A stretch of DNA of 64,000 bases, from NCBI GenBank assembly GCA_030583725.1, contig CP129472.1:142958-206957 (forward strand), in the 5' to 3' direction. A program made the translations under genes and the position numbers. The DNA is from a bacterium. GTDB taxonomy: Bacteria; Patescibacteriota; Microgenomatia; UBA8517. The notes below the pieces were generated by a model. It saw only the letters and a list, made by a program, of their open reading frames with translations, searched no databases and was not told the DNA's origin. Numbering within the stretch: position 1 is the stretch's first letter; every line of letters starts with the position of its first letter. Shown piece after piece: positions 1-64,000 of the stretch.

Positions 1-527
1 CAAAGGCAATCTCTGTAGGTAAATTTGTCTTACCTGTGTATTCAGCTACTGGATTACATATCAGTCATTCATCCAGAACAGGAAACAAACGCAATGAATA
101 TCTAAGTAATCGACGTTTATTTTATAAATTGATTGAAACAAGTCAAACAAATGATTACATAAATTGGTTAGATAAATCAAAAAATCGAATTATAGAGCAG
201 ATAAACAAGAAGCCTTCATCTAAGATATTACCAAAAAGCAAAAATGCAAATAATATTTTACCTAAACATCTAAACATAGATACATTGCTAGCAGTTGGTC
301 AATATCGCAAAATCACAGATCGCATAAATAATCTTGAAAAAACAGATACTAGCAAAGATACTAGTTATTGGAATCAAACGCCAGAATTCTACATAAAACA
401 AGGTACACTCTTTTACGAACAAGAGTTTTATGAGATAGCTCTTAGATGCTTTGAAATAGCGTTAGCAAAAGAGGATTCTAATAAAATTGCTTTAAAATAT
501 CATAATAGGTGTCTTAAAAAGATATGA
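1..527 (+). CDS. hypothetical protein, probably 5'-partial (track start is GTG at 36; frame stays open back to window start)
   Basis: ORF 36..527; no stop in the same frame back to nt 3; helical TPR-like C-terminus; no diagnostic motif. Confidence 0.35.
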   Translation, partial: KAISVGKFVLPVYSATGLHISHSSRTGNKRNEYLSNRRLFYKLIETSQTNDYINWLDKSKNRIIEQINKKPSSKILPKSKNANNILPKHLNIDTLLAVGQYRKITDRINNLEKTDTSKDTSYWNQTPEFYIKQGTLFYEQEFYEIALRCFEIALAKEDSNKIALKYHNRCLKKI

Positions 528-762
528 CACTTTTCTATCGTTTGTAAAAGTTATTTAGAGCTATTACATATTGATAATGTTGAGATAACTGTTTCATTAA
601 TACAGACTTCCTTGTATAATCGAGGTTGTTAGTTATACTATGGAGGTCATCGGTGCAAACAACACCTCTTAGACCACCCTGACGGGTTATTAGTTGAACA
701 AAATTTAAAAATAACCCTATTTTTGAACGTATTTTATTCAAAAACGATTCGAAAGTATTTTT

Positions 763-1116
763 ATGGTAGAAATATCAAACAGTTATCCCGATATTGTTTA
801 TAGTGATAATAATCTGGCAACGCTTCAAGTCAACGGTTTACTTGGCGAAGTTGCAGGGAAAGCCATGGTTGTTATTTACTTTAACTCTGTAGCAGTTATA
901 GAAAACTTACAAGTGCTACCTTCTTATAGACGCAATAAAATTGGTACAAATCTTGTAGCAAAAATAGAAGAGTGGTCGATAGACAAAAAGGCAAAGTATA
1001 CATTTATGAGATTCGCTCCATGTGATTTCGGAGATACATTCACTCTTTCTAAGTTACTTCTTGCTAATAATTATAGTTTTAACGGGATAGGTTTTATTAA
1101 GAAATTAAGTAATTAG
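763..1116 (+). CDS. GNAT-family N-acetyltransferase-like protein
   Basis: 117 aa; 'VLPSYRRNKIGTNLV' resembles the GNAT acetyl-CoA binding motif (R/Q-x-x-G-x-G/A). Confidence 0.4.
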   Translation: MVEISNSYPDIVYSDNNLATLQVNGLLGEVAGKAMVVIYFNSVAVIENLQVLPSYRRNKIGTNLVAKIEEWSIDKKAKYTFMRFAPCDFGDTFTLSKLLLANNYSFNGIGFIKKLSN

Positions 1117-1229
1117 TATTTAATGAATTGTTTTAAGATATTTTTTAAATAATCTATTTCATAATCGTCACTTCTAAAAACGGTTCTAGGTGTTTTTGTT
1201 AAGCCACCCATAAGGTGTATAATTAAATT

Positions 1230-1895
1230 ATGAAAAAGTTTTTAATTGGATTATTTATAATAATTTTTTTGGTTGTAATAGTTATTACATACTTAGGTTT
1301 TATGCCTGTTTTGTCTAACTATTTTTCAAAAACTGTTGATTTAGAAGTTAAAGCTGACAAATCTTTAGTTTATGCTTTTGAAGAAATGTATGGCCAGTCA
1401 AATGATAGTGGCAAAATTGATTTAGATGTTTACTTGACTAGCCAAGAAATAACTTCTATTTTTGCAGTATGGGAAGAAAGAGATAAAAACTTTCCACTTA
1501 AAAATGTACAAATAAAATTCCATCCAGATGGCACAGGTGAAGCTTCAGGATATTTAAAAATTGAAACTGCTGTAAATTTAGCTAAGGACTTGGGTTACTC
1601 TGATTCAGACATTGAAACAGGTAAAAAGTATATTAAATATGTTTCAGGCGATTTACCTTTTTATTTAAAAGCCACCGGAAATATGGATAACAGCACACTA
1701 GTTATTGCCCCTGAAGTTTTTAAGGTTGGAAAAGTTACAGTTCCATCTAATATCACAAATATGACAAGTACGGCTGTATCTGATATGGTAACTAGACGAC
1801 TAAACCAAATAGGTGGAGTAGATTTAGAAAAGGCAAATTTTAGATCAGGTGACTTTCATCTTCAAGGCTCTGTACCTGAAACAATCAAATACTGA
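1230..1895 (+). CDS. membrane-anchored hypothetical protein
   Basis: 221 aa; N-terminal TM helix (LIGLFIIIFLVVIVITYLGF), rest hydrophilic; possible TTGTTA-N16-TATAAT promoter ~1195-1222. Confidence 0.45.
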   Translation: MKKFLIGLFIIIFLVVIVITYLGFMPVLSNYFSKTVDLEVKADKSLVYAFEEMYGQSNDSGKIDLDVYLTSQEITSIFAVWEERDKNFPLKNVQIKFHPDGTGEASGYLKIETAVNLAKDLGYSDSDIETGKKYIKYVSGDLPFYLKATGNMDNSTLVIAPEVFKVGKVTVPSNITNMTSTAVSDMVTRRLNQIGGVDLEKANFRSGDFHLQGSVPETIKY

Positions 1896-1908
1896 TATAC
1901 TACTTAAT

Positions 1909-2820
1909 ATGCTTCTAGATAAAGTTGATGTTACATTTAAGGCTGGAGATGGTGGTAATGGTCGTGTATCTTTTAAAAAGATTGGCCGTGGTCCTGATGG
2001 TGGTAATGGTGGTCGTGGTGGAGACTTGTATGTTCAAGGTTCTTCAGATTTAACACTGCTAAACCAATTTAGCCAAAAAGACTTCTTCTCAGCAAATGAT
2101 GGAATTCTTGGTGGGAACAATATTAAAAGTGGCGGAAAAGGAAATGACTTAGTTCTTACCTTACCCATTGGGACATCACTAGTAAACAGGGATACAAACA
2201 AAGTTGTTTTAGAAATTAAGGACTCTACTCAAAAAATAAAACTACTAAATGGAGGTGATGGTGGAAAGGGGAATTGGGAATTTAGAAGCTCCAGAAACAC
2301 TACCCCCTTGAAAGCACAAAAGGGTTTTAAAGGCGAAATACTAAATCTAACATTAGACCTTAAATTAATTGCCAATTTTGGATTGATTGGACTACCCAAT
2401 TCTGGTAAAAGTAGTCTCTTAAATGAACTAACAAATTCAAATGCAAAGGTTGGGAATTATGCATTTACCACTCTTTCACCAAATTTAGGTGTAGTTAATG
2501 GAAAAGTAATTGCTGATATTCCTGGACTTATTGAAGGTGCCTCTGATGGTAAAGGACTTGGTATTAAATTCTTAAAACATATTGAAAAAGTAGATGTCTT
2601 GATCCACTGCATAGACTCAACGTCTGACGACTATAAAAAAGATTATGAGATTGTACGTAATGAATTATCTAAATTTAATGAAGAAATGCTTAAAAAGAAA
2701 GAAATCATTCTATTAACAAAGTCTGATTTAGTAGACGAAAAGAAAAAGTTCAAAAAAGGTATATCTATGTCTGTCTATGATATCGAGAGTCTCAATAAAC
2801 TAAAAAAACTATTAAACTAG
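1909..2820 (+). CDS. obg: GTPase Obg (no C-terminal OCT/TGS domain)
   Basis: Gly-rich Obg fold (FKAGDGGNGRVSFKK...GGNGGRGGDLYVQG) then G-domain with G1 'GLIGLPNSGKSSLL'; start moved from track 1849 to ATG 1909 (MLLDKVDV) to clear the upstream gene. Confidence 0.85.
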   Translation: MLLDKVDVTFKAGDGGNGRVSFKKIGRGPDGGNGGRGGDLYVQGSSDLTLLNQFSQKDFFSANDGILGGNNIKSGGKGNDLVLTLPIGTSLVNRDTNKVVLEIKDSTQKIKLLNGGDGGKGNWEFRSSRNTTPLKAQKGFKGEILNLTLDLKLIANFGLIGLPNSGKSSLLNELTNSNAKVGNYAFTTLSPNLGVVNGKVIADIPGLIEGASDGKGLGIKFLKHIEKVDVLIHCIDSTSDDYKKDYEIVRNELSKFNEEMLKKKEIILLTKSDLVDEKKKFKKGISMSVYDIESLNKLKKLLN

Positions 2821-4107
2821 TTACTTTCTTGTTACTTTGTAGTATTCTGGATAGTAAAGAAAAATTGCAGGCACTTCTTCAACCAAAAATCTCTGGAAAT
2901 CAAGATATAGTTTTTTTCTTGTTTCTTGGTCTAGTTCGGTTCTACCGTCTTCCAATAGTTTGTCAACTCTTACATTCTTAAACTTTGAGATGTTGGTTTC
3001 TGACTGTGTTGAGTGCCAAAGGCTATATTGATCAGGATCTTTGGGTATATCAACAGTTGCAAGAAAAACTTCATAATTTTCAGGTATAGTTGTGACTATC
3101 TCAACTTCAGTGTTTGCCCCATGGTCTTGCCATTCTTTGGATATACTTTCAGCAATTCTATAAAGATTTGGTAGAACTGAAATTTTCAAATTTATTCCTT
3201 TAATTTCTTCAACCTTGGTTGCGTCTTTTATATAGGGTTTGACCTGTGGATTATAACCCCAAGAAAAGGGTGATATGGGCCCCAATGCACGATTTTCATA
3301 CTGGTCTTTATCTATGGCATAATTTAGAGCCTGTCTAACAGCTTTCTCTGCTAACTTTTCGTTATCTGTATTTAAAAATATTCCCACAAAGTTGTCAAAG
3401 CTTGTATTTTTGTCTATTTCTATTGTTTTCCAGCCCTCAAAACTTGAAACGTCGTTGATTCTTTCAATTATGTCTATTTCTCCCAACTTAAAACCTAAAA
3501 TCAATCTCTCTTCAGAGGGGAAAAACTTGTAAACAAGTCTGTCTTTCTCCTTGTTTTGCAAAGTAATATTTTGTACATAGCCACCAGCTAAAGATACGTC
3601 TTTAACCTCCCATTCCCCTGTACCCAACAAGCCCTTTTTAAAGACTGGTTTACTTACGATAACAGGAAAGGCAGTAAACTGGCTATCAAGGCTAAACACT
3701 ATAGTTTGTTCATCAACAACACTAACTTGGGCGTCATTAAATTCATATTTAATTTCAGAGGCTAATACTTTCTTCTCATCTTGCCAGGTGACATTTTCAT
3801 CAAGTGTAAATATCCATGTTTTTCCACCATCTGTTGTTTGCCATGATTTGGCAATTGATGGAATTACATTACCATTCTCATCAGTTTTTGTTAAACCGTC
3901 AGAAATTTTAGTTGCAATAACTGGGGGCAGGTTATCTACGGTGTAGCGTCCAGCAATACCTATTTTCTGCTTCTCGGATATCATACTAGGTAGTAGGAAT
4001 GATAGAAAAAGAAAAACAATAATTCCAAAGACAAAGCCTAAAAAAATTATTGCCTTAAACCTTTTAAAAAAGGCTTGAATTAACCTGAAAATATATCGAG
4101 GTGACAT
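2821..4107 (-). CDS. ABC-transporter substrate-binding protein, family 5 (peptide/nickel-type), orphan (no permease/ATPase nearby)
   Basis: N-terminal TM/signal anchor; 'GLTKTDENGNVIPSIAKSWQTTDGGKTWIFTLDENVTWQDEKK' matches the SBP_bac_5 N-terminal signature. Confidence 0.5.
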   Translation of the reverse strand: MSPRYIFRLIQAFFKRFKAIIFLGFVFGIIVFLFLSFLLPSMISEKQKIGIAGRYTVDNLPPVIATKISDGLTKTDENGNVIPSIAKSWQTTDGGKTWIFTLDENVTWQDEKKVLASEIKYEFNDAQVSVVDEQTIVFSLDSQFTAFPVIVSKPVFKKGLLGTGEWEVKDVSLAGGYVQNITLQNKEKDRLVYKFFPSEERLILGFKLGEIDIIERINDVSSFEGWKTIEIDKNTSFDNFVGIFLNTDNEKLAEKAVRQALNYAIDKDQYENRALGPISPFSWGYNPQVKPYIKDATKVEEIKGINLKISVLPNLYRIAESISKEWQDHGANTEVEIVTTIPENYEVFLATVDIPKDPDQYSLWHSTQSETNISKFKNVRVDKLLEDGRTELDQETRKKLYLDFQRFLVEEVPAIFLYYPEYYKVTRK

Positions 4108-4120
4108 AATTAGTTTAAAA

Positions 4121-4327
4121 CTACATAAAAAGTGATATCGCAGACATAATTAAGAATAGACCAGCTACTACAAATGTAAGCCTATATACCAGTCTTTCAA
4201 CACCACGCCTTGTAAATGATGCTGAGTTTGAGCTTCTTGAAAATCCCCCACCCCTAACCTGAAGTAAAACAAATATTATTAACAAAATTGCACTAATAGA
4301 CTGTATTATTTGTACTAACTCTTTCAT
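4121..4327 (-). CDS. secG: preprotein translocase subunit SecG-like
   Basis: 68 aa, two TM segments flanking 'LLQVRGGGFSRSS' (SecG LLQ-x-x-G-G-G motif). Confidence 0.45.
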   Translation of the reverse strand: MKELVQIIQSISAILLIIFVLLQVRGGGFSRSSNSASFTRRGVERLVYRLTFVVAGLFLIMSAISLFM

Positions 4328-4379
4328 ATATTTGAATTATACCAAAAAAACAATTGTAAAGTTAGTTTGAAAAAGACTC

Positions 4380-4781
4380 TTAACGAATTAGCCAGTATAT
4401 AAAAGATGAAATTACAGAATGAAGGAATGAAAAAGCCAGGTAAGCCCAAAAGCTAACAAAATAGACAACAGGAATGTCTATCCAGACACTTGTAAAACCT
4501 GAAAATAAAAAGTTCTCTATCCTAAAGCCGGGTACCACCAAAGTCACTATGTACAAAACAGTTACAGCAGATACCCACCTAAATAGTCCAAAGGTAATCA
4601 TATTTACAGGAAGAAGAAGCAAATTAATTATTGGTTTTGCAATCAATGAAGCAACGGTTAGACCCAAACCAGTTAAGAGAAGTGTTTCAATACCATTTTC
4701 AAAGACTAATCCAACAACAACTGAAGATACCAAAAATATGGAAACGGTATCAATTACAAAATGGCGCAGTATTCTTTTCAC
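4380..4781 (-). CDS. YvlD/DUF360 (phage-holin-4_2 family) membrane protein
   Basis: 133 aa, 4 TM; 'NMITFGLFRWVSAVTVLYIVTLVVPGFRIENF' matches the family's T-x-GLF...pgf motif. Confidence 0.45.
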   Translation of the reverse strand: MKRILRHFVIDTVSIFLVSSVVVGLVFENGIETLLLTGLGLTVASLIAKPIINLLLLPVNMITFGLFRWVSAVTVLYIVTLVVPGFRIENFLFSGFTSVWIDIPVVYFVSFWAYLAFSFLHSVISSFIYWLIR

Positions 4782-4821
4782 TTTATATAGTTAAGTTTTT
4801 ACTTAATAAATTAAGTATTGT

Positions 4822-6102
4822 CTAATTAAAACTATCTGTCAAGAGTTTATGATGCAACCTTCTGGCAAAACGATGGGCCTCATCCCTAACTCTGGCTGTT
4901 ATGTTTAAGTTCAGGCCTTTAAGTCTAACTTTAACTCCATTTACAAATACCAATCTATCGGGGTTTTTAGCAATACCGACTACAGGTATGCCAAGTATTT
5001 TACATGCCTCATGGAAAACTTTTACTTGACCCAATCCCCCATCAACAATTATCAAGTCAGGCTTATCCCATTTATCAAGGTTTTTAATTCTTCTTTTTGC
5101 AATTTCTCTCATAGAATCATAGTCACTTTGCCCTTTAGGCTGTCTAACTTTAAAATGCCTGTATTCAGAGTTATGATTCTCACCTTCTGTTAGTACAACC
5201 ATAGACGCAGTAGTAAAGACACCTTGCAAGTGAGAGATGTCATAGCACTCAATTCTTTTTAACTTGGTTATTCTTATTCCATTTGAATTTAGAAGTTCTT
5301 TTAAGCTGTTGATTTCCATTAATCTTATGTCTTCAACTAGGTTTGGATTTTCAATAAATTTCTCAGTCTTGATTCGTTCCTGAGTAATATAATCTAGGAT
5401 CTTGATCTTATCGCGAAGAGTCATTGCTTTTTCAAAGTCCATATCTCGAGAATATTTTTTCATTTCTTTTTCGAGCGAGTTTCTAACAATATTAAATTTT
5501 CTACCTAAAATTAGTTTTATGTTTTTAATGTTTTGCCTATACTTTTTGGTCAGTTCTTTTCTATCTACTTCTGCCTCAGTACTAACTATCTCGTTTGGAC
5601 AAGGGCTACACAAACCCAAATGTGAGTAAAGACAAGGCTTTTTACCTATCTTGTGGTCCGAAAATGGAAATATTTTTCTTACCACCCTCAATATATATTT
5701 TACATTGTAAGAACTTGGAAACGGGCCATAGTCACCAGATTTTCTTGATGTTAGTATTCTTGGAAATTCTTCTTTTGTAATTAGAATATAAAGTGGGTGC
5801 TTATCATCCTTTAGGACAATATTATATTTTGGCTTATGTTTTTTAATTAATGATGACTCTAATAACAATGATTCAAAATCTGAAGTTACTTTAATGTAGG
5901 TTACCTTAGTAGCTTCTTGTACCATTAATTTAGTCTTAACCCCCAAAGTAATATTTAGATAACTGTTAAGGCGTGACTTTAGGTTTGAAGACTTACCAAT
6001 ATAAATAGGAGCATCTCCACTAGATGTGGTGCTTTTTTTCCAAAAAATATATACCCCTGGTGTTTGGGGAAGTTTTAAGAATTCTTTTTTGGAAATTTCC
6101 AT
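4822..6102 (-). CDS. uvrC: excinuclease ABC subunit C (UvrC), short form without the C-terminal (HhH)2 domain
   Basis: N-terminal GIY-YIG (GVYIFW...IYIGKSSNLKSRLNSY); RNase-H-like endonuclease domain with ECYDISH, IVDGGLGQ and C-terminal RDEAHRFA; protein ends 15 aa after DEAHRFA. Confidence 0.88.
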   Translation of the reverse strand: MEISKKEFLKLPQTPGVYIFWKKSTTSSGDAPIYIGKSSNLKSRLNSYLNITLGVKTKLMVQEATKVTYIKVTSDFESLLLESSLIKKHKPKYNIVLKDDKHPLYILITKEEFPRILTSRKSGDYGPFPSSYNVKYILRVVRKIFPFSDHKIGKKPCLYSHLGLCSPCPNEIVSTEAEVDRKELTKKYRQNIKNIKLILGRKFNIVRNSLEKEMKKYSRDMDFEKAMTLRDKIKILDYITQERIKTEKFIENPNLVEDIRLMEINSLKELLNSNGIRITKLKRIECYDISHLQGVFTTASMVVLTEGENHNSEYRHFKVRQPKGQSDYDSMREIAKRRIKNLDKWDKPDLIIVDGGLGQVKVFHEACKILGIPVVGIAKNPDRLVFVNGVKVRLKGLNLNITARVRDEAHRFARRLHHKLLTDSFN

Positions 6103-7913
6103 TTTTTAAATCTGAATAATATTGTTACAAGTATTAAAATAATTATGAAAAATACAAACAACAGATTATATATTACAACCTGTTTTTTATTTGTGGCAAC
6201 CGTAACACTTTCTCCGTCAACTAAAACTTTAACAATTTCAGGAGTCTTAGCTCCTAAAAATGAAAACGGGATTGTGATATGTGTATTATATACTTGAAAT
6301 GGAAGTAAAACATTAAGGGTTGAATTTTCTGGTCTTTCATAATTATCAAAATAGACCTTGGGATTAATGTTATAAATTGCAGTAGGTCCAGGGTTTTCAA
6401 TATTTAAATTTAAACTGTTTGCAACTAATGGTATCCAACGGTCAAGGTTTGCAGTGACATTGACAACAGAGTTTCTTTCCTGTGGTAGTGTGCCAAATGA
6501 TACAAAAACATCTTTCTGTGGATTTGCTCCAAGTTTATATGATCCTGCTGGATATGGTTTAATAGAACTTTTTCCGTGTATTACAAAAGTAAAGTGTCTT
6601 AAATCAAGCTTATTAAAGTAATCAACACCACCTGTAGTTGACCCCCATGTTGGATCAACAGGTATCCATGATTTTTTTTCATAATCGTAATATTCAGGCC
6701 AAGCATGCAAGACATCATTAACAAGTGAAAGAGGTTGGATTTCTGGGTTTTCAGTGTATGCAAAGCCATTAATCTCTCTTGCAGGTATTCCAGCGGCTCT
6801 TGAAATTGCAACAAAAAGGTCTGTAAATTCCATACAAATTGCTTGTGTGGGGTTCTGTAATGCAGAAACAGCCCCTAGTCTTTCTACATTTGGTCTAACT
6901 CTGGCATAATCATATTTAAGATGATTAGTTACATAGTCATATATTTGTTTTGGTGTTTTTAAGGTACTGGCAAGTTTAACTATTTCAGGATTTGAGGTTT
7001 CCCAGTATGTTTGTTCAGTCAGGTTTTCTTCTAATGACAATTGTGTTGGCCTGGGATATGGTCTTTGGGTTGCAAATATTTGTACATAACCCACGGCATT
7101 TACATCAATTCTCTCACGTGCCTTTAGCGTATATTTTGCAATCCAGTTGCCATCACTATCTACATACATACTAACTGGTCTTGGAGTTATGTTTGTATAG
7201 TATATTTTTTGAAATGCTGTGTCCGGAGGGAGTGTAATTTCAGTTTGTGACTCACGAGCCAATGGATTCTCCAAGTGGTAGTTTAAATTAAAACTAAATA
7301 CTTGGAACTGTCCAAAACCTGCAGTAATACCAGATCTTGAGACATCATCTTTATTAAATCTATATTTAAGTAGTTCTCCTTCTTTAACTGAACTTCTTGG
7401 TTTTGGAGAAATGTATGCTTCTTGACCTAAACTTTCAGGAATTTCTAAGTTTATAAAATAACTTGAAAAATCAGCATTTTCAGCAAGTCTAGGAATTGAT
7501 ATTTCCCAAACTTCTCCTGTTCTTATGGCAAATGAGCTTTCATCAAAGGCTACCCAAAAAGTTCTTGATTTATCCTTTCCAACAACTGAATCACTAAAAA
7601 CAACTTCAATTGATGTTGTATTGGCGTTTTGAGTTTTATTAACTGTTAGTGGGCCATTTACATCATAGGCCCTAATGTTTTGTGGAGTTATGCTGTCTAA
7701 TACTATGGAATATGAAGTAGCATATAAATTACTAAAAACATTAGTTAAAGTTACTTTATTTACAACTTCAGTAACTCCACTATTTTTAACTTTATAAGTA
7801 ACATCAAAATCAGTTACAAATTCACCAGCAGCCTTAACAGGGCGAGAAAATAGGAAGGTGTGAACAGCAAATAGAAAAAGCAAAAAAATAATAAATGTAG
7901 ATACCCTTTTCAT
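6075..7913 (-). CDS. secreted/membrane-anchored transglutaminase-like (Cys-His-Asp) domain protein
   Basis: Signal peptide, C-terminal TM anchor; 'QAICMEFTDLFVAISRAAGIPAREINGFAY' is the transglutaminase-core Cys motif. Confidence 0.65.
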   Translation of the reverse strand: MKRVSTFIIFLLFLFAVHTFLFSRPVKAAGEFVTDFDVTYKVKNSGVTEVVNKVTLTNVFSNLYATSYSIVLDSITPQNIRAYDVNGPLTVNKTQNANTTSIEVVFSDSVVGKDKSRTFWVAFDESSFAIRTGEVWEISIPRLAENADFSSYFINLEIPESLGQEAYISPKPRSSVKEGELLKYRFNKDDVSRSGITAGFGQFQVFSFNLNYHLENPLARESQTEITLPPDTAFQKIYYTNITPRPVSMYVDSDGNWIAKYTLKARERIDVNAVGYVQIFATQRPYPRPTQLSLEENLTEQTYWETSNPEIVKLASTLKTPKQIYDYVTNHLKYDYARVRPNVERLGAVSALQNPTQAICMEFTDLFVAISRAAGIPAREINGFAYTENPEIQPLSLVNDVLHAWPEYYDYEKKSWIPVDPTWGSTTGGVDYFNKLDLRHFTFVIHGKSSIKPYPAGSYKLGANPQKDVFVSFGTLPQERNSVVNVTANLDRWIPLVANSLNLNIENPGPTAIYNINPKVYFDNYERPENSTLNVLLPFQVYNTHITIPFSFLGAKTPEIVKVLVDGESVTVATNKKQVVIYNLLFVFFIIILILVTILFRFKKWKFPKKNS

Positions 7914-8500
7914 AATTTAATAGCTTGAAGTATGGTTTCATCTGAAATTAAAATGTTTGTATCAGTAGTATAGATTAATCCTTTATTTGGCTCGCTTTGA
8001 AACCCAATGTAAACGGTTTTCACCTTAAGTTTCTTGAGTTCATATACTGCAGGTTGTAAATCTGAATCAGAGCTACAAAGAATAGCAGTTTTTACCTTTT
8101 TGTTATATGCGTACGAAACTAAATCAACAGCAATTTTAACGTCAACACCTTTTTCTTTAAAAATGATTTTTCCATTAACATCTTGCCCCCTTACATTACC
8201 AAAAATAACTACATCATAATTTTCCTTTTTAAGATTATTAAACAATGATCTTTGAATATTAATTAACTTCTGTGATTTCTCCTTAGTTTTTGGATGTATA
8301 TGTAGCTTTGCAACATAATACTTTTTGGAATCGACATTATATTTGTCTAATACTTCTTTTAAAATCGAGTCTATACTTATTTTAGAAATGTCTTTTTTGT
8401 GTTTAATTTTTGAAGATTCTACTATTTTTTTTATTTTATAAAAAAAATTCTCTCCATCAATAAAAATAACTGTTCTATTCATAAACTTATTATGTCTCAA
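7910..8500 (-). CDS. NYN-domain (LabA/YacP-like) protein
   Basis: 'VIFIDGENFFYKIKK' N-terminus and 'AILCSSDSDLQPAV' acidic motif of NYN/LabA nucleases; overlaps upstream gene by 4 nt. Confidence 0.6.
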   Translation of the reverse strand: MRHNKFMNRTVIFIDGENFFYKIKKIVESSKIKHKKDISKISIDSILKEVLDKYNVDSKKYYVAKLHIHPKTKEKSQKLINIQRSLFNNLKKENYDVVIFGNVRGQDVNGKIIFKEKGVDVKIAVDLVSYAYNKKVKTAILCSSDSDLQPAVYELKKLKVKTVYIGFQSEPNKGLIYTTDTNILISDETILQAIKL

Positions 8501-8538
8501 TTATAAGGGTTTGGCAATAAAAAACCTCAGCGGGTCTT

Positions 8539-8574
8539 GCGACACAGGCTGAGGTGTTTATGAATGTATTATAA
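8539..8574 (-). terminator. rho-independent terminator downstream of uvrA
   Basis: Minus-strand RNA: CCUCAGC-(16 nt loop)-GCUGAGG followed by UUUUUU (plus-strand A6 at 8539-8544). Confidence 0.5.
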
Positions 8575-8649
8575 CAATGACAACGATATCTTGTCAATCT
8601 AACCTAACTTGACAAAACCTATAGTTAAGTCATCGCGTTAATATAAATG

Positions 8650-11520
8650 TTACAAATATTTACCTGTTACTGAATTACTATTTCTTTTTATATCCTTTGG
8701 AGTTCCTACTGCTATTATTTTACCCCCATTATCTCCACCTTCTGGCCCTAAATCTATTACCCAATCTGAATTTTTAATAACATCAATATTATGCTCTATC
8801 ACACAAACAGTGTTTCCTTTTGCAACTAATAGTCTTAAAACTTTAAGTAACTTTTCTACATCCGCAAAATGAAGTCCAGTTGTTGGTTCATCTAAAATGT
8901 AAAAAGTTTTTCCTGTTTGCCTTTTTGATAATTCTGTTGCTAATTTTACTCTTTGGGCTTCACCACCTGAAAGTTGAGTTGCAGGTTGACCTAACTCTAT
9001 ATATCCTAGGCCCACGTCCTCTAATGTTTCAAGTTTTTCATATATTTTAGGGTGTACTGAAAAAAACTCTTTGGCTTCAGATACTGTTAAGTTTAAGACA
9101 TCAGAAATGTTTTTACCCTTGTATGTAATTTCCAAAGTTTGAGAGTTATACCTTTTACCTTTACAAACTTCACAATTAACCCAAATGTCTGGCATAAACT
9201 GCATTTCAATTTTTGTTTGCCCTTGTCCTTCACAGGCTTCACACCTACCACCTTTCAAATTAAATGAAAATTGTCCTTTTTTGTAACCTAATACTTTAGC
9301 CTCTCTTGTTAACGCAAAAACATCTCGAACAGGGTCAAATATTCCAGTATAAGTTGCGGGGTTGCTTCTAGGAGTTCTGCCTATTGGTGATTGGTCTATT
9401 AGTATTGCTTTATCTATATTGTCCAATCCTTCTACTCTCTCATGTTCCCCGACATGGTCCTTAAAGAATGGGTTGAAGTGTTGTTGCAATATTGGATAGA
9501 CAGTATCTACAAGTAATGTGGATTTACCAGATCCTGAAACTCCAGTAATACAAATAAACTTACCTAATGGGAAATCAACATCTGTTTTTTTTAGATTATT
9601 ATGTGAAGCACCAAATATTTTAAAATTTCCGTGTGCAACATTAACTAAAACGCTGGGCAAGGACATTGCAGAAATTTTCTTTTTTCCTGATAGATATTTA
9701 CCTGTTAGTGAATCATTACTTCTAATGATATCTTGCAAGGTTCCTGAAGCGACTAGTTTTCCACCAAGTTTTCCAGCCAGTGGTCCAAAATCTGCTAAGT
9801 AATCTGCTTGTTTCATCATCTCTTCATCGTGTTCAACAACAACAACAGTATTACCAAGATTTTTTAAATGCTTTAAGGTATCTATAAGTTTCTGATTGTC
9901 TTTTTGGTGAAGTCCTATTGTGGGTTCGTCCAAAACATACAAAACTCCAGTTAAGCCTGAACCAATTTGGCTAGCAAGGCGTATCCTCTGAGCCTCACCA
10001 CCTGAAAGAGAACCTGCCATTCTGTCCAAGGTTAGATATTCAAGTCCTACAGATTTTAGAAAGTTAAGTCTACCTATAATTTCTTCAATAATTAGTTTTC
10101 CAATTTGAATTTCTCTTTCATTTATAATCTTTTCTTTTATTAAAGTGTTGATATATTGATATAAGAAACCTACTGAATAACTTGTAAACTCTGCAATGTT
10201 TTTGTTATCAATCGTGACAGACAAACTTTCTTTTTTAAGTCTTGTTCCATTACAACTTAGACAAACCATTTCTCTCATATACTTTTCAAATTCATTTTTA
10301 ATATAATCCGAGTCAGTTTCCTTGTACCTTCTCTCAATGCTTCCAACAATTCCTTCATATTTTTGCCATATCGTTGTATCCTTACCCCATTTGTTTTTTC
10401 CATTAACTTGATACAAATCATCTTTAGTACCATACAAAAGTAGATCTTTTTCTTTTTGATTTAAGTGTTTAATTGGAGTGTGTGCATTGATTTTATTCTT
10501 TTCACACATAGCTACAACAGTCTTTGCATACCAAGTCTCATGATCAAACATAGACGAGAAAGGAAGTATCCCACCTTCCATAATCGACAACTCTTCAGAA
10601 AAAACTAGATTAGGTTCTACTTTTTTTAACTTCCCAAGTCCTGTACAAGCTGGACAGGCTCCATGAGGAGAATTGAATGAAAAACTTCTAGGTTCAATCT
10701 CAGGTAATGAGATGTTGCATTTAGGACAAGAAAACTTTTCTGAGTATAAATGGTCTACATAGTTTTCAGGATAATCAGGAATTGCAAAAGATGCATCTTT
10801 GATTTCAGAAAGTATTACAAACCCATCAGCCAACCTCAAGGCTTGAGATACTGAATCAAAAAGTCTTGATTTTAAAGTGTTATTATCCTTTTTATCTATA
10901 ACTACCTTATCAATTACCACGTCTATACTGTGTTTGTTTGTTTTAATTAGTGTAAAGTCATCCTGCAATTCTTTATAAACTCCATCAATCCTAACTCTGG
11001 CATATCCTTTAGATATCAAATTATCAAATAAACTACTAAACTCTCCCTTTCTATCAGTTATCACAGGTGCCAAAAGATAGAATTTTCCTTTGTTAGCCAT
11101 AATTTTATTTACAATTTCTTCAAGTGTTTGCATTGATATTTCATTTTTACAATTTGGACAGTGAGGATGTCCAATCCTTGCAAACAGAAGTCTTAAATAG
11201 TCATATATTTCTGTAACTGTTCCAACTGTTGACCTTGGATTTCTGGAAGTAGTTTTTTGATCAATTGAAATTGCTGGAGACAACCCAGTTATTGAATCAA
11301 CATCTGGCTTTTCCATAATACCTAAAAATTGCCTGGCATAAGTAGACAGGCTTTCTACATATCTTCTTTGTCCTTCTGCATACAAGGTGTCAAAGGCAAA
11401 AGAAGACTTACCACTACCAGAAACTCCAGTTAAAACAGTTAACTTGTTTTTAGGAATATCAAGGTCAACACCTCGTAAATTGTGTTGTCTTGCACCCTTT
11501 ATTGATATATAGTCATTCAT
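8650..11520 (-). CDS. uvrA: excinuclease ABC subunit A (UvrA)
   Basis: 956 aa; two ABC modules (GVSGSGKSS / GVSGSGKST Walker A, LSGGEAQR signatures), zinc-finger Cys clusters, C-terminal 'VTGKYL'. Confidence 0.95.
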   Translation of the reverse strand: MNDYISIKGARQHNLRGVDLDIPKNKLTVLTGVSGSGKSSFAFDTLYAEGQRRYVESLSTYARQFLGIMEKPDVDSITGLSPAISIDQKTTSRNPRSTVGTVTEIYDYLRLLFARIGHPHCPNCKNEISMQTLEEIVNKIMANKGKFYLLAPVITDRKGEFSSLFDNLISKGYARVRIDGVYKELQDDFTLIKTNKHSIDVVIDKVVIDKKDNNTLKSRLFDSVSQALRLADGFVILSEIKDASFAIPDYPENYVDHLYSEKFSCPKCNISLPEIEPRSFSFNSPHGACPACTGLGKLKKVEPNLVFSEELSIMEGGILPFSSMFDHETWYAKTVVAMCEKNKINAHTPIKHLNQKEKDLLLYGTKDDLYQVNGKNKWGKDTTIWQKYEGIVGSIERRYKETDSDYIKNEFEKYMREMVCLSCNGTRLKKESLSVTIDNKNIAEFTSYSVGFLYQYINTLIKEKIINEREIQIGKLIIEEIIGRLNFLKSVGLEYLTLDRMAGSLSGGEAQRIRLASQIGSGLTGVLYVLDEPTIGLHQKDNQKLIDTLKHLKNLGNTVVVVEHDEEMMKQADYLADFGPLAGKLGGKLVASGTLQDIIRSNDSLTGKYLSGKKKISAMSLPSVLVNVAHGNFKIFGASHNNLKKTDVDFPLGKFICITGVSGSGKSTLLVDTVYPILQQHFNPFFKDHVGEHERVEGLDNIDKAILIDQSPIGRTPRSNPATYTGIFDPVRDVFALTREAKVLGYKKGQFSFNLKGGRCEACEGQGQTKIEMQFMPDIWVNCEVCKGKRYNSQTLEITYKGKNISDVLNLTVSEAKEFFSVHPKIYEKLETLEDVGLGYIELGQPATQLSGGEAQRVKLATELSKRQTGKTFYILDEPTTGLHFADVEKLLKVLRLLVAKGNTVCVIEHNIDVIKNSDWVIDLGPEGGDNGGKIIAVGTPKDIKRNSNSVTGKYL

Positions 11521-11567
11521 ACGTCAAACTTCCTCTGCAAACGCAAAGGATGTTACAATTATACAGT

Positions 11568-12332
11568 ATGAACTTATTTCAGACGATAGCCTTATCAATT
11601 GTAGAAGGAATTACTGAATTCCTGCCTATTTCTTCAACAGGACATTTAATTTTAACCGCAAAACTATTAGATATTGCCCAAACTGAATTTGTTAAATCTT
11701 TTCAAATTATTATCCAACTAGGTGCAATTTTGGCAGTTGTTGTAATTTATTTTAAAAAGTTGGTCTTAAGTCTTAATTGGAAGTTATACAAAAATATACT
11801 ATTAGCATTTTTACCATCTGTTGTTTTTGGATTACTTTTTTATGACTTTATTAAAGATTACTTAATTGGCAATTCAATGGTTGTTGTCTCAAGCCTACTT
11901 GCAGGAGGTATTGTAATGCTTCTATTTGAAAATTTTATAAAACCCAAAGATAATAAGTCTTTAAATAATATGCACTACTTATTAATTGGTTTGTTTCAGA
12001 TTTTTTCAATGATTCCCGGAGTTTCTCGTGCTTTTGCAACTATTTTTGGAGGTATGATTGTGGGAATGAATAGAAAGAACGCTACAGAATTTTCATTTTT
12101 TCTAGCAATTCCTACAATGTTAGGTGCTAGTGTTTTAGATGTAGTTAGAACAGATGTATCTGTTTGGACCAATGGTAACCTGACAACACTTGTAATTGGA
12201 TTTATTTTAAGTTTTTTAACTGCTTATATTGCAGTTAGATGGTTATTAAAATATGTTCAAAACCATAATTTTAAAATATTTGGCTGGTATAGAATAGTCC
12301 TTGCCTTGATTTTTATGTTTTTAGTTATATAA
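11568..12332 (+). CDS. uppP: undecaprenyl-diphosphatase (UppP/BacA)
   Basis: 'VEGITEFLPISSTGHLIL' N-terminal signature, polytopic membrane protein; start moved from track 11490 to ATG 11568 to clear uvrA. Confidence 0.85.
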   Translation: MNLFQTIALSIVEGITEFLPISSTGHLILTAKLLDIAQTEFVKSFQIIIQLGAILAVVVIYFKKLVLSLNWKLYKNILLAFLPSVVFGLLFYDFIKDYLIGNSMVVVSSLLAGGIVMLLFENFIKPKDNKSLNNMHYLLIGLFQIFSMIPGVSRAFATIFGGMIVGMNRKNATEFSFFLAIPTMLGASVLDVVRTDVSVWTNGNLTTLVIGFILSFLTAYIAVRWLLKYVQNHNFKIFGWYRIVLALIFMFLVI

Positions 12333-12340
12333 TTCAAGCC

Positions 12341-12601
12341 ATGACAGAACGATTTACAATATCAATGTATTTTCAGGGAACTGATAGACAGGTTATAGCT
12401 TCAGCGGTTGAAAAATCTAATCTCCCTGAAAACGTCGCAATTGTCGGTAAAAAAGAATATCGGGAAGCAAAGAAACCTTTTGTTGTTATTGCTCATGCGG
12501 CGTACCCAGACGAAGCTACGACCATCATAAAAGCTGGTGCGTTAGATTATGTAGAGATGGTAAACGACGCTGACAAATTGGCTCAAAGACTTAATAGTTA
12601 A
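12341..12601 (+). CDS. small receiver(REC)-like protein lacking the phospho-acceptor half (pseudo-receiver?)
   Basis: 86 aa; C-terminal 'PFVVIAHAAYPDEATTIIKAGALDYVEMVNDADKLAQRL' resembles REC beta4-alpha5; no DD pair/acceptor Asp in N-terminal half; locally higher GC; 4-nt overlap with uvrB stop. Confidence 0.35.
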   Translation: MTERFTISMYFQGTDRQVIASAVEKSNLPENVAIVGKKEYREAKKPFVVIAHAAYPDEATTIIKAGALDYVEMVNDADKLAQRLNS

Positions 12602-14622
12602 TTATTCAAGTTTTTTACCCTATCCCTAATCTCTGCAGCCAGTTCAAAATTTAAGTTTTTGGCAGCTATTACCATTTCTTTTTGCAGGTTTTTAATTAAT
12701 CTCTTTTTATCCATTGGAGTTAAACTTTCGGTTTCTATTTCTGATAAATGTGCAAAGGTTTCAAGACCAAAACCTAATGCTTTTTCAACATTTGAATCAT
12801 CTTGTTTTTCAATTAATTTTTCTCTTAAGGGCTTAACTATTGATTTTGGAGTTATTCCATACTTTTTATTCATTTCAAGCTGGTATTCTCGTCTTCTTTT
12901 TACTTCATCAAGAGCTCTTTGCATTGAGCCTGTAATTTTATCAGCGTACATAATAACTCGTCCCTCAATATGTCTTGCAGCCCTTCCCATTGTTTGTATT
13001 AGACTAGTTTGGCTTCTCAAGAAACCTTCTTTATCTGCATCTAAAATAGCAACTAAACCAACCTCTGGAAGATCTAGACCCTCTCTTAAGAGATTAATAC
13101 CAACTAGGACGTCATATGTACCCCTTCTTAGATTGTCTAAGATGTCTGTTCTGTCTAATGTGTGTACATCAGAATGCAAATAGGCAACTTTCATGCCTTG
13201 TTCTTCAAGATAATTGGATAAGTCCTCAGCAGTTTTTTTAGTTAGTGTAGTTACCAAAACTCTCCTTTTGTTTTTTGTTTCATTTTTAATTTCTTCAATA
13301 ACATCTTTAATTTGATCAGTAGTTGGCTTAATTGTTACTATTGGGTCTGGTATACCTGTAGGACGAACTAGTTGTTCTACAATATTGCCTTCAGAAAGTG
13401 AAAGTTCCCAATCATTTGGTGTTGCACTGAGAGCTATAAAGTTAGGGATCTTTCTCATAAACTCATCAAATTTAAGTGGTCTGTTGTCAAAGCTTGATGG
13501 AAGTCTAAAACCATAATCAACTAGTGTTGATTTTCTTGAGAAGTCGCCTGCGAACATTCCCCTTATCTGAGGAAATGTTATATGGCTTTCATCAACAACT
13601 ACTAGCCAGTCGTCGTGTCCAAATTTTGAAGAATTAACAGAAAAATAATCAAGAAGCGAAAATGGAGCATCTCCAGGCTTTCTACCATCAAAATATCTTG
13701 AATAGTTCTCAATACCTTTTACATATCCAACCTCTTTAATCATTTCTAGGTCATATTTAACTCTTTGTGATAATCTTTGTGCCTCAAGTAGCTTTTTCTC
13801 CTTTTTAAGACTATTAGCTCTTTGGTTTAAGTCAGTTTTAATTTGGTCAAAGGCCAAATTATGAGTCTTAGGATCAGTAATAAAGTGCTTTGCTGGATAA
13901 AGAGTAAATGGTAAGTTATGAATGCTAACCAAGGCTCCCGTAACAGAATGAATAGAACTAACTTTTTTTATTTTTACATCGTCTAACTCAATTCTAACTG
14001 CATCATCTGAATATGCTGGATAAACATCAATTGTTTCACCTCTAATTCTAAAAGTGCCCCTATTAAAACCAAATTCTGATCTTTCATATTGTAAGTCCAA
14101 AAGCCTATCAATTATTTGGTCACGGGTTACTTTCATTCCAGCAACAAACTCAAAGGCAAACTTACCATACTCATTGGGTGAGCCAATGTTATATATACAC
14201 GACACAGAAGCAACTACTATTACATCCTTTCTAGTCAACAAATTTGTTGTAGCTGCAAGTCTTAGTTTATCGATTAATTCATTAATTGCAGAGTCCTTTT
14301 CTATGTATGTGTCAGTCGAAGGAATATAACTTTCTGGTTGGTAATAGTCATAGTAGGAAACAAAATATGAAACTGCATTGTCAGGAAATAAATCTCTCAT
14401 CTCCTGATATAGTTGTGCTGCCAATGTTTTGTTGTGGGAGATTATAAGTGTTGGTTTTTGTAACTTTTCAATTACACAAGCAGCAGTCATTGTTTTCCCT
14501 GATCCAGTAACACCTAAAAGAGTTTGGTATTTAACATCTTTATTAATGTTGTCCACCAATTTGTCAATTGCCTTTTGCTGCTCAAGAATAGGTATATTTT
14601 TTGAAACTAATTTAAAATTCAT
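12598..14622 (-). CDS. uvrB: excinuclease ABC subunit B (UvrB)
   Basis: 674 aa; 'GVTGSGKT' Walker A, DESH helicase motif II 'VVDESHIT', beta-hairpin region, C-terminal UVR domain 'ELAAEIRDR'. Confidence 0.95.
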   Translation of the reverse strand: MNFKLVSKNIPILEQQKAIDKLVDNINKDVKYQTLLGVTGSGKTMTAACVIEKLQKPTLIISHNKTLAAQLYQEMRDLFPDNAVSYFVSYYDYYQPESYIPSTDTYIEKDSAINELIDKLRLAATTNLLTRKDVIVVASVSCIYNIGSPNEYGKFAFEFVAGMKVTRDQIIDRLLDLQYERSEFGFNRGTFRIRGETIDVYPAYSDDAVRIELDDVKIKKVSSIHSVTGALVSIHNLPFTLYPAKHFITDPKTHNLAFDQIKTDLNQRANSLKKEKKLLEAQRLSQRVKYDLEMIKEVGYVKGIENYSRYFDGRKPGDAPFSLLDYFSVNSSKFGHDDWLVVVDESHITFPQIRGMFAGDFSRKSTLVDYGFRLPSSFDNRPLKFDEFMRKIPNFIALSATPNDWELSLSEGNIVEQLVRPTGIPDPIVTIKPTTDQIKDVIEEIKNETKNKRRVLVTTLTKKTAEDLSNYLEEQGMKVAYLHSDVHTLDRTDILDNLRRGTYDVLVGINLLREGLDLPEVGLVAILDADKEGFLRSQTSLIQTMGRAARHIEGRVIMYADKITGSMQRALDEVKRRREYQLEMNKKYGITPKSIVKPLREKLIEKQDDSNVEKALGFGLETFAHLSEIETESLTPMDKKRLIKNLQKEMVIAAKNLNFELAAEIRDRVKNLNN

Positions 14623-14683
14623 TTCTATATTGTATCAAAAAGATGTACTTGACGCATTCGGTTTATGTTTGTATATTCATACT

Positions 14684-15319
14684 ATGGCACCAAATAGAAC
14701 AGCACCAGTAGTTTACAAAAGACAGGCCCAGATTTTAGATTTTATAAGACAAACCGTGGAAGCAAGTGGTTTTGCTCCAACTTTAAGATCAATAGCAGAT
14801 GCAATTGGCGTAAGGTCACTGGCTACAGTCCATGAGCATGTTGAAAGTTTGGTTGAAAAGGGGTTACTTAAAAGAACATCAGGAAGACTTCGCAAAATGG
14901 AGCTCACGATCCCAATTAATATAAATAATGAGGGTGTGACAGTACCAATACTAGGTTTTATTGCAGCTGGTCAGCCTATTGAAACAATGACAGATCCAAA
15001 TGCCCACATCTCAATTCCACCATCTTTTATGAAATCAGGCAAAAGAGTTTATGTACTTCAGGTACGGGGTCAATCTATGATTGAAGATCATATAGATGAC
15101 GGTGATTTTGTAATCTGTGAACAAGTTGAGACAGCAAATAATGGTGAAATAGTTGTAGCACTTTTAAAAACTGGTATGGCAACCCTAAAGAGATACTTTA
15201 AAGAAGCAACAAGGATAAGACTTGAACCTGCAAACTCAGCAATGGCTCCAATATTTGCTAAAGAAGTTACGATACAGGGTAAAGTTGTAGGTTTAATTAG
15301 AAAATACGGTAGAGTTTAA
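14684..15319 (+). CDS. lexA: LexA repressor
   Basis: N-terminal wHTH (QILDFIRQTVEASGFAPTLRSIADAIGV), Ala-Gly cleavage site 'FIAAGQPIE', S24 peptidase 'GQSMIED' Ser and 'ALLKTGMATLKRY' Lys; track start 14429 rejected (runs into uvrB). Confidence 0.85.
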   Translation: MAPNRTAPVVYKRQAQILDFIRQTVEASGFAPTLRSIADAIGVRSLATVHEHVESLVEKGLLKRTSGRLRKMELTIPININNEGVTVPILGFIAAGQPIETMTDPNAHISIPPSFMKSGKRVYVLQVRGQSMIEDHIDDGDFVICEQVETANNGEIVVALLKTGMATLKRYFKEATRIRLEPANSAMAPIFAKEVTIQGKVVGLIRKYGRV

Positions 15320-15347
15320 ACTTCCTAATACTAATATTCTTTAAATT

Positions 15348-17042
15348 CTACTGTAATAAATTTCTTCCACTCATTTGTGTTGGTATGCCAATTCCAAGAA
15401 GAGCTAGAACAGTAGGGGCAACATCAGCCAAAACACCTGAAGGTAATACTTGTCCCCTACCCATAAATTCTTTGGAAACAATAATTAACGGCACGGGATT
15501 TGTACTGTGTTCTGTTGATACTTGACCCGACTGTGCGTCAATCATCTGTTCGCAGTTTCCATGGTCTGCTGTTATAACTAATGCTCCATCGTAAGCCAAA
15601 CAAAAGTTTGCAAGTCTTCCAATGCATTCATCTACAGATTCACAGGCTTTAACAGCTGAACCTATATTTCCTGTATGACCTACCATATCAGGAGCAGCGT
15701 AATTAACTAAAATAAACTTATAATCATTTGTTCCCTTGATTTTATTTAAAATGGCGTCTGTTAGCTCGTAAGAGCTCATTTCCGGCTTTAAATCATATGT
15801 TGCCACCTTAGGTGATGGGACAATTAACCTCTCTTCCATTTCCATGGGTATTTCTTGCTGACCATTAAAGTAAAAGGTTACAAACCTTTCCTTTTCACTT
15901 TCGCAAGCCCTCAATTGTTTATATCCGTTTTCAGATATAACTCGTCCTAATGGCATATCAACATTTTCAGGTGCAAACGCAGCTTTTGCACCTTCTTCAA
16001 TTAATGGCTTTTCATATTCTGTCATAGTCGCAAAATATAAATTTTTAATTTTTTCATCTCTTGCAAAGGTATGAATTTCTGGCAGGTTTCCGTTTGTATG
16101 TTTATGTTTGTATTTAACCAAATAAGGGTCAAAAGACTGGACATTTTCAGCCTTGTTAAAATCAGCATAAACAAAAGCTCTTGATAACTGTCTAGGTCTG
16201 TCAACCCTGAAATTGTAAAAAATAACAGCATCATTTTCTTTAATTGTAGTTAGGGGGTTTCCTTGGTTATCGGTAACCACAGAAGGTTCAATAAATTCAT
16301 CTGTTTTACCATTCTCATAAGACATATCAACCGCCTCAATGCAGGACTTAACTAGATTTCCTTGACCTTTAGTTAATGCAAGATATGCTTTTTCTGTTCT
16401 CTCCCATCTATGATCTCTATCCATTGCCCAATATCTACCCATTATGGAGGCGATTCTTCCCACGTTCTCTCTTATGCAGGCTTCTTTGATCTGTTCAATG
16501 TAGATTTTGGCGGCAGTTGGTGGTGAATCACGACCATCAGTAAATAAATGTAAGAAAACTCTATCAAATTTGTTTCTACTACACAGTTGAACTAAAGCAA
16601 ATAAATGTTCTAGATTTGAGTGTACTCCTCCGGCACCAACTAAGCCCATCAGGTGTAAATTGGAATTATTATCTTTGGCATGTTTTATAGCTGACAAAAG
16701 TACCTGATTACTAAAAAATGTTCCATCAGCAATTGACATATTTATTCTCATTAAATCCTGATAGACAATTCTTCCTGCACCCAAATTAAGATGGCCTGTT
16801 TCAGTGTTTCCAGCCTCTCCACGCGGTAAACCTACTGACTCACCTGAGGCACTTAATTGAGTATGTGGATAGCCAGCAGCAAATCGGTTGATATTAACAG
16901 TATTGGCCATTGATATAGCATTTCCTGCTGATGGTGCTGATATACCCCAGCCATCAAGAACTGCCAATATTACAAATTTTGGATTGGTACTAGGTTTCAT
17001 AACGTAACTGATATCATTTATTTTTATTTTGGAAGTATTCAA
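15348..17042 (-). CDS. gpmI: 2,3-bisphosphoglycerate-independent phosphoglycerate mutase
   Basis: 'FVILAVLDGWGIS', 'GNTETGHLNLGAGRIVYQDL', C-terminal 'ITADHGNCE' iPGM signatures; 29-nt overlap with eno. Confidence 0.9.
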   Translation of the reverse strand: MNTSKIKINDISYVMKPSTNPKFVILAVLDGWGISAPSAGNAISMANTVNINRFAAGYPHTQLSASGESVGLPRGEAGNTETGHLNLGAGRIVYQDLMRINMSIADGTFFSNQVLLSAIKHAKDNNSNLHLMGLVGAGGVHSNLEHLFALVQLCSRNKFDRVFLHLFTDGRDSPPTAAKIYIEQIKEACIRENVGRIASIMGRYWAMDRDHRWERTEKAYLALTKGQGNLVKSCIEAVDMSYENGKTDEFIEPSVVTDNQGNPLTTIKENDAVIFYNFRVDRPRQLSRAFVYADFNKAENVQSFDPYLVKYKHKHTNGNLPEIHTFARDEKIKNLYFATMTEYEKPLIEEGAKAAFAPENVDMPLGRVISENGYKQLRACESEKERFVTFYFNGQQEIPMEMEERLIVPSPKVATYDLKPEMSSYELTDAILNKIKGTNDYKFILVNYAAPDMVGHTGNIGSAVKACESVDECIGRLANFCLAYDGALVITADHGNCEQMIDAQSGQVSTEHSTNPVPLIIVSKEFMGRGQVLPSGVLADVAPTVLALLGIGIPTQMSGRNLLQ

Positions 17043-18294
17043 GTTCTATTTCGATTGCAGTCAAACGATTATATTTAGCGATACGCTCACCCCTTGCAGG
17101 GGCTCCAAATTTTGCATAGTCTGAAGCTATACCAACAGCGAAATCTGCTATAAAAGTATCGTTGGTTTCTCCACTTCTATGTGAGGTTATTACTTTCCAA
17201 CCAGCGTCTTTTGCCATTTTAACAACTTGTAGTGTTTCTGAAACAGTTCCTATCTGATTGGGTTTAATAACAGCTCCGTTACAAGCTTTTTCATCAATTG
17301 CCTTCTGCAATCTTTTTGGATTTGTCACTAAGATATCGTCACCCACTATAATTGCAGTTCCAGATAGCTCTGCATTTATTTTTTTCCATGAGTTCCAAGC
17401 ATCTTCTTGAAATGGATCTTCTAAAATTGCCAAATGGTAGGTATTAATTAACTCTTTGTAATAATCAAGTAATTGGTCGTCACTTAAAGTCGAGGATCTA
17501 TCACGAATAGTGTAGTCACCATCTTTGTAAAAACTGTTGGCTGCAATATCTAAACCTAAAAAGACATCGCGACCCAGAGAATAGTTGGTTTGACGAACTG
17601 ATTCTACAAAAACTTCAAAAGCGTCTGCATTAGTAAATAAATTGGGGGCATAACCACCTTCGTGACCAACAGAATGTATAGCACCGCGTCGAGCTAAGTT
17701 ATCGCCAATTGTTTTATATATTTCAGCACCCATCTGAAGACCTTCTCTAAAGTTCTTGTTTGTTGCGGGTATCATCCAAAATTCTTGGAAGTCAAGGTTT
17801 CCTGCTCCGTGTAAACCTCCATTAATCATATTAAGAAGTGGAGTTGGAGTTTTTACCCCCTTTTTTAAACCTCTTTCTACACCTAGATCATTTATCCAAG
17901 TATAAAGGGATTTACTCTGTGACAATGCTGCAACCTTACAAACCACTTCAGAAACTGCAAGAATTGAGTTCCCACCATACTTTGATTTATTTTCTGTTCC
18001 ATCTAGACCTACTAGTTTTTGATCAATCTCTGCTTGCTTGGTTGAATCCATACCAACAATAGCTGGGCCCAAGATGGTATTAATATTTTCACAAGCCTTC
18101 AAAACTCCATCACCGTGGTACCTAGCTGGATCTGCGTCACGAAGTTCTAGGGCTTCATGTGAACCCATGGAAGTACCTGCAGGAACAGAAGCTGTTGCAA
18201 ATCTTCCATCATCAAGTAGACAATAACATTCAACTGTAGGAATACCTCTACTGTCTAATATTTCTCTTGACCAAATTCTTTTAATGACACTCAT
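17014..18294 (-). CDS. eno: enolase
   Basis: 'IWSREILDSRGIPTVEC' N-terminus, 'IKPNQIGTVSETL', 'SHRSGETND' enolase signatures. Confidence 0.95.
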   Translation of the reverse strand: MSVIKRIWSREILDSRGIPTVECYCLLDDGRFATASVPAGTSMGSHEALELRDADPARYHGDGVLKACENINTILGPAIVGMDSTKQAEIDQKLVGLDGTENKSKYGGNSILAVSEVVCKVAALSQSKSLYTWINDLGVERGLKKGVKTPTPLLNMINGGLHGAGNLDFQEFWMIPATNKNFREGLQMGAEIYKTIGDNLARRGAIHSVGHEGGYAPNLFTNADAFEVFVESVRQTNYSLGRDVFLGLDIAANSFYKDGDYTIRDRSSTLSDDQLLDYYKELINTYHLAILEDPFQEDAWNSWKKINAELSGTAIIVGDDILVTNPKRLQKAIDEKACNGAVIKPNQIGTVSETLQVVKMAKDAGWKVITSHRSGETNDTFIADFAVGIASDYAKFGAPARGERIAKYNRLTAIEIELEYFQNKNK

Positions 18295-18340
18295 TTTATT
18301 TTTATTAATTTATCACAAGCTCCGCTTTATATTATATATA

Positions 18341-20614
18341 TTATATTTTTTGTTCTGCAGAATGAATCATACCCCTGACCCTTGTAACGGCGTCAGGATT
18401 TACTGATATAGATGTTATACCAGCCTTAACTAATATTTCAATCATATCGTTATAGGTACTTGCAGCTTGACCACAAATAGAAGAGGTAACACCATATTTA
18501 TTACAAGTCTTGATAGCTTTTTTAATAGCCCACAATACCTCAGGGCTCATTTCATTAAATGCGGTAGCAACTGTAGAATTGTCACGGTCTGTACCTTGGA
18601 TTAACATTGTCAAATCATTACTACCAATAGAAATACCATCTATTCCTACTTTTATAAACTCATCTAACATTATGATGTTGACAGGCAGTTCAACCATCAT
18701 CCAAAATTTAAAACTAGGATCATCAAATAACCCTTCGGCTTGTACGAGTCTTCTGACTCTTCTTAGTTCATCAGGACTTCTAACAAAAGGAATCATAATT
18801 TGGAGATTTGGATATTTTTGTCTAACTTCTTTTAAGGCTCTTAACTCTAAGCTAAAAACTTCAGGGTCAGATATGTATCTAAAGGCGCCCCTGTAGCCAA
18901 GCATTGGGTTAGCCTCAACTGGTTCCCAGTGTTTACCACCTTCTAAACTCCTATATTCGTTGGTTTTAAAATCTGTAGCACGGTAAACAACTTGTCTAGG
19001 GTAAAAACTTTTACAAAACTCAGTTAACTTAAGAACCATTTTATCAACAAACTTATGTTGAACCTTTCTTTTTATGGCCTCTTTAGGATGCATACCAATA
19101 TCTGCAATCATAAACTCAGCCCTAAGAAGTCCAATTCCATCTACATCCATTTTTGAAACCTCTTGCGCTCTATCTGGTTCTGCAAGGTTAACATAGAGCT
19201 TGGTTGCGGTCTTGATGTTTTTACTGGAAGTTTTTTTAATTTCTGTCTTCACTTCATCTTTTATTTGACTCGTGTTTGTACCTGCAAAAATTTCTCCACT
19301 TGCACCATTAACAGTTACGTAATCACCATCTTTTAGGATTTTAGTTCCTTCTTTTGTTCCCACAACACAAGGAATACCCATTTCTCTTGAAACTATGGCA
19401 GCGTGACTTGTCATCCCACCCTCGTTGGTGACAATTGCAGAAGCCTTTTTCATTGCAGGAACGTAGTCAGGGGAGGTCATAGGTGCTACTAAAATATCTC
19501 CAGATTTTATTTTATCAATCTCTTTAGGTGACTTTAATATCTTGACGACACCAGTACCAACTCCAGGACTTGCAGGTATGCCTTTTAAGATAGGAGCTGT
19601 TGATTGTTCAACTTGACCTTTATCTTTTGCACTATGAACAGCCTTAGTTTTTTCAATGGTTGTAATTGGTCTGGTTTGGACAATGTATAGTTTTTCTTTT
19701 TCCAAAGCCCATTCAATGTCTTGTGGAAAATAGTAATGATCTTGTAGTCCTTGAGCTAATTTTGCCAATTCAACAATCTGTTTATCAGTCAATTTTATTT
19801 TATCTTGTAGTTTATTTGGAACAAGAATTTCTTTTGTGACATTTCCAGACTTAATAAACTGCATTTTTTGAGTATTTAACTCTTTTGAGAGAATTGAAAA
19901 TGTTTCTTTTTGTACTACATAGTGATCTGGTATATAACTTCCCTGAACTATCATTTCACCTAAGCCCCAGACAGCGTCAATAATTATCCTGTCTTTCTGG
20001 TTAGTAACTGGGTCAACTGAAAACATAATTCCACTAACTTCAGATTGAACCATTTTTTGAACAATTACAGATATACCAACTTTCTCATGTTTTATTTTGT
20101 TTTGAACACGGTAATATATAGCACGAGGCGTAAAAAGCGAGGCCCAACACTCACGAACAGCTACTTGTAAATTAGATTCACCCTTAATGTTTAAAAAGGT
20201 TGCTTGTTGACCTGCAAAACTCATACCAGGCAAGTCTTCTGCTGTAGCAGATGACCTAACAGCAACTAAGGCTTTGTTAAACACACCAGATATCTTTTTA
20301 TATTCTCTTACAATTTCTTTAAAAACTGCTTCAGGAAAATGCGCAGTACTTACTATTTTTTGTATTTTTCTAGAGGCTGTCTCAAGCTGGGCAGGGTCCT
20401 CAACATCAATAACACCCAATATTTCATATATTTTTGCAGCAATATCGTTATCTTTCAAAAAAATTTCATAGGCAGGGACAGTAACAGCAAAACCTGAAGG
20501 AACTGGAAATCCTGCTTTGGTCATTTCTCCAAGGTTTGCACCTTTTCCACCAACCAAAGAAAGTGAATCGCGATCTATGTGTTTAAAATCAATTACTAAG
20601 GGCAGACTTGACAT
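18341..20614 (-). CDS. ppsA: phosphoenolpyruvate synthase (pyruvate, water dikinase; PEP-utilising enzyme family)
   Basis: 757 aa; ATP-grasp N-terminus 'GGKGANLGEM', phosphohistidine 'GGMTSHAAIVSREMGIP', C-terminal PEP/pyruvate TIM domain; size fits PpsA rather than PPDK. Confidence 0.8.
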   Translation of the reverse strand: MSSLPLVIDFKHIDRDSLSLVGGKGANLGEMTKAGFPVPSGFAVTVPAYEIFLKDNDIAAKIYEILGVIDVEDPAQLETASRKIQKIVSTAHFPEAVFKEIVREYKKISGVFNKALVAVRSSATAEDLPGMSFAGQQATFLNIKGESNLQVAVRECWASLFTPRAIYYRVQNKIKHEKVGISVIVQKMVQSEVSGIMFSVDPVTNQKDRIIIDAVWGLGEMIVQGSYIPDHYVVQKETFSILSKELNTQKMQFIKSGNVTKEILVPNKLQDKIKLTDKQIVELAKLAQGLQDHYYFPQDIEWALEKEKLYIVQTRPITTIEKTKAVHSAKDKGQVEQSTAPILKGIPASPGVGTGVVKILKSPKEIDKIKSGDILVAPMTSPDYVPAMKKASAIVTNEGGMTSHAAIVSREMGIPCVVGTKEGTKILKDGDYVTVNGASGEIFAGTNTSQIKDEVKTEIKKTSSKNIKTATKLYVNLAEPDRAQEVSKMDVDGIGLLRAEFMIADIGMHPKEAIKRKVQHKFVDKMVLKLTEFCKSFYPRQVVYRATDFKTNEYRSLEGGKHWEPVEANPMLGYRGAFRYISDPEVFSLELRALKEVRQKYPNLQIMIPFVRSPDELRRVRRLVQAEGLFDDPSFKFWMMVELPVNIIMLDEFIKVGIDGISIGSNDLTMLIQGTDRDNSTVATAFNEMSPEVLWAIKKAIKTCNKYGVTSSICGQAASTYNDMIEILVKAGITSISVNPDAVTRVRGMIHSAEQKI

Positions 20615-20630
20615 TATTTAACTATACCAT

Positions 20631-21668
20631 TTAATTGATACTTTTAGAAAGTGATGATTTAAGTTTTAATATCCAAGGTTCAGGGCCAGGGTCAGTATCA
20701 TCAAGAATAGATATATAAAAACCAACCCAAGCGCAGTAATGCGCAAGTTCAAGTGACTGTGATAACACACTAGTGGTACTTAATGTATATGTAAAGGTGT
20801 TTAAATTTTGTTCTGCAAAAATATCTTTTGTTATTCTGTATCGAAGTTGTACTCTTTCATGATTAAATTTACTTTCAAAGAATAAATATTTTTTATTTAA
20901 AGCAGATGCAGGCTTCTGCGTAGCCTCAACCAAAACGTGATTAACTTCAGGGAAATCGTAAAATTCTGTAAAATTTCTGCTGATTTCACACATTGCATTA
21001 CGCCCTGCATTTAATGCACCTATAAAAGGTCTGCCACCAAATAGTACAGGAATGAAACCGTGAAGCTTTTTGGCAATTTCTTTTGCATTCCAATTAGTAC
21101 GAATTCCTTCAAGTTCCTTTAAGGCTGAATCTATTTCTGTTCCAGCGTTTGGCATAATCCCAATTGTTTGTAATACACCCATAAGCCCACCAAGTGACAC
21201 ACCTAACCCTGATTTTGGAAAACCTGTGGGATTTGTGTCTTTGGGGTCAATGATTGCACCCTGAATTTCACCAGAAGTGATCAGTTCACCAATTTTGCCG
21301 CCAGTTGAAATTCCTATTATCTGTGCGCCCCTAGATTTAGCAACTTGGTATCCTGAAAGTGTTTCTTCAGTGTTTCCCGAATAACTATTCAAAATTACCA
21401 ATGTTTTTTGGTTTACCCACTCTGGAAGACCATAGTCGTTATATACAACAAATGGTTTTTCATAATTGCTTTCTAAAAGCCCTTGAACAATTTTACCCGC
21501 ATTTGAAGAACCACCCATACCTGAAACAATGATATTATCAAAATCAGAAATTACAAATTTTAAAGTTGAAGCTTGAGAAAAAGTTTCACGAATCTGATCA
21601 GAAAACATTTGGAGTGCTTTTTCAACTCCTGATGGGTCTAATTTTGTATAGTCTTGATTTAAATCCAT
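20631..21668 (-). CDS. pgi: SIS-domain phosphoglucose isomerase (bifunctional PGI/PMI type)
   Basis: 'IIVSGMGGSSNAGKIV' and second SIS 'LVILNSYSGNTEETL'; start set to ATG 21668 (MDLNQDY) rather than track 21854, which would overlap the divergent HAD gene. Confidence 0.6.
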   Translation of the reverse strand: MDLNQDYTKLDPSGVEKALQMFSDQIRETFSQASTLKFVISDFDNIIVSGMGGSSNAGKIVQGLLESNYEKPFVVYNDYGLPEWVNQKTLVILNSYSGNTEETLSGYQVAKSRGAQIIGISTGGKIGELITSGEIQGAIIDPKDTNPTGFPKSGLGVSLGGLMGVLQTIGIMPNAGTEIDSALKELEGIRTNWNAKEIAKKLHGFIPVLFGGRPFIGALNAGRNAMCEISRNFTEFYDFPEVNHVLVEATQKPASALNKKYLFFESKFNHERVQLRYRITKDIFAEQNLNTFTYTLSTTSVLSQSLELAHYCAWVGFYISILDDTDPGPEPWILKLKSSLSKSIN

Positions 21669-21705
21669 ATTGAATAAATAATATACCAATGTTATCATTT
21701 TCACA

Positions 21706-22482
21706 ATGAAACCAATTAGCGAACTCACTGAAGATGATGTCAAGAACATAAAAGTTGTTTGTTTTGATGTAGATGGCGTAACTATTAAAAAAGGTACTGA
21801 GATTTCAGAAAAAGGAACAGAACTAAAGGTAAAAACTTCCCCACTTGAGGACAAAATACTCCAAAAAATAATAAAACTTAAGAAATATTTTCATATAACA
21901 GTTAATAGTGGAAGAAGCACTATGTATCTAACAAAAGTATTCCAGGAAATGCTTTGGGGCAATGCGAGCGTAATTGGAGAAATAGGAATTTTTACAGTTA
22001 AAGACGGAGAATTAAAACAGACTGATATATTTACTGATTATGAACTTGAAACTCTTCGAAAAATTACTGTAGATTTGCAAAAACTAGCTAATGAAAATGA
22101 TAAAGCAAGAGGATTTGAGCCGAAACAATTCTTAATTACACTCCACTGCTTTGAAGCAATTCCTGCAGTTGATGAAGTCGTAAAAAAACACGATATAAAG
22201 AATGAATTTTATTGCTGGTGGAACGGGGAAGCCTACGACATAGCACCGTATAGATTTAATAAAGGTGTTGGACTTAAGAAACTTTGCGAGCAACTTGGAA
22301 TCGACATTTCTCAGACCATAGCGGTTGGAAATGGAATCAATGACAAAGATATGACTGACGTTGCTGGAATTGGTGTCACAACCGACAAAGAGCATTTAGA
22401 GTCAGATTATTTTATAGATGGAGAACACCTAGGCGGTGAATATCTTATGGATAAGCTCCTGGAATTAAAAGGGGATAAATAA
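21706..22482 (+). CDS. HAD-superfamily hydrolase, subfamily IIB (Cof/sugar-phosphatase type)
   Basis: Motif I 'VVCFDVDGVTIKKG', motif IV 'AVGNGINDKDM'. Confidence 0.7.
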   Translation: MKPISELTEDDVKNIKVVCFDVDGVTIKKGTEISEKGTELKVKTSPLEDKILQKIIKLKKYFHITVNSGRSTMYLTKVFQEMLWGNASVIGEIGIFTVKDGELKQTDIFTDYELETLRKITVDLQKLANENDKARGFEPKQFLITLHCFEAIPAVDEVVKKHDIKNEFYCWWNGEAYDIAPYRFNKGVGLKKLCEQLGIDISQTIAVGNGINDKDMTDVAGIGVTTDKEHLESDYFIDGEHLGGEYLMDKLLELKGDK

Positions 22483-22489
22483 CTTACCC

Positions 22490-24709
22490 CTACTGACTTT
22501 GTTTGTATTGTGTGTAAAGTTGAAAACTATACTTCACTGCGTTATTATAAAACTCGTCCGAAATGTATTTTTTATGAAGTCTATTTCTTGTTCCATTAAA
22601 TTGTGCAATTGATTGAGCATATTTAATATTTTCCCATTGATCCTTTCCATAACAATATGCCTTGTTAACCGCATCAGTACCAGATGGCCTTACTTCCATA
22701 CATTTATTATTAAATAAAAAGTAAGTACCATCTCCGCAAAACATAATATCTGATAAGTCATCAAAAATTAAACCTGGCAATGATTCATTTAATATTTCTC
22801 TTACCTGGTCAATTGTTATCAAATTGTCACGATGCCCTAGTGCCAAGCTTAAAAAGTATGAATTATTATTGGTTTTAAGTTGCATCCCTTTTTCCTTTTC
22901 CTGAAGTAGTATCTTAATATCAGGCTCACTTTCATTATAGTATTTTTGATTGATTCTGATCTCATACTTAAATACAATTTTATTCTTTTCAAATATGCTG
23001 GCTAAATAGTCGACGAGTGTTAAGTGTTTTTCATCCAAACAACTCACCATAGCTGAAGTTATAATAATTGCCTCACCGGCGCTTTTCTCACGCATAGAAA
23101 TCGCCATTCTACCATTTTTACTTAATATCAACTCAGGTGGTCCAAATATTTCGCCACCACTCTCTTCACCAGCAAATAGCATTCTTGGTTTTTTCCCAAT
23201 ATTTATAGATTTTCCATAGACGTCATTTATAAAAATATCTTGTCCCGCTGAATTCTCAATTTTTCTTTCAATATTTATCATTGTATCGGCCAATTCTTTA
23301 AAACCTACTGGAGTGTTAATTACAGGTATATTATTTTTTATTGCCCACTCATCCCAACTTCTTTGTGATGCTGAAGTTTTTAAAATAAACCAATCATATT
23401 TAGTCCATAACTTAGCATTTTCTAAAGCCATTTTTTGAAAGTCAATGTTCATCAAAAATGACTGGTTTGGGGTGAACAATACAAGAATTCTATTATCTCC
23501 AATTACTGAGTAGACAACTCCCAGTTTTTGTAACACTTCAACTTTATCTTCTGACTCAACAACGGCAGTAACTAATCTATCAGCATCGGGGTCAGTTATT
23601 AAAACAACAGTTCCAATTGGGTAGTCTTTTAACAGATCATTGTATTTGATAGTTTCTATAACTGGCGTTTTAATTTTTGAAGTTTTTAAATCAGCATTGA
23701 CTATTGTCGTATCACAACCCCAATCAAAAAAAGATCCGTCATCTCCTATCATCTTGCCAACACCATGATTAAAGGAATCCTCTTCAGAGTGAATGAACTG
23801 AAATTTATCGTCTATTTCAAACGACTTAAGAACTGGTAAAAAAGTGTTTGTTAAACTTCCGCCAACAGAATCGATTATTAATCTGTTTCTGTATGTTTTA
23901 ATTGCCGATATATTTACATTTGTCGCAACTCCTTTTTTTAAATATTCTATATAGTCATCAATCCCATTGTTAATCGATTTTAGAAACTTGAAGTCCATAT
24001 TTTTATCATCGATTGATGAAAACTTTATTGAATATTTGCCCTTTTTGTTAACTACTTTTAATATTTTTTCAATTTTCTCAACAAACTTAAGAGATTCGCT
24101 TGGAATGTATTGACTCCCTTGGGTATTTAAATCCTTAGTTGCAATTTTCTTACACATAGCGTGTGACGAGGTAACATACTCTCCACCATATAAATCATAC
24201 ATAAAGATAATAAAAGAAATTAAGAAAATAGGGATTGTTTGGTAATCCTCTGTTAAGTAGGTCTTTATACCATAGGCGGACTGAATTCTAGCAATCAGTT
24301 CAACATACTGTTTTGAATTGTATCTGACCTCGCTGGCAACTATTTTTTCTTTATTATTATTTATATCCATTGCCACCAAGACCTTGCCCATCGTTGCAAG
24401 TGCAACTCCTACTAAATTAAGCGGGTACCTTGTATCCCAAGGGTAGAGTGGGTTTTGTAGACCCCTTATACCAGCAGTAGACACCTTCGCTTCTTCACGA
24501 TAGCTTTCAAACCAATTTTGAATGCCTAATCCGGGAGTGTTAAGATCAAAGTCGCTTAATTGATCTTTATAAAGTGTGAGTTCAAATTTATTACGGTTGT
24601 TAAGATCAATCAAAATATTATCCTTAACTTTTAGGGGTGTATCTTTTTCAACTTGGTCAAGAAAATGACCTTCTAAATCATTTTTGGCTACGGGTTTGCT
24701 AAACTTCAT
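22490..24709 (-). CDS. phosphoglucomutase/phosphomannomutase-family protein (large, 739 aa)
   Basis: All four alpha-D-phosphohexomutase motifs in order: 'STAGIRG', phosphoserine loop 'GGEYVTSSHAM' (variant of TASHNP), metal loop 'DPDADR', sugar loop 'GEESGG'. Confidence 0.7.
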   Translation of the reverse strand: MKFSKPVAKNDLEGHFLDQVEKDTPLKVKDNILIDLNNRNKFELTLYKDQLSDFDLNTPGLGIQNWFESYREEAKVSTAGIRGLQNPLYPWDTRYPLNLVGVALATMGKVLVAMDINNNKEKIVASEVRYNSKQYVELIARIQSAYGIKTYLTEDYQTIPIFLISFIIFMYDLYGGEYVTSSHAMCKKIATKDLNTQGSQYIPSESLKFVEKIEKILKVVNKKGKYSIKFSSIDDKNMDFKFLKSINNGIDDYIEYLKKGVATNVNISAIKTYRNRLIIDSVGGSLTNTFLPVLKSFEIDDKFQFIHSEEDSFNHGVGKMIGDDGSFFDWGCDTTIVNADLKTSKIKTPVIETIKYNDLLKDYPIGTVVLITDPDADRLVTAVVESEDKVEVLQKLGVVYSVIGDNRILVLFTPNQSFLMNIDFQKMALENAKLWTKYDWFILKTSASQRSWDEWAIKNNIPVINTPVGFKELADTMINIERKIENSAGQDIFINDVYGKSINIGKKPRMLFAGEESGGEIFGPPELILSKNGRMAISMREKSAGEAIIITSAMVSCLDEKHLTLVDYLASIFEKNKIVFKYEIRINQKYYNESEPDIKILLQEKEKGMQLKTNNNSYFLSLALGHRDNLITIDQVREILNESLPGLIFDDLSDIMFCGDGTYFLFNNKCMEVRPSGTDAVNKAYCYGKDQWENIKYAQSIAQFNGTRNRLHKKYISDEFYNNAVKYSFQLYTQYKQSQ

Positions 24710-24720
24710 AAAAATAAGAT

Positions 24721-25290
24721 TTATCGTATCTTTTTTGCCAATAGTAAGTCAAGGGAGAGAACTAAATCAGCTTTTCCAGTTTTTGCTTTTACATCAATTT
24801 CTGCTAATTCTGAAATCAATAATCCCACATCGGGAGTGGGATTTCTTCGGTACTTATCTTTTAACTTCCAAGCAATCATTGCCAGTATATATTCTACTGG
24901 TTGAGTTTTAAGCAACTCATGAAACAACTTAATAGAATAACCAGTTCCACTGTTAAAACTATCTAAAAACTTCCATAATATGACAGGTAGTTCAAACAAT
25001 TCTGCTGTGTCAGGATTTATTTTTTTTAAAGTTGGAGCTGGGATTTTTGCATTATGGTAAATTACTAAGTTTCCTGAATATTTTTTTAACTTATCAAGTA
25101 TTTTCACATCTAATAGACTATGATCTTTTAAGATGAAGAACTTGTTTTCATCAAATAGTGACTGATTTTCAACTTCAGTAAGACTATAGTCAACAACTTG
25201 CCATTTACGTTTTTTAGCAACTTCAATAAACTTTGTCAGTCTTAAATAACTTTTCTGTGTATCATTTCCATGTAATACTATAATTTTCAT
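24721..25290 (-). CDS. hypothetical protein (possibly DNA polymerase III delta-like)
   Basis: 189 aa from ATG 25290 (MKIIVLHGND); weak resemblance to HolA N-terminal layout; no catalytic motif. Confidence 0.3.
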   Translation of the reverse strand: MKIIVLHGNDTQKSYLRLTKFIEVAKKRKWQVVDYSLTEVENQSLFDENKFFILKDHSLLDVKILDKLKKYSGNLVIYHNAKIPAPTLKKINPDTAELFELPVILWKFLDSFNSGTGYSIKLFHELLKTQPVEYILAMIAWKLKDKYRRNPTPDVGLLISELAEIDVKAKTGKADLVLSLDLLLAKKIR

Positions 25291-25300
25291 TTTTTTTAAA

Positions 25301-25723
25301 TTAAAATCTTTGAGATGCATGATATTGTTCAATCAGGATCTCCAGTCTGTCATGGAAACTACCCTTTTTGTGTCTAGTGTGGGGTATTAGTGCTCCTGAA
25401 AAGTTTTTAGGGATATGTGTTAACTCGTGTAATAGTACTTTGTCCTGTTCTTTTTCACTTAGTTTATCAAAATGTTCAGAAATAACTTCAACCATATATG
25501 CAGGTGGAACATTTAAAGTCCTTTGCCAAAGGTTGGGTAATCCCCAAGTTCTGGCGTAGGCGCGTGCTTTTGAATTTTGTGATCTATAGAAGAATATTCT
25601 ATCAAAAGTTAACCAATTTAAGTCAAGAACTTCAATTAATTTTTTTGTTCTTTTTCTAATTTCAGGATCTAACTCCCAACTGACCTTTCCTATAGACTTC
25701 TGACCCTTTTTGTACTTTTTCAT
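25301..25723 (-). CDS. HExxH metal-dependent hydrolase-like protein (YgjP/DUF45-like)
   Basis: 140 aa; 'KVLLHELTHIPKNFSGALIPHTRHKKGSFHDRL' zinc-binding HExxH...H pattern. Confidence 0.4.
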   Translation of the reverse strand: MKKYKKGQKSIGKVSWELDPEIRKRTKKLIEVLDLNWLTFDRIFFYRSQNSKARAYARTWGLPNLWQRTLNVPPAYMVEVISEHFDKLSEKEQDKVLLHELTHIPKNFSGALIPHTRHKKGSFHDRLEILIEQYHASQRF

Positions 25724-25928
25724 TTAAATGTAATGCTACCACATCTTTGGAAGATGCAAAGTCTACACTTTTTTGGTTAATTAGTATCTTATCAATTTTT
25801 TGAAACAAAACTTCTTGACCATCTTTATATATCTTAATTTCATCTCCAACTGTTAAATTACCACTTAACTCAATTATGACGATACCTATCTTTTCATAAT
25901 AATTAATTACTTTACCTATTTTAAACAT
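25662..25928 (-). CDS. small hypothetical protein (beta-barrel, EF-Tu domain-2-like pattern)
   Basis: 88 aa ORF directly after ruvC; overlaps previous ORF by 62 nt in another frame, so one of the two starts is probably wrong. Confidence 0.3.
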   Translation of the reverse strand: MFKIGKVINYYEKIGIVIIELSGNLTVGDEIKIYKDGQEVLFQKIDKILINQKSVDFASSKDVVALHLNEKVQKGSEVYRKGQLGVRS

Positions 25929-25933
25929 TCTAC

Positions 25934-26470
25934 TTAACTCTTTTTAGAATCTATAAATTTTACTTCGTTTATAGTCATAGCGTGGGTCATGGCAATAGCC
26001 AAAGCATCAGCCGCATTGTCAAAATGTGTCTTTTTCTTATTTTCGCTTTTAACCTTATTGCCCAATATCTTTCTAACGTGTATCTGAACCTCTTTTTTAT
26101 TTGCACGACCTGATCCTGTAATTAATTTTTTAATAGTTCCAGGGGCATATTCTGCCACAAAAGTTTTAGTCTTTCTTGCAGCCAATAGAATGGCGCCTTG
26201 TGCTTGACCTACTGCAATTACTGTTTTAGCGTTGGTTGCAAAAAAAACTTTTTCAAAAACAAAAACGTCAGGTTTGTATTTGTTAATAAGATCTACTGTT
26301 TTTTCAAATATGATTTCTAATCTTTCCTCTTTTAGAAGATCTTTACTTGTTTCAATTAAGCCCCACTCAATAACTTTTAATCCTTTTCCTGAAATTGTAG
26401 TTATATCAGTTACTTCAATACAACCAAAACCAGTAGTTGCTGTTCCTGGATCAATGCCTAGTATTTTCAT
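25934..26470 (-). CDS. ruvC: crossover junction endodeoxyribonuclease RuvC
   Basis: 'MKILGIDPGTATTGFGCIE' N-terminus, catalytic acidic residues, C-terminal 'HFDNAADALAIAMTHA'. Confidence 0.9.
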   Translation of the reverse strand: MKILGIDPGTATTGFGCIEVTDITTISGKGLKVIEWGLIETSKDLLKEERLEIIFEKTVDLINKYKPDVFVFEKVFFATNAKTVIAVGQAQGAILLAARKTKTFVAEYAPGTIKKLITGSGRANKKEVQIHVRKILGNKVKSENKKKTHFDNAADALAIAMTHAMTINEVKFIDSKKS

Positions 26471-26490
26471 ACTTTAATAGTATAGCAGGA

Positions 26491-26883
26491 TTATTTTTTC
26501 GAAGATTTTTTGACAGTCTTTTTTGGAGCAGATTTAGCTAATTCTTTTCTATTATTCCTTGAGTAAATTTTGTCTATTTCTTTTGTTGATTTATCTCTGG
26601 TGTAATAAAGTTTTGCTTGTTTTACACCTCTTGTTCCTTTTTTAACAACTTCAATTTTTTCAATTGTTGGAAGAGAAATTGGAAAAATTCTTTCAATTCC
26701 AATTGTGGCTTCACCAATTCTTCTGACTGTAAAAGTTTTTCCATTGCCTTCACCTTTAATACCTAAAACCATACCCTCAAAAAAGGCGACACGAGTTTTT
26801 TCACCTTCTTTAATTCTTTGAAAGACTTTTATCCTATCTCCAACTCCAAACTCTGTTTCATTGTGTTTAATTTTTAATGCCAT
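26491..26883 (-). CDS. rplS: 50S ribosomal protein L19
   Basis: 'FGVGDRIKVFQRIKEGEKTRVAFFEGMVLGIKGEG...TFTVRRI...GIERIFPISLPTIEKIEVV...KQAKLYYTRD'; start at ATG 26883 (track start 26901 is a TTG). Confidence 0.9.
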   Translation of the reverse strand: MALKIKHNETEFGVGDRIKVFQRIKEGEKTRVAFFEGMVLGIKGEGNGKTFTVRRIGEATIGIERIFPISLPTIEKIEVVKKGTRGVKQAKLYYTRDKSTKEIDKIYSRNNRKELAKSAPKKTVKKSSKK

Positions 26884-26989
26884 ATGGGTATTATATATCA
26901 AAATTGTCTAGCTGAAAAGCGCAGGTTATTAAACTCAATGAAATTTACTATTTTAACTTTTAATTATCTCTCAAAGTGATTTTGTCAAA

Positions 26990-27211
26990 CTATCTTTCTT
27001 TTGAGCTTTGTGGTGTTATTTCTTTCTCTTTTTCTAAAGCCTCTAACCATCGTGTGATTCTTTCAGTGTCAGATGTCAAACTAACACTACCACCATCTGA
27101 AATTTTTCTGAGTGAAGTAATCATTCCTGCTGCAGTTCTACGGGAGTCACATTTTTGAAGCTTCTCAACTACAGTAACACCATCTTTAAGATATTTAACG
27201 TAAAATGGCAT
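26990..27211 (-). CDS. hypothetical small protein
   Basis: 73 aa between dnaE and rplS; no motif recognised. Confidence 0.25.
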   Translation of the reverse strand: MPFYVKYLKDGVTVVEKLQKCDSRRTAAGMITSLRKISDGGSVSLTSDTERITRWLEALEKEKEITPQSSKER

Positions 27212-30200
27212 TTAATTAAAAACTTTTCTAATTTCATCTTCCAACGTCTGACCCCAACTTACTTTCTGTTTTACATTAATTTTTTTTCCATCAGCCTCAA
27301 AATACAAACTAACTTCATCGTTACCTGTGTTTTTTAAAAAAATGTTTTTTAATTTGAGAAGTTTTTCTTTTGAAGTTCCTGCAGGAATTTTAACTAGATG
27401 ACTACCATCGTTTTTAAATTCAACCATACTTTCTGCTAAAAATGATAATTCGTCCTCTCTTAAATCAGCCTTACCAGTTATTAAGAGCACTTTTCCATCT
27501 ACAAGTAGATTTTTGACATTTTGGTACAGTTTGGGGAAAACTACTATGTCTATTAGTCCAGAAGTATCTTCTGCTTTAACAAATGCCATTTCTGAGTTAT
27601 TTTTTTTGGTTAAAATTGATCTTACTTCTTTAACAACAACTCCAATTTTAATTTCCTTACCCCTAAGTTCATCTGGAACTATTTCTGATACTTTGTGTGT
27701 AATTTCTGTTTCTAATGGTTCAAGTAGTTCAACAATTGGTTTTGCAGATATTGAAAAACCTAAGAGGTCTCTCTCAAAATTTTCTCTCTCCTCATCTGAA
27801 AAATCATCAACAGAATTATCTATAACTGATGAATCAGATACAAATGCAGATATTTTAGTTTCATCTTCTTCAGAAAAAAGACCAAATTGGCCATTATTGT
27901 CTTTTGGCTTTGAAAGCTTAGACTTAATTACATCCATAGCATTTAAGAGTGCAGTTCTTTTGCCAAATTTATCCATTGCGCCAACTTTAATTAAACTTTC
28001 CAAAACTTTTTTATTTACTTTTCTACCATCTACTCTGTTTATAAAATCCATAAAACTTAAAAAGGGACCGTCTTTCCTGGCTTCTAATATAATTTCAATT
28101 GCAATATTACCTACATTTTTAATAGCAGACAAGCCAAATCTTATAGCTTTTTCTTCCAATGAATCTTTATCTTTTGAAATAGAAAAATCTAAATCAGATT
28201 CATTAATATCTGGGTTTAAAATTATAATTCCCATTCTTCTACATTCATGAACAGCTTGACTTACTTTTTCAGAGTCAGAACTTTCAGCAGAAAGAAGTGC
28301 GTTCATATATTCAACGGGATAATTTGCTTTCATATATGAGGTGTAATAGGCAACCATGCCATATGATGCGGCGTGAGCTTTGTTAAAACCATATGACTGG
28401 AAAGGTTCAAAAAGCTTCCACAACTCATCTGCAAATTTTTGTGTTTGGCCATTTGCAATAATTCCTTTGGTTAATTTTTCCTTCTGGGCAGCCATTTCTT
28501 CAGGTATTTTTTTACCAACTGCTTTTCTAAATTTATCTGTTTCTTCCCAAGTGTAACCAGCAAGCTCCAAGGCACAGAACAAAAGATCATCCTGATAGAC
28601 AATTAATCCATATGATTTATCTAAAAACTTTTCCATTCTGGGGTCTAAAAATTTAACTAATTTTGGATTATTTTTTCTGGCAATATATTCTGGTATTACA
28701 GCTAATGGTCCAGGACGATACAAAGCCACCATGGCCATAATATCTTCAACCCTTTCAGGTTTTAGTTCTTTTAAGAACTTGGTCATTCCTGATCCATTAA
28801 GTTGAAAGGTTCCCATTGTTTCACCACGAGAAAGCATTTCATATGTTTTTTTGGCACTTTCATCTTTTGCTCCGTCAATTGGTAGTTTATGTAAATCAAT
28901 CTTAATTCCCCGTAAATCCTCAACAATTTTAATTGCATTACCTAAAATGGATAAGTTACGAATTCCTAGAACATCAAATTTAATTAGACCAACATCTTCA
29001 CAAGCATGCATTTCGTACTGTGTAATTGTTTTTTCCCCAGATGGTTCTTTTTGAATTGGAGCGAAATCTGTTAATTTGGTAGGTGAAACTACTACCCCTG
29101 CAGCATGAACAGATAAATGTCTGGCGTTACCTTCAATGTCTCTGGCTAAATCTATTATTTTTTTAGTATCTGAGTCACTGTCGTACAATGATTTTAAATC
29201 TGGTGTTTCATTTAGGGCTCTATCTACTGTCATCGGAAATCCTTGAGCCCCCAAGGGTATTAATTTTGCTATTTTATCTCCAATTGCATAGGGGTAACCC
29301 AATACTCGCGCAATATCCCTTACAGCTGCTTTTGCAAGCATTCTCCCAAAAGTACATATTTGGGCGGTTTTGTCTTCACCATAGGTCTTTGCTATGTAGC
29401 GTATGACGTCATCACGTCTATTATCAGATATGTCAAAGTCAATATCAGGTGGAGATGGTCTATAGGGGTTTAAAAAACGCTCAAACGGTAAATTGTAGGT
29501 TAAAGGGTTAACTGTTGTAATACCTAAGACATATGAAACAAGTGAACCTGCAGCTGAACCCCTGGTGTTGGTTATAATTCCATTGTTGGTGGCCCAATTA
29601 ACCATATCGTAAACAATCAAGAAGTAAGGTGCATAGCCTTTAGTGTTTATAATACTAAGTTCGTATTTTAGTCTTTCTTTGACTTCATCAGTTAAAATCT
29701 CAACACGTTCTGGAAGAAACTTCCAAGATAAATCTTCTAAATATTCACTATCTGTTTTTCCTTTGGGTAAATCGTATTTTGGAAATGACCAACTTCCGAT
29801 TGGAATCTCTAAATTACACTTGTTGGCAATTTTTACTGTGTTTTCAATAGCATCTGGTAAGTCAGGGAATACTTCTTGCATTTCTTCAGGAGTTTTAATA
29901 TAGAAGTCAGGATTATCAATGTATCGTAAACGTTTAACATCTGTCACATTTTTTCCAGTTGCAATACAGACTAATGCATCTTGGGCAGTTGCGTCATCCT
30001 TTTTGATATAGTGGGCATCATTTGTAGCAACAAGGGGTATACCTAAATCACGAGATAATTTTACAACACCTTCTTCAAACAACACTGAATTGTCAGCAAC
30101 CTTTTGTAAGTCAGTTCTAAGAATTGTATCTTTAACACTAGGAATAATTTTTTCATAGTGATGACGTTGAATTTCCATATAGAAATCTTCTCCAAATGTA

Positions 30201-30676
30201 TCCAAATACCATTCAGTTAGCTTCTTGGCTTCTTTATAATTTTTGTCTATCAAATGCCTTGGAATTTCAGCAGCAGGGCAACCAGAAAAACAAACTATTC
30301 CTTTTTTGTGTTTGGCAAGTATTTCTTTTGTGAAGCGAGGTCTGTAATAGTAACCTTCCATATGAGCAATAGAAGTTAGCTTCATTAGATTTTTATAACC
30401 CTCATAGTCTTTTGCGAGCAACGTTATATGAAAGTTATCTTTTACTTTTTCTTCCATTGAACGAGTCACATAACCCTCAAGACCAATAATGGGTTTAACT
30501 TCCTGTTTTTTACCTTCTTTGAAAAATTCAACAACGCCATACATTGCACCATGATCAGTAATTGCAATTGCATCCATATTATTTTCTTTAATATGGCTAA
30601 AAAGTTTTTTTATTTTAGACATCCCATCAAGAAGTGAATATTCTGTGTGGTTGTGAAGATGTACAAACTTAGACAT
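27212..30676 (-). CDS. dnaE: DNA polymerase III alpha subunit (DnaE)
   Basis: PHP N-terminus 'KFVHLHNHTEYSLLDG', polymerase core, C-terminal OB fold; start at ATG 30676 preferred over 30697. Confidence 0.95.
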   Translation of the reverse strand: MSKFVHLHNHTEYSLLDGMSKIKKLFSHIKENNMDAIAITDHGAMYGVVEFFKEGKKQEVKPIIGLEGYVTRSMEEKVKDNFHITLLAKDYEGYKNLMKLTSIAHMEGYYYRPRFTKEILAKHKKGIVCFSGCPAAEIPRHLIDKNYKEAKKLTEWYLDTFGEDFYMEIQRHHYEKIIPSVKDTILRTDLQKVADNSVLFEEGVVKLSRDLGIPLVATNDAHYIKKDDATAQDALVCIATGKNVTDVKRLRYIDNPDFYIKTPEEMQEVFPDLPDAIENTVKIANKCNLEIPIGSWSFPKYDLPKGKTDSEYLEDLSWKFLPERVEILTDEVKERLKYELSIINTKGYAPYFLIVYDMVNWATNNGIITNTRGSAAGSLVSYVLGITTVNPLTYNLPFERFLNPYRPSPPDIDFDISDNRRDDVIRYIAKTYGEDKTAQICTFGRMLAKAAVRDIARVLGYPYAIGDKIAKLIPLGAQGFPMTVDRALNETPDLKSLYDSDSDTKKIIDLARDIEGNARHLSVHAAGVVVSPTKLTDFAPIQKEPSGEKTITQYEMHACEDVGLIKFDVLGIRNLSILGNAIKIVEDLRGIKIDLHKLPIDGAKDESAKKTYEMLSRGETMGTFQLNGSGMTKFLKELKPERVEDIMAMVALYRPGPLAVIPEYIARKNNPKLVKFLDPRMEKFLDKSYGLIVYQDDLLFCALELAGYTWEETDKFRKAVGKKIPEEMAAQKEKLTKGIIANGQTQKFADELWKLFEPFQSYGFNKAHAASYGMVAYYTSYMKANYPVEYMNALLSAESSDSEKVSQAVHECRRMGIIILNPDINESDLDFSISKDKDSLEEKAIRFGLSAIKNVGNIAIEIILEARKDGPFLSFMDFINRVDGRKVNKKVLESLIKVGAMDKFGKRTALLNAMDVIKSKLSKPKDNNGQFGLFSEEDETKISAFVSDSSVIDNSVDDFSDEERENFERDLLGFSISAKPIVELLEPLETEITHKVSEIVPDELRGKEIKIGVVVKEVRSILTKKNNSEMAFVKAEDTSGLIDIVVFPKLYQNVKNLLVDGKVLLITGKADLREDELSFLAESMVEFKNDGSHLVKIPAGTSKEKLLKLKNIFLKNTGNDEVSLYFEADGKKINVKQKVSWGQTLEDEIRKVFN

Positions 30677-31193
30677 TTTTTTTGCTTCTAAACTCATCTT
30701 TATTCTTATACATTAGCTGGTCAGCTCGGCCTAATAGAGTCTCGAGTGTATCTTCTGGGACTCTTCCAGCAAAACCTATTGCTGCATTGAGGTTCGCAAG
30801 CTTCAGGGAATTGTTTATCTTTGGTAAAACCTTTGATTCAGCAACCTGGCTATCTGTTGAATGCATTAATAATACAAATTCATCTCCACCATATCTAAAA
30901 AAGTAATCTTGATCTCTTAGTTTATTTTGTAAGTCTTTGGCGAACATAGTCATCCTTCTATCACCTTCAGGATGACCTAGTGTGTCATTGACCGCCTTAA
31001 AGTCATTCAAATCAATTACAACTAGTGTTAATGGTGTGTTGTTTCTTAGAGATTCTTCAAACTGTCTAGGTGCTAATACCTCAAAGGCATTTCTACTAAA
31101 TGCACCGGTCATAAAATCACGTAAGGATTTTTCCTCCTCATCTTTCCATTCCAACTCATCAGGTTTAAAATCCTCACGTATATTGTCAGCCAT
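30669..31193 (-). CDS. stand-alone GGDEF-domain diguanylate cyclase (174 aa, no sensor domain)
   Basis: 'RYGGDEFVLL' active site with I-site 'RDQD' at canonical spacing; 'LVVIDLNDFKAVND' GGDEF N-terminal motif. Confidence 0.75.
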   Translation of the reverse strand: MADNIREDFKPDELEWKDEEEKSLRDFMTGAFSRNAFEVLAPRQFEESLRNNTPLTLVVIDLNDFKAVNDTLGHPEGDRRMTMFAKDLQNKLRDQDYFFRYGGDEFVLLMHSTDSQVAESKVLPKINNSLKLANLNAAIGFAGRVPEDTLETLLGRADQLMYKNKDEFRSKKNV

Positions 31194-31195
31194 AG

Positions 31196-32491
31196 TTATT
31201 TATTTAAGAATTTTAATAATATATCATTTAATTCTTTTGGATTTGCTTTTCCTTGCAATTTCTTTTGTGCTTGTCCTATTAAAAAGCCAATAACTTGCCC
31301 TTTACCATTTTTATATGAAGTAACTATATCAGGATTTTCTAAAATTACACTAGAAACTGCAGTTTCAACATCATTTGGTGTTGCAAATTCTGTTGTTTCT
31401 ATTTCTTTAATTTTTTTAATAAGTCCTGCAGGTTCTCTAAATTCACTATCCATTTTTTTATTAACCATTAAGTTAGCGATTAACTTGTAGTTATTATCAA
31501 ATTTTGCAGCTTCTTCAAAATAACTTGCTCTGCTTGGGTCTGAAACTAGAATTTCTATAAAATCTTTTGAAATATTATACTGGGTCTTAAATCTAATTCT
31601 TTTTTCATTGGGTAATTCTGGGATAGAACCTTGTATTCTTTTAATGTCCTCGTCAGACGTCTCAATTGGTGGTAAATCAGCCTCTGGAAAGTATCTATAG
31701 TCATCAGACCCTGATTTTGTTCGTTGTGAGAAGGTAGTTTGAGTTGTTTCATCATAGCCTCTAGTTTCTTGTTCTAGTTTCAGTCCTTTGTCTAAAGCTT
31801 CTGATTGTCTTTTTATTTCTGCTTTTAGTGCTTTTTCTAAAAATCTAAATGAATTAATGTTTTTAAGTTCCACCTTGTAGTTAGGGAGTTGTCCATCTTT
31901 TGAAAGTGAAATATTTGCTTCAAGCCTCATTGTTCCCTTTTCCATATCTGCATTACTTATGTTTAAATATCTAGCAATTAACTGCAGTTCTCTTAAGAAG
32001 CTTAAGACTTCATCTATTTCATTGAATACTGGTTTGGTAACAAGCTCTATTAGTGCACAACCTGAACGATTGAAATCTATAAGTGATACTTTTTTACCAT
32101 CAACTACTTGGTGGATTAGCTTACCTGCATCTTCTTCTAGATGTATATGGTCTATCTTTTTGCTCAGTAGTTCTCCACCAACACAAAAGGGATTGTCTTT
32201 TTGACTTGTTTGAAAACTTTTTGGTAAGTCAGAGTAAAAATAGTGTTTTCTGTAAAAGATACTTTTCTTACTTATTTTAGATCCCAAAGCTAGTCCAAGT
32301 TTAATAGTTTTTTCAATTGCTTGGCTATTTGCAAAGGGCAGTGCGCCGGGTAATCCTAAACAAATAGGGCAAGTTTGTGTGTTTGCCTGTTTGCCAAAAT
32401 GATCTTGTGGACACGAACAAAACATTTTTGAATTTGTGTTTGGCTCTATGTGTACTTCAAGACCAATGATTGTTGTATATTTATTATTCAT
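31196..32491 (-). CDS. gatB: Asp-tRNA(Asn)/Glu-tRNA(Gln) amidotransferase subunit B
   Basis: 'TIIGLEVHIE', Cys cluster 'MFCSCPQ...CPICLGLPGALP', C-terminal YqeY-like domain. Confidence 0.95.
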   Translation of the reverse strand: MNNKYTTIIGLEVHIEPNTNSKMFCSCPQDHFGKQANTQTCPICLGLPGALPFANSQAIEKTIKLGLALGSKISKKSIFYRKHYFYSDLPKSFQTSQKDNPFCVGGELLSKKIDHIHLEEDAGKLIHQVVDGKKVSLIDFNRSGCALIELVTKPVFNEIDEVLSFLRELQLIARYLNISNADMEKGTMRLEANISLSKDGQLPNYKVELKNINSFRFLEKALKAEIKRQSEALDKGLKLEQETRGYDETTQTTFSQRTKSGSDDYRYFPEADLPPIETSDEDIKRIQGSIPELPNEKRIRFKTQYNISKDFIEILVSDPSRASYFEEAAKFDNNYKLIANLMVNKKMDSEFREPAGLIKKIKEIETTEFATPNDVETAVSSVILENPDIVTSYKNGKGQVIGFLIGQAQKKLQGKANPKELNDILLKFLNK

Positions 32492-32502
32492 TTATTTATT
32501 CA

Positions 32503-33885
32503 CTAAAAAGCTGTTCTAGGTTTAAAATCTGTAGCTTTTTCATACAGCTTACCTAGATGAAACAAGTTATTCTCTTTAAATCTGGGCCCCATTAACTGAA
32601 AACCTAGAGGCAACTTATTTTTTGTAAATCCACTTGGAATTGCAATTGATGGAATTCCACACAAATTTGCAGTTGCAGCATAAATATCTGTTAAGTACAT
32701 AGCAAGTGGATCGTTTGTTTTTTCACCAATTTTAAATGCTGGAGTTGGGGCAACTGGTGCTATTATTGCATCTACTTTGGAAAAAACGTCGTCAGTCTCA
32801 TTTTTGATAATTGTTCTTACTTTCATTGCTTTCTCATAGTAGGCGTCATAATAACCACTAGACAACACATAGCTTCCAAGCATTATTCTGCGTTTGGCCT
32901 CTTCGCCAAAAGTGTCCCTAGCATTGCCATACCTGATTCCATCAAACCTGCCCAAATTACTTGAGACTTCAGCAGGTTGGATAATGTAATAGACTGAGAT
33001 AGCATACTTTGTTGAAGGTAGTGACACATCAACAAACTCTATATCCTCCGATTTAAAAACACTAATAACTTCTTGTATATCTTTTTCAATTTCGAGGGAG
33101 AGGCCTTTGATAAAAAACTCTTTTGGTACTCCAATTTTTAATTTAGATGTTTTAACTTGTCCTGCATCATAATTTTTAACAGTTCCATCAAATCCATCTT
33201 CTCCTTTTAATACATTAAATACAGTTTCAACGTCAAGGGTGGTATGTCCAAGAGGGCCCACAGTGTCAAGTGAGCTTGCCATTGCAATTACTCCATATCT
33301 TGATATTGCTCCGTATGTCGGTTTTAGAGAAACTATATGATTATAGTTAGCAGGTAATCTAATTGATCCACAAGTATCTGTGCCAGTTGAGATTAAACTT
33401 AAGTTTGCTGAAAGAACAGCGCCAGAACCTGAAGAAGAACCGCCAGCTATATATTCTTCATTCCAAGGATTCTTTGTAACTCCAAAGTCTGAATTCTCAC
33501 CACTACTTCCGTGTGCAAAAGCATCACAGTTAAGTTTTCCAAGTGGGATTGCTCCTGCATTTTCAAGTTTTTTAACCGAAGTTGCTGAATATGGTGGTAT
33601 GTAGCTTTCTAGTATTTTTGATCCAGCAGTCGTTCTTATAGATTCAGTCAAAAATATATCCTTGTATGAAACAGTAACTCCAGAAAGTGGGTTTGAAAAA
33701 TCACCTGACTTATCAAGTTCTTTTGCTTTTTCATATGCTTTTTCTTGACTAACAGTTAGAAATATATTGTATTTACTGTTGTATTTTTTAATTCTTGCAA
33801 GATAGTGGTCAACTAGTTCAACAGCACTAAACTTTTTAGATTTTAGACCATCTTGTGTTTCTTTAATGGTTAAGGGGTAAGTCAT
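32503..33885 (-). CDS. gatA: Asp-tRNA(Asn)/Glu-tRNA(Gln) amidotransferase subunit A
   Basis: Amidase signature 'GGSSSGSGAVLSANL', Ser-cisSer-Lys triad region. Confidence 0.95.
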   Translation of the reverse strand: MTYPLTIKETQDGLKSKKFSAVELVDHYLARIKKYNSKYNIFLTVSQEKAYEKAKELDKSGDFSNPLSGVTVSYKDIFLTESIRTTAGSKILESYIPPYSATSVKKLENAGAIPLGKLNCDAFAHGSSGENSDFGVTKNPWNEEYIAGGSSSGSGAVLSANLSLISTGTDTCGSIRLPANYNHIVSLKPTYGAISRYGVIAMASSLDTVGPLGHTTLDVETVFNVLKGEDGFDGTVKNYDAGQVKTSKLKIGVPKEFFIKGLSLEIEKDIQEVISVFKSEDIEFVDVSLPSTKYAISVYYIIQPAEVSSNLGRFDGIRYGNARDTFGEEAKRRIMLGSYVLSSGYYDAYYEKAMKVRTIIKNETDDVFSKVDAIIAPVAPTPAFKIGEKTNDPLAMYLTDIYAATANLCGIPSIAIPSGFTKNKLPLGFQLMGPRFKENNLFHLGKLYEKATDFKPRTAF

Positions 33886-34193
33886 TTGTCACTTCTCCCT
33901 TCTAGAATGGCAGGAACTTTAAAAAAGCCATTATGGCTATTGTCTGTCCCTGATAACGCTTTATCTTTTGTAAGTACAGGGAGTGAATTGATTTCATCTT
34001 TTCTTGTGATGTTACTTAAGCCCGTTGTTTGGGTTGTTGGCTCTACATTATCTGTGTTAACTTCTTTAAGTTGACCTATAAATTCAATGACTTTGGTCAA
34101 CTGTGGAGTAAACTTGGCAATTTCATTGTCAGTTAAAACAAGGTTTGAAAGCTGGGCTGTATGCAAAACTTGTCCTTTGGTTAACTTGACCAT
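33882..34193 (-). CDS. gatC: Asp-tRNA(Asn)/Glu-tRNA(Gln) amidotransferase subunit C
   Basis: 103 aa directly upstream of and overlapping gatA; 'VLHTAQLSNLVLTDNEIAKFTPQLTKVIEFIGQL' GatC pattern. Confidence 0.8.
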   Translation of the reverse strand: MVKLTKGQVLHTAQLSNLVLTDNEIAKFTPQLTKVIEFIGQLKEVNTDNVEPTTQTTGLSNITRKDEINSLPVLTKDKALSGTDNSHNGFFKVPAILEGRSDK

Positions 34194-34213
34194 ATGGACA
34201 TATAATACTTCAC

Positions 34214-35143
34214 TTACGCCATTTTTTGTAGTGTTGCTATTCTTTCTTTTACTGGTGGGTGAGTATTAAATAGATTTGAGAACCAAGAAACTTGCGATTT
34301 TGATTTGTCTTTAAATGGACTTTCAAAATAAAGGTGAGCGGTTGCTTTGTTTGCAGCTTCTAATGGCTCGTGGTCATTTGATATTTTCTGTAATGCCAAA
34401 ATGAGTCCCTGAGGCTGACGAGTTAAAGACACTGCAGTTGCATCTGCCATAAATTCTCTTCGTCTTGAAATTGCAAGTTTAATTAGGCTTGCGATGATTG
34501 GCGATAATAGGGCAAAAACTAGTCCTAAAATCATTATAATTGCCCCAAGTTGATTTTTTTCACTTCTATCAGAACCTCTTCCGTGGAAACTTACTCTCAA
34601 AAACCAATCAGCAAGAAGTGCGATTAAACCAACCATCACGGACACAATACTCATAAGCCTTATGTCATAATTTTTAATATGTGCCATCTCGTGAGCCACA
34701 ACTGCTTCAAGTTCAGTCCTGTTTAACTTGGCAAGAAGTCCAGTTGTAACACAAACCACGGCATGATCTGGGTCACGCCCTGTTGCAAAAGCATTGGGTG
34801 CTGAGTCTTCAATTACATATAATTTTGGTAAGGGAAGCCCAGATCCAATTGAAAGATTTTCTGCAACACTTCTAAATATTTTATCTTCTGCCTTATTTGC
34901 AACTCTTGCGCTTGATATTGAAAGCACAATTTTATCTGAATAGTAGTAACTGATAAAAGTAGAAACACCTGAAATTATCAATGCAATACCAACATAACCT
35001 AGACCTCCAACTCGGTAATCCATGTAATATCCAAAGGCTTGACCAAAAATATAAATTGTAAGAAATGAAAACACTAAAAATAACACAGTTATAACTGCGC
35101 TTTTCACTTTATTACTTTGCTGAACCTCGTATATATTTTGCAT
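34214..35143 (-). CDS. htpX: M48-family protease HtpX
   Basis: 'VVAHEMAHIKNYD' HExxH, 4 TM, C-terminal 'ATAHLYF'. Confidence 0.9.
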   Translation of the reverse strand: MQNIYEVQQSNKVKSAVITVLFLVFSFLTIYIFGQAFGYYMDYRVGGLGYVGIALIISGVSTFISYYYSDKIVLSISSARVANKAEDKIFRSVAENLSIGSGLPLPKLYVIEDSAPNAFATGRDPDHAVVCVTTGLLAKLNRTELEAVVAHEMAHIKNYDIRLMSIVSVMVGLIALLADWFLRVSFHGRGSDRSEKNQLGAIIMILGLVFALLSPIIASLIKLAISRRREFMADATAVSLTRQPQGLILALQKISNDHEPLEAANKATAHLYFESPFKDKSKSQVSWFSNLFNTHPPVKERIATLQKMA

Positions 35144-35703
35144 TAGAGATTAACTTTTGGTGATTTCATCTCTGCTGAGCTTACAGTTAGATGTTCACCA
35201 TCTTCTGCTGTTTCTAAACCTTTAAGTTCATCAAACTTAAACATGTTGGCAACAAGATTACTTGGAACAGAAACTCTTTTAACATTATAGTCAGCTGTTA
35301 AGTCAATCAAAAGTCTTCTTGCGTACATGACTTTGTCAGATGTATCTCTAAGTTCACCCATTAAGTTTTCCACAACTGTATTGGCCTTAAGTTCAGGATT
35401 GCTTTCAACTACTATCTTAAGTCCAGACAAAGCCTCAGAAATTTGTTTCGATGCATCTTGACCTTTAGAAAGTAACTTTCTAGCTTCAGATAACATTTCC
35501 ATTATTCCTTTTTCGTGCTTTATATAACCTTTTACAGAAACCTCTAGGTTTGGAATTAAGTCTGCTTGTCTTTTAAGTTGATTGCCTATTTCTTGAATTG
35601 AAGCTTTAATTCTTGCCTTGCTTGATACAAAAAAATTATATGTTGAAATAACCCAAAGCACTAATAAAACAGATAGTCCTATTAAAATAATTGTAATATT
35701 CAT
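35143..35703 (-). CDS. lemA: LemA-family protein
   Basis: N-terminal TM then typical LemA helical domain; 1-nt overlap with htpX. Confidence 0.75.
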   Translation of the reverse strand: MNITIILIGLSVLLVLWVISTYNFFVSSKARIKASIQEIGNQLKRQADLIPNLEVSVKGYIKHEKGIMEMLSEARKLLSKGQDASKQISEALSGLKIVVESNPELKANTVVENLMGELRDTSDKVMYARRLLIDLTADYNVKRVSVPSNLVANMFKFDELKGLETAEDGEHLTVSSAEMKSPKVNL

Positions 35704-35750
35704 ATATTAATCACCACCCTTCAACTAAATTGATAATAGGATATTAGGAT

Positions 35751-37448
35751 TTAAATGACAAGTCTTTTCAGAAACTCCTCTAAACTTAAGGTGTTTATTA
35801 TATCTTTCTTTTGGCACCAACCTCTTCTTGCAACGTCTACTCCATACCTCATATTATCCATCATTGAAACCTCATGGGTATCAGTCCCCAATGTCAGATT
35901 AACACCTAGTTTGACAGCTTCACGTACTAAAGTATCTGGTAAGTCCAACCGCATTGGGTCTGAATTAATCTCAATCCACTTATTGTTTTTTAGACAAAAG
36001 TCAAAAATAACTTCCCAGTTAAGTTCAACGCCCTCTCTTTCGTTAATTTTTCTTGCAGTTGGATGGGCGAATATTTTCACCTTTGGATGACTAAGAGCTG
36101 TTAAAACTCTTTTAGTCATATCGTCTCTATTAAGATCAAAAACAGTATGAATTGAAACTAATGCAAAGTCTAAAGTTTCTAACCCTTTCACGGAAACTGG
36201 CAAACTTCCGTCCTTACCTATGTCAATCTCGAGGCTATTGAACACTTTTTTTACACTACCTGTTCCACTTTTCACGACTGAGTAATTAAGTTGATCTACA
36301 ACTTCTTTTTTTCTTTTTAAGATATTAATAATTTCAGATTCGCTATGTTTACTTTTACTGGGGTTGTGCTCAGTGAAAGCAATATATTCGTAGTTTAGAT
36401 TATTAGCTTTACTAACTATTTCTTGCATACTGCTAGCACCTAAGTCGTGTGAAGTTTCAATATCAAAATCACTATGTATTTGTAAGTCCCCCTTAACGTC
36501 TTCTACGGAAACCAAATTAGGTAGCTTATCATTTAAAGATGCTTCTATTTCTCCAGTGTCTTCTCTGAGTTCAGGTTCAATATATGTAAGTTTTAAAAAA
36601 TTGTAGAAGTCTTGTTCATTTGCAAAGCTTAATCTTTCTTTCTTTGGGTTTTTAGTGTCTTTTGCTCCATATTCATTCAAACTGTAACCTAATTTTTTGG
36701 CACGTTCTCGAAGAGCAATGTTATGGAACTTACTACCTGTAAAGTGTTGCAGGACTGAGCCATATCTGGCAGGGTCCATTACTAGAATATCAACTTGTAC
36801 ATCACCAGGAAGCAAAAGTGAAGCTGTGCGATCCCCTTTTTCAATAATTTTTTGTGTTTTTGGATATTCTACAAACTTTTTAATGACTTCAGTTGGATTA
36901 TCTGTGGCAACTGCTATGTCAATGTCGCCCACTGTAGCGGTCTTTCTACGCAAAGAGCCTAGTGTATCTAACTTTTTGATGTGGGGGCTCATTTTAAGCC
37001 ACTCCATAACCTCAGAAGCAAGTTTTTCAGCATATGGTAGTAGTAGTCTTTTTGTTTTGGTAGCCATTTTTTGAGCTTCAAGCAGTTTTTCTTTAATTTC
37101 AGGTTTTGGAAGTTCTGCAAGCATTTTCAATGCTGTTTTTAATCCTACTTTGGGCAAAATCATTAGTTTAAATGCATCTTGGGGTATATCTTTCATTAAA
37201 TCTTTAAAATGCTTTGATTCACCAGTTCTAAATACCTCGTCAAGGTGTTTTGCAATTGAAGGCCCAATACCGGGAACATCGTCTAGTTTTCCATCATCCC
37301 ACAAATCTTTAAGTTCTGAAGTGGCATGTTCAACTGAAGTTGCAGCTCTATCATATGCAATTGCCTGAAATTTATACTTTATAGGGTCTTTTAATTGATA
37401 GGTAGCTGATACATTTTTCAAAAGTTCTGCAATTTGAAGATTGGTCAT
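35751..37448 (-). CDS. polX: DNA polymerase X with C-terminal PHP domain (PolX)
   Basis: Pol-beta-like N-terminus 'LQIAELLKNVSATYQLK...FQAIAYDRAA', HhH/fingers/palm 'GDIDIAVAT', C-terminal PHP 'AFTEHNP...GTDTHE'. Confidence 0.85.
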   Translation of the reverse strand: MTNLQIAELLKNVSATYQLKDPIKYKFQAIAYDRAATSVEHATSELKDLWDDGKLDDVPGIGPSIAKHLDEVFRTGESKHFKDLMKDIPQDAFKLMILPKVGLKTALKMLAELPKPEIKEKLLEAQKMATKTKRLLLPYAEKLASEVMEWLKMSPHIKKLDTLGSLRRKTATVGDIDIAVATDNPTEVIKKFVEYPKTQKIIEKGDRTASLLLPGDVQVDILVMDPARYGSVLQHFTGSKFHNIALRERAKKLGYSLNEYGAKDTKNPKKERLSFANEQDFYNFLKLTYIEPELREDTGEIEASLNDKLPNLVSVEDVKGDLQIHSDFDIETSHDLGASSMQEIVSKANNLNYEYIAFTEHNPSKSKHSESEIINILKRKKEVVDQLNYSVVKSGTGSVKKVFNSLEIDIGKDGSLPVSVKGLETLDFALVSIHTVFDLNRDDMTKRVLTALSHPKVKIFAHPTARKINEREGVELNWEVIFDFCLKNNKWIEINSDPMRLDLPDTLVREAVKLGVNLTLGTDTHEVSMMDNMRYGVDVARRGWCQKKDIINTLSLEEFLKRLVI

Positions 37449-37493
37449 GAATAAATTATAGCATCTGATGCTACTTCTTGTGATTAAGAATGA

Positions 37494-37715
37494 CTAACGA
37501 ATACCTAATTCTCTAACTTTTGCATCTAATTGTGCTGGAGTCCATCCTTTTAAAAATGCCTCCTGTTTCAATTTCTTAAACTGCGCGCCATTTTTTAGTT
37601 CGTCGTTTAGTTTTTCTACTCTACTACCTATATTTGTATCTACAGCTGGTCTAGTGATAGCCTCACCTTGTGCAGCAGTAGCGATATCTATCTTTGATTC
37701 AGTTACCTCAGTCAT
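37494..37715 (-). CDS. hypothetical small protein
   Basis: 73 aa, no motif recognised. Confidence 0.25.
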   Translation of the reverse strand: MTEVTESKIDIATAAQGEAITRPAVDTNIGSRVEKLNDELKNGAQFKKLKQEAFLKGWTPAQLDAKVRELGIR

Positions 37716-37762
37716 AATGTAATTATATTATATGTTTGAAAAATATGCAAAAATAATTAAGA

Positions 37763-37960
37763 TTACTGATTTTGTTCATCTTCACCTTTTTTGTCTTCTT
37801 CCCAAACTTTACCTTTCTTTTTAATATTTTCCTTAATAATTTCTTCTTGAACTATTGGTCTTTGATCACCACCCCGAGGAATCTTTTTCTTTTTATCTTT
37901 TTCTAGTGATTCTTCAAGAATTTTTTTTATATCTTCATCAGACAACTGTTTTTCACCCAT
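37763..37960 (-). CDS. small Lys/Glu-rich hypothetical protein
   Basis: 65 aa from internal ATG (MGEKQLSDEDIKK...); trimmed so it does not overlap the upstream PQ-loop gene. Confidence 0.2.
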   Translation of the reverse strand: MGEKQLSDEDIKKILEESLEKDKKKKIPRGGDQRPIVQEEIIKENIKKKGKVWEEDKKGEDEQNQ

Positions 37961-37973
37961 ATATTTGATTTTT

Positions 37974-38297
37974 TTAAGTAATTTTATAAATTGTAACACC
38001 AAACCAAACTGCAAAATCAAAAACTACCCATAATCCATTTAATAAAATCATTGGAAAATCTTTTCTTTTTAAGGAATACATTAACAAAGGTATAGTTAGT
38101 AAACCATACATTAACCAAGTAAAAGAAGAAACTCCTTCAGTTTGGCGTTTGACGTAAATAATGTAAAGCTGATCTAAGGTGGTAAAGGGAAGTAAAACTG
38201 CACAAATATTAGTAACTAAATCTAATCTATCATCCACTCCATTTTTGTTTTTATCTAAAAGAAGAACTTGTTTATTTTTGTATTTTTTAATTATCAT
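37974..38297 (-). CDS. small 3-TM PQ-loop/SemiSWEET-like membrane protein
   Basis: 107 aa; 'LDQLYIIYVKRQTEGVSSFTWLMYGL' resembles the PQ-loop motif with P replaced. Confidence 0.35.
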   Translation of the reverse strand: MIIKKYKNKQVLLLDKNKNGVDDRLDLVTNICAVLLPFTTLDQLYIIYVKRQTEGVSSFTWLMYGLLTIPLLMYSLKRKDFPMILLNGLWVVFDFAVWFGVTIYKIT

Positions 38298-38321
38298 TGA
38301 TTTTAAGATAAATATCTTAGA

Positions 38322-38669
38322 TCATATACTGATATCTATTTCAGCCTTTACCCTAAACCTATTTTTGTCCCCCTTAATCCTACCCGCCTCACTACCGGTG
38401 ACATTAGCAGACACGTTAATTCCATCATTTAGAACACCATCAACACCTATAATCTCCCCATCAATAAACTTGCTGGCCATTCCAATCAGTACTGAGCTCT
38501 CAGGTCCATTTAACTTTGTTCGTGTTTCATTTTCATGCCTGTAAATTGATCCATGAGAATAAGAAGATCTTTCTAAAATTTTCTCATAGAACTTAAGAAA
38601 CTGATCCTCAACCACAGAATCTAAAAAAACTATGTCTACGCACAGCTGTTTCGTGTATTTAGTTCTCAT
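38322..38669 (-). CDS. hypothetical protein (GC-elevated islet)
   Basis: 115 aa; Gly-rich beta pattern 'IDGEIIGVDGVLNDGINVSANVTGSEAGRIKG'; no confident family. Confidence 0.3.
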   Translation of the reverse strand: MRTKYTKQLCVDIVFLDSVVEDQFLKFYEKILERSSYSHGSIYRHENETRTKLNGPESSVLIGMASKFIDGEIIGVDGVLNDGINVSANVTGSEAGRIKGDKNRFRVKAEIDISI

Positions 38670-38778
38670 AACTACTGGTAGTATACCAAAGATTTATATT
38701 TCCGTACTATCCACCTCTAATTAATTTAACAGAATCAATGATACGAGTTTAGAATCCAATTAACACTTTGGTAAGTAT

Positions 38779-39141
38779 TTATAAAGTTTCGTTGTGTGGT
38801 CTTATAAATTGCCTTTTTTCACACATTTGTAAGAATTTGTGAAAATCGGTTACATCGTTTTTATTCATCTCAGAAATTAATGTATCAGCAATCTCTTCAT
38901 TTTCCTCGTCTAAATGAAAAGCTACACTCAAACTTGGTCCTACTAATTGTAAAACTCTAGCCAACCTATGATTTCCATCTACAGCCACCAAACCAAGAGC
39001 GCCCTGGCTTATTTTTATACCATGAGAAGACAAATCGACGGCTCCTTGTGCGAGTAGGCTAGGAATTGCTTTACAAGCCCTGCTCCAGTTCAATTCCCTT
39101 GTTCCATCTCCCGGATGAATAGAGTTGATACTTTCGATCAT
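38779..39141 (-). CDS. hypothetical protein (GC-elevated islet)
   Basis: 120 aa, no confident family. Confidence 0.3.
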   Translation of the reverse strand: MIESINSIHPGDGTRELNWSRACKAIPSLLAQGAVDLSSHGIKISQGALGLVAVDGNHRLARVLQLVGPSLSVAFHLDEENEEIADTLISEMNKNDVTDFHKFLQMCEKRQFIRPHNETL

Positions 39142-39262
39142 ACGTTATTATATAATCAATATTTGAATTTTGCAATATTATAGGTTAAAAGTTTGAGTTG
39201 GGAGATGGTACAGTCAAGTGTACTTTGTGCCTAAAATTCACGGCGAGGTCAATTGTACGAGT

Positions 39263-39820
39263 TTAGAGTTTGTGAATTATTTCTTTAATCTCCTTATTAG
39301 TTTTTACCTGTGCGATATTTGGTGAAAAGTATTTCATACTAACATCATGATGTGTTTGGTCATACGAACCAACACAATCTTTAGCTATTACAATTTCGTA
39401 ATCACGCATATAAGCATCGATAACTGTTGTACGTACACAGGCATGAGTATTTATTCCACAAAAAATTAGGTGGCTAGGTTTTAATTGAGTTAAAACTTCA
39501 TCCAAATTTGTTTTAAAGAAGCCACTATATCTTTTTTTAATGATAAAAGTGTCGTAATCACTCTCGTTCAATCCGTCAAGCAATTCGTTGTCCATTGTAC
39601 CTTCGGCCACTTCAACCTTACCAGACTTTTTATTTCCTAAAGGGGCATCACTTAAATCTGGTTTCATTGATTGTTTTATCCAGACAATAGAAAACTTTGA
39701 ATTTCTAAACTCATTAACTAAATCGTTTATATTTTGAACTAAATTATCTCTTTGTTTATTTAACTCTTCTTTTGCAAAAAAACCTTTTTGCATATCGATT
39801 ATAATTAAGGCTGGATTCAT
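39263..39820 (-). CDS. isochorismatase-family cysteine hydrolase (nicotinamidase-like)
   Basis: 'ALIIIDMQKGFF' N-terminus and catalytic Cys region 'LIFCGINTHACVRTTVIDAY'. Confidence 0.8.
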   Translation of the reverse strand: MNPALIIIDMQKGFFAKEELNKQRDNLVQNINDLVNEFRNSKFSIVWIKQSMKPDLSDAPLGNKKSGKVEVAEGTMDNELLDGLNESDYDTFIIKKRYSGFFKTNLDEVLTQLKPSHLIFCGINTHACVRTTVIDAYMRDYEIVIAKDCVGSYDQTHHDVSMKYFSPNIAQVKTNKEIKEIIHKL

Positions 39821-39918
39821 AAATATATTATACCAAAATACCCAACTTCGTTGTGAAGTATATACGGTTTGACATGGTTAACTGAAGCAAAATACTTAGT
39901 GACATCTATAAATTAACT

Positions 39919-40179
39919 TGGCGGGATCGACGAGACTCGAACTCGCAACCTCTTCCGTGCAATAAATCCTAAAGTTTCCTTTAAGCTTGGACTATCTCAT
40001 CAACCTCGTGGGTTGCCAGGTATATAGTCTCTACACATTTACGACGCATTTGCGACGATTTAGCTCGGGATTACCATTTTAAAGGTTTCCCCGAATTAGC
40101 CTGATGTTCATCTTTATATTGCTAAAAAGAGCTGCCACTTTCGACAGGGAAGCACTCTAACCAATTGAGCTACGACCCC
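39919..40179 (-). tRNA. tRNA-Asp (anticodon GUC) interrupted by a group I intron; CCA encoded
   Basis: 5' exon GGGGTCGTAGCTCAATTGGTTAGAGTGCTTCCCTGT plus 3' exon CACGGAAGAGGTTGCGAGTTCGAGTCTCGTCGATCCCGCCA assemble into a canonical cloverleaf (7-bp acceptor with one G-U, D GCTC/GAGT, anticodon CTTCC/GGAAG loop CUGUCAC, T GCGAG-TTCGAGT-CTCGT). Confidence 0.8.
39960..40143 (-). ncRNA. group I self-splicing intron (184 nt) between anticodon positions U35 and C36
   Basis: Follows exonic U, ends in G; P1-like hairpin with U-G at splice site; P/Q/R/S-like core elements AAUUCGGGGAAACC, AAUCCCGAGC, GUGUAGAGACUAUA, GAGAUAGUCCAAG (P7 GACUA/UAGUC). Confidence 0.75.
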
Positions 40180-40255
40180 ACCAAATTAACTTAATGGTAT
40201 TTTACTATAAAATAGACACGCGTGCTACCAATAATAATTTCTAGTTGGATAAAAC

Positions 40256-40513
40256 CTAATCTGAATATGTCTTTCCGACGACAATACCCTCTATTATTGA
40301 TCCGTCTTTAATATCCAGTGTCATGATTTCATGACAAACTTCACCAAAAAACGTTTTTGGGATGCTAATATGGCAAGCTACACGCGTTGCTACTGTCGAT
40401 CGGTCTACAGGATGACCCTTGTCTTGTGATATAACAACTTTACATTTGTTACAAATTACAAGATGGCCAGTTGAGTCCTTAACTGAAGTGATAGAAATAA
40501 TATCCTTTGACAT
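40256..40513 (-). CDS. hypothetical small protein with CxxC pair
   Basis: 85 aa from ATG 40513 (MSKDIISITSVKD...); 'VICNKCKV' and 'ACH...CHE' possible zinc-ribbon. Confidence 0.3.
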   Translation of the reverse strand: MSKDIISITSVKDSTGHLVICNKCKVVISQDKGHPVDRSTVATRVACHISIPKTFFGEVCHEIMTLDIKDGSIIEGIVVGKTYSD

Positions 40514-40683
40514 TTGGGTTATTATAGGTAGCGAAAGGCACAGAATCAATCACTTTCTAAAATGATGCCTAAGTTTGTCCCACTTGACTTCAAATCAAAT
40601 CTAATATAAATTGCGTTTAGCTTCTAAACACTTATAATTTTTTATAAAGTGACTTGCCCTTCAGAAGATTTTAAAAAATATGA

Positions 40684-41223
40684 TTGGTGGTGAATAATTT
40701 GAAATTTAACTTAAAAAAGACATTGAAAGCTATTAAACTTAATGAATCTTCAATTTCCATGGTCTTAGGTCTAATTGTTGTTTTAATTGTAGGAAGTTTG
40801 ACAGTTAAGTATTTGAGAAATGACAGTGGAAGAATCCCTGAAGAACTATTAAACAACTCAATCGAATCTACAACTAAAAAACATACTGTGGCAAAAGGTG
40901 AAAATCTTTGGATTTTGGCAGAAAATTACTATGGTGATGGTTTTAAATGGGTAGATATTGCAACTGAAAACAAATTAGAAAATGCATCTGTTATAGAAGA
41001 GGGGCAAGAATTGATAATTCCTAACCTTGAAATTGCAGAAGTAGAACAAACAGAGAATGCAATTACCTCAGCAACATATGAAGTAGTAAAAGGTGATTCA
41101 CTTTGGGATATATCAGTCAGAGCATATGGAGATGGTTATAGATGGGCAGACATTGCAAAAGCAAATAATATTGCTAATCCAAACATAATCCACTCAGGAA
41201 ATATACTTGTACTACCTAGGTAA
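40684..41223 (+). CDS. membrane-anchored protein with two LysM peptidoglycan-binding domains
   Basis: TM 'MVLGLIVVLIVGSLTV'; LysM 1 'HTVAKGENLWILAENYYGDGFKWVDIA', LysM 2 'YEVVKGDSLWDISVRAYGDGYRWADIAKANNI'; start ambiguous (TTG 40684 / GTG / later ATG). Confidence 0.7.
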   Translation: MVVNNLKFNLKKTLKAIKLNESSISMVLGLIVVLIVGSLTVKYLRNDSGRIPEELLNNSIESTTKKHTVAKGENLWILAENYYGDGFKWVDIATENKLENASVIEEGQELIIPNLEIAEVEQTENAITSATYEVVKGDSLWDISVRAYGDGYRWADIAKANNIANPNIIHSGNILVLPR

Positions 41224-41261
41224 AAATTGTTTTTAGATGAGGTAAAGATATATAATAATCT

Positions 41262-41390
41262 CGCTAAACAGCGGGGTATGAAATTATGTTTCATACCTAA
41301 AGTCTCTGCGGGATTAGTTAAACAGTCTAACACCTCCTTCCCAAGGAGGAGAAACGAGTGCGACCCTCGTATCCCGCTCAAAATTAAATT
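41262..41390. ncRNA. GC-rich structured RNA candidate in a convergent intergenic gap
   Basis: 11-bp long-range helix AGCGGGGUAUG(41269-79)/CGUAUCCCGCU(41377-87) with two G-U pairs, competing 10-bp local hairpin GGUAUGAAAU/GUUUCAUACC, 7-bp CCUCCUU/AAGGAGG hairpin; strand unresolved. Confidence 0.3.
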
Positions 41391-42430
41391 TAGTCCGTAT
41401 CTTCGGACAATTCTAGTGATTTGATATCAGGCAGTGCCCTTCCTGTTACCCCTTGAAGATCTCCATACATCCCATGAGTATGGTCAATTACTTTTCTAAT
41501 TTCTTTTTCTTGCCTTGCCCATTTGCTACTAAACCACCTTTTTTCTTTTTCTATATCTTCTTGCATGGTTCCAAAGGCTTCTACGATTCCTTCTACTCTA
41601 TGTTTAAATTCATTTCCAGTCAAATACTCATACAACACCTTCATTTTTTCATCTACGTTGGTGGCGTTTTGTTTTTCATGATAGATATTCACAAGATTGA
41701 ATCGTAGAGACATGGCAAGAAGTGTAAAATTACTAATATTACAAACCCAAACCCCATCTTTAAAACCAACACCTTTATCTTTTAAGTCTTCTGGCAAATT
41801 AATTGAGACTAGGACTGCAAGGTCAGCCTTGGCCTGTCTTTGATCTTCTTTAAGTTTGGTAATCCAAGTATCACTCCATTTTGCATTTTTACTTTCCCAG
41901 ATTATGTTTCCGCAATTTCTGCCTAATTTATCAACTACGGTCTGGATTACATCAGCACCCCTAACACCTTTTTTAACTTCATTAATTTCATCATTAGGAA
42001 ATTCCTGTTTTAATTTAGTCTCAATTGTAAGTTCAAGTGTTTCTCCTTGTGTTTGTTGTGATCCTTGATTAGCTTTCTTTTGTGCTTCTTCAAGTGATTT
42101 TTTAAGGTCATTAATTAATTTTTCTTTTTCTACATCTTTTAACTGATGTTCTTCTGCAGCTTTTTTCCTAGCTTCACTTCTGATTGTGTCTTCACTCTCC
42201 ATTAGTTTCTTTTTCATCTCTACTTCTCTCATTTCATCTTTTTCACGCAGGGTTTTTATTTCATCAAGAAGTTTGCCCATATCTGACGTGAATTTTCTTC
42301 TAACTTCATCAACCTCATTTTGGGCTTTTTTACGTTCTTCTAAAATTATGGAGTCTTTAATATCATGGGCTAGTTGCTCAGCAACATCAATTATATTCCC
42401 ACATTTATTACATTTAACAGTATTTGCCAT
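41390..42430 (-). CDS. zinc-ribbon/coiled-coil protein with C-terminal PD-(D/E)xK-like nuclease motif (DUF2130-like), MGE-associated
   Basis: N-terminal 'CNKCGN', long Lys/Glu coiled coil, C-terminal 'GADVIQTV...GNIIWESKNAKW' (D...E-x-K). Confidence 0.5.
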   Translation of the reverse strand: MANTVKCNKCGNIIDVAEQLAHDIKDSIILEERKKAQNEVDEVRRKFTSDMGKLLDEIKTLREKDEMREVEMKKKLMESEDTIRSEARKKAAEEHQLKDVEKEKLINDLKKSLEEAQKKANQGSQQTQGETLELTIETKLKQEFPNDEINEVKKGVRGADVIQTVVDKLGRNCGNIIWESKNAKWSDTWITKLKEDQRQAKADLAVLVSINLPEDLKDKGVGFKDGVWVCNISNFTLLAMSLRFNLVNIYHEKQNATNVDEKMKVLYEYLTGNEFKHRVEGIVEAFGTMQEDIEKEKRWFSSKWARQEKEIRKVIDHTHGMYGDLQGVTGRALPDIKSLELSEDTD

Positions 42431-42433
42431 AGT

Positions 42434-43252
42434 TTATTTTTTGTTTTTCAATTTTAAATAATTTCTGCCAGTTACCACTTTTTGGTTTGTTTTTGATTCT
42501 AAGTCAAGCCTTGCTCGTTTCGCTATTCTACCACCTTTAACAGCAGGAATTTTATTCTCTTTAAAGCCAACTGCATTTTCTGCTTCTGAAATTTGCCTTG
42601 TTGAAAGTTCAGCTAAAGCAGTAAATATCAATTCAGCATCAGACATGTGATCTCTTAAATTTTGATTAGCCAGACCTTTTAGGTTTTTGTGCTCCCTAAC
42701 TGTCAAATCGCTCCACTCTTGATGGATGATGTTTGTTAATATTGCATATTCATTTTCCTTTTTAACCTTGTGATCCTTCCAGTAATCTGTCAACTTGTTT
42801 CGTATTTCCTGACCCATCATTCTCTGCTGTATCCATTTTTGGCTCCTACCCATTCTTTGCCAGTAGTCCCGAGCCCGGTTTAAAGACCTTTCAGGATCTG
42901 ACATATCTTGAATTCTTTGATGGCCTACTTTTGCCAGCCAAAGTTTAATCGGCTCGGCTTTTGGAGATGTAACAGACTGGATTAAACGAAACAAAGTTTC
43001 AACGTCAGCAGCATCAGTCAAGTATTTCTTGCCATCAGTTGAGATCATTTTCAGTTGTACGATTTTTTCGTACACCTTACTATTTTCCAACTTTAACTTA
43101 CGTTTTAGATCAGATAGATATCGTTTTGGAATACTGCTTTCAGTGAGCAAGCCAATTATATCCACTACAGAAAAAAACCATTTTTCTTGTTTTTCATCCC
43201 AATGCCTGCGAATATTTTTTCCTTTAAATATTACTAAATCCTTGGAGGTCAT
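42434..43252 (-). CDS. Bro-N domain protein (phage antirepressor/DinD-like)
   Basis: 'DLVIFKGKNIRRHWDEKQEKWFFSVVDIIGLLTES' Bro-N signature; start at MTSKDL. Confidence 0.55.
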   Translation of the reverse strand: MTSKDLVIFKGKNIRRHWDEKQEKWFFSVVDIIGLLTESSIPKRYLSDLKRKLKLENSKVYEKIVQLKMISTDGKKYLTDAADVETLFRLIQSVTSPKAEPIKLWLAKVGHQRIQDMSDPERSLNRARDYWQRMGRSQKWIQQRMMGQEIRNKLTDYWKDHKVKKENEYAILTNIIHQEWSDLTVREHKNLKGLANQNLRDHMSDAELIFTALAELSTRQISEAENAVGFKENKIPAVKGGRIAKRARLDLESKTNQKVVTGRNYLKLKNKK

Positions 43253-43325
43253 AATTAACAATAACCCCAAGATAATACGAAGTCAATATACATAATCTGT
43301 CAAAAACTATATAATTCCTATGTAC

Positions 43326-43398
43326 GCCGGGGTAACTCAGCTGGTAGAGTAGCTGTATCGTAAACAGCAAGTCGTGAGTTCGAATCTCACCCTCGGCT
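43326..43398 (+). tRNA. tRNA-Thr (anticodon CGU)
   Basis: GCCGGGG-TA-ACTC-AGCTGGTA-GAGT-A-GCTGT-ATCGTAA-ACAGC-AAGTC-GTGAG-TTCGAAT-CTCAC-CCTCGGC-T; all stems pair (one G-U in acceptor); CCA not encoded. Confidence 0.85.
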
Positions 43399-43402
43399 CA
43401 AA

Positions 43403-44762
43403 ATGCTTACAAAATCAGACTTTTTATTATTTTTAAAAGCTCCACTACATCTCTGGGCCAAGAAACACAAAAAATTAGACAAAAAGACCCCCTCTGCATA
43501 TGAACAACATTTAATGAAGCAAGGATATGATGTTGAAAAACTTGCAAGAAAACTATTACCTCACGCAGTTTGGCAAAAACCATATATTACTGATGAACTA
43601 GAAATCAGGCAGGATGCATTAATCAAGTTTGATGATGGTAGCGCTAATTTATATGAAGTTAAAAGCTCAACAGAAGTGAAAAAGGAACATTTGTTTGATT
43701 TAGCCTTTCAAGCAATTGCCACAGAAGAAAAGGTAAAACTTAAAAAAGTTTTCACGGTTACTATAAATAAGGATTATGTCAAAAAAGGTGAAATTGATGT
43801 TAACGCATTTTTTGTAATTACAGACTTAACAAAGCAAATTAGGGAATTAAAACCAGTAGTGCAAGAAAAGATTCTAGACGCCATAAATGTAGCAAATAAA
43901 GAAAGTAAAGACTATATAGAAAACTGCCTAAACCCCAAAACCTGCCCCTGTATTAATCTCTGCTATCCAAATCTACCGGAGAAATCAATTTTTAATATAC
44001 CCTACTTAAATTACAAAAAGAAAAGAGAGTTAGTAGATATGAAAATACTAGACATTACAAAAATTCCAGAGAGTATTGAGTTAAACGAAAAACAAAAAAG
44101 AGTAGTCACAGTAATTTCAAACAACAAGCCATACTTAAACAGTCAAAGATTAAAAGAGTTTTTAGATTCTTTTACATATCCAATTTACTTTTTAGACTAT
44201 GAAACATATTCACTAGCAATACCAATTTATAATAACTACAAGCCATATCAACACATGGTTTTTCAGTATTCACTGCACATAGTAAATAATGATGGAACAG
44301 TAACACATAAAGAGTATTTAGAAACTGAAACAGGAGACCCATCAAAAAATTTAATTAAAAAGTTAAAAAAAGACATAGGCCCAGTTGGCTCAGTCGTTTC
44401 ATGGAATAAACAGTTTGAATGTAGCAGAAATAACGATATGGCACTTCTCTACCCTGAATATAAAGAATTTTTAGAAGGTATTAATAATAGAATGATTGAC
44501 CTTGCTGATTTCATAAACAAAGAAATATATATTCACCCAGACTTTTTTAGGTAGCTGGTCTATCAAAAATGTTTTACCTGTCATGGTTCCTGAGCTTTCC
44601 TACAAAAAATTAAAAGTAAACAAAGGAGACCAAGCAATGTTAACTTGGTGGGAGATGGTAAATAGTAAAACGAAAAGTGAAGCAAAAGATCTCTTGGAAT
44701 ACTGTGCTCTCGATACCCTCGCCATGGTTAAAATTTGGGAAAAGCTAAAAACAATCTTATAA
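43403..44762 (+). pseudogene. Cas4/RecB-like PD-(D/E)xK nuclease fused to DEDDy-type 3'-5' exonuclease (DUF83-DUF2779 architecture), interrupted by a frameshift in a T6 run
   Basis: N-terminal 'DALIKFDD...LYEVKSS' + 'QAIA' + Cys cluster 'CLNPKTCPCINLC'; exo motifs 'FLDYETYS', 'SWNKQFE'; track ORF stops at TAG 44552 right after TTTTTT (44543-48); frame 0 continues '...MLTWWEMVNS...LLEYCALDTLAM' (Y-x3-D) to 44762. Confidence 0.5.
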
Positions 44763-44797
44763 ATATTTATCTATACATCGTGTGCTCAATAAAAGAA

Positions 44798-45589
44798 TTA
44801 TGCATTTGCTACAGTTTGAGAAGCTCTGTGCTCTTTCTTGTGCACTCGTTTGATTTGATCTGTTAGTTTGACCAACTTTTCTCTAATATCCTTCAATTCT
44901 TTTAACCTTTTCTGTATATCTGCATTGCCAATGAGTGCAGCGTGCAATCCCGTAACCCTCTGGTTTGGTGCAGACCATCCGATGTATTTGCATATTTGCT
45001 GGTCAGTCATGTTAGAAAATAATCTTCCTCTAAGATACTGAATTACCGATCTATCATTTGCAGCATCCACATTGTGCTGATGGTGATTTGCTCTGACATT
45101 TTGGTAAAGAATACCTTCCATTTTCTCTCCTAATACGTAGGCTTTTCGAGTAAGCTGATAAAAATCGTTATATTTGTTTATAAGATCGTTGTCTGGGTAA
45201 TATGCATCGTGGTTGTTTATCTGGTCAAAGTTTGCTTGATATACATCAAACAATGGATTGATGTGTGACCCATCAAAATAGAATTTATTGAGGCCGCTCA
45301 AGTTCCAAACACTTGGACCTCTATCATAAGCTTCTTGGATATCGACCAATAGCCTACGTTCATAAAATGACTTTGCCCGAGACTTGCTTGCTTGATACTC
45401 ATTTGATTCCTGAAGATAGTAAAAGATTGCAGCAATAACACCCCCGACAATTCCACCTCCGACAATTTCAGATGTTAGGTTGTCTTTCAATGATTGACCC
45501 AAAGAAGAACATAAATTGATTGCAACTATAGCCAATATGCACAAAAGCGATATTGCCGCAATAAATTTCAATAATCTTTTTTGATCCAT
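44798..45589 (-). CDS. hypothetical membrane protein (two N-terminal TM helices, Gly-zipper 'GGGIVGGVIAAIF')
   Basis: 263 aa; co-directional with and immediately downstream of the R-M cassette. Confidence 0.4.
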   Translation of the reverse strand: MDQKRLLKFIAAISLLCILAIVAINLCSSLGQSLKDNLTSEIVGGGIVGGVIAAIFYYLQESNEYQASKSRAKSFYERRLLVDIQEAYDRGPSVWNLSGLNKFYFDGSHINPLFDVYQANFDQINNHDAYYPDNDLINKYNDFYQLTRKAYVLGEKMEGILYQNVRANHHQHNVDAANDRSVIQYLRGRLFSNMTDQQICKYIGWSAPNQRVTGLHAALIGNADIQKRLKELKDIREKLVKLTDQIKRVHKKEHRASQTVANA

Positions 45590-45600
45590 AGGTTACATTA

Positions 45601-46101
45601 TTATTTGTTATATAAAATATTTGAATTATTACAAACTAACTTTGTTATACTTATATTCCATGCTCGCATTGTTTTATGCCAATGTCTGAATTTTAGAAAT
45701 TGGTCCCATGTTAATTCAAGAATCAATTTTGGCATATAATTTTTGTCGATTTGAACAAGAATTAGATATTCGAATTTCTTTTCCGGAATTTCTACATCTC
45801 CAGGATTTCCCATGCCGTGAAATACACCTGTAGTTTTGTTCGGTTCAGACATCGTTTTTATACTATATCTGTCCCCATTATTACTAGTAGCGTCAATATT
45901 TTTTGTGCCCTTTTGAACTAGTTGTAATTTAGAATAATTTGGCTTTGAGTTGCAAATTGAAACAACCAAAAACTCACCTCTGTCACCTATTATATTATTA
46001 GTTCTAACTAAACCTCTTTTTCTTAATTCAGATACTGAATTTGCATATAACAACCAAAGTTCATCATTTGATACTGAATCTAGATCATCCATCTTTATCA
46101 A
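45601..46101 (-). CDS. small nuclease-fold-like hypothetical protein
   Basis: 166 aa; 'IGDRGEFLVVSI...LQLVQKGTKNIDA...RYSIKTM' loosely fits a PD-(D/E)xK/Hjc-Mrr-like core; 17-nt overlap with upstream gene. Confidence 0.3.
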   Translation of the reverse strand: MIKMDDLDSVSNDELWLLYANSVSELRKRGLVRTNNIIGDRGEFLVVSICNSKPNYSKLQLVQKGTKNIDATSNNGDRYSIKTMSEPNKTTGVFHGMGNPGDVEIPEKKFEYLILVQIDKNYMPKLILELTWDQFLKFRHWHKTMRAWNISITKLVCNNSNILYNK

Positions 46102-47125
46102 TTACAAGCAATGTAGATAATAAATTTTCTAGCCTTATGAAAAAGGTGTAAGGTGCAAGCAATGTATCCTCACCACCTCCACCACCACGGCTATTCGACC
46201 AGCTAACCCCAGTCAAAAAGTCACTCAGCAGGATTGAATCCCATTGCACAAATAATCTATCTTCGCGATTGTTAACTTGTCTTACATTATAAATTATAGG
46301 TATATTAATTTTATTTAGTAAATATAAATACCAAAGTATTCTTCTAGAATCCCAACCATATTGCCAACTTTGTAAATTAGTAGTGCCGTTTGATATCGGA
46401 GTTTTTTCTTTAATTTCTACAAGAAAAAGATTACTGTTTATAAAAACAAAACCGTCTAAATCTATTATTTGCCTGCCTTGTGCCTTTCGCATTACGACAT
46501 CTAAAAAATATCTCGTGGCATATATCTTTTGTAATATTTTAATATCATAGTTATTGAAATAATCAAATTGTTCTCTTTTTCTTAATGGGAATTTACGTAC
46601 TTTTTGTGTAGAAATAGAAAAACTGTTTAGGATAAAGTCAAAATTACCATTTTGGATAACATTGAATTTCCCACTCACCGCATTAAATAAATAAAAAGTA
46701 AATTTAGGCTTCAGTATATGATCTTGCGATCTTTCGGGTCGCTTACTTTTTTTTGTTTCAAATTGTTCAGTTTCCCAATCGTTTAAATTAATTTTTATAT
46801 ATAATAACTGTTTAATTTCCTCCCATGTAGACATTTTTTTATAAATATTGACGTAGTCAATTTCGTTGTCACTAGAGATTGTTGTGTAAATAAATGAGTT
46901 TTTGTCACGACTGTCACCCGATAACTTTTTTGATATAAGTTGTCCTCCTTCGAGAAACTTTGTATCAGATCTTGATTGCATAAGATTCTCAAATTCTACT
47001 TCAGCTTTAAAACCTAATACTCTTCGCTTAAAATAATCGTTGTTTGTAACCCTACTATCACTAACAGAGCTTGTCGATGAACACATTACTTTATACAAAC
47101 TTTCTATTATTTGGTTTTTAGTCAT
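46085..47125 (-). CDS. candidate type II restriction endonuclease (PD-(D/E)xK) of the M-C-R cassette
   Basis: 346 aa; 'IIDLDGFVFINSNLFLVEIKEK' = D-x(n)-E-x-K in correct spacing; sits 6 nt after the C-protein gene. Confidence 0.45.
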   Translation of the reverse strand: MTKNQIIESLYKVMCSSTSSVSDSRVTNNDYFKRRVLGFKAEVEFENLMQSRSDTKFLEGGQLISKKLSGDSRDKNSFIYTTISSDNEIDYVNIYKKMSTWEEIKQLLYIKINLNDWETEQFETKKSKRPERSQDHILKPKFTFYLFNAVSGKFNVIQNGNFDFILNSFSISTQKVRKFPLRKREQFDYFNNYDIKILQKIYATRYFLDVVMRKAQGRQIIDLDGFVFINSNLFLVEIKEKTPISNGTTNLQSWQYGWDSRRILWYLYLLNKINIPIIYNVRQVNNREDRLFVQWDSILLSDFLTGVSWSNSRGGGGGEDTLLAPYTFFIRLENLLSTLLVIDKDG

Positions 47126-47131
47126 ACAATT

Positions 47132-47356
47132 TTATAAAAAATGAGTAACCTTTGTTTTATATATTTTAGAGATTTGTTCAAGTTCAGTAATATCCAACCT
47201 ACGTTCACCTAATTCTATCTTGGAGATATAAGATTGAGGTTTACCTAATTTACTGGCAACATGTAATTGTGTCAAACCCAAACTAATTCTTAATTTTTTG
47301 AGTTTTTGTATAACCAACTTATATTTTTTTGTGTATATTAGATTAGACATGAACAA
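47132..47356 (-). CDS. HTH XRE-family controller (C) protein of restriction-modification system
   Basis: 74 aa; 'LRISLGLTQLHVASKLGKPQSYISKIELGERR' HTH_3; position between M and R genes. Confidence 0.7.
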   Translation of the reverse strand: MFMSNLIYTKKYKLVIQKLKKLRISLGLTQLHVASKLGKPQSYISKIELGERRLDITELEQISKIYKTKVTHFL

Positions 47357-47362
47357 ATAATA

Positions 47363-47394
47363 TATCCTTAATTAGGATAACCCAAAATAGGATA
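47363..47394 (-). promoter_or_regulatory. candidate C-box-like operator upstream of the C gene
   Basis: Near-palindrome TATCCTTAATTAGGATA (47363-79) plus a second direct TAGGATA half-site 15 bp away (47388-94), in the 38-bp gap between the MTase stop and C start. Confidence 0.25.
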
Positions 47395-48378
47395 TTATTT
47401 ATTGAAGAATTTTATGATATTTTTAGCAAGCGCTTTAATTACAGGTACTGCAACGCTATTGCCAAACTGTTTGTAAGCCTGCATGTCACTTACAGGGATA
47501 ATATAACTTTCTGGATAGCCTTGCAAGCGTGCGGCTTCTCTCGGTGTTATTTTCCTTGGATTTTTTCCTTTTTGTTCAATCAATATTTCTGAACCGTCCT
47601 TGTAATACCTTGCTGAAATTGTGCTTGTGTATTCAGATTCCTCATTAAACAATGAATATCCAAAACCATTTCCTTTTTCTCTGTGTTCTTTCTTTCTTCT
47701 TTGGTGACCAGCCCATAATTTATCGGAAATAGTATGTTTTGGATCAATTTCCTTATCTAAGATATTACCAAGTCTTGTTTTAGTTTTGGGCTCAATAGGA
47801 AATTTAAAATCTACATCCTCTTTAAATCCGATTATGTAGATTCTTGCTCTATTTTGAGGCAAACCAAAATCTTTTGCATTTAACACCTGATGAAAAACTT
47901 TATACCCCAGTTTTTCAAGGGTCCCTACAATAACTTTCAAAGTATTACCTTTGTCGTGCGTTCCCAAATTTCTTACGTTCTCAAGAAAAACAACCTTTGG
48001 TTTGTGATGTTCCACAATTCTAGCAATATCAAAAAAGAGTGTTCCTCTGATGTCTCCAAACCCTTTCTTTAAACCTGCCTGAGAAAATGGCTGGCAAGGA
48101 AAACCTGCGAGCAAAACATCAAACGGTGGTATTTCTTCTGCTTTAATTTTGGTTATATCACCATATGGGACTTCCCCAAAATTAGCACTATAAGTTTTTT
48201 GTGCATGACTATCCCATTCAGAGGAAAAAACACATTCACCATCAACACTTTCAAATCCTAATCTAATTCCACCAATACCTGCAAATAAGTCTATAAATTT
48301 AAATTTTCCTTTTTTCTCTTTTTTAGATGGATTACTAAACAAATCAGTTAAAATTATTGGTTGCTTAACGTTAGCCAT
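47395..48378 (-). CDS. DNA (cytosine-5)-methyltransferase
   Basis: 327 aa; motif I 'FIDLFAGIGGIRLGF', motif IV 'GFPCQPFSQAG', motif VI 'ENVRNL', C-terminal motif X. Confidence 0.9.
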   Translation of the reverse strand: MANVKQPIILTDLFSNPSKKEKKGKFKFIDLFAGIGGIRLGFESVDGECVFSSEWDSHAQKTYSANFGEVPYGDITKIKAEEIPPFDVLLAGFPCQPFSQAGLKKGFGDIRGTLFFDIARIVEHHKPKVVFLENVRNLGTHDKGNTLKVIVGTLEKLGYKVFHQVLNAKDFGLPQNRARIYIIGFKEDVDFKFPIEPKTKTRLGNILDKEIDPKHTISDKLWAGHQRRKKEHREKGNGFGYSLFNEESEYTSTISARYYKDGSEILIEQKGKNPRKITPREAARLQGYPESYIIPVSDMQAYKQFGNSVAVPVIKALAKNIIKFFNK

Positions 48379-48483
48379 TCACTAATTCTAGCATTTTTGA
48401 CGTCAAAATAGTTAGGAATTACTACGGTTTTTATTCACTCCCCTACTCTTGCGAAATGTTTTTTTAAGGTATATAGTTATTAT

Positions 48484-49404
48484 ATGGATGATTTGCTGGA
48501 AGATGCAGTAAATGTTTGTATTCAATATGACAGAGCTTCTGCTTCACTTCTGCAAAGAAGATTATCAATAGGTTACGCCAGAGCTGCTAGAATTATTGAC
48601 CAACTAGAGTCTGCTGGTGTACTTGGTATGTCTGATGGTAGCAGTAAACCTCGGGAAGTTTTAATTAAATCATATAAAGAATTTAAAACAAAAGATGATC
48701 ATGGGTTAGTTGCTGAAAAGAAAGATGAGTTTAAAGAAACTTCTAAGGAGTATACTCCAATTGTTGCAGATTTTTTAACTGATGATATTAAAAAATTATT
48801 AAAACCTACTGACTTACCATATATAAAAAATGACCTTACCCGAATTGGTAATTTAATTGTCACAGGGAACGTGATTAGTAAAAAGTATGAATATATAAAA
48901 ACTTATTTACTGTTTTTACTTTCAAAGTTTAATTTGTCTGATGTTAGAGTAATAATTGATGACGGGACTGGAAAACTTAAAAAGTTTGGCAGTATCCCAC
49001 ACCTTTTAACTTCCATTATTGATAAATCTGAAGAATCTCTTTCATCACTTCGCTGGCTAAGTCGAGAAATGGATAGAAGAATTGAAATAATTAATAAAGA
49101 TGATAAAACCACTTTTCCTGAGATTATTTACATAGGAAATATATTCAGTTTCTATAACAGTGATATTGAATATGCAATCAAAAGAATTTCTTCAATGGGT
49201 GCATATGCAAAAATTCATTTAATTTTGCTTGGTGATAGACTTGGTGACTTTCCAAAACAAATCAAAGACAATATCCCCGCAAGACTTGAGTTTAGTAAAT
49301 TTGGAGAAGCTGAAGCAGTATTTAGTTTTAAGGAAAAAATAAAAATTAGAATAACTGAATTAGACAAAGTGAAAGTTATAGATTATTTAGCAAATCTTAG
49401 CTAA
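48484..49404 (+). CDS. FtsK/SpoIIIE-family protein with N-terminal gamma (wHTH) domain and degenerate beta (RecA-like) domain - predicted pseudo-ATPase
   Basis: aa 1-60 match FtsK-gamma (DDLLEDAVNVCIQYDRASASLLQRRLSIGYARAARIIDQLESAGV...PREVL); downstream region aligns to FtsK beta (SDVRVIIDD...IPHLLTSII...LRWLSREMDRRIEII; KIHLILLGDRLGDFPKQIKDNIPARLEF) but Walker A is GNVISKKY and Walker B is IGNIF. Confidence 0.6.
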   Translation: MDDLLEDAVNVCIQYDRASASLLQRRLSIGYARAARIIDQLESAGVLGMSDGSSKPREVLIKSYKEFKTKDDHGLVAEKKDEFKETSKEYTPIVADFLTDDIKKLLKPTDLPYIKNDLTRIGNLIVTGNVISKKYEYIKTYLLFLLSKFNLSDVRVIIDDGTGKLKKFGSIPHLLTSIIDKSEESLSSLRWLSREMDRRIEIINKDDKTTFPEIIYIGNIFSFYNSDIEYAIKRISSMGAYAKIHLILLGDRLGDFPKQIKDNIPARLEFSKFGEAEAVFSFKEKIKIRITELDKVKVIDYLANLS

Positions 49405-49420
49405 TTTAGCCTCAAAACTA

Positions 49421-49449
49421 TTGACAAGCGCTTGCTATGGTGGTAATAT
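49421..49449 (+). promoter_or_regulatory. consensus sigma70-type promoter TTGACA-N17-TAATAT
   Basis: -35 TTGACA 49421-26, 17-nt spacer, -10 TAATAT 49444-49; predicted TSS ~49456. Confidence 0.5.
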
Positions 49450-49455
49450 TCTATT

Positions 49456-49586
49456 GAAGCGTACACTAATAACTTAAGTAGTGCCTTAATGTTCCCTCGG
49501 AATATCCGGGACGTTAAAGTTAAGGGTAAACATTATTTAAGACGTCGCTTCACCAATTTACTCAATCTTCGGATTGAGTTTTTTGA
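49456..49586 (+). ncRNA. candidate ~130-nt small RNA (unknown family)
   Basis: Bounded by the promoter above and the terminator below; 5' GAAGCG (49456-61) pairs with CGCUUC (49546-51) as closing helix; internal CCUUAA/UUAAGG and CUCGG/CCGGG hairpins. Confidence 0.4.
49560..49585 (+). terminator. rho-independent terminator
   Basis: CUCAAUC-UUCG-GAUUGAG followed by UUUUUU. Confidence 0.55.
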
Positions 49587-49647
49587 TTTTCAGAACTGTA
49601 ATTTTTATTTAAAAGATTAAATAGTGTATAATTATTTTTAAAGTATT

Positions 49648-49962
49648 ATGAAATTTTCAATTAGACTTCTATATTTATATCTTTTTTCTTTCATTGGGCT
49701 GTTAATTGCTGTGATTGGATCAGTTCAACTTGTTGATTTAGGACTAAAAATATATCTTTTCCAAGATGCTGACAAATATGAATATGCAAGACCTGTAAAG
49801 TTAGAAGGTATGGAAGAAGTAAACTATGAGGAAGAACAAAAAATGGCAGATAGGGAAAACACCAGACAAAGGCAAAGACAAGCTTCAAACGCCATTGCTA
49901 TGATTTTAGTTGGTTTCCCTCTATATAAATATCACTGGAAGCTACTTCAGAAAGAAAAATAA
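49648..49962 (+). CDS. small two-TM membrane protein
   Basis: 104 aa; TM1 'LLYLYLFSFIGLLIAVIGSV', charged loop, TM2 'AIAMILVGFPLY'. Confidence 0.4.
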   Translation: MKFSIRLLYLYLFSFIGLLIAVIGSVQLVDLGLKIYLFQDADKYEYARPVKLEGMEEVNYEEEQKMADRENTRQRQRQASNAIAMILVGFPLYKYHWKLLQKEK

Positions 49963-49964
49963 AT

Positions 49965-50141
49965 TTAATTTTTCTCTAATTGTTTTTTAAGAAGTTTGTA
50001 TACGTTTTTCTTTGTTTCTTCAACTGTCATACCCCACTCTCTGGCCATTTCTTCAAAAGAAGCATCAGTTAAAGATGCACCTTTTACATCGGGCTTACCC
50101 ATATTGTCATCTGGAATATCGCATCCGCAATTGAAACACAT
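49965..50141 (-). CDS. 58-aa Cys-rich small protein (below the ORF-track size cutoff)
   Basis: Hand translation: MCFNCGCDIPDDNMGKPDVKGASLTDASFEEMAREWGMTVEETKKNVYKLLKKQLEKN; fills the 195-nt gap between two annotated genes. Confidence 0.3.
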   Translation of the reverse strand: MCFNCGCDIPDDNMGKPDVKGASLTDASFEEMAREWGMTVEETKKNVYKLLKKQLEKN

Positions 50142-50157
50142 ATGATATTATCATACT

Positions 50158-50883
50158 ATGCAGTTTAAACTTGTCAAGAAGTTGGACGAGGCAAAAGGTA
50201 CAAAGACTTTTGTTTTTAGACCCAATGAAAAAATTAATTTTGAAGCAGGGCAATATATATACATTACCCTTCCCAAATTAAACTATCCAGATGCAAGGGG
50301 AGAAACACGCCACTTTACAATCTCAAACTCCCCAACTGAAGGAGATGATATAAAAGTTACTACCAGAATGAGGGAGGAATCAGGATATAAAAAAACCTTG
50401 GATGAACTTTCCGTTGGCACAGTTGTAGAGGGACGTGGCCCACAAGGTTTTTTTGTTTTACCTACCAACAATCCAGATAAACTAAGCCGTCCACCGCTAC
50501 CCCAAATCAATTTGTTCATTGCTGGTGGAATAGGTATTACTCCATTTAGATCAATGATTAAATATGCTATCGATAGTGGCCTAAGCACACCAATATATTT
50601 AATCTATTCAAACTCAGACAGTGATTTTGTTTTTAAAAAAGAATTAGACACATGGCAAAAAGAATACAGCAACCTAAAAATTGAGTACATAGACACATCT
50701 GTTGATGGTAGGATTGATGAAATTAAATTAAAAAAACTTATTAATCAGTGGAATTTAGTTATAGTCAATTTTACTGCTTGGGTTGTTGGTCCCAATCCAT
50801 TTGTTGATGCAGTGGAAGAATTACTTGTAAACTTAAACATCTCAGAAGATAACATTAAGTCAGAAAAATTCACTGGATATTAA
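50158..50883 (+). CDS. FAD/NAD(P)-binding oxidoreductase of the ferredoxin-NADP reductase family
   Basis: FAD motif 'RHFTISNSP' (R-x-Y/F-S/T), NAD motif 'LFIAGGIGITPFRSMI'. Confidence 0.75.
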   Translation: MQFKLVKKLDEAKGTKTFVFRPNEKINFEAGQYIYITLPKLNYPDARGETRHFTISNSPTEGDDIKVTTRMREESGYKKTLDELSVGTVVEGRGPQGFFVLPTNNPDKLSRPPLPQINLFIAGGIGITPFRSMIKYAIDSGLSTPIYLIYSNSDSDFVFKKELDTWQKEYSNLKIEYIDTSVDGRIDEIKLKKLINQWNLVIVNFTAWVVGPNPFVDAVEELLVNLNISEDNIKSEKFTGY

Positions 50884-50907
50884 AAAAATGTATCCTAATA
50901 CAAGCAA

Positions 50908-51228
50908 CTAGTCATCATATTTTCCGTTAATTATATCCACCAATCTTTCTCTATCAATCCTGCCCTTGTTATCTATACAAACATCGTCTATTTGAATTAT
51001 TTGAGAAAGGGTGAAGCCATCCCTTAGTAAATCGCCCAAAGCTTTTAAAAATCTATTTTTCATTCCAATTTTGGAGTCACCGCACCTTGTCTCAAACCTC
51101 TCCTTAACTTCTTCAGGCAAAACTTCAAAAACACTATTCGAATCCGACAGAGTCGGATGAATGGCTTCATTTATTCTTCTAGGGGACACATTAACCCTTA
51201 TTTCAAGCAAGCGATCTCTTAAACTCAT
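50908..51228 (-). CDS. hypothetical protein
   Basis: 106 aa, last gene of a three-gene minus-strand unit with the Cas4-like nuclease. Confidence 0.3.
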   Translation of the reverse strand: MSLRDRLLEIRVNVSPRRINEAIHPTLSDSNSVFEVLPEEVKERFETRCGDSKIGMKNRFLKALGDLLRDGFTLSQIIQIDDVCIDNKGRIDRERLVDIINGKYDD

Positions 51229-51288
51229 ATCAATTGCTATATATTCTTTGGAGCAGTACTGTATTCTAAAGTAAACTTATATCTATTT

Positions 51289-52113
51289 CTAGAGTATATA
51301 AATATCTTGCCTTGTATCTGACTCACCAACCTTTTCACCCTCACCACGAAGTATCCTTTCAAGAGGTCTGCATTTGATACATCCTTTGTGGGGACAAACA
51401 AAATGGTTAAGTTGTCTTGCTAGTTTTATTCTTCTACCAATTGTTAATATTTTTTCTTTTGATTCTTCATAGTTAGGGAGTTCTTTTTCTGTTAGTTCCT
51501 TGCTTTTGTCCAAATACCAGTATGAAGCCTTAGATACCGGTCTTGATTGTGTATTTGTTGCAAGTAACAAATAAATAGGAAGCTGTAGCGACTCACTGTC
51601 TTCTTCATTTTTTCCTGTCTTAAAATCAATAATATGCACTGAATCTCTTTTTTCTATATATTCCAACCAATCAATTTTTCCGCAAAGAATTATGTCATCC
51701 TCCTCAGACAAATAATAATTAGGTATAAAATCAGACTGGATTTTTACAGCTTTATTTAAAAGCGGTCCTGGATTGTCTTCAACCATTTTAAGCATCTTTA
51801 AACCTCTCTCCTTAAAACCCTCCTCTTCATCAACTGATTTAAACCCTCCCACTTTTCCTGTCACTTTTTTCCAAGCAACCTCAAATTTTTTTGAAAGAGG
51901 TATTTTGAACCTTTCACCAACAGGTAATACTGATAATGACTCAACCACATCATGAACCACTTGACCCAATGAAAGTGCAGGTGAGGTAACAGTTATTTTA
52001 TTTCCAGTATTTGGGTCTTTATATACATTTCTCAAGTAGTATGCCCTGGGACAAGATAAAAAGTCAGATATTGAAGAATGACTAACCCAGACCGCCTTAT
52101 ATTTGTCTTTCAT
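51289..52113 (-). CDS. stand-alone Cas4-like PD-(D/E)xK nuclease with C-terminal Fe-S Cys cluster
   Basis: N-terminal 'SISDFLSCPRAYYL', 'ILCGKIDWLE...VHIIDFKTGK' (D / D-x-K), 'LQLPIYLLL' (Q-x3-Y), 'FVCPHKGCIKC' (C-x4-C-x2-C). Confidence 0.7.
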   Translation of the reverse strand: MKDKYKAVWVSHSSISDFLSCPRAYYLRNVYKDPNTGNKITVTSPALSLGQVVHDVVESLSVLPVGERFKIPLSKKFEVAWKKVTGKVGGFKSVDEEEGFKERGLKMLKMVEDNPGPLLNKAVKIQSDFIPNYYLSEEDDIILCGKIDWLEYIEKRDSVHIIDFKTGKNEEDSESLQLPIYLLLATNTQSRPVSKASYWYLDKSKELTEKELPNYEESKEKILTIGRRIKLARQLNHFVCPHKGCIKCRPLERILRGEGEKVGESDTRQDIYIL

Positions 52114-52117
52114 TGAG

Positions 52118-52525
52118 TCATTTTACACTATTTCCGAATTTCTTTTTTCTGCTTTCTAAATTTTTCTTTAATGCCCTTGTCAACTGATTTTTTTGACTTC
52201 GGTTGAGTATCTTTCGCACATCTTCCTCAGATAATGGTTGACCTGGAACTCCCGAGACAAATACAACTGAATTATCCTCTAGAACAAGAGCGCTGACTCT
52301 AGGTGAAACCGACTTATATATGTTACCAACTTCAACAGGTACAGACTCACCATTTATTTGGTAGGTTTGAGAAACCAATGGTTCTGGATCTATGTCACCA
52401 TAGCCAACAACACTACCTTTCTTGTTATACTTTCTCAAGAGCTCGGTCAACGCTTCCTCGTTTTTTATTTGAGCTTGGATTCTAGCTTTATTCTTTCCCA
52501 AAATCTGTGTTCTTTCTTTTGACAT
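52118..52525 (-). CDS. hypothetical protein
   Basis: 135 aa, immediately upstream of and co-directional with the Cas4-like nuclease (4-nt gap). Confidence 0.35.
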   Translation of the reverse strand: MSKERTQILGKNKARIQAQIKNEEALTELLRKYNKKGSVVGYGDIDPEPLVSQTYQINGESVPVEVGNIYKSVSPRVSALVLEDNSVVFVSGVPGQPLSEEDVRKILNRSQKNQLTRALKKNLESRKKKFGNSVK

Positions 52526-52587
52526 ACTTAAATTATACCAGTTGCAGTCAAAATAATGACTTTTGTAGTATACTAGTCTTACCTAAT

Positions 52588-53301
52588 ATGAAAAGATATT
52601 CTAGGCTTGCTAACGTAGAAGAAAAGAAAAATATAAAAAAGGCTTACTTATATGTAGTTTTGTCTATAATTGCTTTAGTTTTACTTGTCTTTCTAGGAAT
52701 TCCTACTCTAGTACGTTTTGCTGGCTTTGTTGGAGAAATTACAAAATCTGGTAAACCTGTGGAAATAGTGGATACTACCCCACCTGCACCACCCCAATTT
52801 GATGAGATACCAGAGTTTACCAATAGTAGCTCACTTAAGATTACAGGTAAGTCTGAAAGTGGAGCCACAATACTAATTAGGGCAAACAACAGTACAGTAG
52901 AAGTAGTTGCAAATAGTGATGGAGAATTTAACTATACTTTTCAACTTAAAAAGGGAGAAAACACACTAGATGCCAAAGCTCGTGACTTGGCCAATAATGA
53001 AAGTACTCAGACAAACACATATAGGATTATTTTTGACAGTGAAGTTCCTGAAATAGTAATTGAATCTCCTGCTGATGGAGCAAGTTTCTATGGTAGTGGT
53101 CAAAGGCAACTGTCAGTTAAGGGAACTGTCAGTGAAAAGGTAAATTTAACCATAAATGAAAGATTAGTAACTGTAAGAGACGATGGAACCTTTAATTTTG
53201 CAACTACACTTACAGAGGGAGAAAACAAGTTTGAAGTCAAAGCTGTTGATATGTCTGGAAATGAGTCTTCAACTTCCTTTACCGTTAATTTTGCTTCCTA
53301 A
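52588..53301 (+). CDS. membrane-anchored surface protein with tandem Ig-like beta-sandwich repeats
   Basis: Start at ATG 52588 (MKRYSRLANVEEKK; track start 52507 is GTG), TM 'AYLYVVLSIIALVLLVFLGIP', repeated 'G..T(L/N)..A/KA.D.(A/S)(N/G)NES' units. Confidence 0.45.
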   Translation: MKRYSRLANVEEKKNIKKAYLYVVLSIIALVLLVFLGIPTLVRFAGFVGEITKSGKPVEIVDTTPPAPPQFDEIPEFTNSSSLKITGKSESGATILIRANNSTVEVVANSDGEFNYTFQLKKGENTLDAKARDLANNESTQTNTYRIIFDSEVPEIVIESPADGASFYGSGQRQLSVKGTVSEKVNLTINERLVTVRDDGTFNFATTLTEGENKFEVKAVDMSGNESSTSFTVNFAS

Positions 53302-54321
53302 ACCCACGAGGCTAAACATCCAAAACATTATATGAGGATAAAAAAGACTATTGGCAAAAATACTATGCACCAATACCGCCAAAAAACTAATTGTTAAAAA
53401 TGGGCTTGTGGGGATTTGTAAAATGAAATATATAAATAATATAAAACCAATAATACCGGTGGTTGCCAGTAAAAATAAAATAGAAGAATCAGAACCACTA
53501 CAAGAATGAGAATCTATGTTCACTTCACCTAGATACTTTACTCTTGCATTACAAATATTATTAAATCCAACACCTACTAGTGGAGACCTTTTAATAATTT
53601 CAAAAGTTTCTCTATAATTTTCAAGTTTATTGTTCCCACTTACTGTTCTTGCAAAATTAGTACCCTCACCAATGTTCTTTGGTAAAAATACTATCACTAA
53701 CACAAAAATTAAAATGCCTAAATATTTTTTATTCAGTAGTGAAACTAGAAACAAAAGAAGGTAGCTAATTCTTGAGTATGTGAATAAAATACTTAATGCT
53801 AGAAAATAAAAAGCTAAATTATTCTTTTTTTGTAGTGCAACAATAACACCTAACACTAGAACTAACCCCAAAAATGTTGGATCTAGAAATGTACCCGTCA
53901 TCCTTAATAGGTGATCATCCCAGCCAAAATACTTTAATGTTGTTAAATCAGGCCAAATTAAATATTGAATCCAGCCAAAAATTGCACTGGCTATACTAGC
54001 TACCAGTAGATATTTTAGAATTAAAGACTTTTGTTTTACGAAGTTAGAAATATAGACTGCTACAAATGCATATGAAGTAAGCCTAGCTAAATATAATATG
54101 CTTTTTAATTCAAAAAACTGATAATTAATAACTAAGGAAAATAAACAAAATAAAATAAAGTAGATAAAATATTTAAACCATGAAGGGTATGTGGGTTTAT
54201 GCAACAAAGTAAGCAGTGCAAGTAGTAAAACGGCTATGTCAAAAAGATTTACAAAGCCAAACTTAAAAAGCTGGCCAAAAGGAAATATGATTAGTGTTGC
54301 AAAAAATATAATTTTAACCAT
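53269..54321 (-). CDS. O-antigen ligase/polymerase-like polytopic membrane protein
   Basis: 350 aa, >=10 TM, 'FTYSRISYLLLFLV' ligase-type loop. Confidence 0.5.
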   Translation of the reverse strand: MVKIIFFATLIIFPFGQLFKFGFVNLFDIAVLLLALLTLLHKPTYPSWFKYFIYFILFCLFSLVINYQFFELKSILYLARLTSYAFVAVYISNFVKQKSLILKYLLVASIASAIFGWIQYLIWPDLTTLKYFGWDDHLLRMTGTFLDPTFLGLVLVLGVIVALQKKNNLAFYFLALSILFTYSRISYLLLFLVSLLNKKYLGILIFVLVIVFLPKNIGEGTNFARTVSGNNKLENYRETFEIIKRSPLVGVGFNNICNARVKYLGEVNIDSHSCSGSDSSILFLLATTGIIGFILFIYFILQIPTSPFLTISFLAVLVHSIFANSLFYPHIMFWMFSLVGLGSKINGKGS

Positions 54322-54836
54322 GCGAGATATGAGTGTAATGATTGCATTATACTAAATACAATATGTTTTGACTTTATATAGGTAACTATTAATTTTCCAA
54401 TTGGGAAAAATATAATTTTAAAAAGAGTTGATCGCTTTCCTTCTTTCAGGTTTTCTTTAGCATGTAAGTCTGAATATTTATTTATTTTTTTTAAGTAGTC
54501 TGTTAAATTGTCTGCAGTATTATGAATAATAACGTTGTCTAAATTACTTACATTTTTAATATCCCATGTTTCATGTACTCCTCTCTTCCATGTTACAAAC
54601 TTTCTTTTACCCAATCTTAATATTTTGTCATCCCCTACATATTGACCCAAAAAATAATTCTTGCGTGTTAAATAATAACCATCGTATTTGTTTGAAATGT
54701 TTTTAATAGGACTTGACAATTTCTCGTCAGAGTCTAGGAACAAAACCCAATCAGCTTTTGATTTTTGCAAAAGTTCATTTCGTGCTTTTGCAAAATCAGT
54801 AATATTAGATTTTTTTAGTTCCAAAATATTTAACAT
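54291..54836 (-). CDS. family-2 glycosyltransferase lacking the N-terminal nucleotide-binding portion (remnant?)
   Basis: Begins at GT2 mid-region 'AKARNELLQKSKADWVLFLDSDEKL' (DxD); no 'VIIPxxN...DDGS' upstream, space occupied by the flippase gene in another frame. Confidence 0.4.
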   Translation of the reverse strand: MLNILELKKSNITDFAKARNELLQKSKADWVLFLDSDEKLSSPIKNISNKYDGYYLTRKNYFLGQYVGDDKILRLGKRKFVTWKRGVHETWDIKNVSNLDNVIIHNTADNLTDYLKKINKYSDLHAKENLKEGKRSTLFKIIFFPIGKLIVTYIKSKHIVFSIMQSLHSYLAWLKLYFLQH

Positions 54837-56046
54837 AGTAATATAGTGTTAAGGGGATTGAAAAAATAACAGCAATGATTGTTGCATAACCTGCACCCAC
54901 CAAACCAAATATTTTAATTAGGGGGTATAGGATAACAGCTAAGCAGATAGTACTAGTTAGGGTTATATATGTAACAGCTTCTTGTTTTCCAATTCCTAAG
55001 AATAGTGAAAAAAACGAATTAGATATTGCCTTGATAACCCCATAAATGGCTAAAAGTTGTAGAACAGGTGCAGCTGGTAACCAATTTTCGCCTAAAGCAA
55101 ACATAACTATTTCTACAGGAAACTTAAAAATAAAATAGCCGAAGGGAATAGCAAATAGGCAAATTATGAACAATGTCTTTAAAAATGCTTTCTTTAGCCT
55201 CTGTGTCTCATCTTTTAAATTAACATATATTGGAAAGGTCACTTTATTAAAAATTTCCCCAACTTCAGAAACTGGAAGTGTGGAAATTTTGTATGCCTGT
55301 TGATAAATTCCCAAACTTGCAGTTCCCAAGATACGACCAACTACAATATCATCTAAATTTTGAAACAAATAATTAAAAACACCAGCTCCTGTTATCCACT
55401 TACCACGATTTATAACTTCTAAAGTTTTCTCCTTATCAAAAATAAACTTTGGGATTGGTTTAAAAAACTTAAAAGATAAAAATACCTCTAGAGTGGTTGA
55501 GATGATCATTGCATATACAAGAGAATTTTCAGATTTTGTAATGAGGCCTAACAGAATTGCAAAAAACACATTAACAATAAATACTCCCGAATCGTAGAAG
55601 AATTGTTTGTTAAACTCCAAATTCTTTTGATATTTTACACAGGCTGGATTTATAAAACCACGAATCATGGGAACAACACTGACAAGATACAATATATTAA
55701 CTGCTGAAACATTTTTAAAATATCCTGCTATAACTGGAGCTAAAATTAAAATTAAAAGTCCAACTATCAAACCTCTTACAATAGAAACAACCCAAGCAGA
55801 ATTTAAATAACTATCAATATTTTTATTCTTTTGAATTAAGAATATGTTTATCCCTGTCTCTGTTAACATCTCAAGAAATCCTAAGACTAGTGAAGCAATA
55901 CCATATATACCAAATTGGGCTGGAAGTAATACTCTTGCAAGAACTGCAATTTTTAGTAACGCAAGTAACCTAGTAAGGCCACGTAGGGCACCCATCCAAC
56001 TAATTCCTTTTAGTGCTTGATTGTAGTATCCCATGACTAAATCCAA
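54805..56046 (-). CDS. polysaccharide biosynthesis protein / Wzx-type oligosaccharide flippase
   Basis: 413 aa, ~12 TM, N-terminal 'GALRGLTRLLALLKIAVLARVLLPAQFGIYG' typical of PST-family flippases; true start may be internal Met. Confidence 0.75.
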   Translation of the reverse strand: MDLVMGYYNQALKGISWMGALRGLTRLLALLKIAVLARVLLPAQFGIYGIASLVLGFLEMLTETGINIFLIQKNKNIDSYLNSAWVVSIVRGLIVGLLILILAPVIAGYFKNVSAVNILYLVSVVPMIRGFINPACVKYQKNLEFNKQFFYDSGVFIVNVFFAILLGLITKSENSLVYAMIISTTLEVFLSFKFFKPIPKFIFDKEKTLEVINRGKWITGAGVFNYLFQNLDDIVVGRILGTASLGIYQQAYKISTLPVSEVGEIFNKVTFPIYVNLKDETQRLKKAFLKTLFIICLFAIPFGYFIFKFPVEIVMFALGENWLPAAPVLQLLAIYGVIKAISNSFFSLFLGIGKQEAVTYITLTSTICLAVILYPLIKIFGLVGAGYATIIAVIFSIPLTLYYYVKYFGTKKI

Positions 56047-56902
56047 TTATACCAGCAATATCTGAAACAAATTGAAGCAGAACACCCCAAGTTCCAGCCT
56101 TTCTAAAAGCCCAGAAGGCATAAAGAGTTAAGAGTGATAAAAAGTACAAGTTTCCAAAGTAATAAAATGTTAAAACAAAAATTAAGTAACGTAAAAAGAC
56201 AGTTAATATTTTAATATTGTGAGTCTTAAACTTTTTAATAGGATGCCACCAAATTCCAGATAGCGCGTCGCCTTTTGCATATCTATAAATACTTATCGCA
56301 AACTCTGATAAATCTTTTGGCAAACTCCAATCAACCATTGCATTTTTTGCAACAACAAACTTTGCCCCAACTTTTAAAAGCTCTAAATTAAAAACAGTAT
56401 CCTCTGCAGTTTCAGTCAATTTTTCAGGAAAACCACCAGCCCTTTTCCAGATATCTTTTGTAAAGGCCAAAGACCTGGCTGATGGCATGAAGTCAGAATT
56501 AATATCTTTTTTGTTAACCCCCAAAAAAACACTGCATGCTTTTTGAAATGAATTTTTGGTAATCATTTCATAACCACCTGCAACGACGTCAACCTTATTG
56601 TTCTTTTCTGTAAATGGAAATGTCAACTTTTCTAACCAGTTATAGTGTGGCAAACATCCAGCGTCAGTAACTGCAATAATTTCGTTCTTTGCCTTTTTAA
56701 TTGAAATATTTCTACCCTTTGACCTTGAACAATTTTTATATTTTTTAGCATCAATAATTATAATTTCATCAGGTTTTAGTGTTTGACTGTTTAAAGCATT
56801 AAGAAGTTTATTGATAGTTTCCTCTGATTCATTAAGTACAGTTACACAAACTGATGCTTTTACAAAACTCTGATCTTGCCAAGCTTTGCTTATTTTCGCC
56901 AT
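56000..56902 (-). CDS. family-2 glycosyltransferase
   Basis: 'VCVTVLNESEETINKLLNALNSQT...DEIIIIDAKKY...IAVTDAGC' GT2 N-terminal layout, C-terminal TM segments. Confidence 0.75.
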   Translation of the reverse strand: MAKISKAWQDQSFVKASVCVTVLNESEETINKLLNALNSQTLKPDEIIIIDAKKYKNCSRSKGRNISIKKAKNEIIAVTDAGCLPHYNWLEKLTFPFTEKNNKVDVVAGGYEMITKNSFQKACSVFLGVNKKDINSDFMPSARSLAFTKDIWKRAGGFPEKLTETAEDTVFNLELLKVGAKFVVAKNAMVDWSLPKDLSEFAISIYRYAKGDALSGIWWHPIKKFKTHNIKILTVFLRYLIFVLTFYYFGNLYFLSLLTLYAFWAFRKAGTWGVLLQFVSDIAGIIGFSHGILQSSTKRN

Positions 56903-57696
56903 AATTTTAGATAGACTTCACAAATTTTACTCCAAGTAGGTATTTTTTTTATTGACATAATTTCATTCCAATAGTCTTCTTTTAATTTATTGTGGGAAAA
57001 TGTCAAAATTTTGCAGTTCGCATTTTTAGCTTCTAAGTATGAAAGATATCCAGAGGGTACACAATATTCTGCAGTTTTTAAATATTTTTCAGGGTTTGGG
57101 TCATTAGTTATATATTTAACTTTATACTTTTCTCTTTGTTTTTTGAGCCATTTCTGAAATTCAAAATATCCAGTGTCTTTTTCTTGTCTTCCAAGCCATA
57201 CAACTGTATTTTTTATTTTTGTTTGTCGGCCATAGTCTTGACCAAGCTTTCTGACCGCCCCATGAATTATGTAATCTGGTTTTATTTTGTAATACTTTTC
57301 AATATACTTACCTACTGCGATACTTCCGTTACATAAATAGTTTGCAACTTTTTTGTTTAAGATGTTATATATTGGTATTGGATATTTTCCTTCCCAGCCA
57401 TGAAAAGTTATGAAAATTTTTTTGAAAGGTAATAAAAAACAAAAAGGTAAATACCAAATAAACACATCGTGAATATGTATAATATCTGTTTTATATAAAA
57501 CTTTGATATTTTTTAAAAACCAAAACCAAATATATAGAAGTCCAATGATTTTAATGTGTGGTTGTTTAATATCCTCTTCGGAAATAGTAGTAACTACATA
57601 ATCCTTCTTTTTCAATTCTTCACTAATCTCCCTAATATGTTTTTCAACACCACCAATATGTGGAGGTTTATGTTTGGAAATAAATAATATTCTCAT
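56890..57696 (-). CDS. compact GT4/GT1-like glycosyltransferase
   Basis: N-terminal 'MRILFISKHKPPHIGGVEKHIREISEEL', C-terminal 'VPSGYLSYLEAKNANCKIL' (E-x7-E region). Confidence 0.55.
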   Translation of the reverse strand: MRILFISKHKPPHIGGVEKHIREISEELKKKDYVVTTISEEDIKQPHIKIIGLLYIWFWFLKNIKVLYKTDIIHIHDVFIWYLPFCFLLPFKKIFITFHGWEGKYPIPIYNILNKKVANYLCNGSIAVGKYIEKYYKIKPDYIIHGAVRKLGQDYGRQTKIKNTVVWLGRQEKDTGYFEFQKWLKKQREKYKVKYITNDPNPEKYLKTAEYCVPSGYLSYLEAKNANCKILTFSHNKLKEDYWNEIMSIKKIPTWSKICEVYLKLWRK

Positions 57697-57761
57697 ACGC
57701 TTTCCATTCTAATAAATGTAAATAAAATATTCATGATTTATAAGTTGAAAAGTAAACATTT

Positions 57762-58418
57762 TCATTTCTTGGTCACTATGACTATAAGTAAATTCGGTAT
57801 CCCAATTTGAAAAAGTTTGGATACCATGGTTTTCATCCAAAAAAACTTATTATAAGCGAAAAGATATTTAGATTTTGTTATCTGGAAACCCGAAGCATTT
57901 AATAAACTAGCTAACTTTTTTTCTGTAAAAATTTGGAGATGTTGATTGTTCATACTATCAATTTTTGATTCATTGAGTGGTACAGATACTATAAGTTTTG
58001 CTTGTTTGTTCATGACTCTAAATATTTCGTCCATAACTCTTCGTAGCACTATTGAATTTAAATGTTCCAAGACATCTAACGCACAAATGACATCAAAAAA
58101 ACCACTTTTAAATGGTAATTTACTACCTAACTTCTGTTGTATAAACGTTCCTTTGAAGTTAACATTTGCGCGTTTAACTGCCTCGTGTGAGATATCTATC
58201 CCAAATAACACTAGATTTAAATTCTTATCAATAACTTTTTGTTCTAAATATCCATACCCAAAGCCTAAGTCAAGCAAATTTCCCTTTAACTTTGAGATTT
58301 CAGAGACCACAATTTTATTTTTCATTTTATATATAGGCGACTGAAACAGTGTTGTACGATTACTTTTTATTTTATTATCCCAAAATTTTACAGAATTTTT
58401 CATTTTAGTTGTTGACAT
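57762..58418 (-). CDS. class I SAM-dependent methyltransferase
   Basis: Motif I 'LLDLGFGYGYL', motif II 'FDVICALDVLEHL'. Confidence 0.8.
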   Translation of the reverse strand: MSTTKMKNSVKFWDNKIKSNRTTLFQSPIYKMKNKIVVSEISKLKGNLLDLGFGYGYLEQKVIDKNLNLVLFGIDISHEAVKRANVNFKGTFIQQKLGSKLPFKSGFFDVICALDVLEHLNSIVLRRVMDEIFRVMNKQAKLIVSVPLNESKIDSMNNQHLQIFTEKKLASLLNASGFQITKSKYLFAYNKFFWMKTMVSKLFQIGIPNLLIVIVTKK

Positions 58419-60562
58419 GTATTTTTTTAAGATGCATATTTATATTTATAGTGAGTGTTAAAAAAACTATATTAGTTAAGTTTTTCATCTTCATTGTCGC
58501 ACTGATAATTGTTTTGTCTAGACCTCTTATTATACACGCTCTAGATTTAAAATCTGAGTGGAATTACAATACAGAAATACCACTTTTAAACGGTGTGGCT
58601 AGTAGTTATTCATTCATTTTAAATGATAAGATTTATTTGATCGGAGGTGCTGGCGCAATATCACTTCCTGTGGGGTATTTTTCACAACTCAATTCATTGG
58701 GCGAAATTTTAAATTGGGAGGAGTTATCCAGTACCCCAAATATATATTGGCATTCAGGAGCGAATAATAATAAGTATGTATACATTCTTGGTGGGGCTCG
58801 TGGCTTACCCTCTATTTTACTGGACGAAGTAGTGTACGCTGAAATACAGAGCAACGGTGATATTACCACATGGAACACAACACAGAAACTACCATTGAAA
58901 CTAAGTTTTGGATCAGCTTTTATCTTTGATAATAGCGTCTATTATGTAGGAGGTTCGACAAATGGCGAAAATCAAGCGAGCTCAAGAAATGAAATTTACA
59001 AGTCTACAATAAGTGTTGATGACGGTAGTTTAGGAGAATGGACGCTAGCAGGTACATTACCAGTTAGATTGCAAAGATTTTCACTTTATGTCCATAATGA
59101 TAAGGTAGCAATCATTGGTGGTATTTCAAACACCGGCATAACTAACTCTGTTTATTTGGGCACAATTGACACAAATGGTCTAATATCTAGCTGGATCACG
59201 CAGCCAAACCTACTATTTCCTAACAATAGAGGTTCATTAACTGCACTTAATGATAACCTAGTACTGATTGGCGGTTATTCCCCCAGCGTAACAAATAAAG
59301 TTGTGTACGCACCCATATTAAGCAATTCGTCGATAGGTGAATGGAATGAGAGCGATGCAATCTTACCTTACACAAATTGTTGTTCTGCGGTCTCGACTAG
59401 CGGAAACTACATATACATTCTTGGCGGACATAATGGTCAGAATTATACGAGGAATGTTTTGTTTAACTCATCACCAACACCATTACCAACTCCAATTATC
59501 CCAATAATGCAGGTGACAAATTTAAAACAATATACTGGAGGTTGGGAGAATGACTGGTATGATCATATAAGTGGAACAATTAAACAATATGGTTGTGCAC
59601 TAACTTCTGCCGTCATGGTTTTGCAATATCATGGTCATAGTATTTCTCCAGATACTCTAAATGACTGGCTAAAAACACAAAGTGATGGTTATATTAGAAA
59701 TGGTTTAATTAATTGGCTTGCAGTTTCAAGATATACAAAATTGAATGATTCAAGTAGTTCACCAACTTTGGAATATAAGAGATATACTCCAACACAAGAA
59801 AATTTGGATAATGAATTAACCAATAACAGACCTGCAATTTTAAAACAACCTGGTCATTTTGTGGTAGCAACTGGAAAAATGCACGATGGAATTTATACTA
59901 TTAATGACCCAGGGTATGAGAACAGGTCTGACCTGAGTCCATATGGTAATTATTCCTTGGCCATTAATTCATATACTCCAACACATTCTGATCTCTCATA
60001 TATTATGTTTACTGTTGACCAACACATTAATCTGGAGCTACTTGACTCACATGGAAATCCTGTAGAAAGCCAGTCATTTATAGAAGAACCAATAAATGAT
60101 CTTGAAAATACTAGTAACACCAGTGGAGAGGTTTTAAAGGTTTTAATTTTTGAAAAGCCTAAAGGTTCAAGTTATACACTTAATGTTAGTGGAGCTAGTG
60201 GATCATACGAATTGGATTCATATATGTATTCTATTGATGGCAATGTAACAATGAATAAATTTAGTGGTTCATTAATGGGCGGGGATACAGATATATACAA
60301 CATCAAGTTTAATTCAAAAAGTAAAGTTAAACTTTCAATTGATGGAATATTACTTAATTTGGATAACGCATATAAAAACAAACTAATTAAAAATAAAGGA
60401 ATTTACCAATCTATAAAAATGCATATTAAGTTTTATCAAAGGTTTCACTCAGACAATATTATTAAATTTTTGATTAAACATATAAAAAGACTTACACCAA
60501 GATTTATTGACACAACTTACTCACTAAACTTAAGGCAAGATTTAACTACTTTGATTAAATAA
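58409..60562 (+). CDS. secreted Kelch-type beta-propeller protein with papain-like C39-like peptidase domain and C-terminal beta-sandwich
   Basis: Signal/TM N-terminus; repeated 'YxxGG' Kelch blades; 'GCALTSAVMVLQYHG' Cys and 'PGHFVVATGKMHDGIYTINDPG' His of Peptidase_C39_2-like fold. Confidence 0.6.
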   Translation: MLTCIFLRCIFIFIVSVKKTILVKFFIFIVALIIVLSRPLIIHALDLKSEWNYNTEIPLLNGVASSYSFILNDKIYLIGGAGAISLPVGYFSQLNSLGEILNWEELSSTPNIYWHSGANNNKYVYILGGARGLPSILLDEVVYAEIQSNGDITTWNTTQKLPLKLSFGSAFIFDNSVYYVGGSTNGENQASSRNEIYKSTISVDDGSLGEWTLAGTLPVRLQRFSLYVHNDKVAIIGGISNTGITNSVYLGTIDTNGLISSWITQPNLLFPNNRGSLTALNDNLVLIGGYSPSVTNKVVYAPILSNSSIGEWNESDAILPYTNCCSAVSTSGNYIYILGGHNGQNYTRNVLFNSSPTPLPTPIIPIMQVTNLKQYTGGWENDWYDHISGTIKQYGCALTSAVMVLQYHGHSISPDTLNDWLKTQSDGYIRNGLINWLAVSRYTKLNDSSSSPTLEYKRYTPTQENLDNELTNNRPAILKQPGHFVVATGKMHDGIYTINDPGYENRSDLSPYGNYSLAINSYTPTHSDLSYIMFTVDQHINLELLDSHGNPVESQSFIEEPINDLENTSNTSGEVLKVLIFEKPKGSSYTLNVSGASGSYELDSYMYSIDGNVTMNKFSGSLMGGDTDIYNIKFNSKSKVKLSIDGILLNLDNAYKNKLIKNKGIYQSIKMHIKFYQRFHSDNIIKFLIKHIKRLTPRFIDTTYSLNLRQDLTTLIK

Positions 60563-60575
60563 TGTATAATTAGGT

Positions 60576-60830
60576 ATGATGCAAGGGAGCAAACGTACAG
60601 GACATACGGGTTGGAAAATTACCGTACCTACACCTTCAGAAGAGCCAGCTGCAGGACATGTTTCACTGGATGGAACAGAAGTTATCCCAAAAGTTAATTT
60701 ACCAGTTACACCACGGGACAAAGAGATAAAAACAGTACTTGCACCAACGATTGAGGGTGCTAAGAAAAACCCAGAAGATGAAATAAACCCTAAGGGATCA
60801 ACTATTTTACCTGAGGTAAGAATTTCTTAA
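60576..60830 (+). CDS. hypothetical small protein
   Basis: 84 aa, locally higher GC; 3' end overlaps the convergent membrane-protein gene by 29 nt. Confidence 0.2.
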   Translation: MMQGSKRTGHTGWKITVPTPSEEPAAGHVSLDGTEVIPKVNLPVTPRDKEIKTVLAPTIEGAKKNPEDEINPKGSTILPEVRIS

Positions 60831-61404
60831 AATTTAAATACACTTCTCTTAATCTTTTTACTACTGCATACATAAAAATAGCTTGACAGAACCAGAAGAA
60901 AATCATAAACCAAGGTTTTGTTACATCAGTGCCTACATTTATACTATGTGCAGATACAAAGATAAATGCCAAATAATTCAACATATGCAGTTTTCTCCAG
61001 TTTACTGCTAACCACTGATCAACTTTTTTTCCAAATAGTAAAAATCCATTTCTACCAGAGAAGCTGGCCAAGCTTTGCTTATACTTTGCAACAATAACTG
61101 CAATTGTAAAAATATAAAATGCAAATCTCCCTAAGCTTAAAAACCACTCATATTTGTTATTACCACACATTACACAAAAATCTACAAAAACATAAAATGG
61201 ATCAATTTCACCTGACAGAAAATATCTATAGATAACAAAAAGAAGTGGATGTAAAAGAATAAATGTATATGCAAATATACCACTAATCATATGAAATCTT
61301 AAATACTTTCTATCAGTACTTAAAAAAACCTGCAGGGTAATTAAAGCAAATGCAGTTATTCCTGTTATTCTTTGTAATAAATTAATAATTTCTAAATTTG
61401 TCAT
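60802..61404 (-). CDS. polytopic membrane protein (ferric-reductase/MsrQ-like transmembrane domain?)
   Basis: Start at ATG 61404 (MTNLEII) because track start 61470 would run through the tRNA-Val gene; 6 TM with conserved His in 'ILLHPLLF' and 'SAHSINVG'. Confidence 0.4.
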   Translation of the reverse strand: MTNLEIINLLQRITGITAFALITLQVFLSTDRKYLRFHMISGIFAYTFILLHPLLFVIYRYFLSGEIDPFYVFVDFCVMCGNNKYEWFLSLGRFAFYIFTIAVIVAKYKQSLASFSGRNGFLLFGKKVDQWLAVNWRKLHMLNYLAFIFVSAHSINVGTDVTKPWFMIFFWFCQAIFMYAVVKRLREVYLNFKKFLPQVK

Positions 61405-61408
61405 ATTT

Positions 61409-61485
61409 TGGTGGATTCGCCCCGATTTGAACGGGGGGCCTTTGCAATGTGAATGCAACGCTCTAACCAACTGAGCTACGAATCC
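61409..61485 (-). tRNA. tRNA-Val (anticodon CAC), CCA encoded
   Basis: rc: GGATTCG-TA-GCTC-AGTTGGTTA-GAGC-G-TTGCA-TTCACAT-TGCAA-AGGCC-CCCCG-TTCAAAT-CGGGG-CGAATCC-A-CCA; all stems Watson-Crick. Confidence 0.85.
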
Positions 61486-61563
61486 CTATATCTATATTAG
61501 AGTAATAATATCATCTTTTTAGTTCTTTTCACAGAATTGACATCTGGCTTGAATTAACCTAAA

Positions 61564-62649
61564 TTGATTATTGTCGTGGCAAAATTAAATGACATACAAC
61601 TTGCCCTTTCATACGATGATGTACTTCTGGTACCTCAATATTCAAGTATAAATAGTAGAAACGAAGTATCATTAAAAACCAAAATTAGTAACAAAGTTAC
61701 ATTAGAAATACCACTAATAACTGCAAATATGAGTGATGTTACTGACGTAAAAATGGCAACTGCCATTGCAAAACTTGGAGGTCTTGGAGTCATACCAAGA
61801 TTTTTACCAATAGAAATGCAGGCAAACGAGGTTTTTGAGGTCAAAAAAACATCTCAAATTGTTGGTGCTGCAGTTGGAGCTAGAAATGGTATTGTTGAAA
61901 GGGCTGAAAGTTTAGTTAAAGCAGGCGTTGATATTTTGTTCATAGATGTAGCTCATGGCCATATGCAAAAAAATATAGATGCAACTAAAAAGTTAAAACA
62001 ATTGTTTGGTAATTCAGTTGACATTGTATCAGGCAACACAGCAACTTTTGAAGCCACAGATGACCTTTTTAAGGCAGGTGCAGACTGTGTTAAAGTAGGA
62101 GTAGGACCAGGTTCTATTTGTACAACAAGAATTGAAACAGGGTCAGGTATACCTCAAATAACTGCAATTTTAGAAGCTGCCAAAGCTGCAAGGAAACATA
62201 AAAAATTTATAATTGCAGACGGTGGAATTAAAACTTCTGGAGATGTTGTTAAAGCCCTTGCTGCTGGTGCATCTGCAGTAATGGCAGGTAGTATTTTTGC
62301 AGGTTGTGATGAATCTCCTGGTAAGATTGTTAAAATTAAGGGCAAAAAATTCAAAGTTTACAATGCCTCTACTTCAATGGCTGAAAAGAAAAGGCATTTT
62401 TTATTTAACAAAAAAGAAGTTGAATCTCACTATATCAAACAAATTGAAGGAGTAGAGTCAATTGTCCCCTACAAAGGATCCCTTTCATCATTAGTAGAAA
62501 GATATGTTGCAAATATACGTTCCGGCCTAAGTTACTCTGGTGCAGAAAACATCAATAAGTTATGGCAGAACTCAAAATTTGTAAGAATAACCTCACAAGG
62601 ACTAAAGGAAAGTGGCTCTCATGATGTGCTACTATACAACACACGTTAA
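61564..62649 (+). CDS. IMP dehydrogenase/GMP reductase-family protein without CBS subdomain
   Basis: '[13 protein letters not shown]', '[13 protein letters not shown]', '[24 protein letters not shown]' catalytic Cys loop, '[25 protein letters not shown]'. Confidence 0.85.
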
Positions 62650-62660
62650 AGACTAATATA

Positions 62661-63212
62661 ATGTTATCTATGCTACACAAACTTGGAGCCTTTTTTATGG
62701 ATATTTTAGAAGTTATTGTCTTGGCTGTTGGTATTTTTTTGATTGTCTATCTTTTAATCTTAAGGCCTCACAAAATTAAGGGCCAATCAATGCACCCCAC
62801 TTTTCCAGATGGTGAATACTTATTAACAGAAAAGGTTACATATTATAGAAATGACCCACAAAGGGGTGATGTTGTAGTTTTTAAACCACCTATCTCAGAT
62901 GATGAGTTTATAAAAAGAATAATTGCAACCCCAGGAGACAGTGTTATGGTCTTAAATGGCAGAGTTTTTATAAATGACACTGAACTTAAAGAAGACTATA
63001 TAAAAGTAAACACAAACTCTAGTAATTTTCTTGCTGAAGGAGAAAAATACACAGTACCAGAAGGGAATTATATTGTCATGGGTGACAATAGACCACACTC
63101 TTCAGACTCTAGGGCTTGGGGACCTATCACCAAAAAAGCTATAACAGGCAAAGCATGGTTGGTTTATTATCCATTTAACTTAGCAGGAACTATAAAATCT
63201 CCAAATTATTAA
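62661..63212 (+). CDS. lepB: signal peptidase I
   Basis: TM anchor, 'GQSMHPTFPDGEYLL' (Ser box), 'GDVVVFK', 'IKRIIATPGD' (Lys box), 'GDNRPHSSDSRAWGPI'. Confidence 0.85.
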   Translation: MLSMLHKLGAFFMDILEVIVLAVGIFLIVYLLILRPHKIKGQSMHPTFPDGEYLLTEKVTYYRNDPQRGDVVVFKPPISDDEFIKRIIATPGDSVMVLNGRVFINDTELKEDYIKVNTNSSNFLAEGEKYTVPEGNYIVMGDNRPHSSDSRAWGPITKKAITGKAWLVYYPFNLAGTIKSPNY

Positions 63213-63229
63213 GTACTTTTTAAAAAAAG

Positions 63230-64000
63230 TTAATTTGCAACTGCCTTATAGATTAATTGAAGTGTGCTTTCAGTTTCATCTAATGAACCTTTCAACACAA
63301 AGGTAAGTCTTGTTTCACGTCTGGATCTTGCAAGTCTAACTTGATGTTTTTCTCCAAGTGCTTTTTCAAAATCTGATCTCATTTTGTCTATTTCTTCAGA
63401 AATTATATGCATTTTAGGTAGATTAGCTTTTGGCTTCTGGTCTGCTTGTGCTTTCATCCTTCTTGCTAGTTCTTCAGCTCTTCTGACTGAGCCTGACTCA
63501 CGCAATATAATTTTATATGCTTCAACCATCAAGTCAGTGTCATCAATTGCTGCTAGGGCCCTTGCGTGACCTTCAGAGATAAGTCCTGAAAGAAGTCCAT
63601 CTTTTAATGCGTCTGGTAGTGTCAGTAAACGTAATGAGTTGCTGACGTAGGCAACTGACTTACCAATCCTGACTGCTACTTCTGATGTTGTTAAACCAAA
63701 CTCATCCATTAACCTCTCAAATCCTTTGGCACGATCTAAGGAATTTAGATCAACCCTCTGGACATTCTCTACTATTGCCATTTCAAGCATTCCTTTAGGG
63801 GTTGTTTCACGAATAATGACAGGTACGTGGGTCAAACCTGCAAGCTTTGAAGCTCTCCATCTACGTTCTCCAGCAATTAATTGGTATCCAGCAGGAGTTT
63901 TGGCAGCAACTAAAGGTTCTAATATTCCATGCTCACGAATTGAATCTACTAAGTCTACTAAGCTTTCTGGAGTAATTGCACCTCTTGGTTGTAATGGGTT
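63230..64000 (-). CDS. parB: chromosome partitioning protein ParB/Spo0J (N-terminus beyond window end)
   Basis: 'GERRWRASKLAGLTHVPVII' ParB box II and 'LEMAIVENVQRVDLNSLDRAKGFERL'; frame open to nt 64000 (track Met at 63835 is an in-frame TTG). Confidence 0.85.
   Translation of the reverse strand, partial: NPLQPRGAITPESLVDLVDSIREHGILEPLVAAKTPAGYQLIAGERRWRASKLAGLTHVPVIIRETTPKGMLEMAIVENVQRVDLNSLDRAKGFERLMDEFGLTTSEVAVRIGKSVAYVSNSLRLLTLPDALKDGLLSGLISEGHARALAAIDDTDLMVEAYKIILRESGSVRRAEELARRMKAQADQKPKANLPKMHIISEEIDKMRSDFEKALGEKHQVRLARSRRETRLTFVLKGSLDETESTLQLIYKAVAN

Follow-up and report, generated by a model that had tools for sequence, protein, structure and literature searches.

A DUF3800-V small RNA, apparently orphaned from its nuclease partner gene, in a member of the Patescibacteriota

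Eleven unrelated RNA motifs, among which DUF3800-V, have been described beside genes encoding DUF3800 proteins (Weinberg et al., 2017; PMC5737381). Their discoverers found no self-cleavage, and no specific hypothesis on function was obvious to them (PMC5737381). The DUF3800 protein is predicted to be RNase H/RNase H2-like and, in type VII retrons, serves as the effector domain (Mestre et al., 2020; PMC7736814). It also accompanies some Cas12a2 loci, where its RNase H active site is rearranged (Altae-Tran et al., 2023; PMC10910872). In the literature on PF12686, PDC-M04, DUF3800-I and skipping-rope, nothing functional was found beyond the 2017 paper and structural remarks. The eleven motifs are a standing puzzle, in that each is a well-conserved structured RNA linked to a protein resembling RNase H.

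Here, one member of this group is considered in a window of 64,000 nucleotides (the whole stretch of DNA that was analysed) from a bacterium of the Patescibacteriota. A sequence-only reading of the window had pointed to a stand-alone structured RNA with its own promoter and terminator, and had found no match to known RNAs. The covariance-model scan that it proposed as a check does give one: with Rfam 15 at gathering thresholds, 49455-49552 (+) is assigned to RF02964, the DUF3800-V RNA, with 63.5 bits compared with a gathering score of 37.4 (E 7.3e-12) and an alignment spanning the full model (positions 1-96 of 96). The element is thus a genuine DUF3800-V small RNA, of a known family. Adjacency to a DUF3800 gene was the criterion for the discovery and naming of RF02964 and stands outside the Rfam membership rule. 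The window copy is a member by homology, and it lacks the name-giving association only because the gene has been deleted here. Thus, the RNA family is known, and what is new is an orphan member of DUF3800-V. The best overall explanation, to which we assign a probability of about 0.6, would be that of a DUF3800-V RNA copy from a nuclease-partner cassette whose partner was lost at this locus. The features of the locus are collected in Table 1.

Table 1. Features of the DUF3800-V locus, with positions counted from the first nucleotide of the window.
Feature	Position	Strand	Remarks
Sigma-70-type promoter	49421-49449	+	10/12 consensus matches, TG present; recurs in most homologous loci
-35 box TTGACA	49421-49426	+	Part of promoter
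Spacer, 17 nt, ending in TGG	Extended -10 TG at 49441-49442	+	Part of promoter
-10 box TAATAT	49444-49449	+	4/6 consensus positions
DUF3800-V RNA core, ~98 nt	49455-49552	+	Rfam match, MFE fold, covariation
Helix P1, UGAAGCG/CGCUUCA	49455-49461 / 49546-49552	+	Closing helix
Helix P1a	49463-49464 / 49544-49545	+	
Asymmetric loop with conserved ACUAAUAA	Between P1a and P2	+	
Helix P2, including 4-bp extension	49473-49483 / 49531-49541	+	
Helix P3, CCUUAAU/GUUAAGG	49484-49490 / 49519-49525	+	
Internal loop with conserved GUUCC	Between P3 and P4	+	
Helix P4, CUCGG/CCGGG, AAUAU cap	49496-49500 / 49506-49510	+	
Linker CCAAUUU, P1 to terminator	49553-49559	+	Not A-rich in window copy
Intrinsic terminator ACUCAAUC-UUCG-GAUUGAGU, then UUUUUU	49560-49585	+	Scan and fold; stem 49560-49579, T-run 49580-49585 (six T)
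DUF3800 3'-end remnant, last ~11-16 codons	49565-49612	-	Overlaps terminator; tblastn and blastn

The window RNA takes the shape of one long irregular hairpin (P1-P1a-P2-P3-P4) to which the terminator is added. Its minimum free energy (MFE) is -40.4 kcal/mol, compared with -23.9 ± 3.8 for shuffles (z = -4.3). The MFE fold is the family consensus, with 32 of the 33 pairs formed, and it contains all the helices that the sequence-only reading had named (GAAGCG/CGCUUC, CCUUAA/UUAAGG, CUCGG/CCGGG), essentially as they stand in that consensus. The conserved unpaired segments of the RNA are AAUAAUA, GUUCC and AGAC; all the unpaired motifs of the family are found in the window copy, as a UAAUA 5' loop, a GUUCC internal loop and an AGAC 3' loop.

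More than 110 homologues, mostly from Patescibacteria (CPR), were gathered in total. An RNA-anchored search used a 30-nt degenerate pattern, derived from the window copy and one copy on a viral contig, against 185,579 species-representative genomes (one genome per species). It matched 45 stretches, of which ~43 are true copies; two matches in Bacteroidota look like chance. The true copies come nearly all from Patescibacteria/CPR, including Woesebacteria, Saccharibacteria, Paceibacterota, Magasanikbacteria and others. A match to a housekeeping RNA, which would have spoken against the initial proposal, was not obtained, DUF3800-V not being one: occurrence in only ~43 of 185,579 species-representative genomes, with unrelated flanks, is that of an accessory element. 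Viral contigs gave no match to the strict DNA pattern TAATANCTTANNNNNTGCCTNNNTGTTCCC, and three chance matches and one true match to a looser one. The module is present on just 1 of 2.9 million viral contigs, where its neighbours are an integrase, a rolling-circle Rep and a Zot-like gene; a phage-borne origin was considered, and at this frequency the module is not typically viral. A second set of 80 metagenome loci was chosen via the DUF3800 protein, in order to escape the bias of the DNA pattern, and in these loci the RNA was sought by means of a covariance model derived from its alignment.

Covariation, another check put forward by the sequence-only reading, bears out the fold in both sets (94.7-96.0% of cells paired versus ~42% in slid controls; 20-27 of 33 pairs compensatory). 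The RNA-anchored alignment comprises 42 sequences, with 96.0% of its cells paired, versus 41-45% when the partners of the 33 scored pairs are slid by 1-3 columns; two-sided changes occur in 20 of the 33 pairs, and the observed values were not attained in any of 500 shuffles. Among the 66 distinct RNAs of the protein-anchored set, 94.7% of cells are paired, 27/33 pairs are compensatory and the covariation score is 0.52 versus ~0.1 in slid controls. In these 66 RNAs, which were not selected by pattern, the unpaired A11, A14-A17, GUUCCC and AGA are at least 97% conserved. The alignments also suggest refinements of the RF02964 consensus, with a seventh P1 pair and a 4-bp P2 extension (CUUA/UAAG, in which pair 22-110 covaries), and with an outermost P4 pair that is usually not formed.

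By themselves, promoter and terminator signals show no excess over chance in this DNA. Within a 9-kb region, 39 promoter-like sites were observed for 39.0 expected from shuffles, and six terminator-like sites for 4.1 expected, a slight excess. Both signals are regarded as validated here because their positions are conserved across ~40 homologous loci. In the homologues, TTGAC(A/T), a spacer of 16-18 nt and a -10 box ending 5-7 nt before P1 precede the ~96-nt motif, which is followed by a short linker and an intrinsic terminator. A single ~96-nt unit lies between promoter and terminator in every locus; the terminator is found in all complete homologous loci, and that of the window is near-identical to those of L020 and L005 (two of the closest relatives). 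Hence the unit proposed from the sequence alone recurs in ~40 homologous loci, and its terminator is confirmed as a stem followed by six T. The TTGACA-N17-TAATAT promoter was also correctly placed, but the word "perfect" used for it was too strong, the box at -10 being the weaker part (Table 1). With transcription predicted to start at ~49455-49456 (+), the transcript would measure ~130 nt, between its own promoter and its own terminator. Moreover, a DnaA-box-like motif (TGTGGATAA) is ~100-fold enriched at the DUF3800-V RNA promoter, which it flanks in about one quarter of the loci.

Clustering of the ORFs in the RNA-anchored loci shows one conserved neighbour only, a protein of ~220 aa encoded on the opposite strand in 34 loci, the other flanking genes differing from locus to locus. 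This partner belongs to PF12686, DUF3800 (E 1e-11 to 1e-17, with no other Pfam family), and matches the PADLOC candidate defence model PDC-M04A. In these 34 loci, its 3' end lies 7-68 nt from the RNA. Conversely, 77 of the 80 protein-anchored loci have the RNA, always convergent and just beyond the end of the gene, with 70-105 bits. In L052 the RNA is present but cut by the contig end, and the last two contigs end 0-3 nt after the DUF3800 gene, so that the RNA is found in 78 of the 78 loci with downstream sequence. In all 112 linked loci (34 RNA-anchored and 78 protein-anchored) the two genes are convergent, 3' end to 3' end. The stop codon of the partner is 4-52 nt (median 16) from P1. It falls within the RNA transcript, in the terminator region, in 45 of 67 distinct loci; in the other 22, coding sequence and transcript do not overlap, and the overlap elsewhere is limited to the 3' tail. 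The 9-nt linker has a mean A fraction of 0.63 in the 67 loci (the window has CCAATTTAC). Since an A-rich linker gives a U-tract on the other strand, the hairpin probably terminates both genes; the sequences of the partner-linked relatives thus point to a bidirectional terminator, probably shared by RNA and DUF3800 gene.

An AlphaFold2 model of the partner, built with 45 homologues (pLDDT 89, pTM 0.87), has archaeal RNase HII structures as its best PDB matches in Foldseek (3p83, 1i39, 1uax and 1eke; E 1e-5, probability 1.0, TM 0.5-0.6). This RNase HII-like model agrees with earlier structural remarks (PMC7736814; PMC10910872). Residues D6, E7, D78, D131, Q175 and D178 are invariant. According to the model, these features would fit an active metal-dependent nuclease. 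RNA and DUF3800 gene appear, from comparison of the loci, as a compact and horizontally mobile two-part cassette, mainly of Patescibacteria.

In the window, PF12686 is absent from the 59 candidate ORFs of at least 90 aa (Pfam), and an unfiltered clade-specific HMM gave no hit when run on the six-frame translation (best E 0.39). Homology to L020, L005 and L030, which are the closest relatives, begins at ~49405 (~49405-49407 for L020 and L030) and ends, in blastn, at 49594 versus L020 and at 49607 versus L005. This span comprises the promoter, the RNA, the terminator and the last ~11-16 codons of the relatives' DUF3800 gene, the end at 49594 corresponding to the last 33 nt of the L020 gene. A tblastn match to residues 212-227 of the L020 protein (69% identity over 16 aa, E 0.11) is weak alone. 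Taken together, these matches show that the window copy is an orphan whose partner gene was deleted, with only a 3' remnant left. The 58-aa ORF at 49965-50141 (-) was considered as a further DUF3800 fragment (tblastn, 27% identity over 67 aa, E 0.5) and rejected, as it lacks colinearity with the 3' remnant and gave no clade-HMM match. Three Pfam-less ORFs at 44798-47125, considered as divergent DUF3800 genes, gave no Pfam or clade-HMM signal and were likewise rejected; one of them is a methyl-directed type II restriction enzyme. A cognate DUF3800 gene elsewhere on the source contig is unlikely, because none of the best 120 DUF3800 clusters is on a contig as long as this one (841,695 nt). Such a gene may be located elsewhere in the genome, on another contig, or belong to a clade further removed.

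The window is not the only locus of this kind. The DUF3800 gene is missing or degraded in 7 of ~41 RNA-anchored loci, with the RNA only in the window, L012, L028, L031 and L039, and with gene fragments only in L044 and L016. No protein-only locus was seen among the 78 informative protein-anchored loci. This asymmetry (7/~41 versus 0/78) is weakly diagnostic, because the protein gene offers mutation a target roughly five times as large and because the protein-anchored set required an intact protein; a count of 0/78 is not far from what neutral loss would give. The orphan RNAs are not degraded, Rfam scores being 63.5 bits in the window versus 61-68 for partner-linked copies of the same clade, and 71-81 for the other orphans.

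As anticipated in the sequence-only reading, the RNA is adjacent to defence genes. It stands at the edge of a defence-flavoured islet which contains a type II C5 methyltransferase, an HTH protein, a methyl-directed restriction enzyme and a Bro-N/PDC-S13 protein. Directly upstream, the gene of a short FtsK-like protein is a conserved chromosomal anchor. In six syntenic relatives the FtsK-like protein is 65-73% identical, and PDDEXK_1, Big_6 and Wzy_C genes are common to the further-downstream flank of the anchor. The slot before the anchor is occupied by a different restriction-modification/defence cassette in each of the six. The RNA is absent in these six relatives (cmsearch with filters off; best 15 bits), and so is the DUF3800 gene, so that there is no sign of long-term retention of the orphan at this site. 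The complete RNA-DUF3800 module adjoins the FtsK-like anchor in L030, L056 and L064; therefore, the cassette can be viewed as an interchangeable occupant of a hotspot. The window copy is then a lineage-specific arrival that lost its gene afterwards or arrived already truncated. An integrated element bounded by tRNA-derived att repeats was also looked for, and no convincing direct repeats were found around the islet.

Invariant loops combined with freely covarying stems are typical of RNAs recognised by proteins. It can be proposed that the RNA is the bound partner of the DUF3800 nuclease, and the comparative data make this quite probable. A guide of the crRNA or omega-RNA type was considered and rejected: the unpaired segments are the most conserved ones (at least 97%), variation is limited to the covarying helices and an optional inserted hairpin, and the RNA is not a programmable guide because it has no variable unpaired segment. 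Within the proposed pair, the RNA may hold the nuclease inactive, in an antitoxin- or guard-like manner, as part of a mobile defence/addiction-like cassette. Such a neutralising role, drawn by analogy from type III toxin-antitoxin systems and DUF3800-effector retrons, is put forward tentatively, at somewhat less than even odds. It is favoured because loss of a toxin is safe but loss of an antitoxin is not, which matches the asymmetry described above, because the promoter of the RNA is strong, and because DUF3800, as the effector of type VII retrons, comes with a nucleic acid dedicated to it. An activating or scaffolding role of the RNA is ranked below the neutralising one and is considered unlikely.

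In this genome, the nuclease gene was deleted, leaving the promoter, the RNA, the terminator and the last ~11-16 codons. The likeliest reading of this copy, at about even odds, is therefore a stranded remnant that can still be transcribed; an orphan kept for a function of its own is less likely. The intact promoter, the 32 real base pairs and the intact terminator put that reading in question; a recent deletion would, however, look alike. A further-reaching proposal is that of a new kind of RNA-protein toxin-antitoxin/abortive-infection cassette, widespread in Patescibacteria, in which the RNA would silence an RNase H-type effector that is set free upon infection or replication stress, with orphans serving as immunity against incoming cassettes. 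We consider this proposal, as a whole, rather improbable.

The likeliest alternative is that the orphan RNA is functional and maintained without a partner in cis, either neutralising the DUF3800 nucleases of incoming mobile elements, as anti-addiction or immunity, or serving a nuclease, DUF3800 or another, encoded elsewhere in the genome. The intact promoter, fold and terminator agree with this, as does a Rfam score that lies within the clade range (63.5 versus 61-68). Orphans also recur, with five gene-less and two gene-fragment loci among ~41 RNA-anchored ones, and the other orphans, at 71-81 bits, are no worse than partner-linked copies. In addition, the convergent slot holds a gene for a NYN nuclease in two orphans and for a DUF2779 nuclease-like protein in one, and the window itself has a DUF2779 gene (43403-44554) and a NYN gene (7910-8500); this recurrence may, however, be no more than background. 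On the other side, absence of the RNA in 6/6 syntenic relatives gives no evidence that it has been retained in evolution, the near-identity of most orphan RNAs to partner-linked ones suggests recent loss, and no cognate DUF3800 was recognised on the 841,695-nt source contig among the best 120 clusters. Maintenance without a partner in cis thus appears possible but doubtful, and the stranded remnant remains the preferred reading.

The convergent arrangement raises the question of a cis-antisense function, in which the RNA would mainly regulate the DUF3800 mRNA by transcriptional interference or by pairing at its 3' end. Convergence in 34/34 RNA-anchored and 78/78 protein-anchored loci, a stop codon within the RNA transcript in 45/67 loci and an A-rich linker that makes the terminator bidirectional are all compatible with it. 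However, the overlap involves only terminator and linker, 22/67 loci have no overlap between coding sequence and transcript, and a ~96-nt body with 33 covarying pairs and invariant loops would be superfluous for antisense. In the window such an overlap does not arise, the partner being absent. Moreover, the remaining DUF3800 RNA motifs have no fixed side or orientation relative to the gene (PMC5737381). A mainly antisense role is therefore a distinctly weak candidate. Still weaker is the suggestion, made in the sequence-only reading, of a riboswitch-like attenuator leader for the DUF5671 membrane-protein gene that starts at 49648. The RNA unit ends in a terminator and shares its strand with that gene, whose ATG follows after 62 nt; but the downstream gene in more than 110 homologous loci is an opposite-strand DUF3800 gene and not DUF5671, the relative L133 has the DUF5671/58-aa ORF/oxidoreductase block without the RNA, and neither the MFE nor the centroid structure shows an alternative anti-terminator fold. 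We therefore abandon the leader hypothesis as very improbable. A small protein made from the 43-codon frame that begins at ATG 49489 can be dismissed almost entirely. The frame exists, but it has no ribosome-binding site and is not conserved, so that the transcript was rightly described as non-coding: homologous frames have 3-54 codons or no stop within the 200 nt examined, one-nucleotide indels occur inside the frame, the start alternates between ATG and GTG as one half of a covarying base pair, and substitutions follow base-pair covariation and are not codon-like. A free-standing trans-acting sRNA is conceivable, but nothing supports it. Finally, the idea of an RNA antitoxin or regulator tied to the neighbouring restriction-modification genes was right in spirit; its partner, however, would be the absent DUF3800 protein and not the restriction-modification system.

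Compared with RF02964 as described, the window copy has the same helices, the same unpaired nucleotides and the same 3' Rho-independent terminator. It differs in that the name-giving DUF3800 neighbour, present in relatives, is absent within the 64 kb of the window. Deprived of the protein, this copy does not solve the puzzle of the DUF3800-associated RNAs and is of modest interest by itself. The other members of this group, DUF3800-I to -XI, drum and skipping-rope, resemble it in being structured and near DUF3800-type genes (PMC5737381); several have 3' terminators and a recurrent UAA (PMC5737381). On the other hand, the other DUF3800 motifs share no structure with motif V, and motif V is strictly convergent. 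For motif V, the picture is sharpened by this strict convergence, by the probably shared terminator, by the presence of the RNA in 78/78 loci, by the restriction-modification slot and by the RNase HII-like model of the partner. Motif V thereby becomes a directly testable two-component hypothesis, in a group of bacteria in which little is known about accessory and defence functions, and a simple co-expression experiment would suit the family well.

Type VII retrons are likewise cassettes of the defence type, in which an RNase H2-like DUF3800 protein goes with a structured non-coding RNA dedicated to it. They need a reverse transcriptase (RT), whereas no RT domain was found among the ORFs of the window and no RT gene beside any DUF3800-V locus, so that no msDNA is expected; therefore, the RNA itself would play the part of the msDNA. 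The TPR-DUF3800 proteins associated with Cas12a2 share the DUF3800 domain and a nucleic-acid-targeting defence context. In contrast to these loci, the DUF3800-V cassette has no CRISPR array, no Cas gene and no TPR domain, and its DUF3800 protein is a stand-alone one of ~220 aa.

As regards type III toxin-antitoxin systems (ToxIN, CptIN, TenpIN), the proposed logic would be alike, a structured RNA neutralising a nuclease encoded next to it. In both cases the location is on mobile DNA and a defence or addiction role is proposed; RNA-only remnants are tolerated, and protein-only loci were not seen. However, the type III antitoxin consists of tandem repeats, upstream of the toxin and co-oriented with it, whereas DUF3800-V is single-copy and convergent. 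Type III toxins have a ToxN/AbiQ-type endoribonuclease fold, while an RNase HII-like fold is predicted for the DUF3800 partner. An architecture that combines a single-copy RNA, convergence and an RNase H-like protein fits no established toxin-antitoxin type. The DUF3800-V cassette is not a type III toxin-antitoxin system, although it may function in a similar way.

A perfect DnaA-box 9-mer (TGTGGATAA / TTATCCACA) is found at the promoter of the DUF3800-V RNA in a subset of the homologous loci, where it lies either 5' of the -35 box or inside the spacer, in both orientations. It was observed in 17 of the 45 analysed loci, window included, of the set recovered with the RNA pattern, and in 16 of the 68 distinct loci of the set recovered through the DUF3800 protein. 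No such 9-mer is present in the 100 nt upstream of the window RNA. Over 294 kb, 16 of the 23 occurrences fall within the 100-nt stretches upstream of the RNA, corresponding to an enrichment of about 100-fold. This enrichment at the RNA promoters suggests that, in some loci, expression of the RNA is under the control of DnaA or of another factor with the same site.

The surroundings of the RNA were also compared. At orphan loci, which lack an intact DUF3800 gene, the convergent slot usually held by DUF3800 is taken twice by a gene encoding an NYN domain and once by a DUF2779 gene, and one gene of each kind occurs in the window. Homologues of these genes are also found close to complete modules, that is, RNA plus convergent DUF3800 gene (L055, L070, L073, L085, L095, and L116). 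This recurrence may correspond to an exchange of nuclease partners; alternatively, it may be a coincidence. Moreover, in the two orphan loci with an NYN gene in the slot, a second mini transcription unit sits between the RNA and that gene. Its layout is TTGACA-17-TATAGT or TAATAT, then a short hairpin and a terminator; the unit of L012 is preceded by GTGGATAAC. These units may be additional small RNA genes.

Within the window, the product of the short FtsK-like gene has its gamma (KOPS-binding) domain at the N-terminus (residues 2-61), followed by a partial FtsK/SpoIIIE ATPase region. This gamma-before-ATPase order is unusual. The FtsK-like protein is retained at 65-73% identity on many Patescibacteria contigs, and the region upstream of its gene is hypervariable among related genomes. 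In six syntenic relatives sharing this gene (L131-L136), the contents of the slot are GmrSD with an EcoRI-type methylase, DpnI with an N6/N4 methylase, Mrr with a methylase, a D12 methylase with DUF6996/6997, or a LexA-C5 methylase fusion with DUF2779. The slot of the window contains a C5 methylase, an HTH protein, two unknown ORFs, DUF2779, a methyl-directed restriction enzyme (PADLOC mREase_II, E 2e-49), and Bro-N/PDC-S13 (E 2e-115). In this Patescibacteria lineage, the slot is a hotspot for defence genes. The window also carries a group I intron; the stretch has no tRNA call from ARAGORN, and none of the ORFs of 90 aa or more selected for the gene map falls there.

Coordinates of the features in the window and in homologous loci (L-numbers)
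Feature	Locus	Position	Strand	Remark
Group I intron	window	39968-40159	-	Rfam RF00028, 82.3 bits
'FtsK' gene	window	48484-49404	+	product only 306 aa
Hypervariable slot and FtsK-like gene	window	41390-49404		
DUF2779 gene	window	43403-44554		
NYN gene	window	7910-8500		
NYN gene, convergent slot	L012	4743-5363		orphan locus
NYN gene, convergent slot	L039	3170-3715		orphan locus
DUF2779 gene, convergent slot	L028	1855-2775		orphan locus
Mini transcription unit	L012	about 60-190 nt 3' of RNA		
Mini transcription unit	L039	about 70-165 nt 3' of RNA		
Truncated second RNA copy	L109	5531-5617	-	2.3 kb from complete module
DnaA-box 9-mer	L007, L010, L029, L032, L035, L037, L040, L043	100 nt upstream of RNA		
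DnaA-box 9-mer	L065, L074, L085, L104, L123, others	100 nt upstream of RNA		further loci

Only one contig of a viral collection, L003 from IMG/VR, carries the module; this contig and locus L033 do not differ in their RNA regions. Next to the module (L003:1060-3574) are genes encoding an integrase and a Zot-like ATPase, as well as one for a rolling-circle replication initiator; together they look like an inovirus-like element integrated within a CPR genome.

Finally, the RNA itself varies. The second copy in L109 is truncated at its 5' side (P3 onward remains), retains the terminator, and is near-identical to the RNA of locus L045; it is a sign of cassette-to-cassette recombination. In some family members, the 3' internal loop joining P4 to P3 contains a hairpin-like insert of 9-19 nt. 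It is carried by L016, L017, L021, and L030 (alignment A1, columns 60-78), and probably also by L063, L064, L099, and L128, whose matches span 107-115 nt. With respect to the Rfam consensus, which does not include it, this insert is an optional expansion segment.
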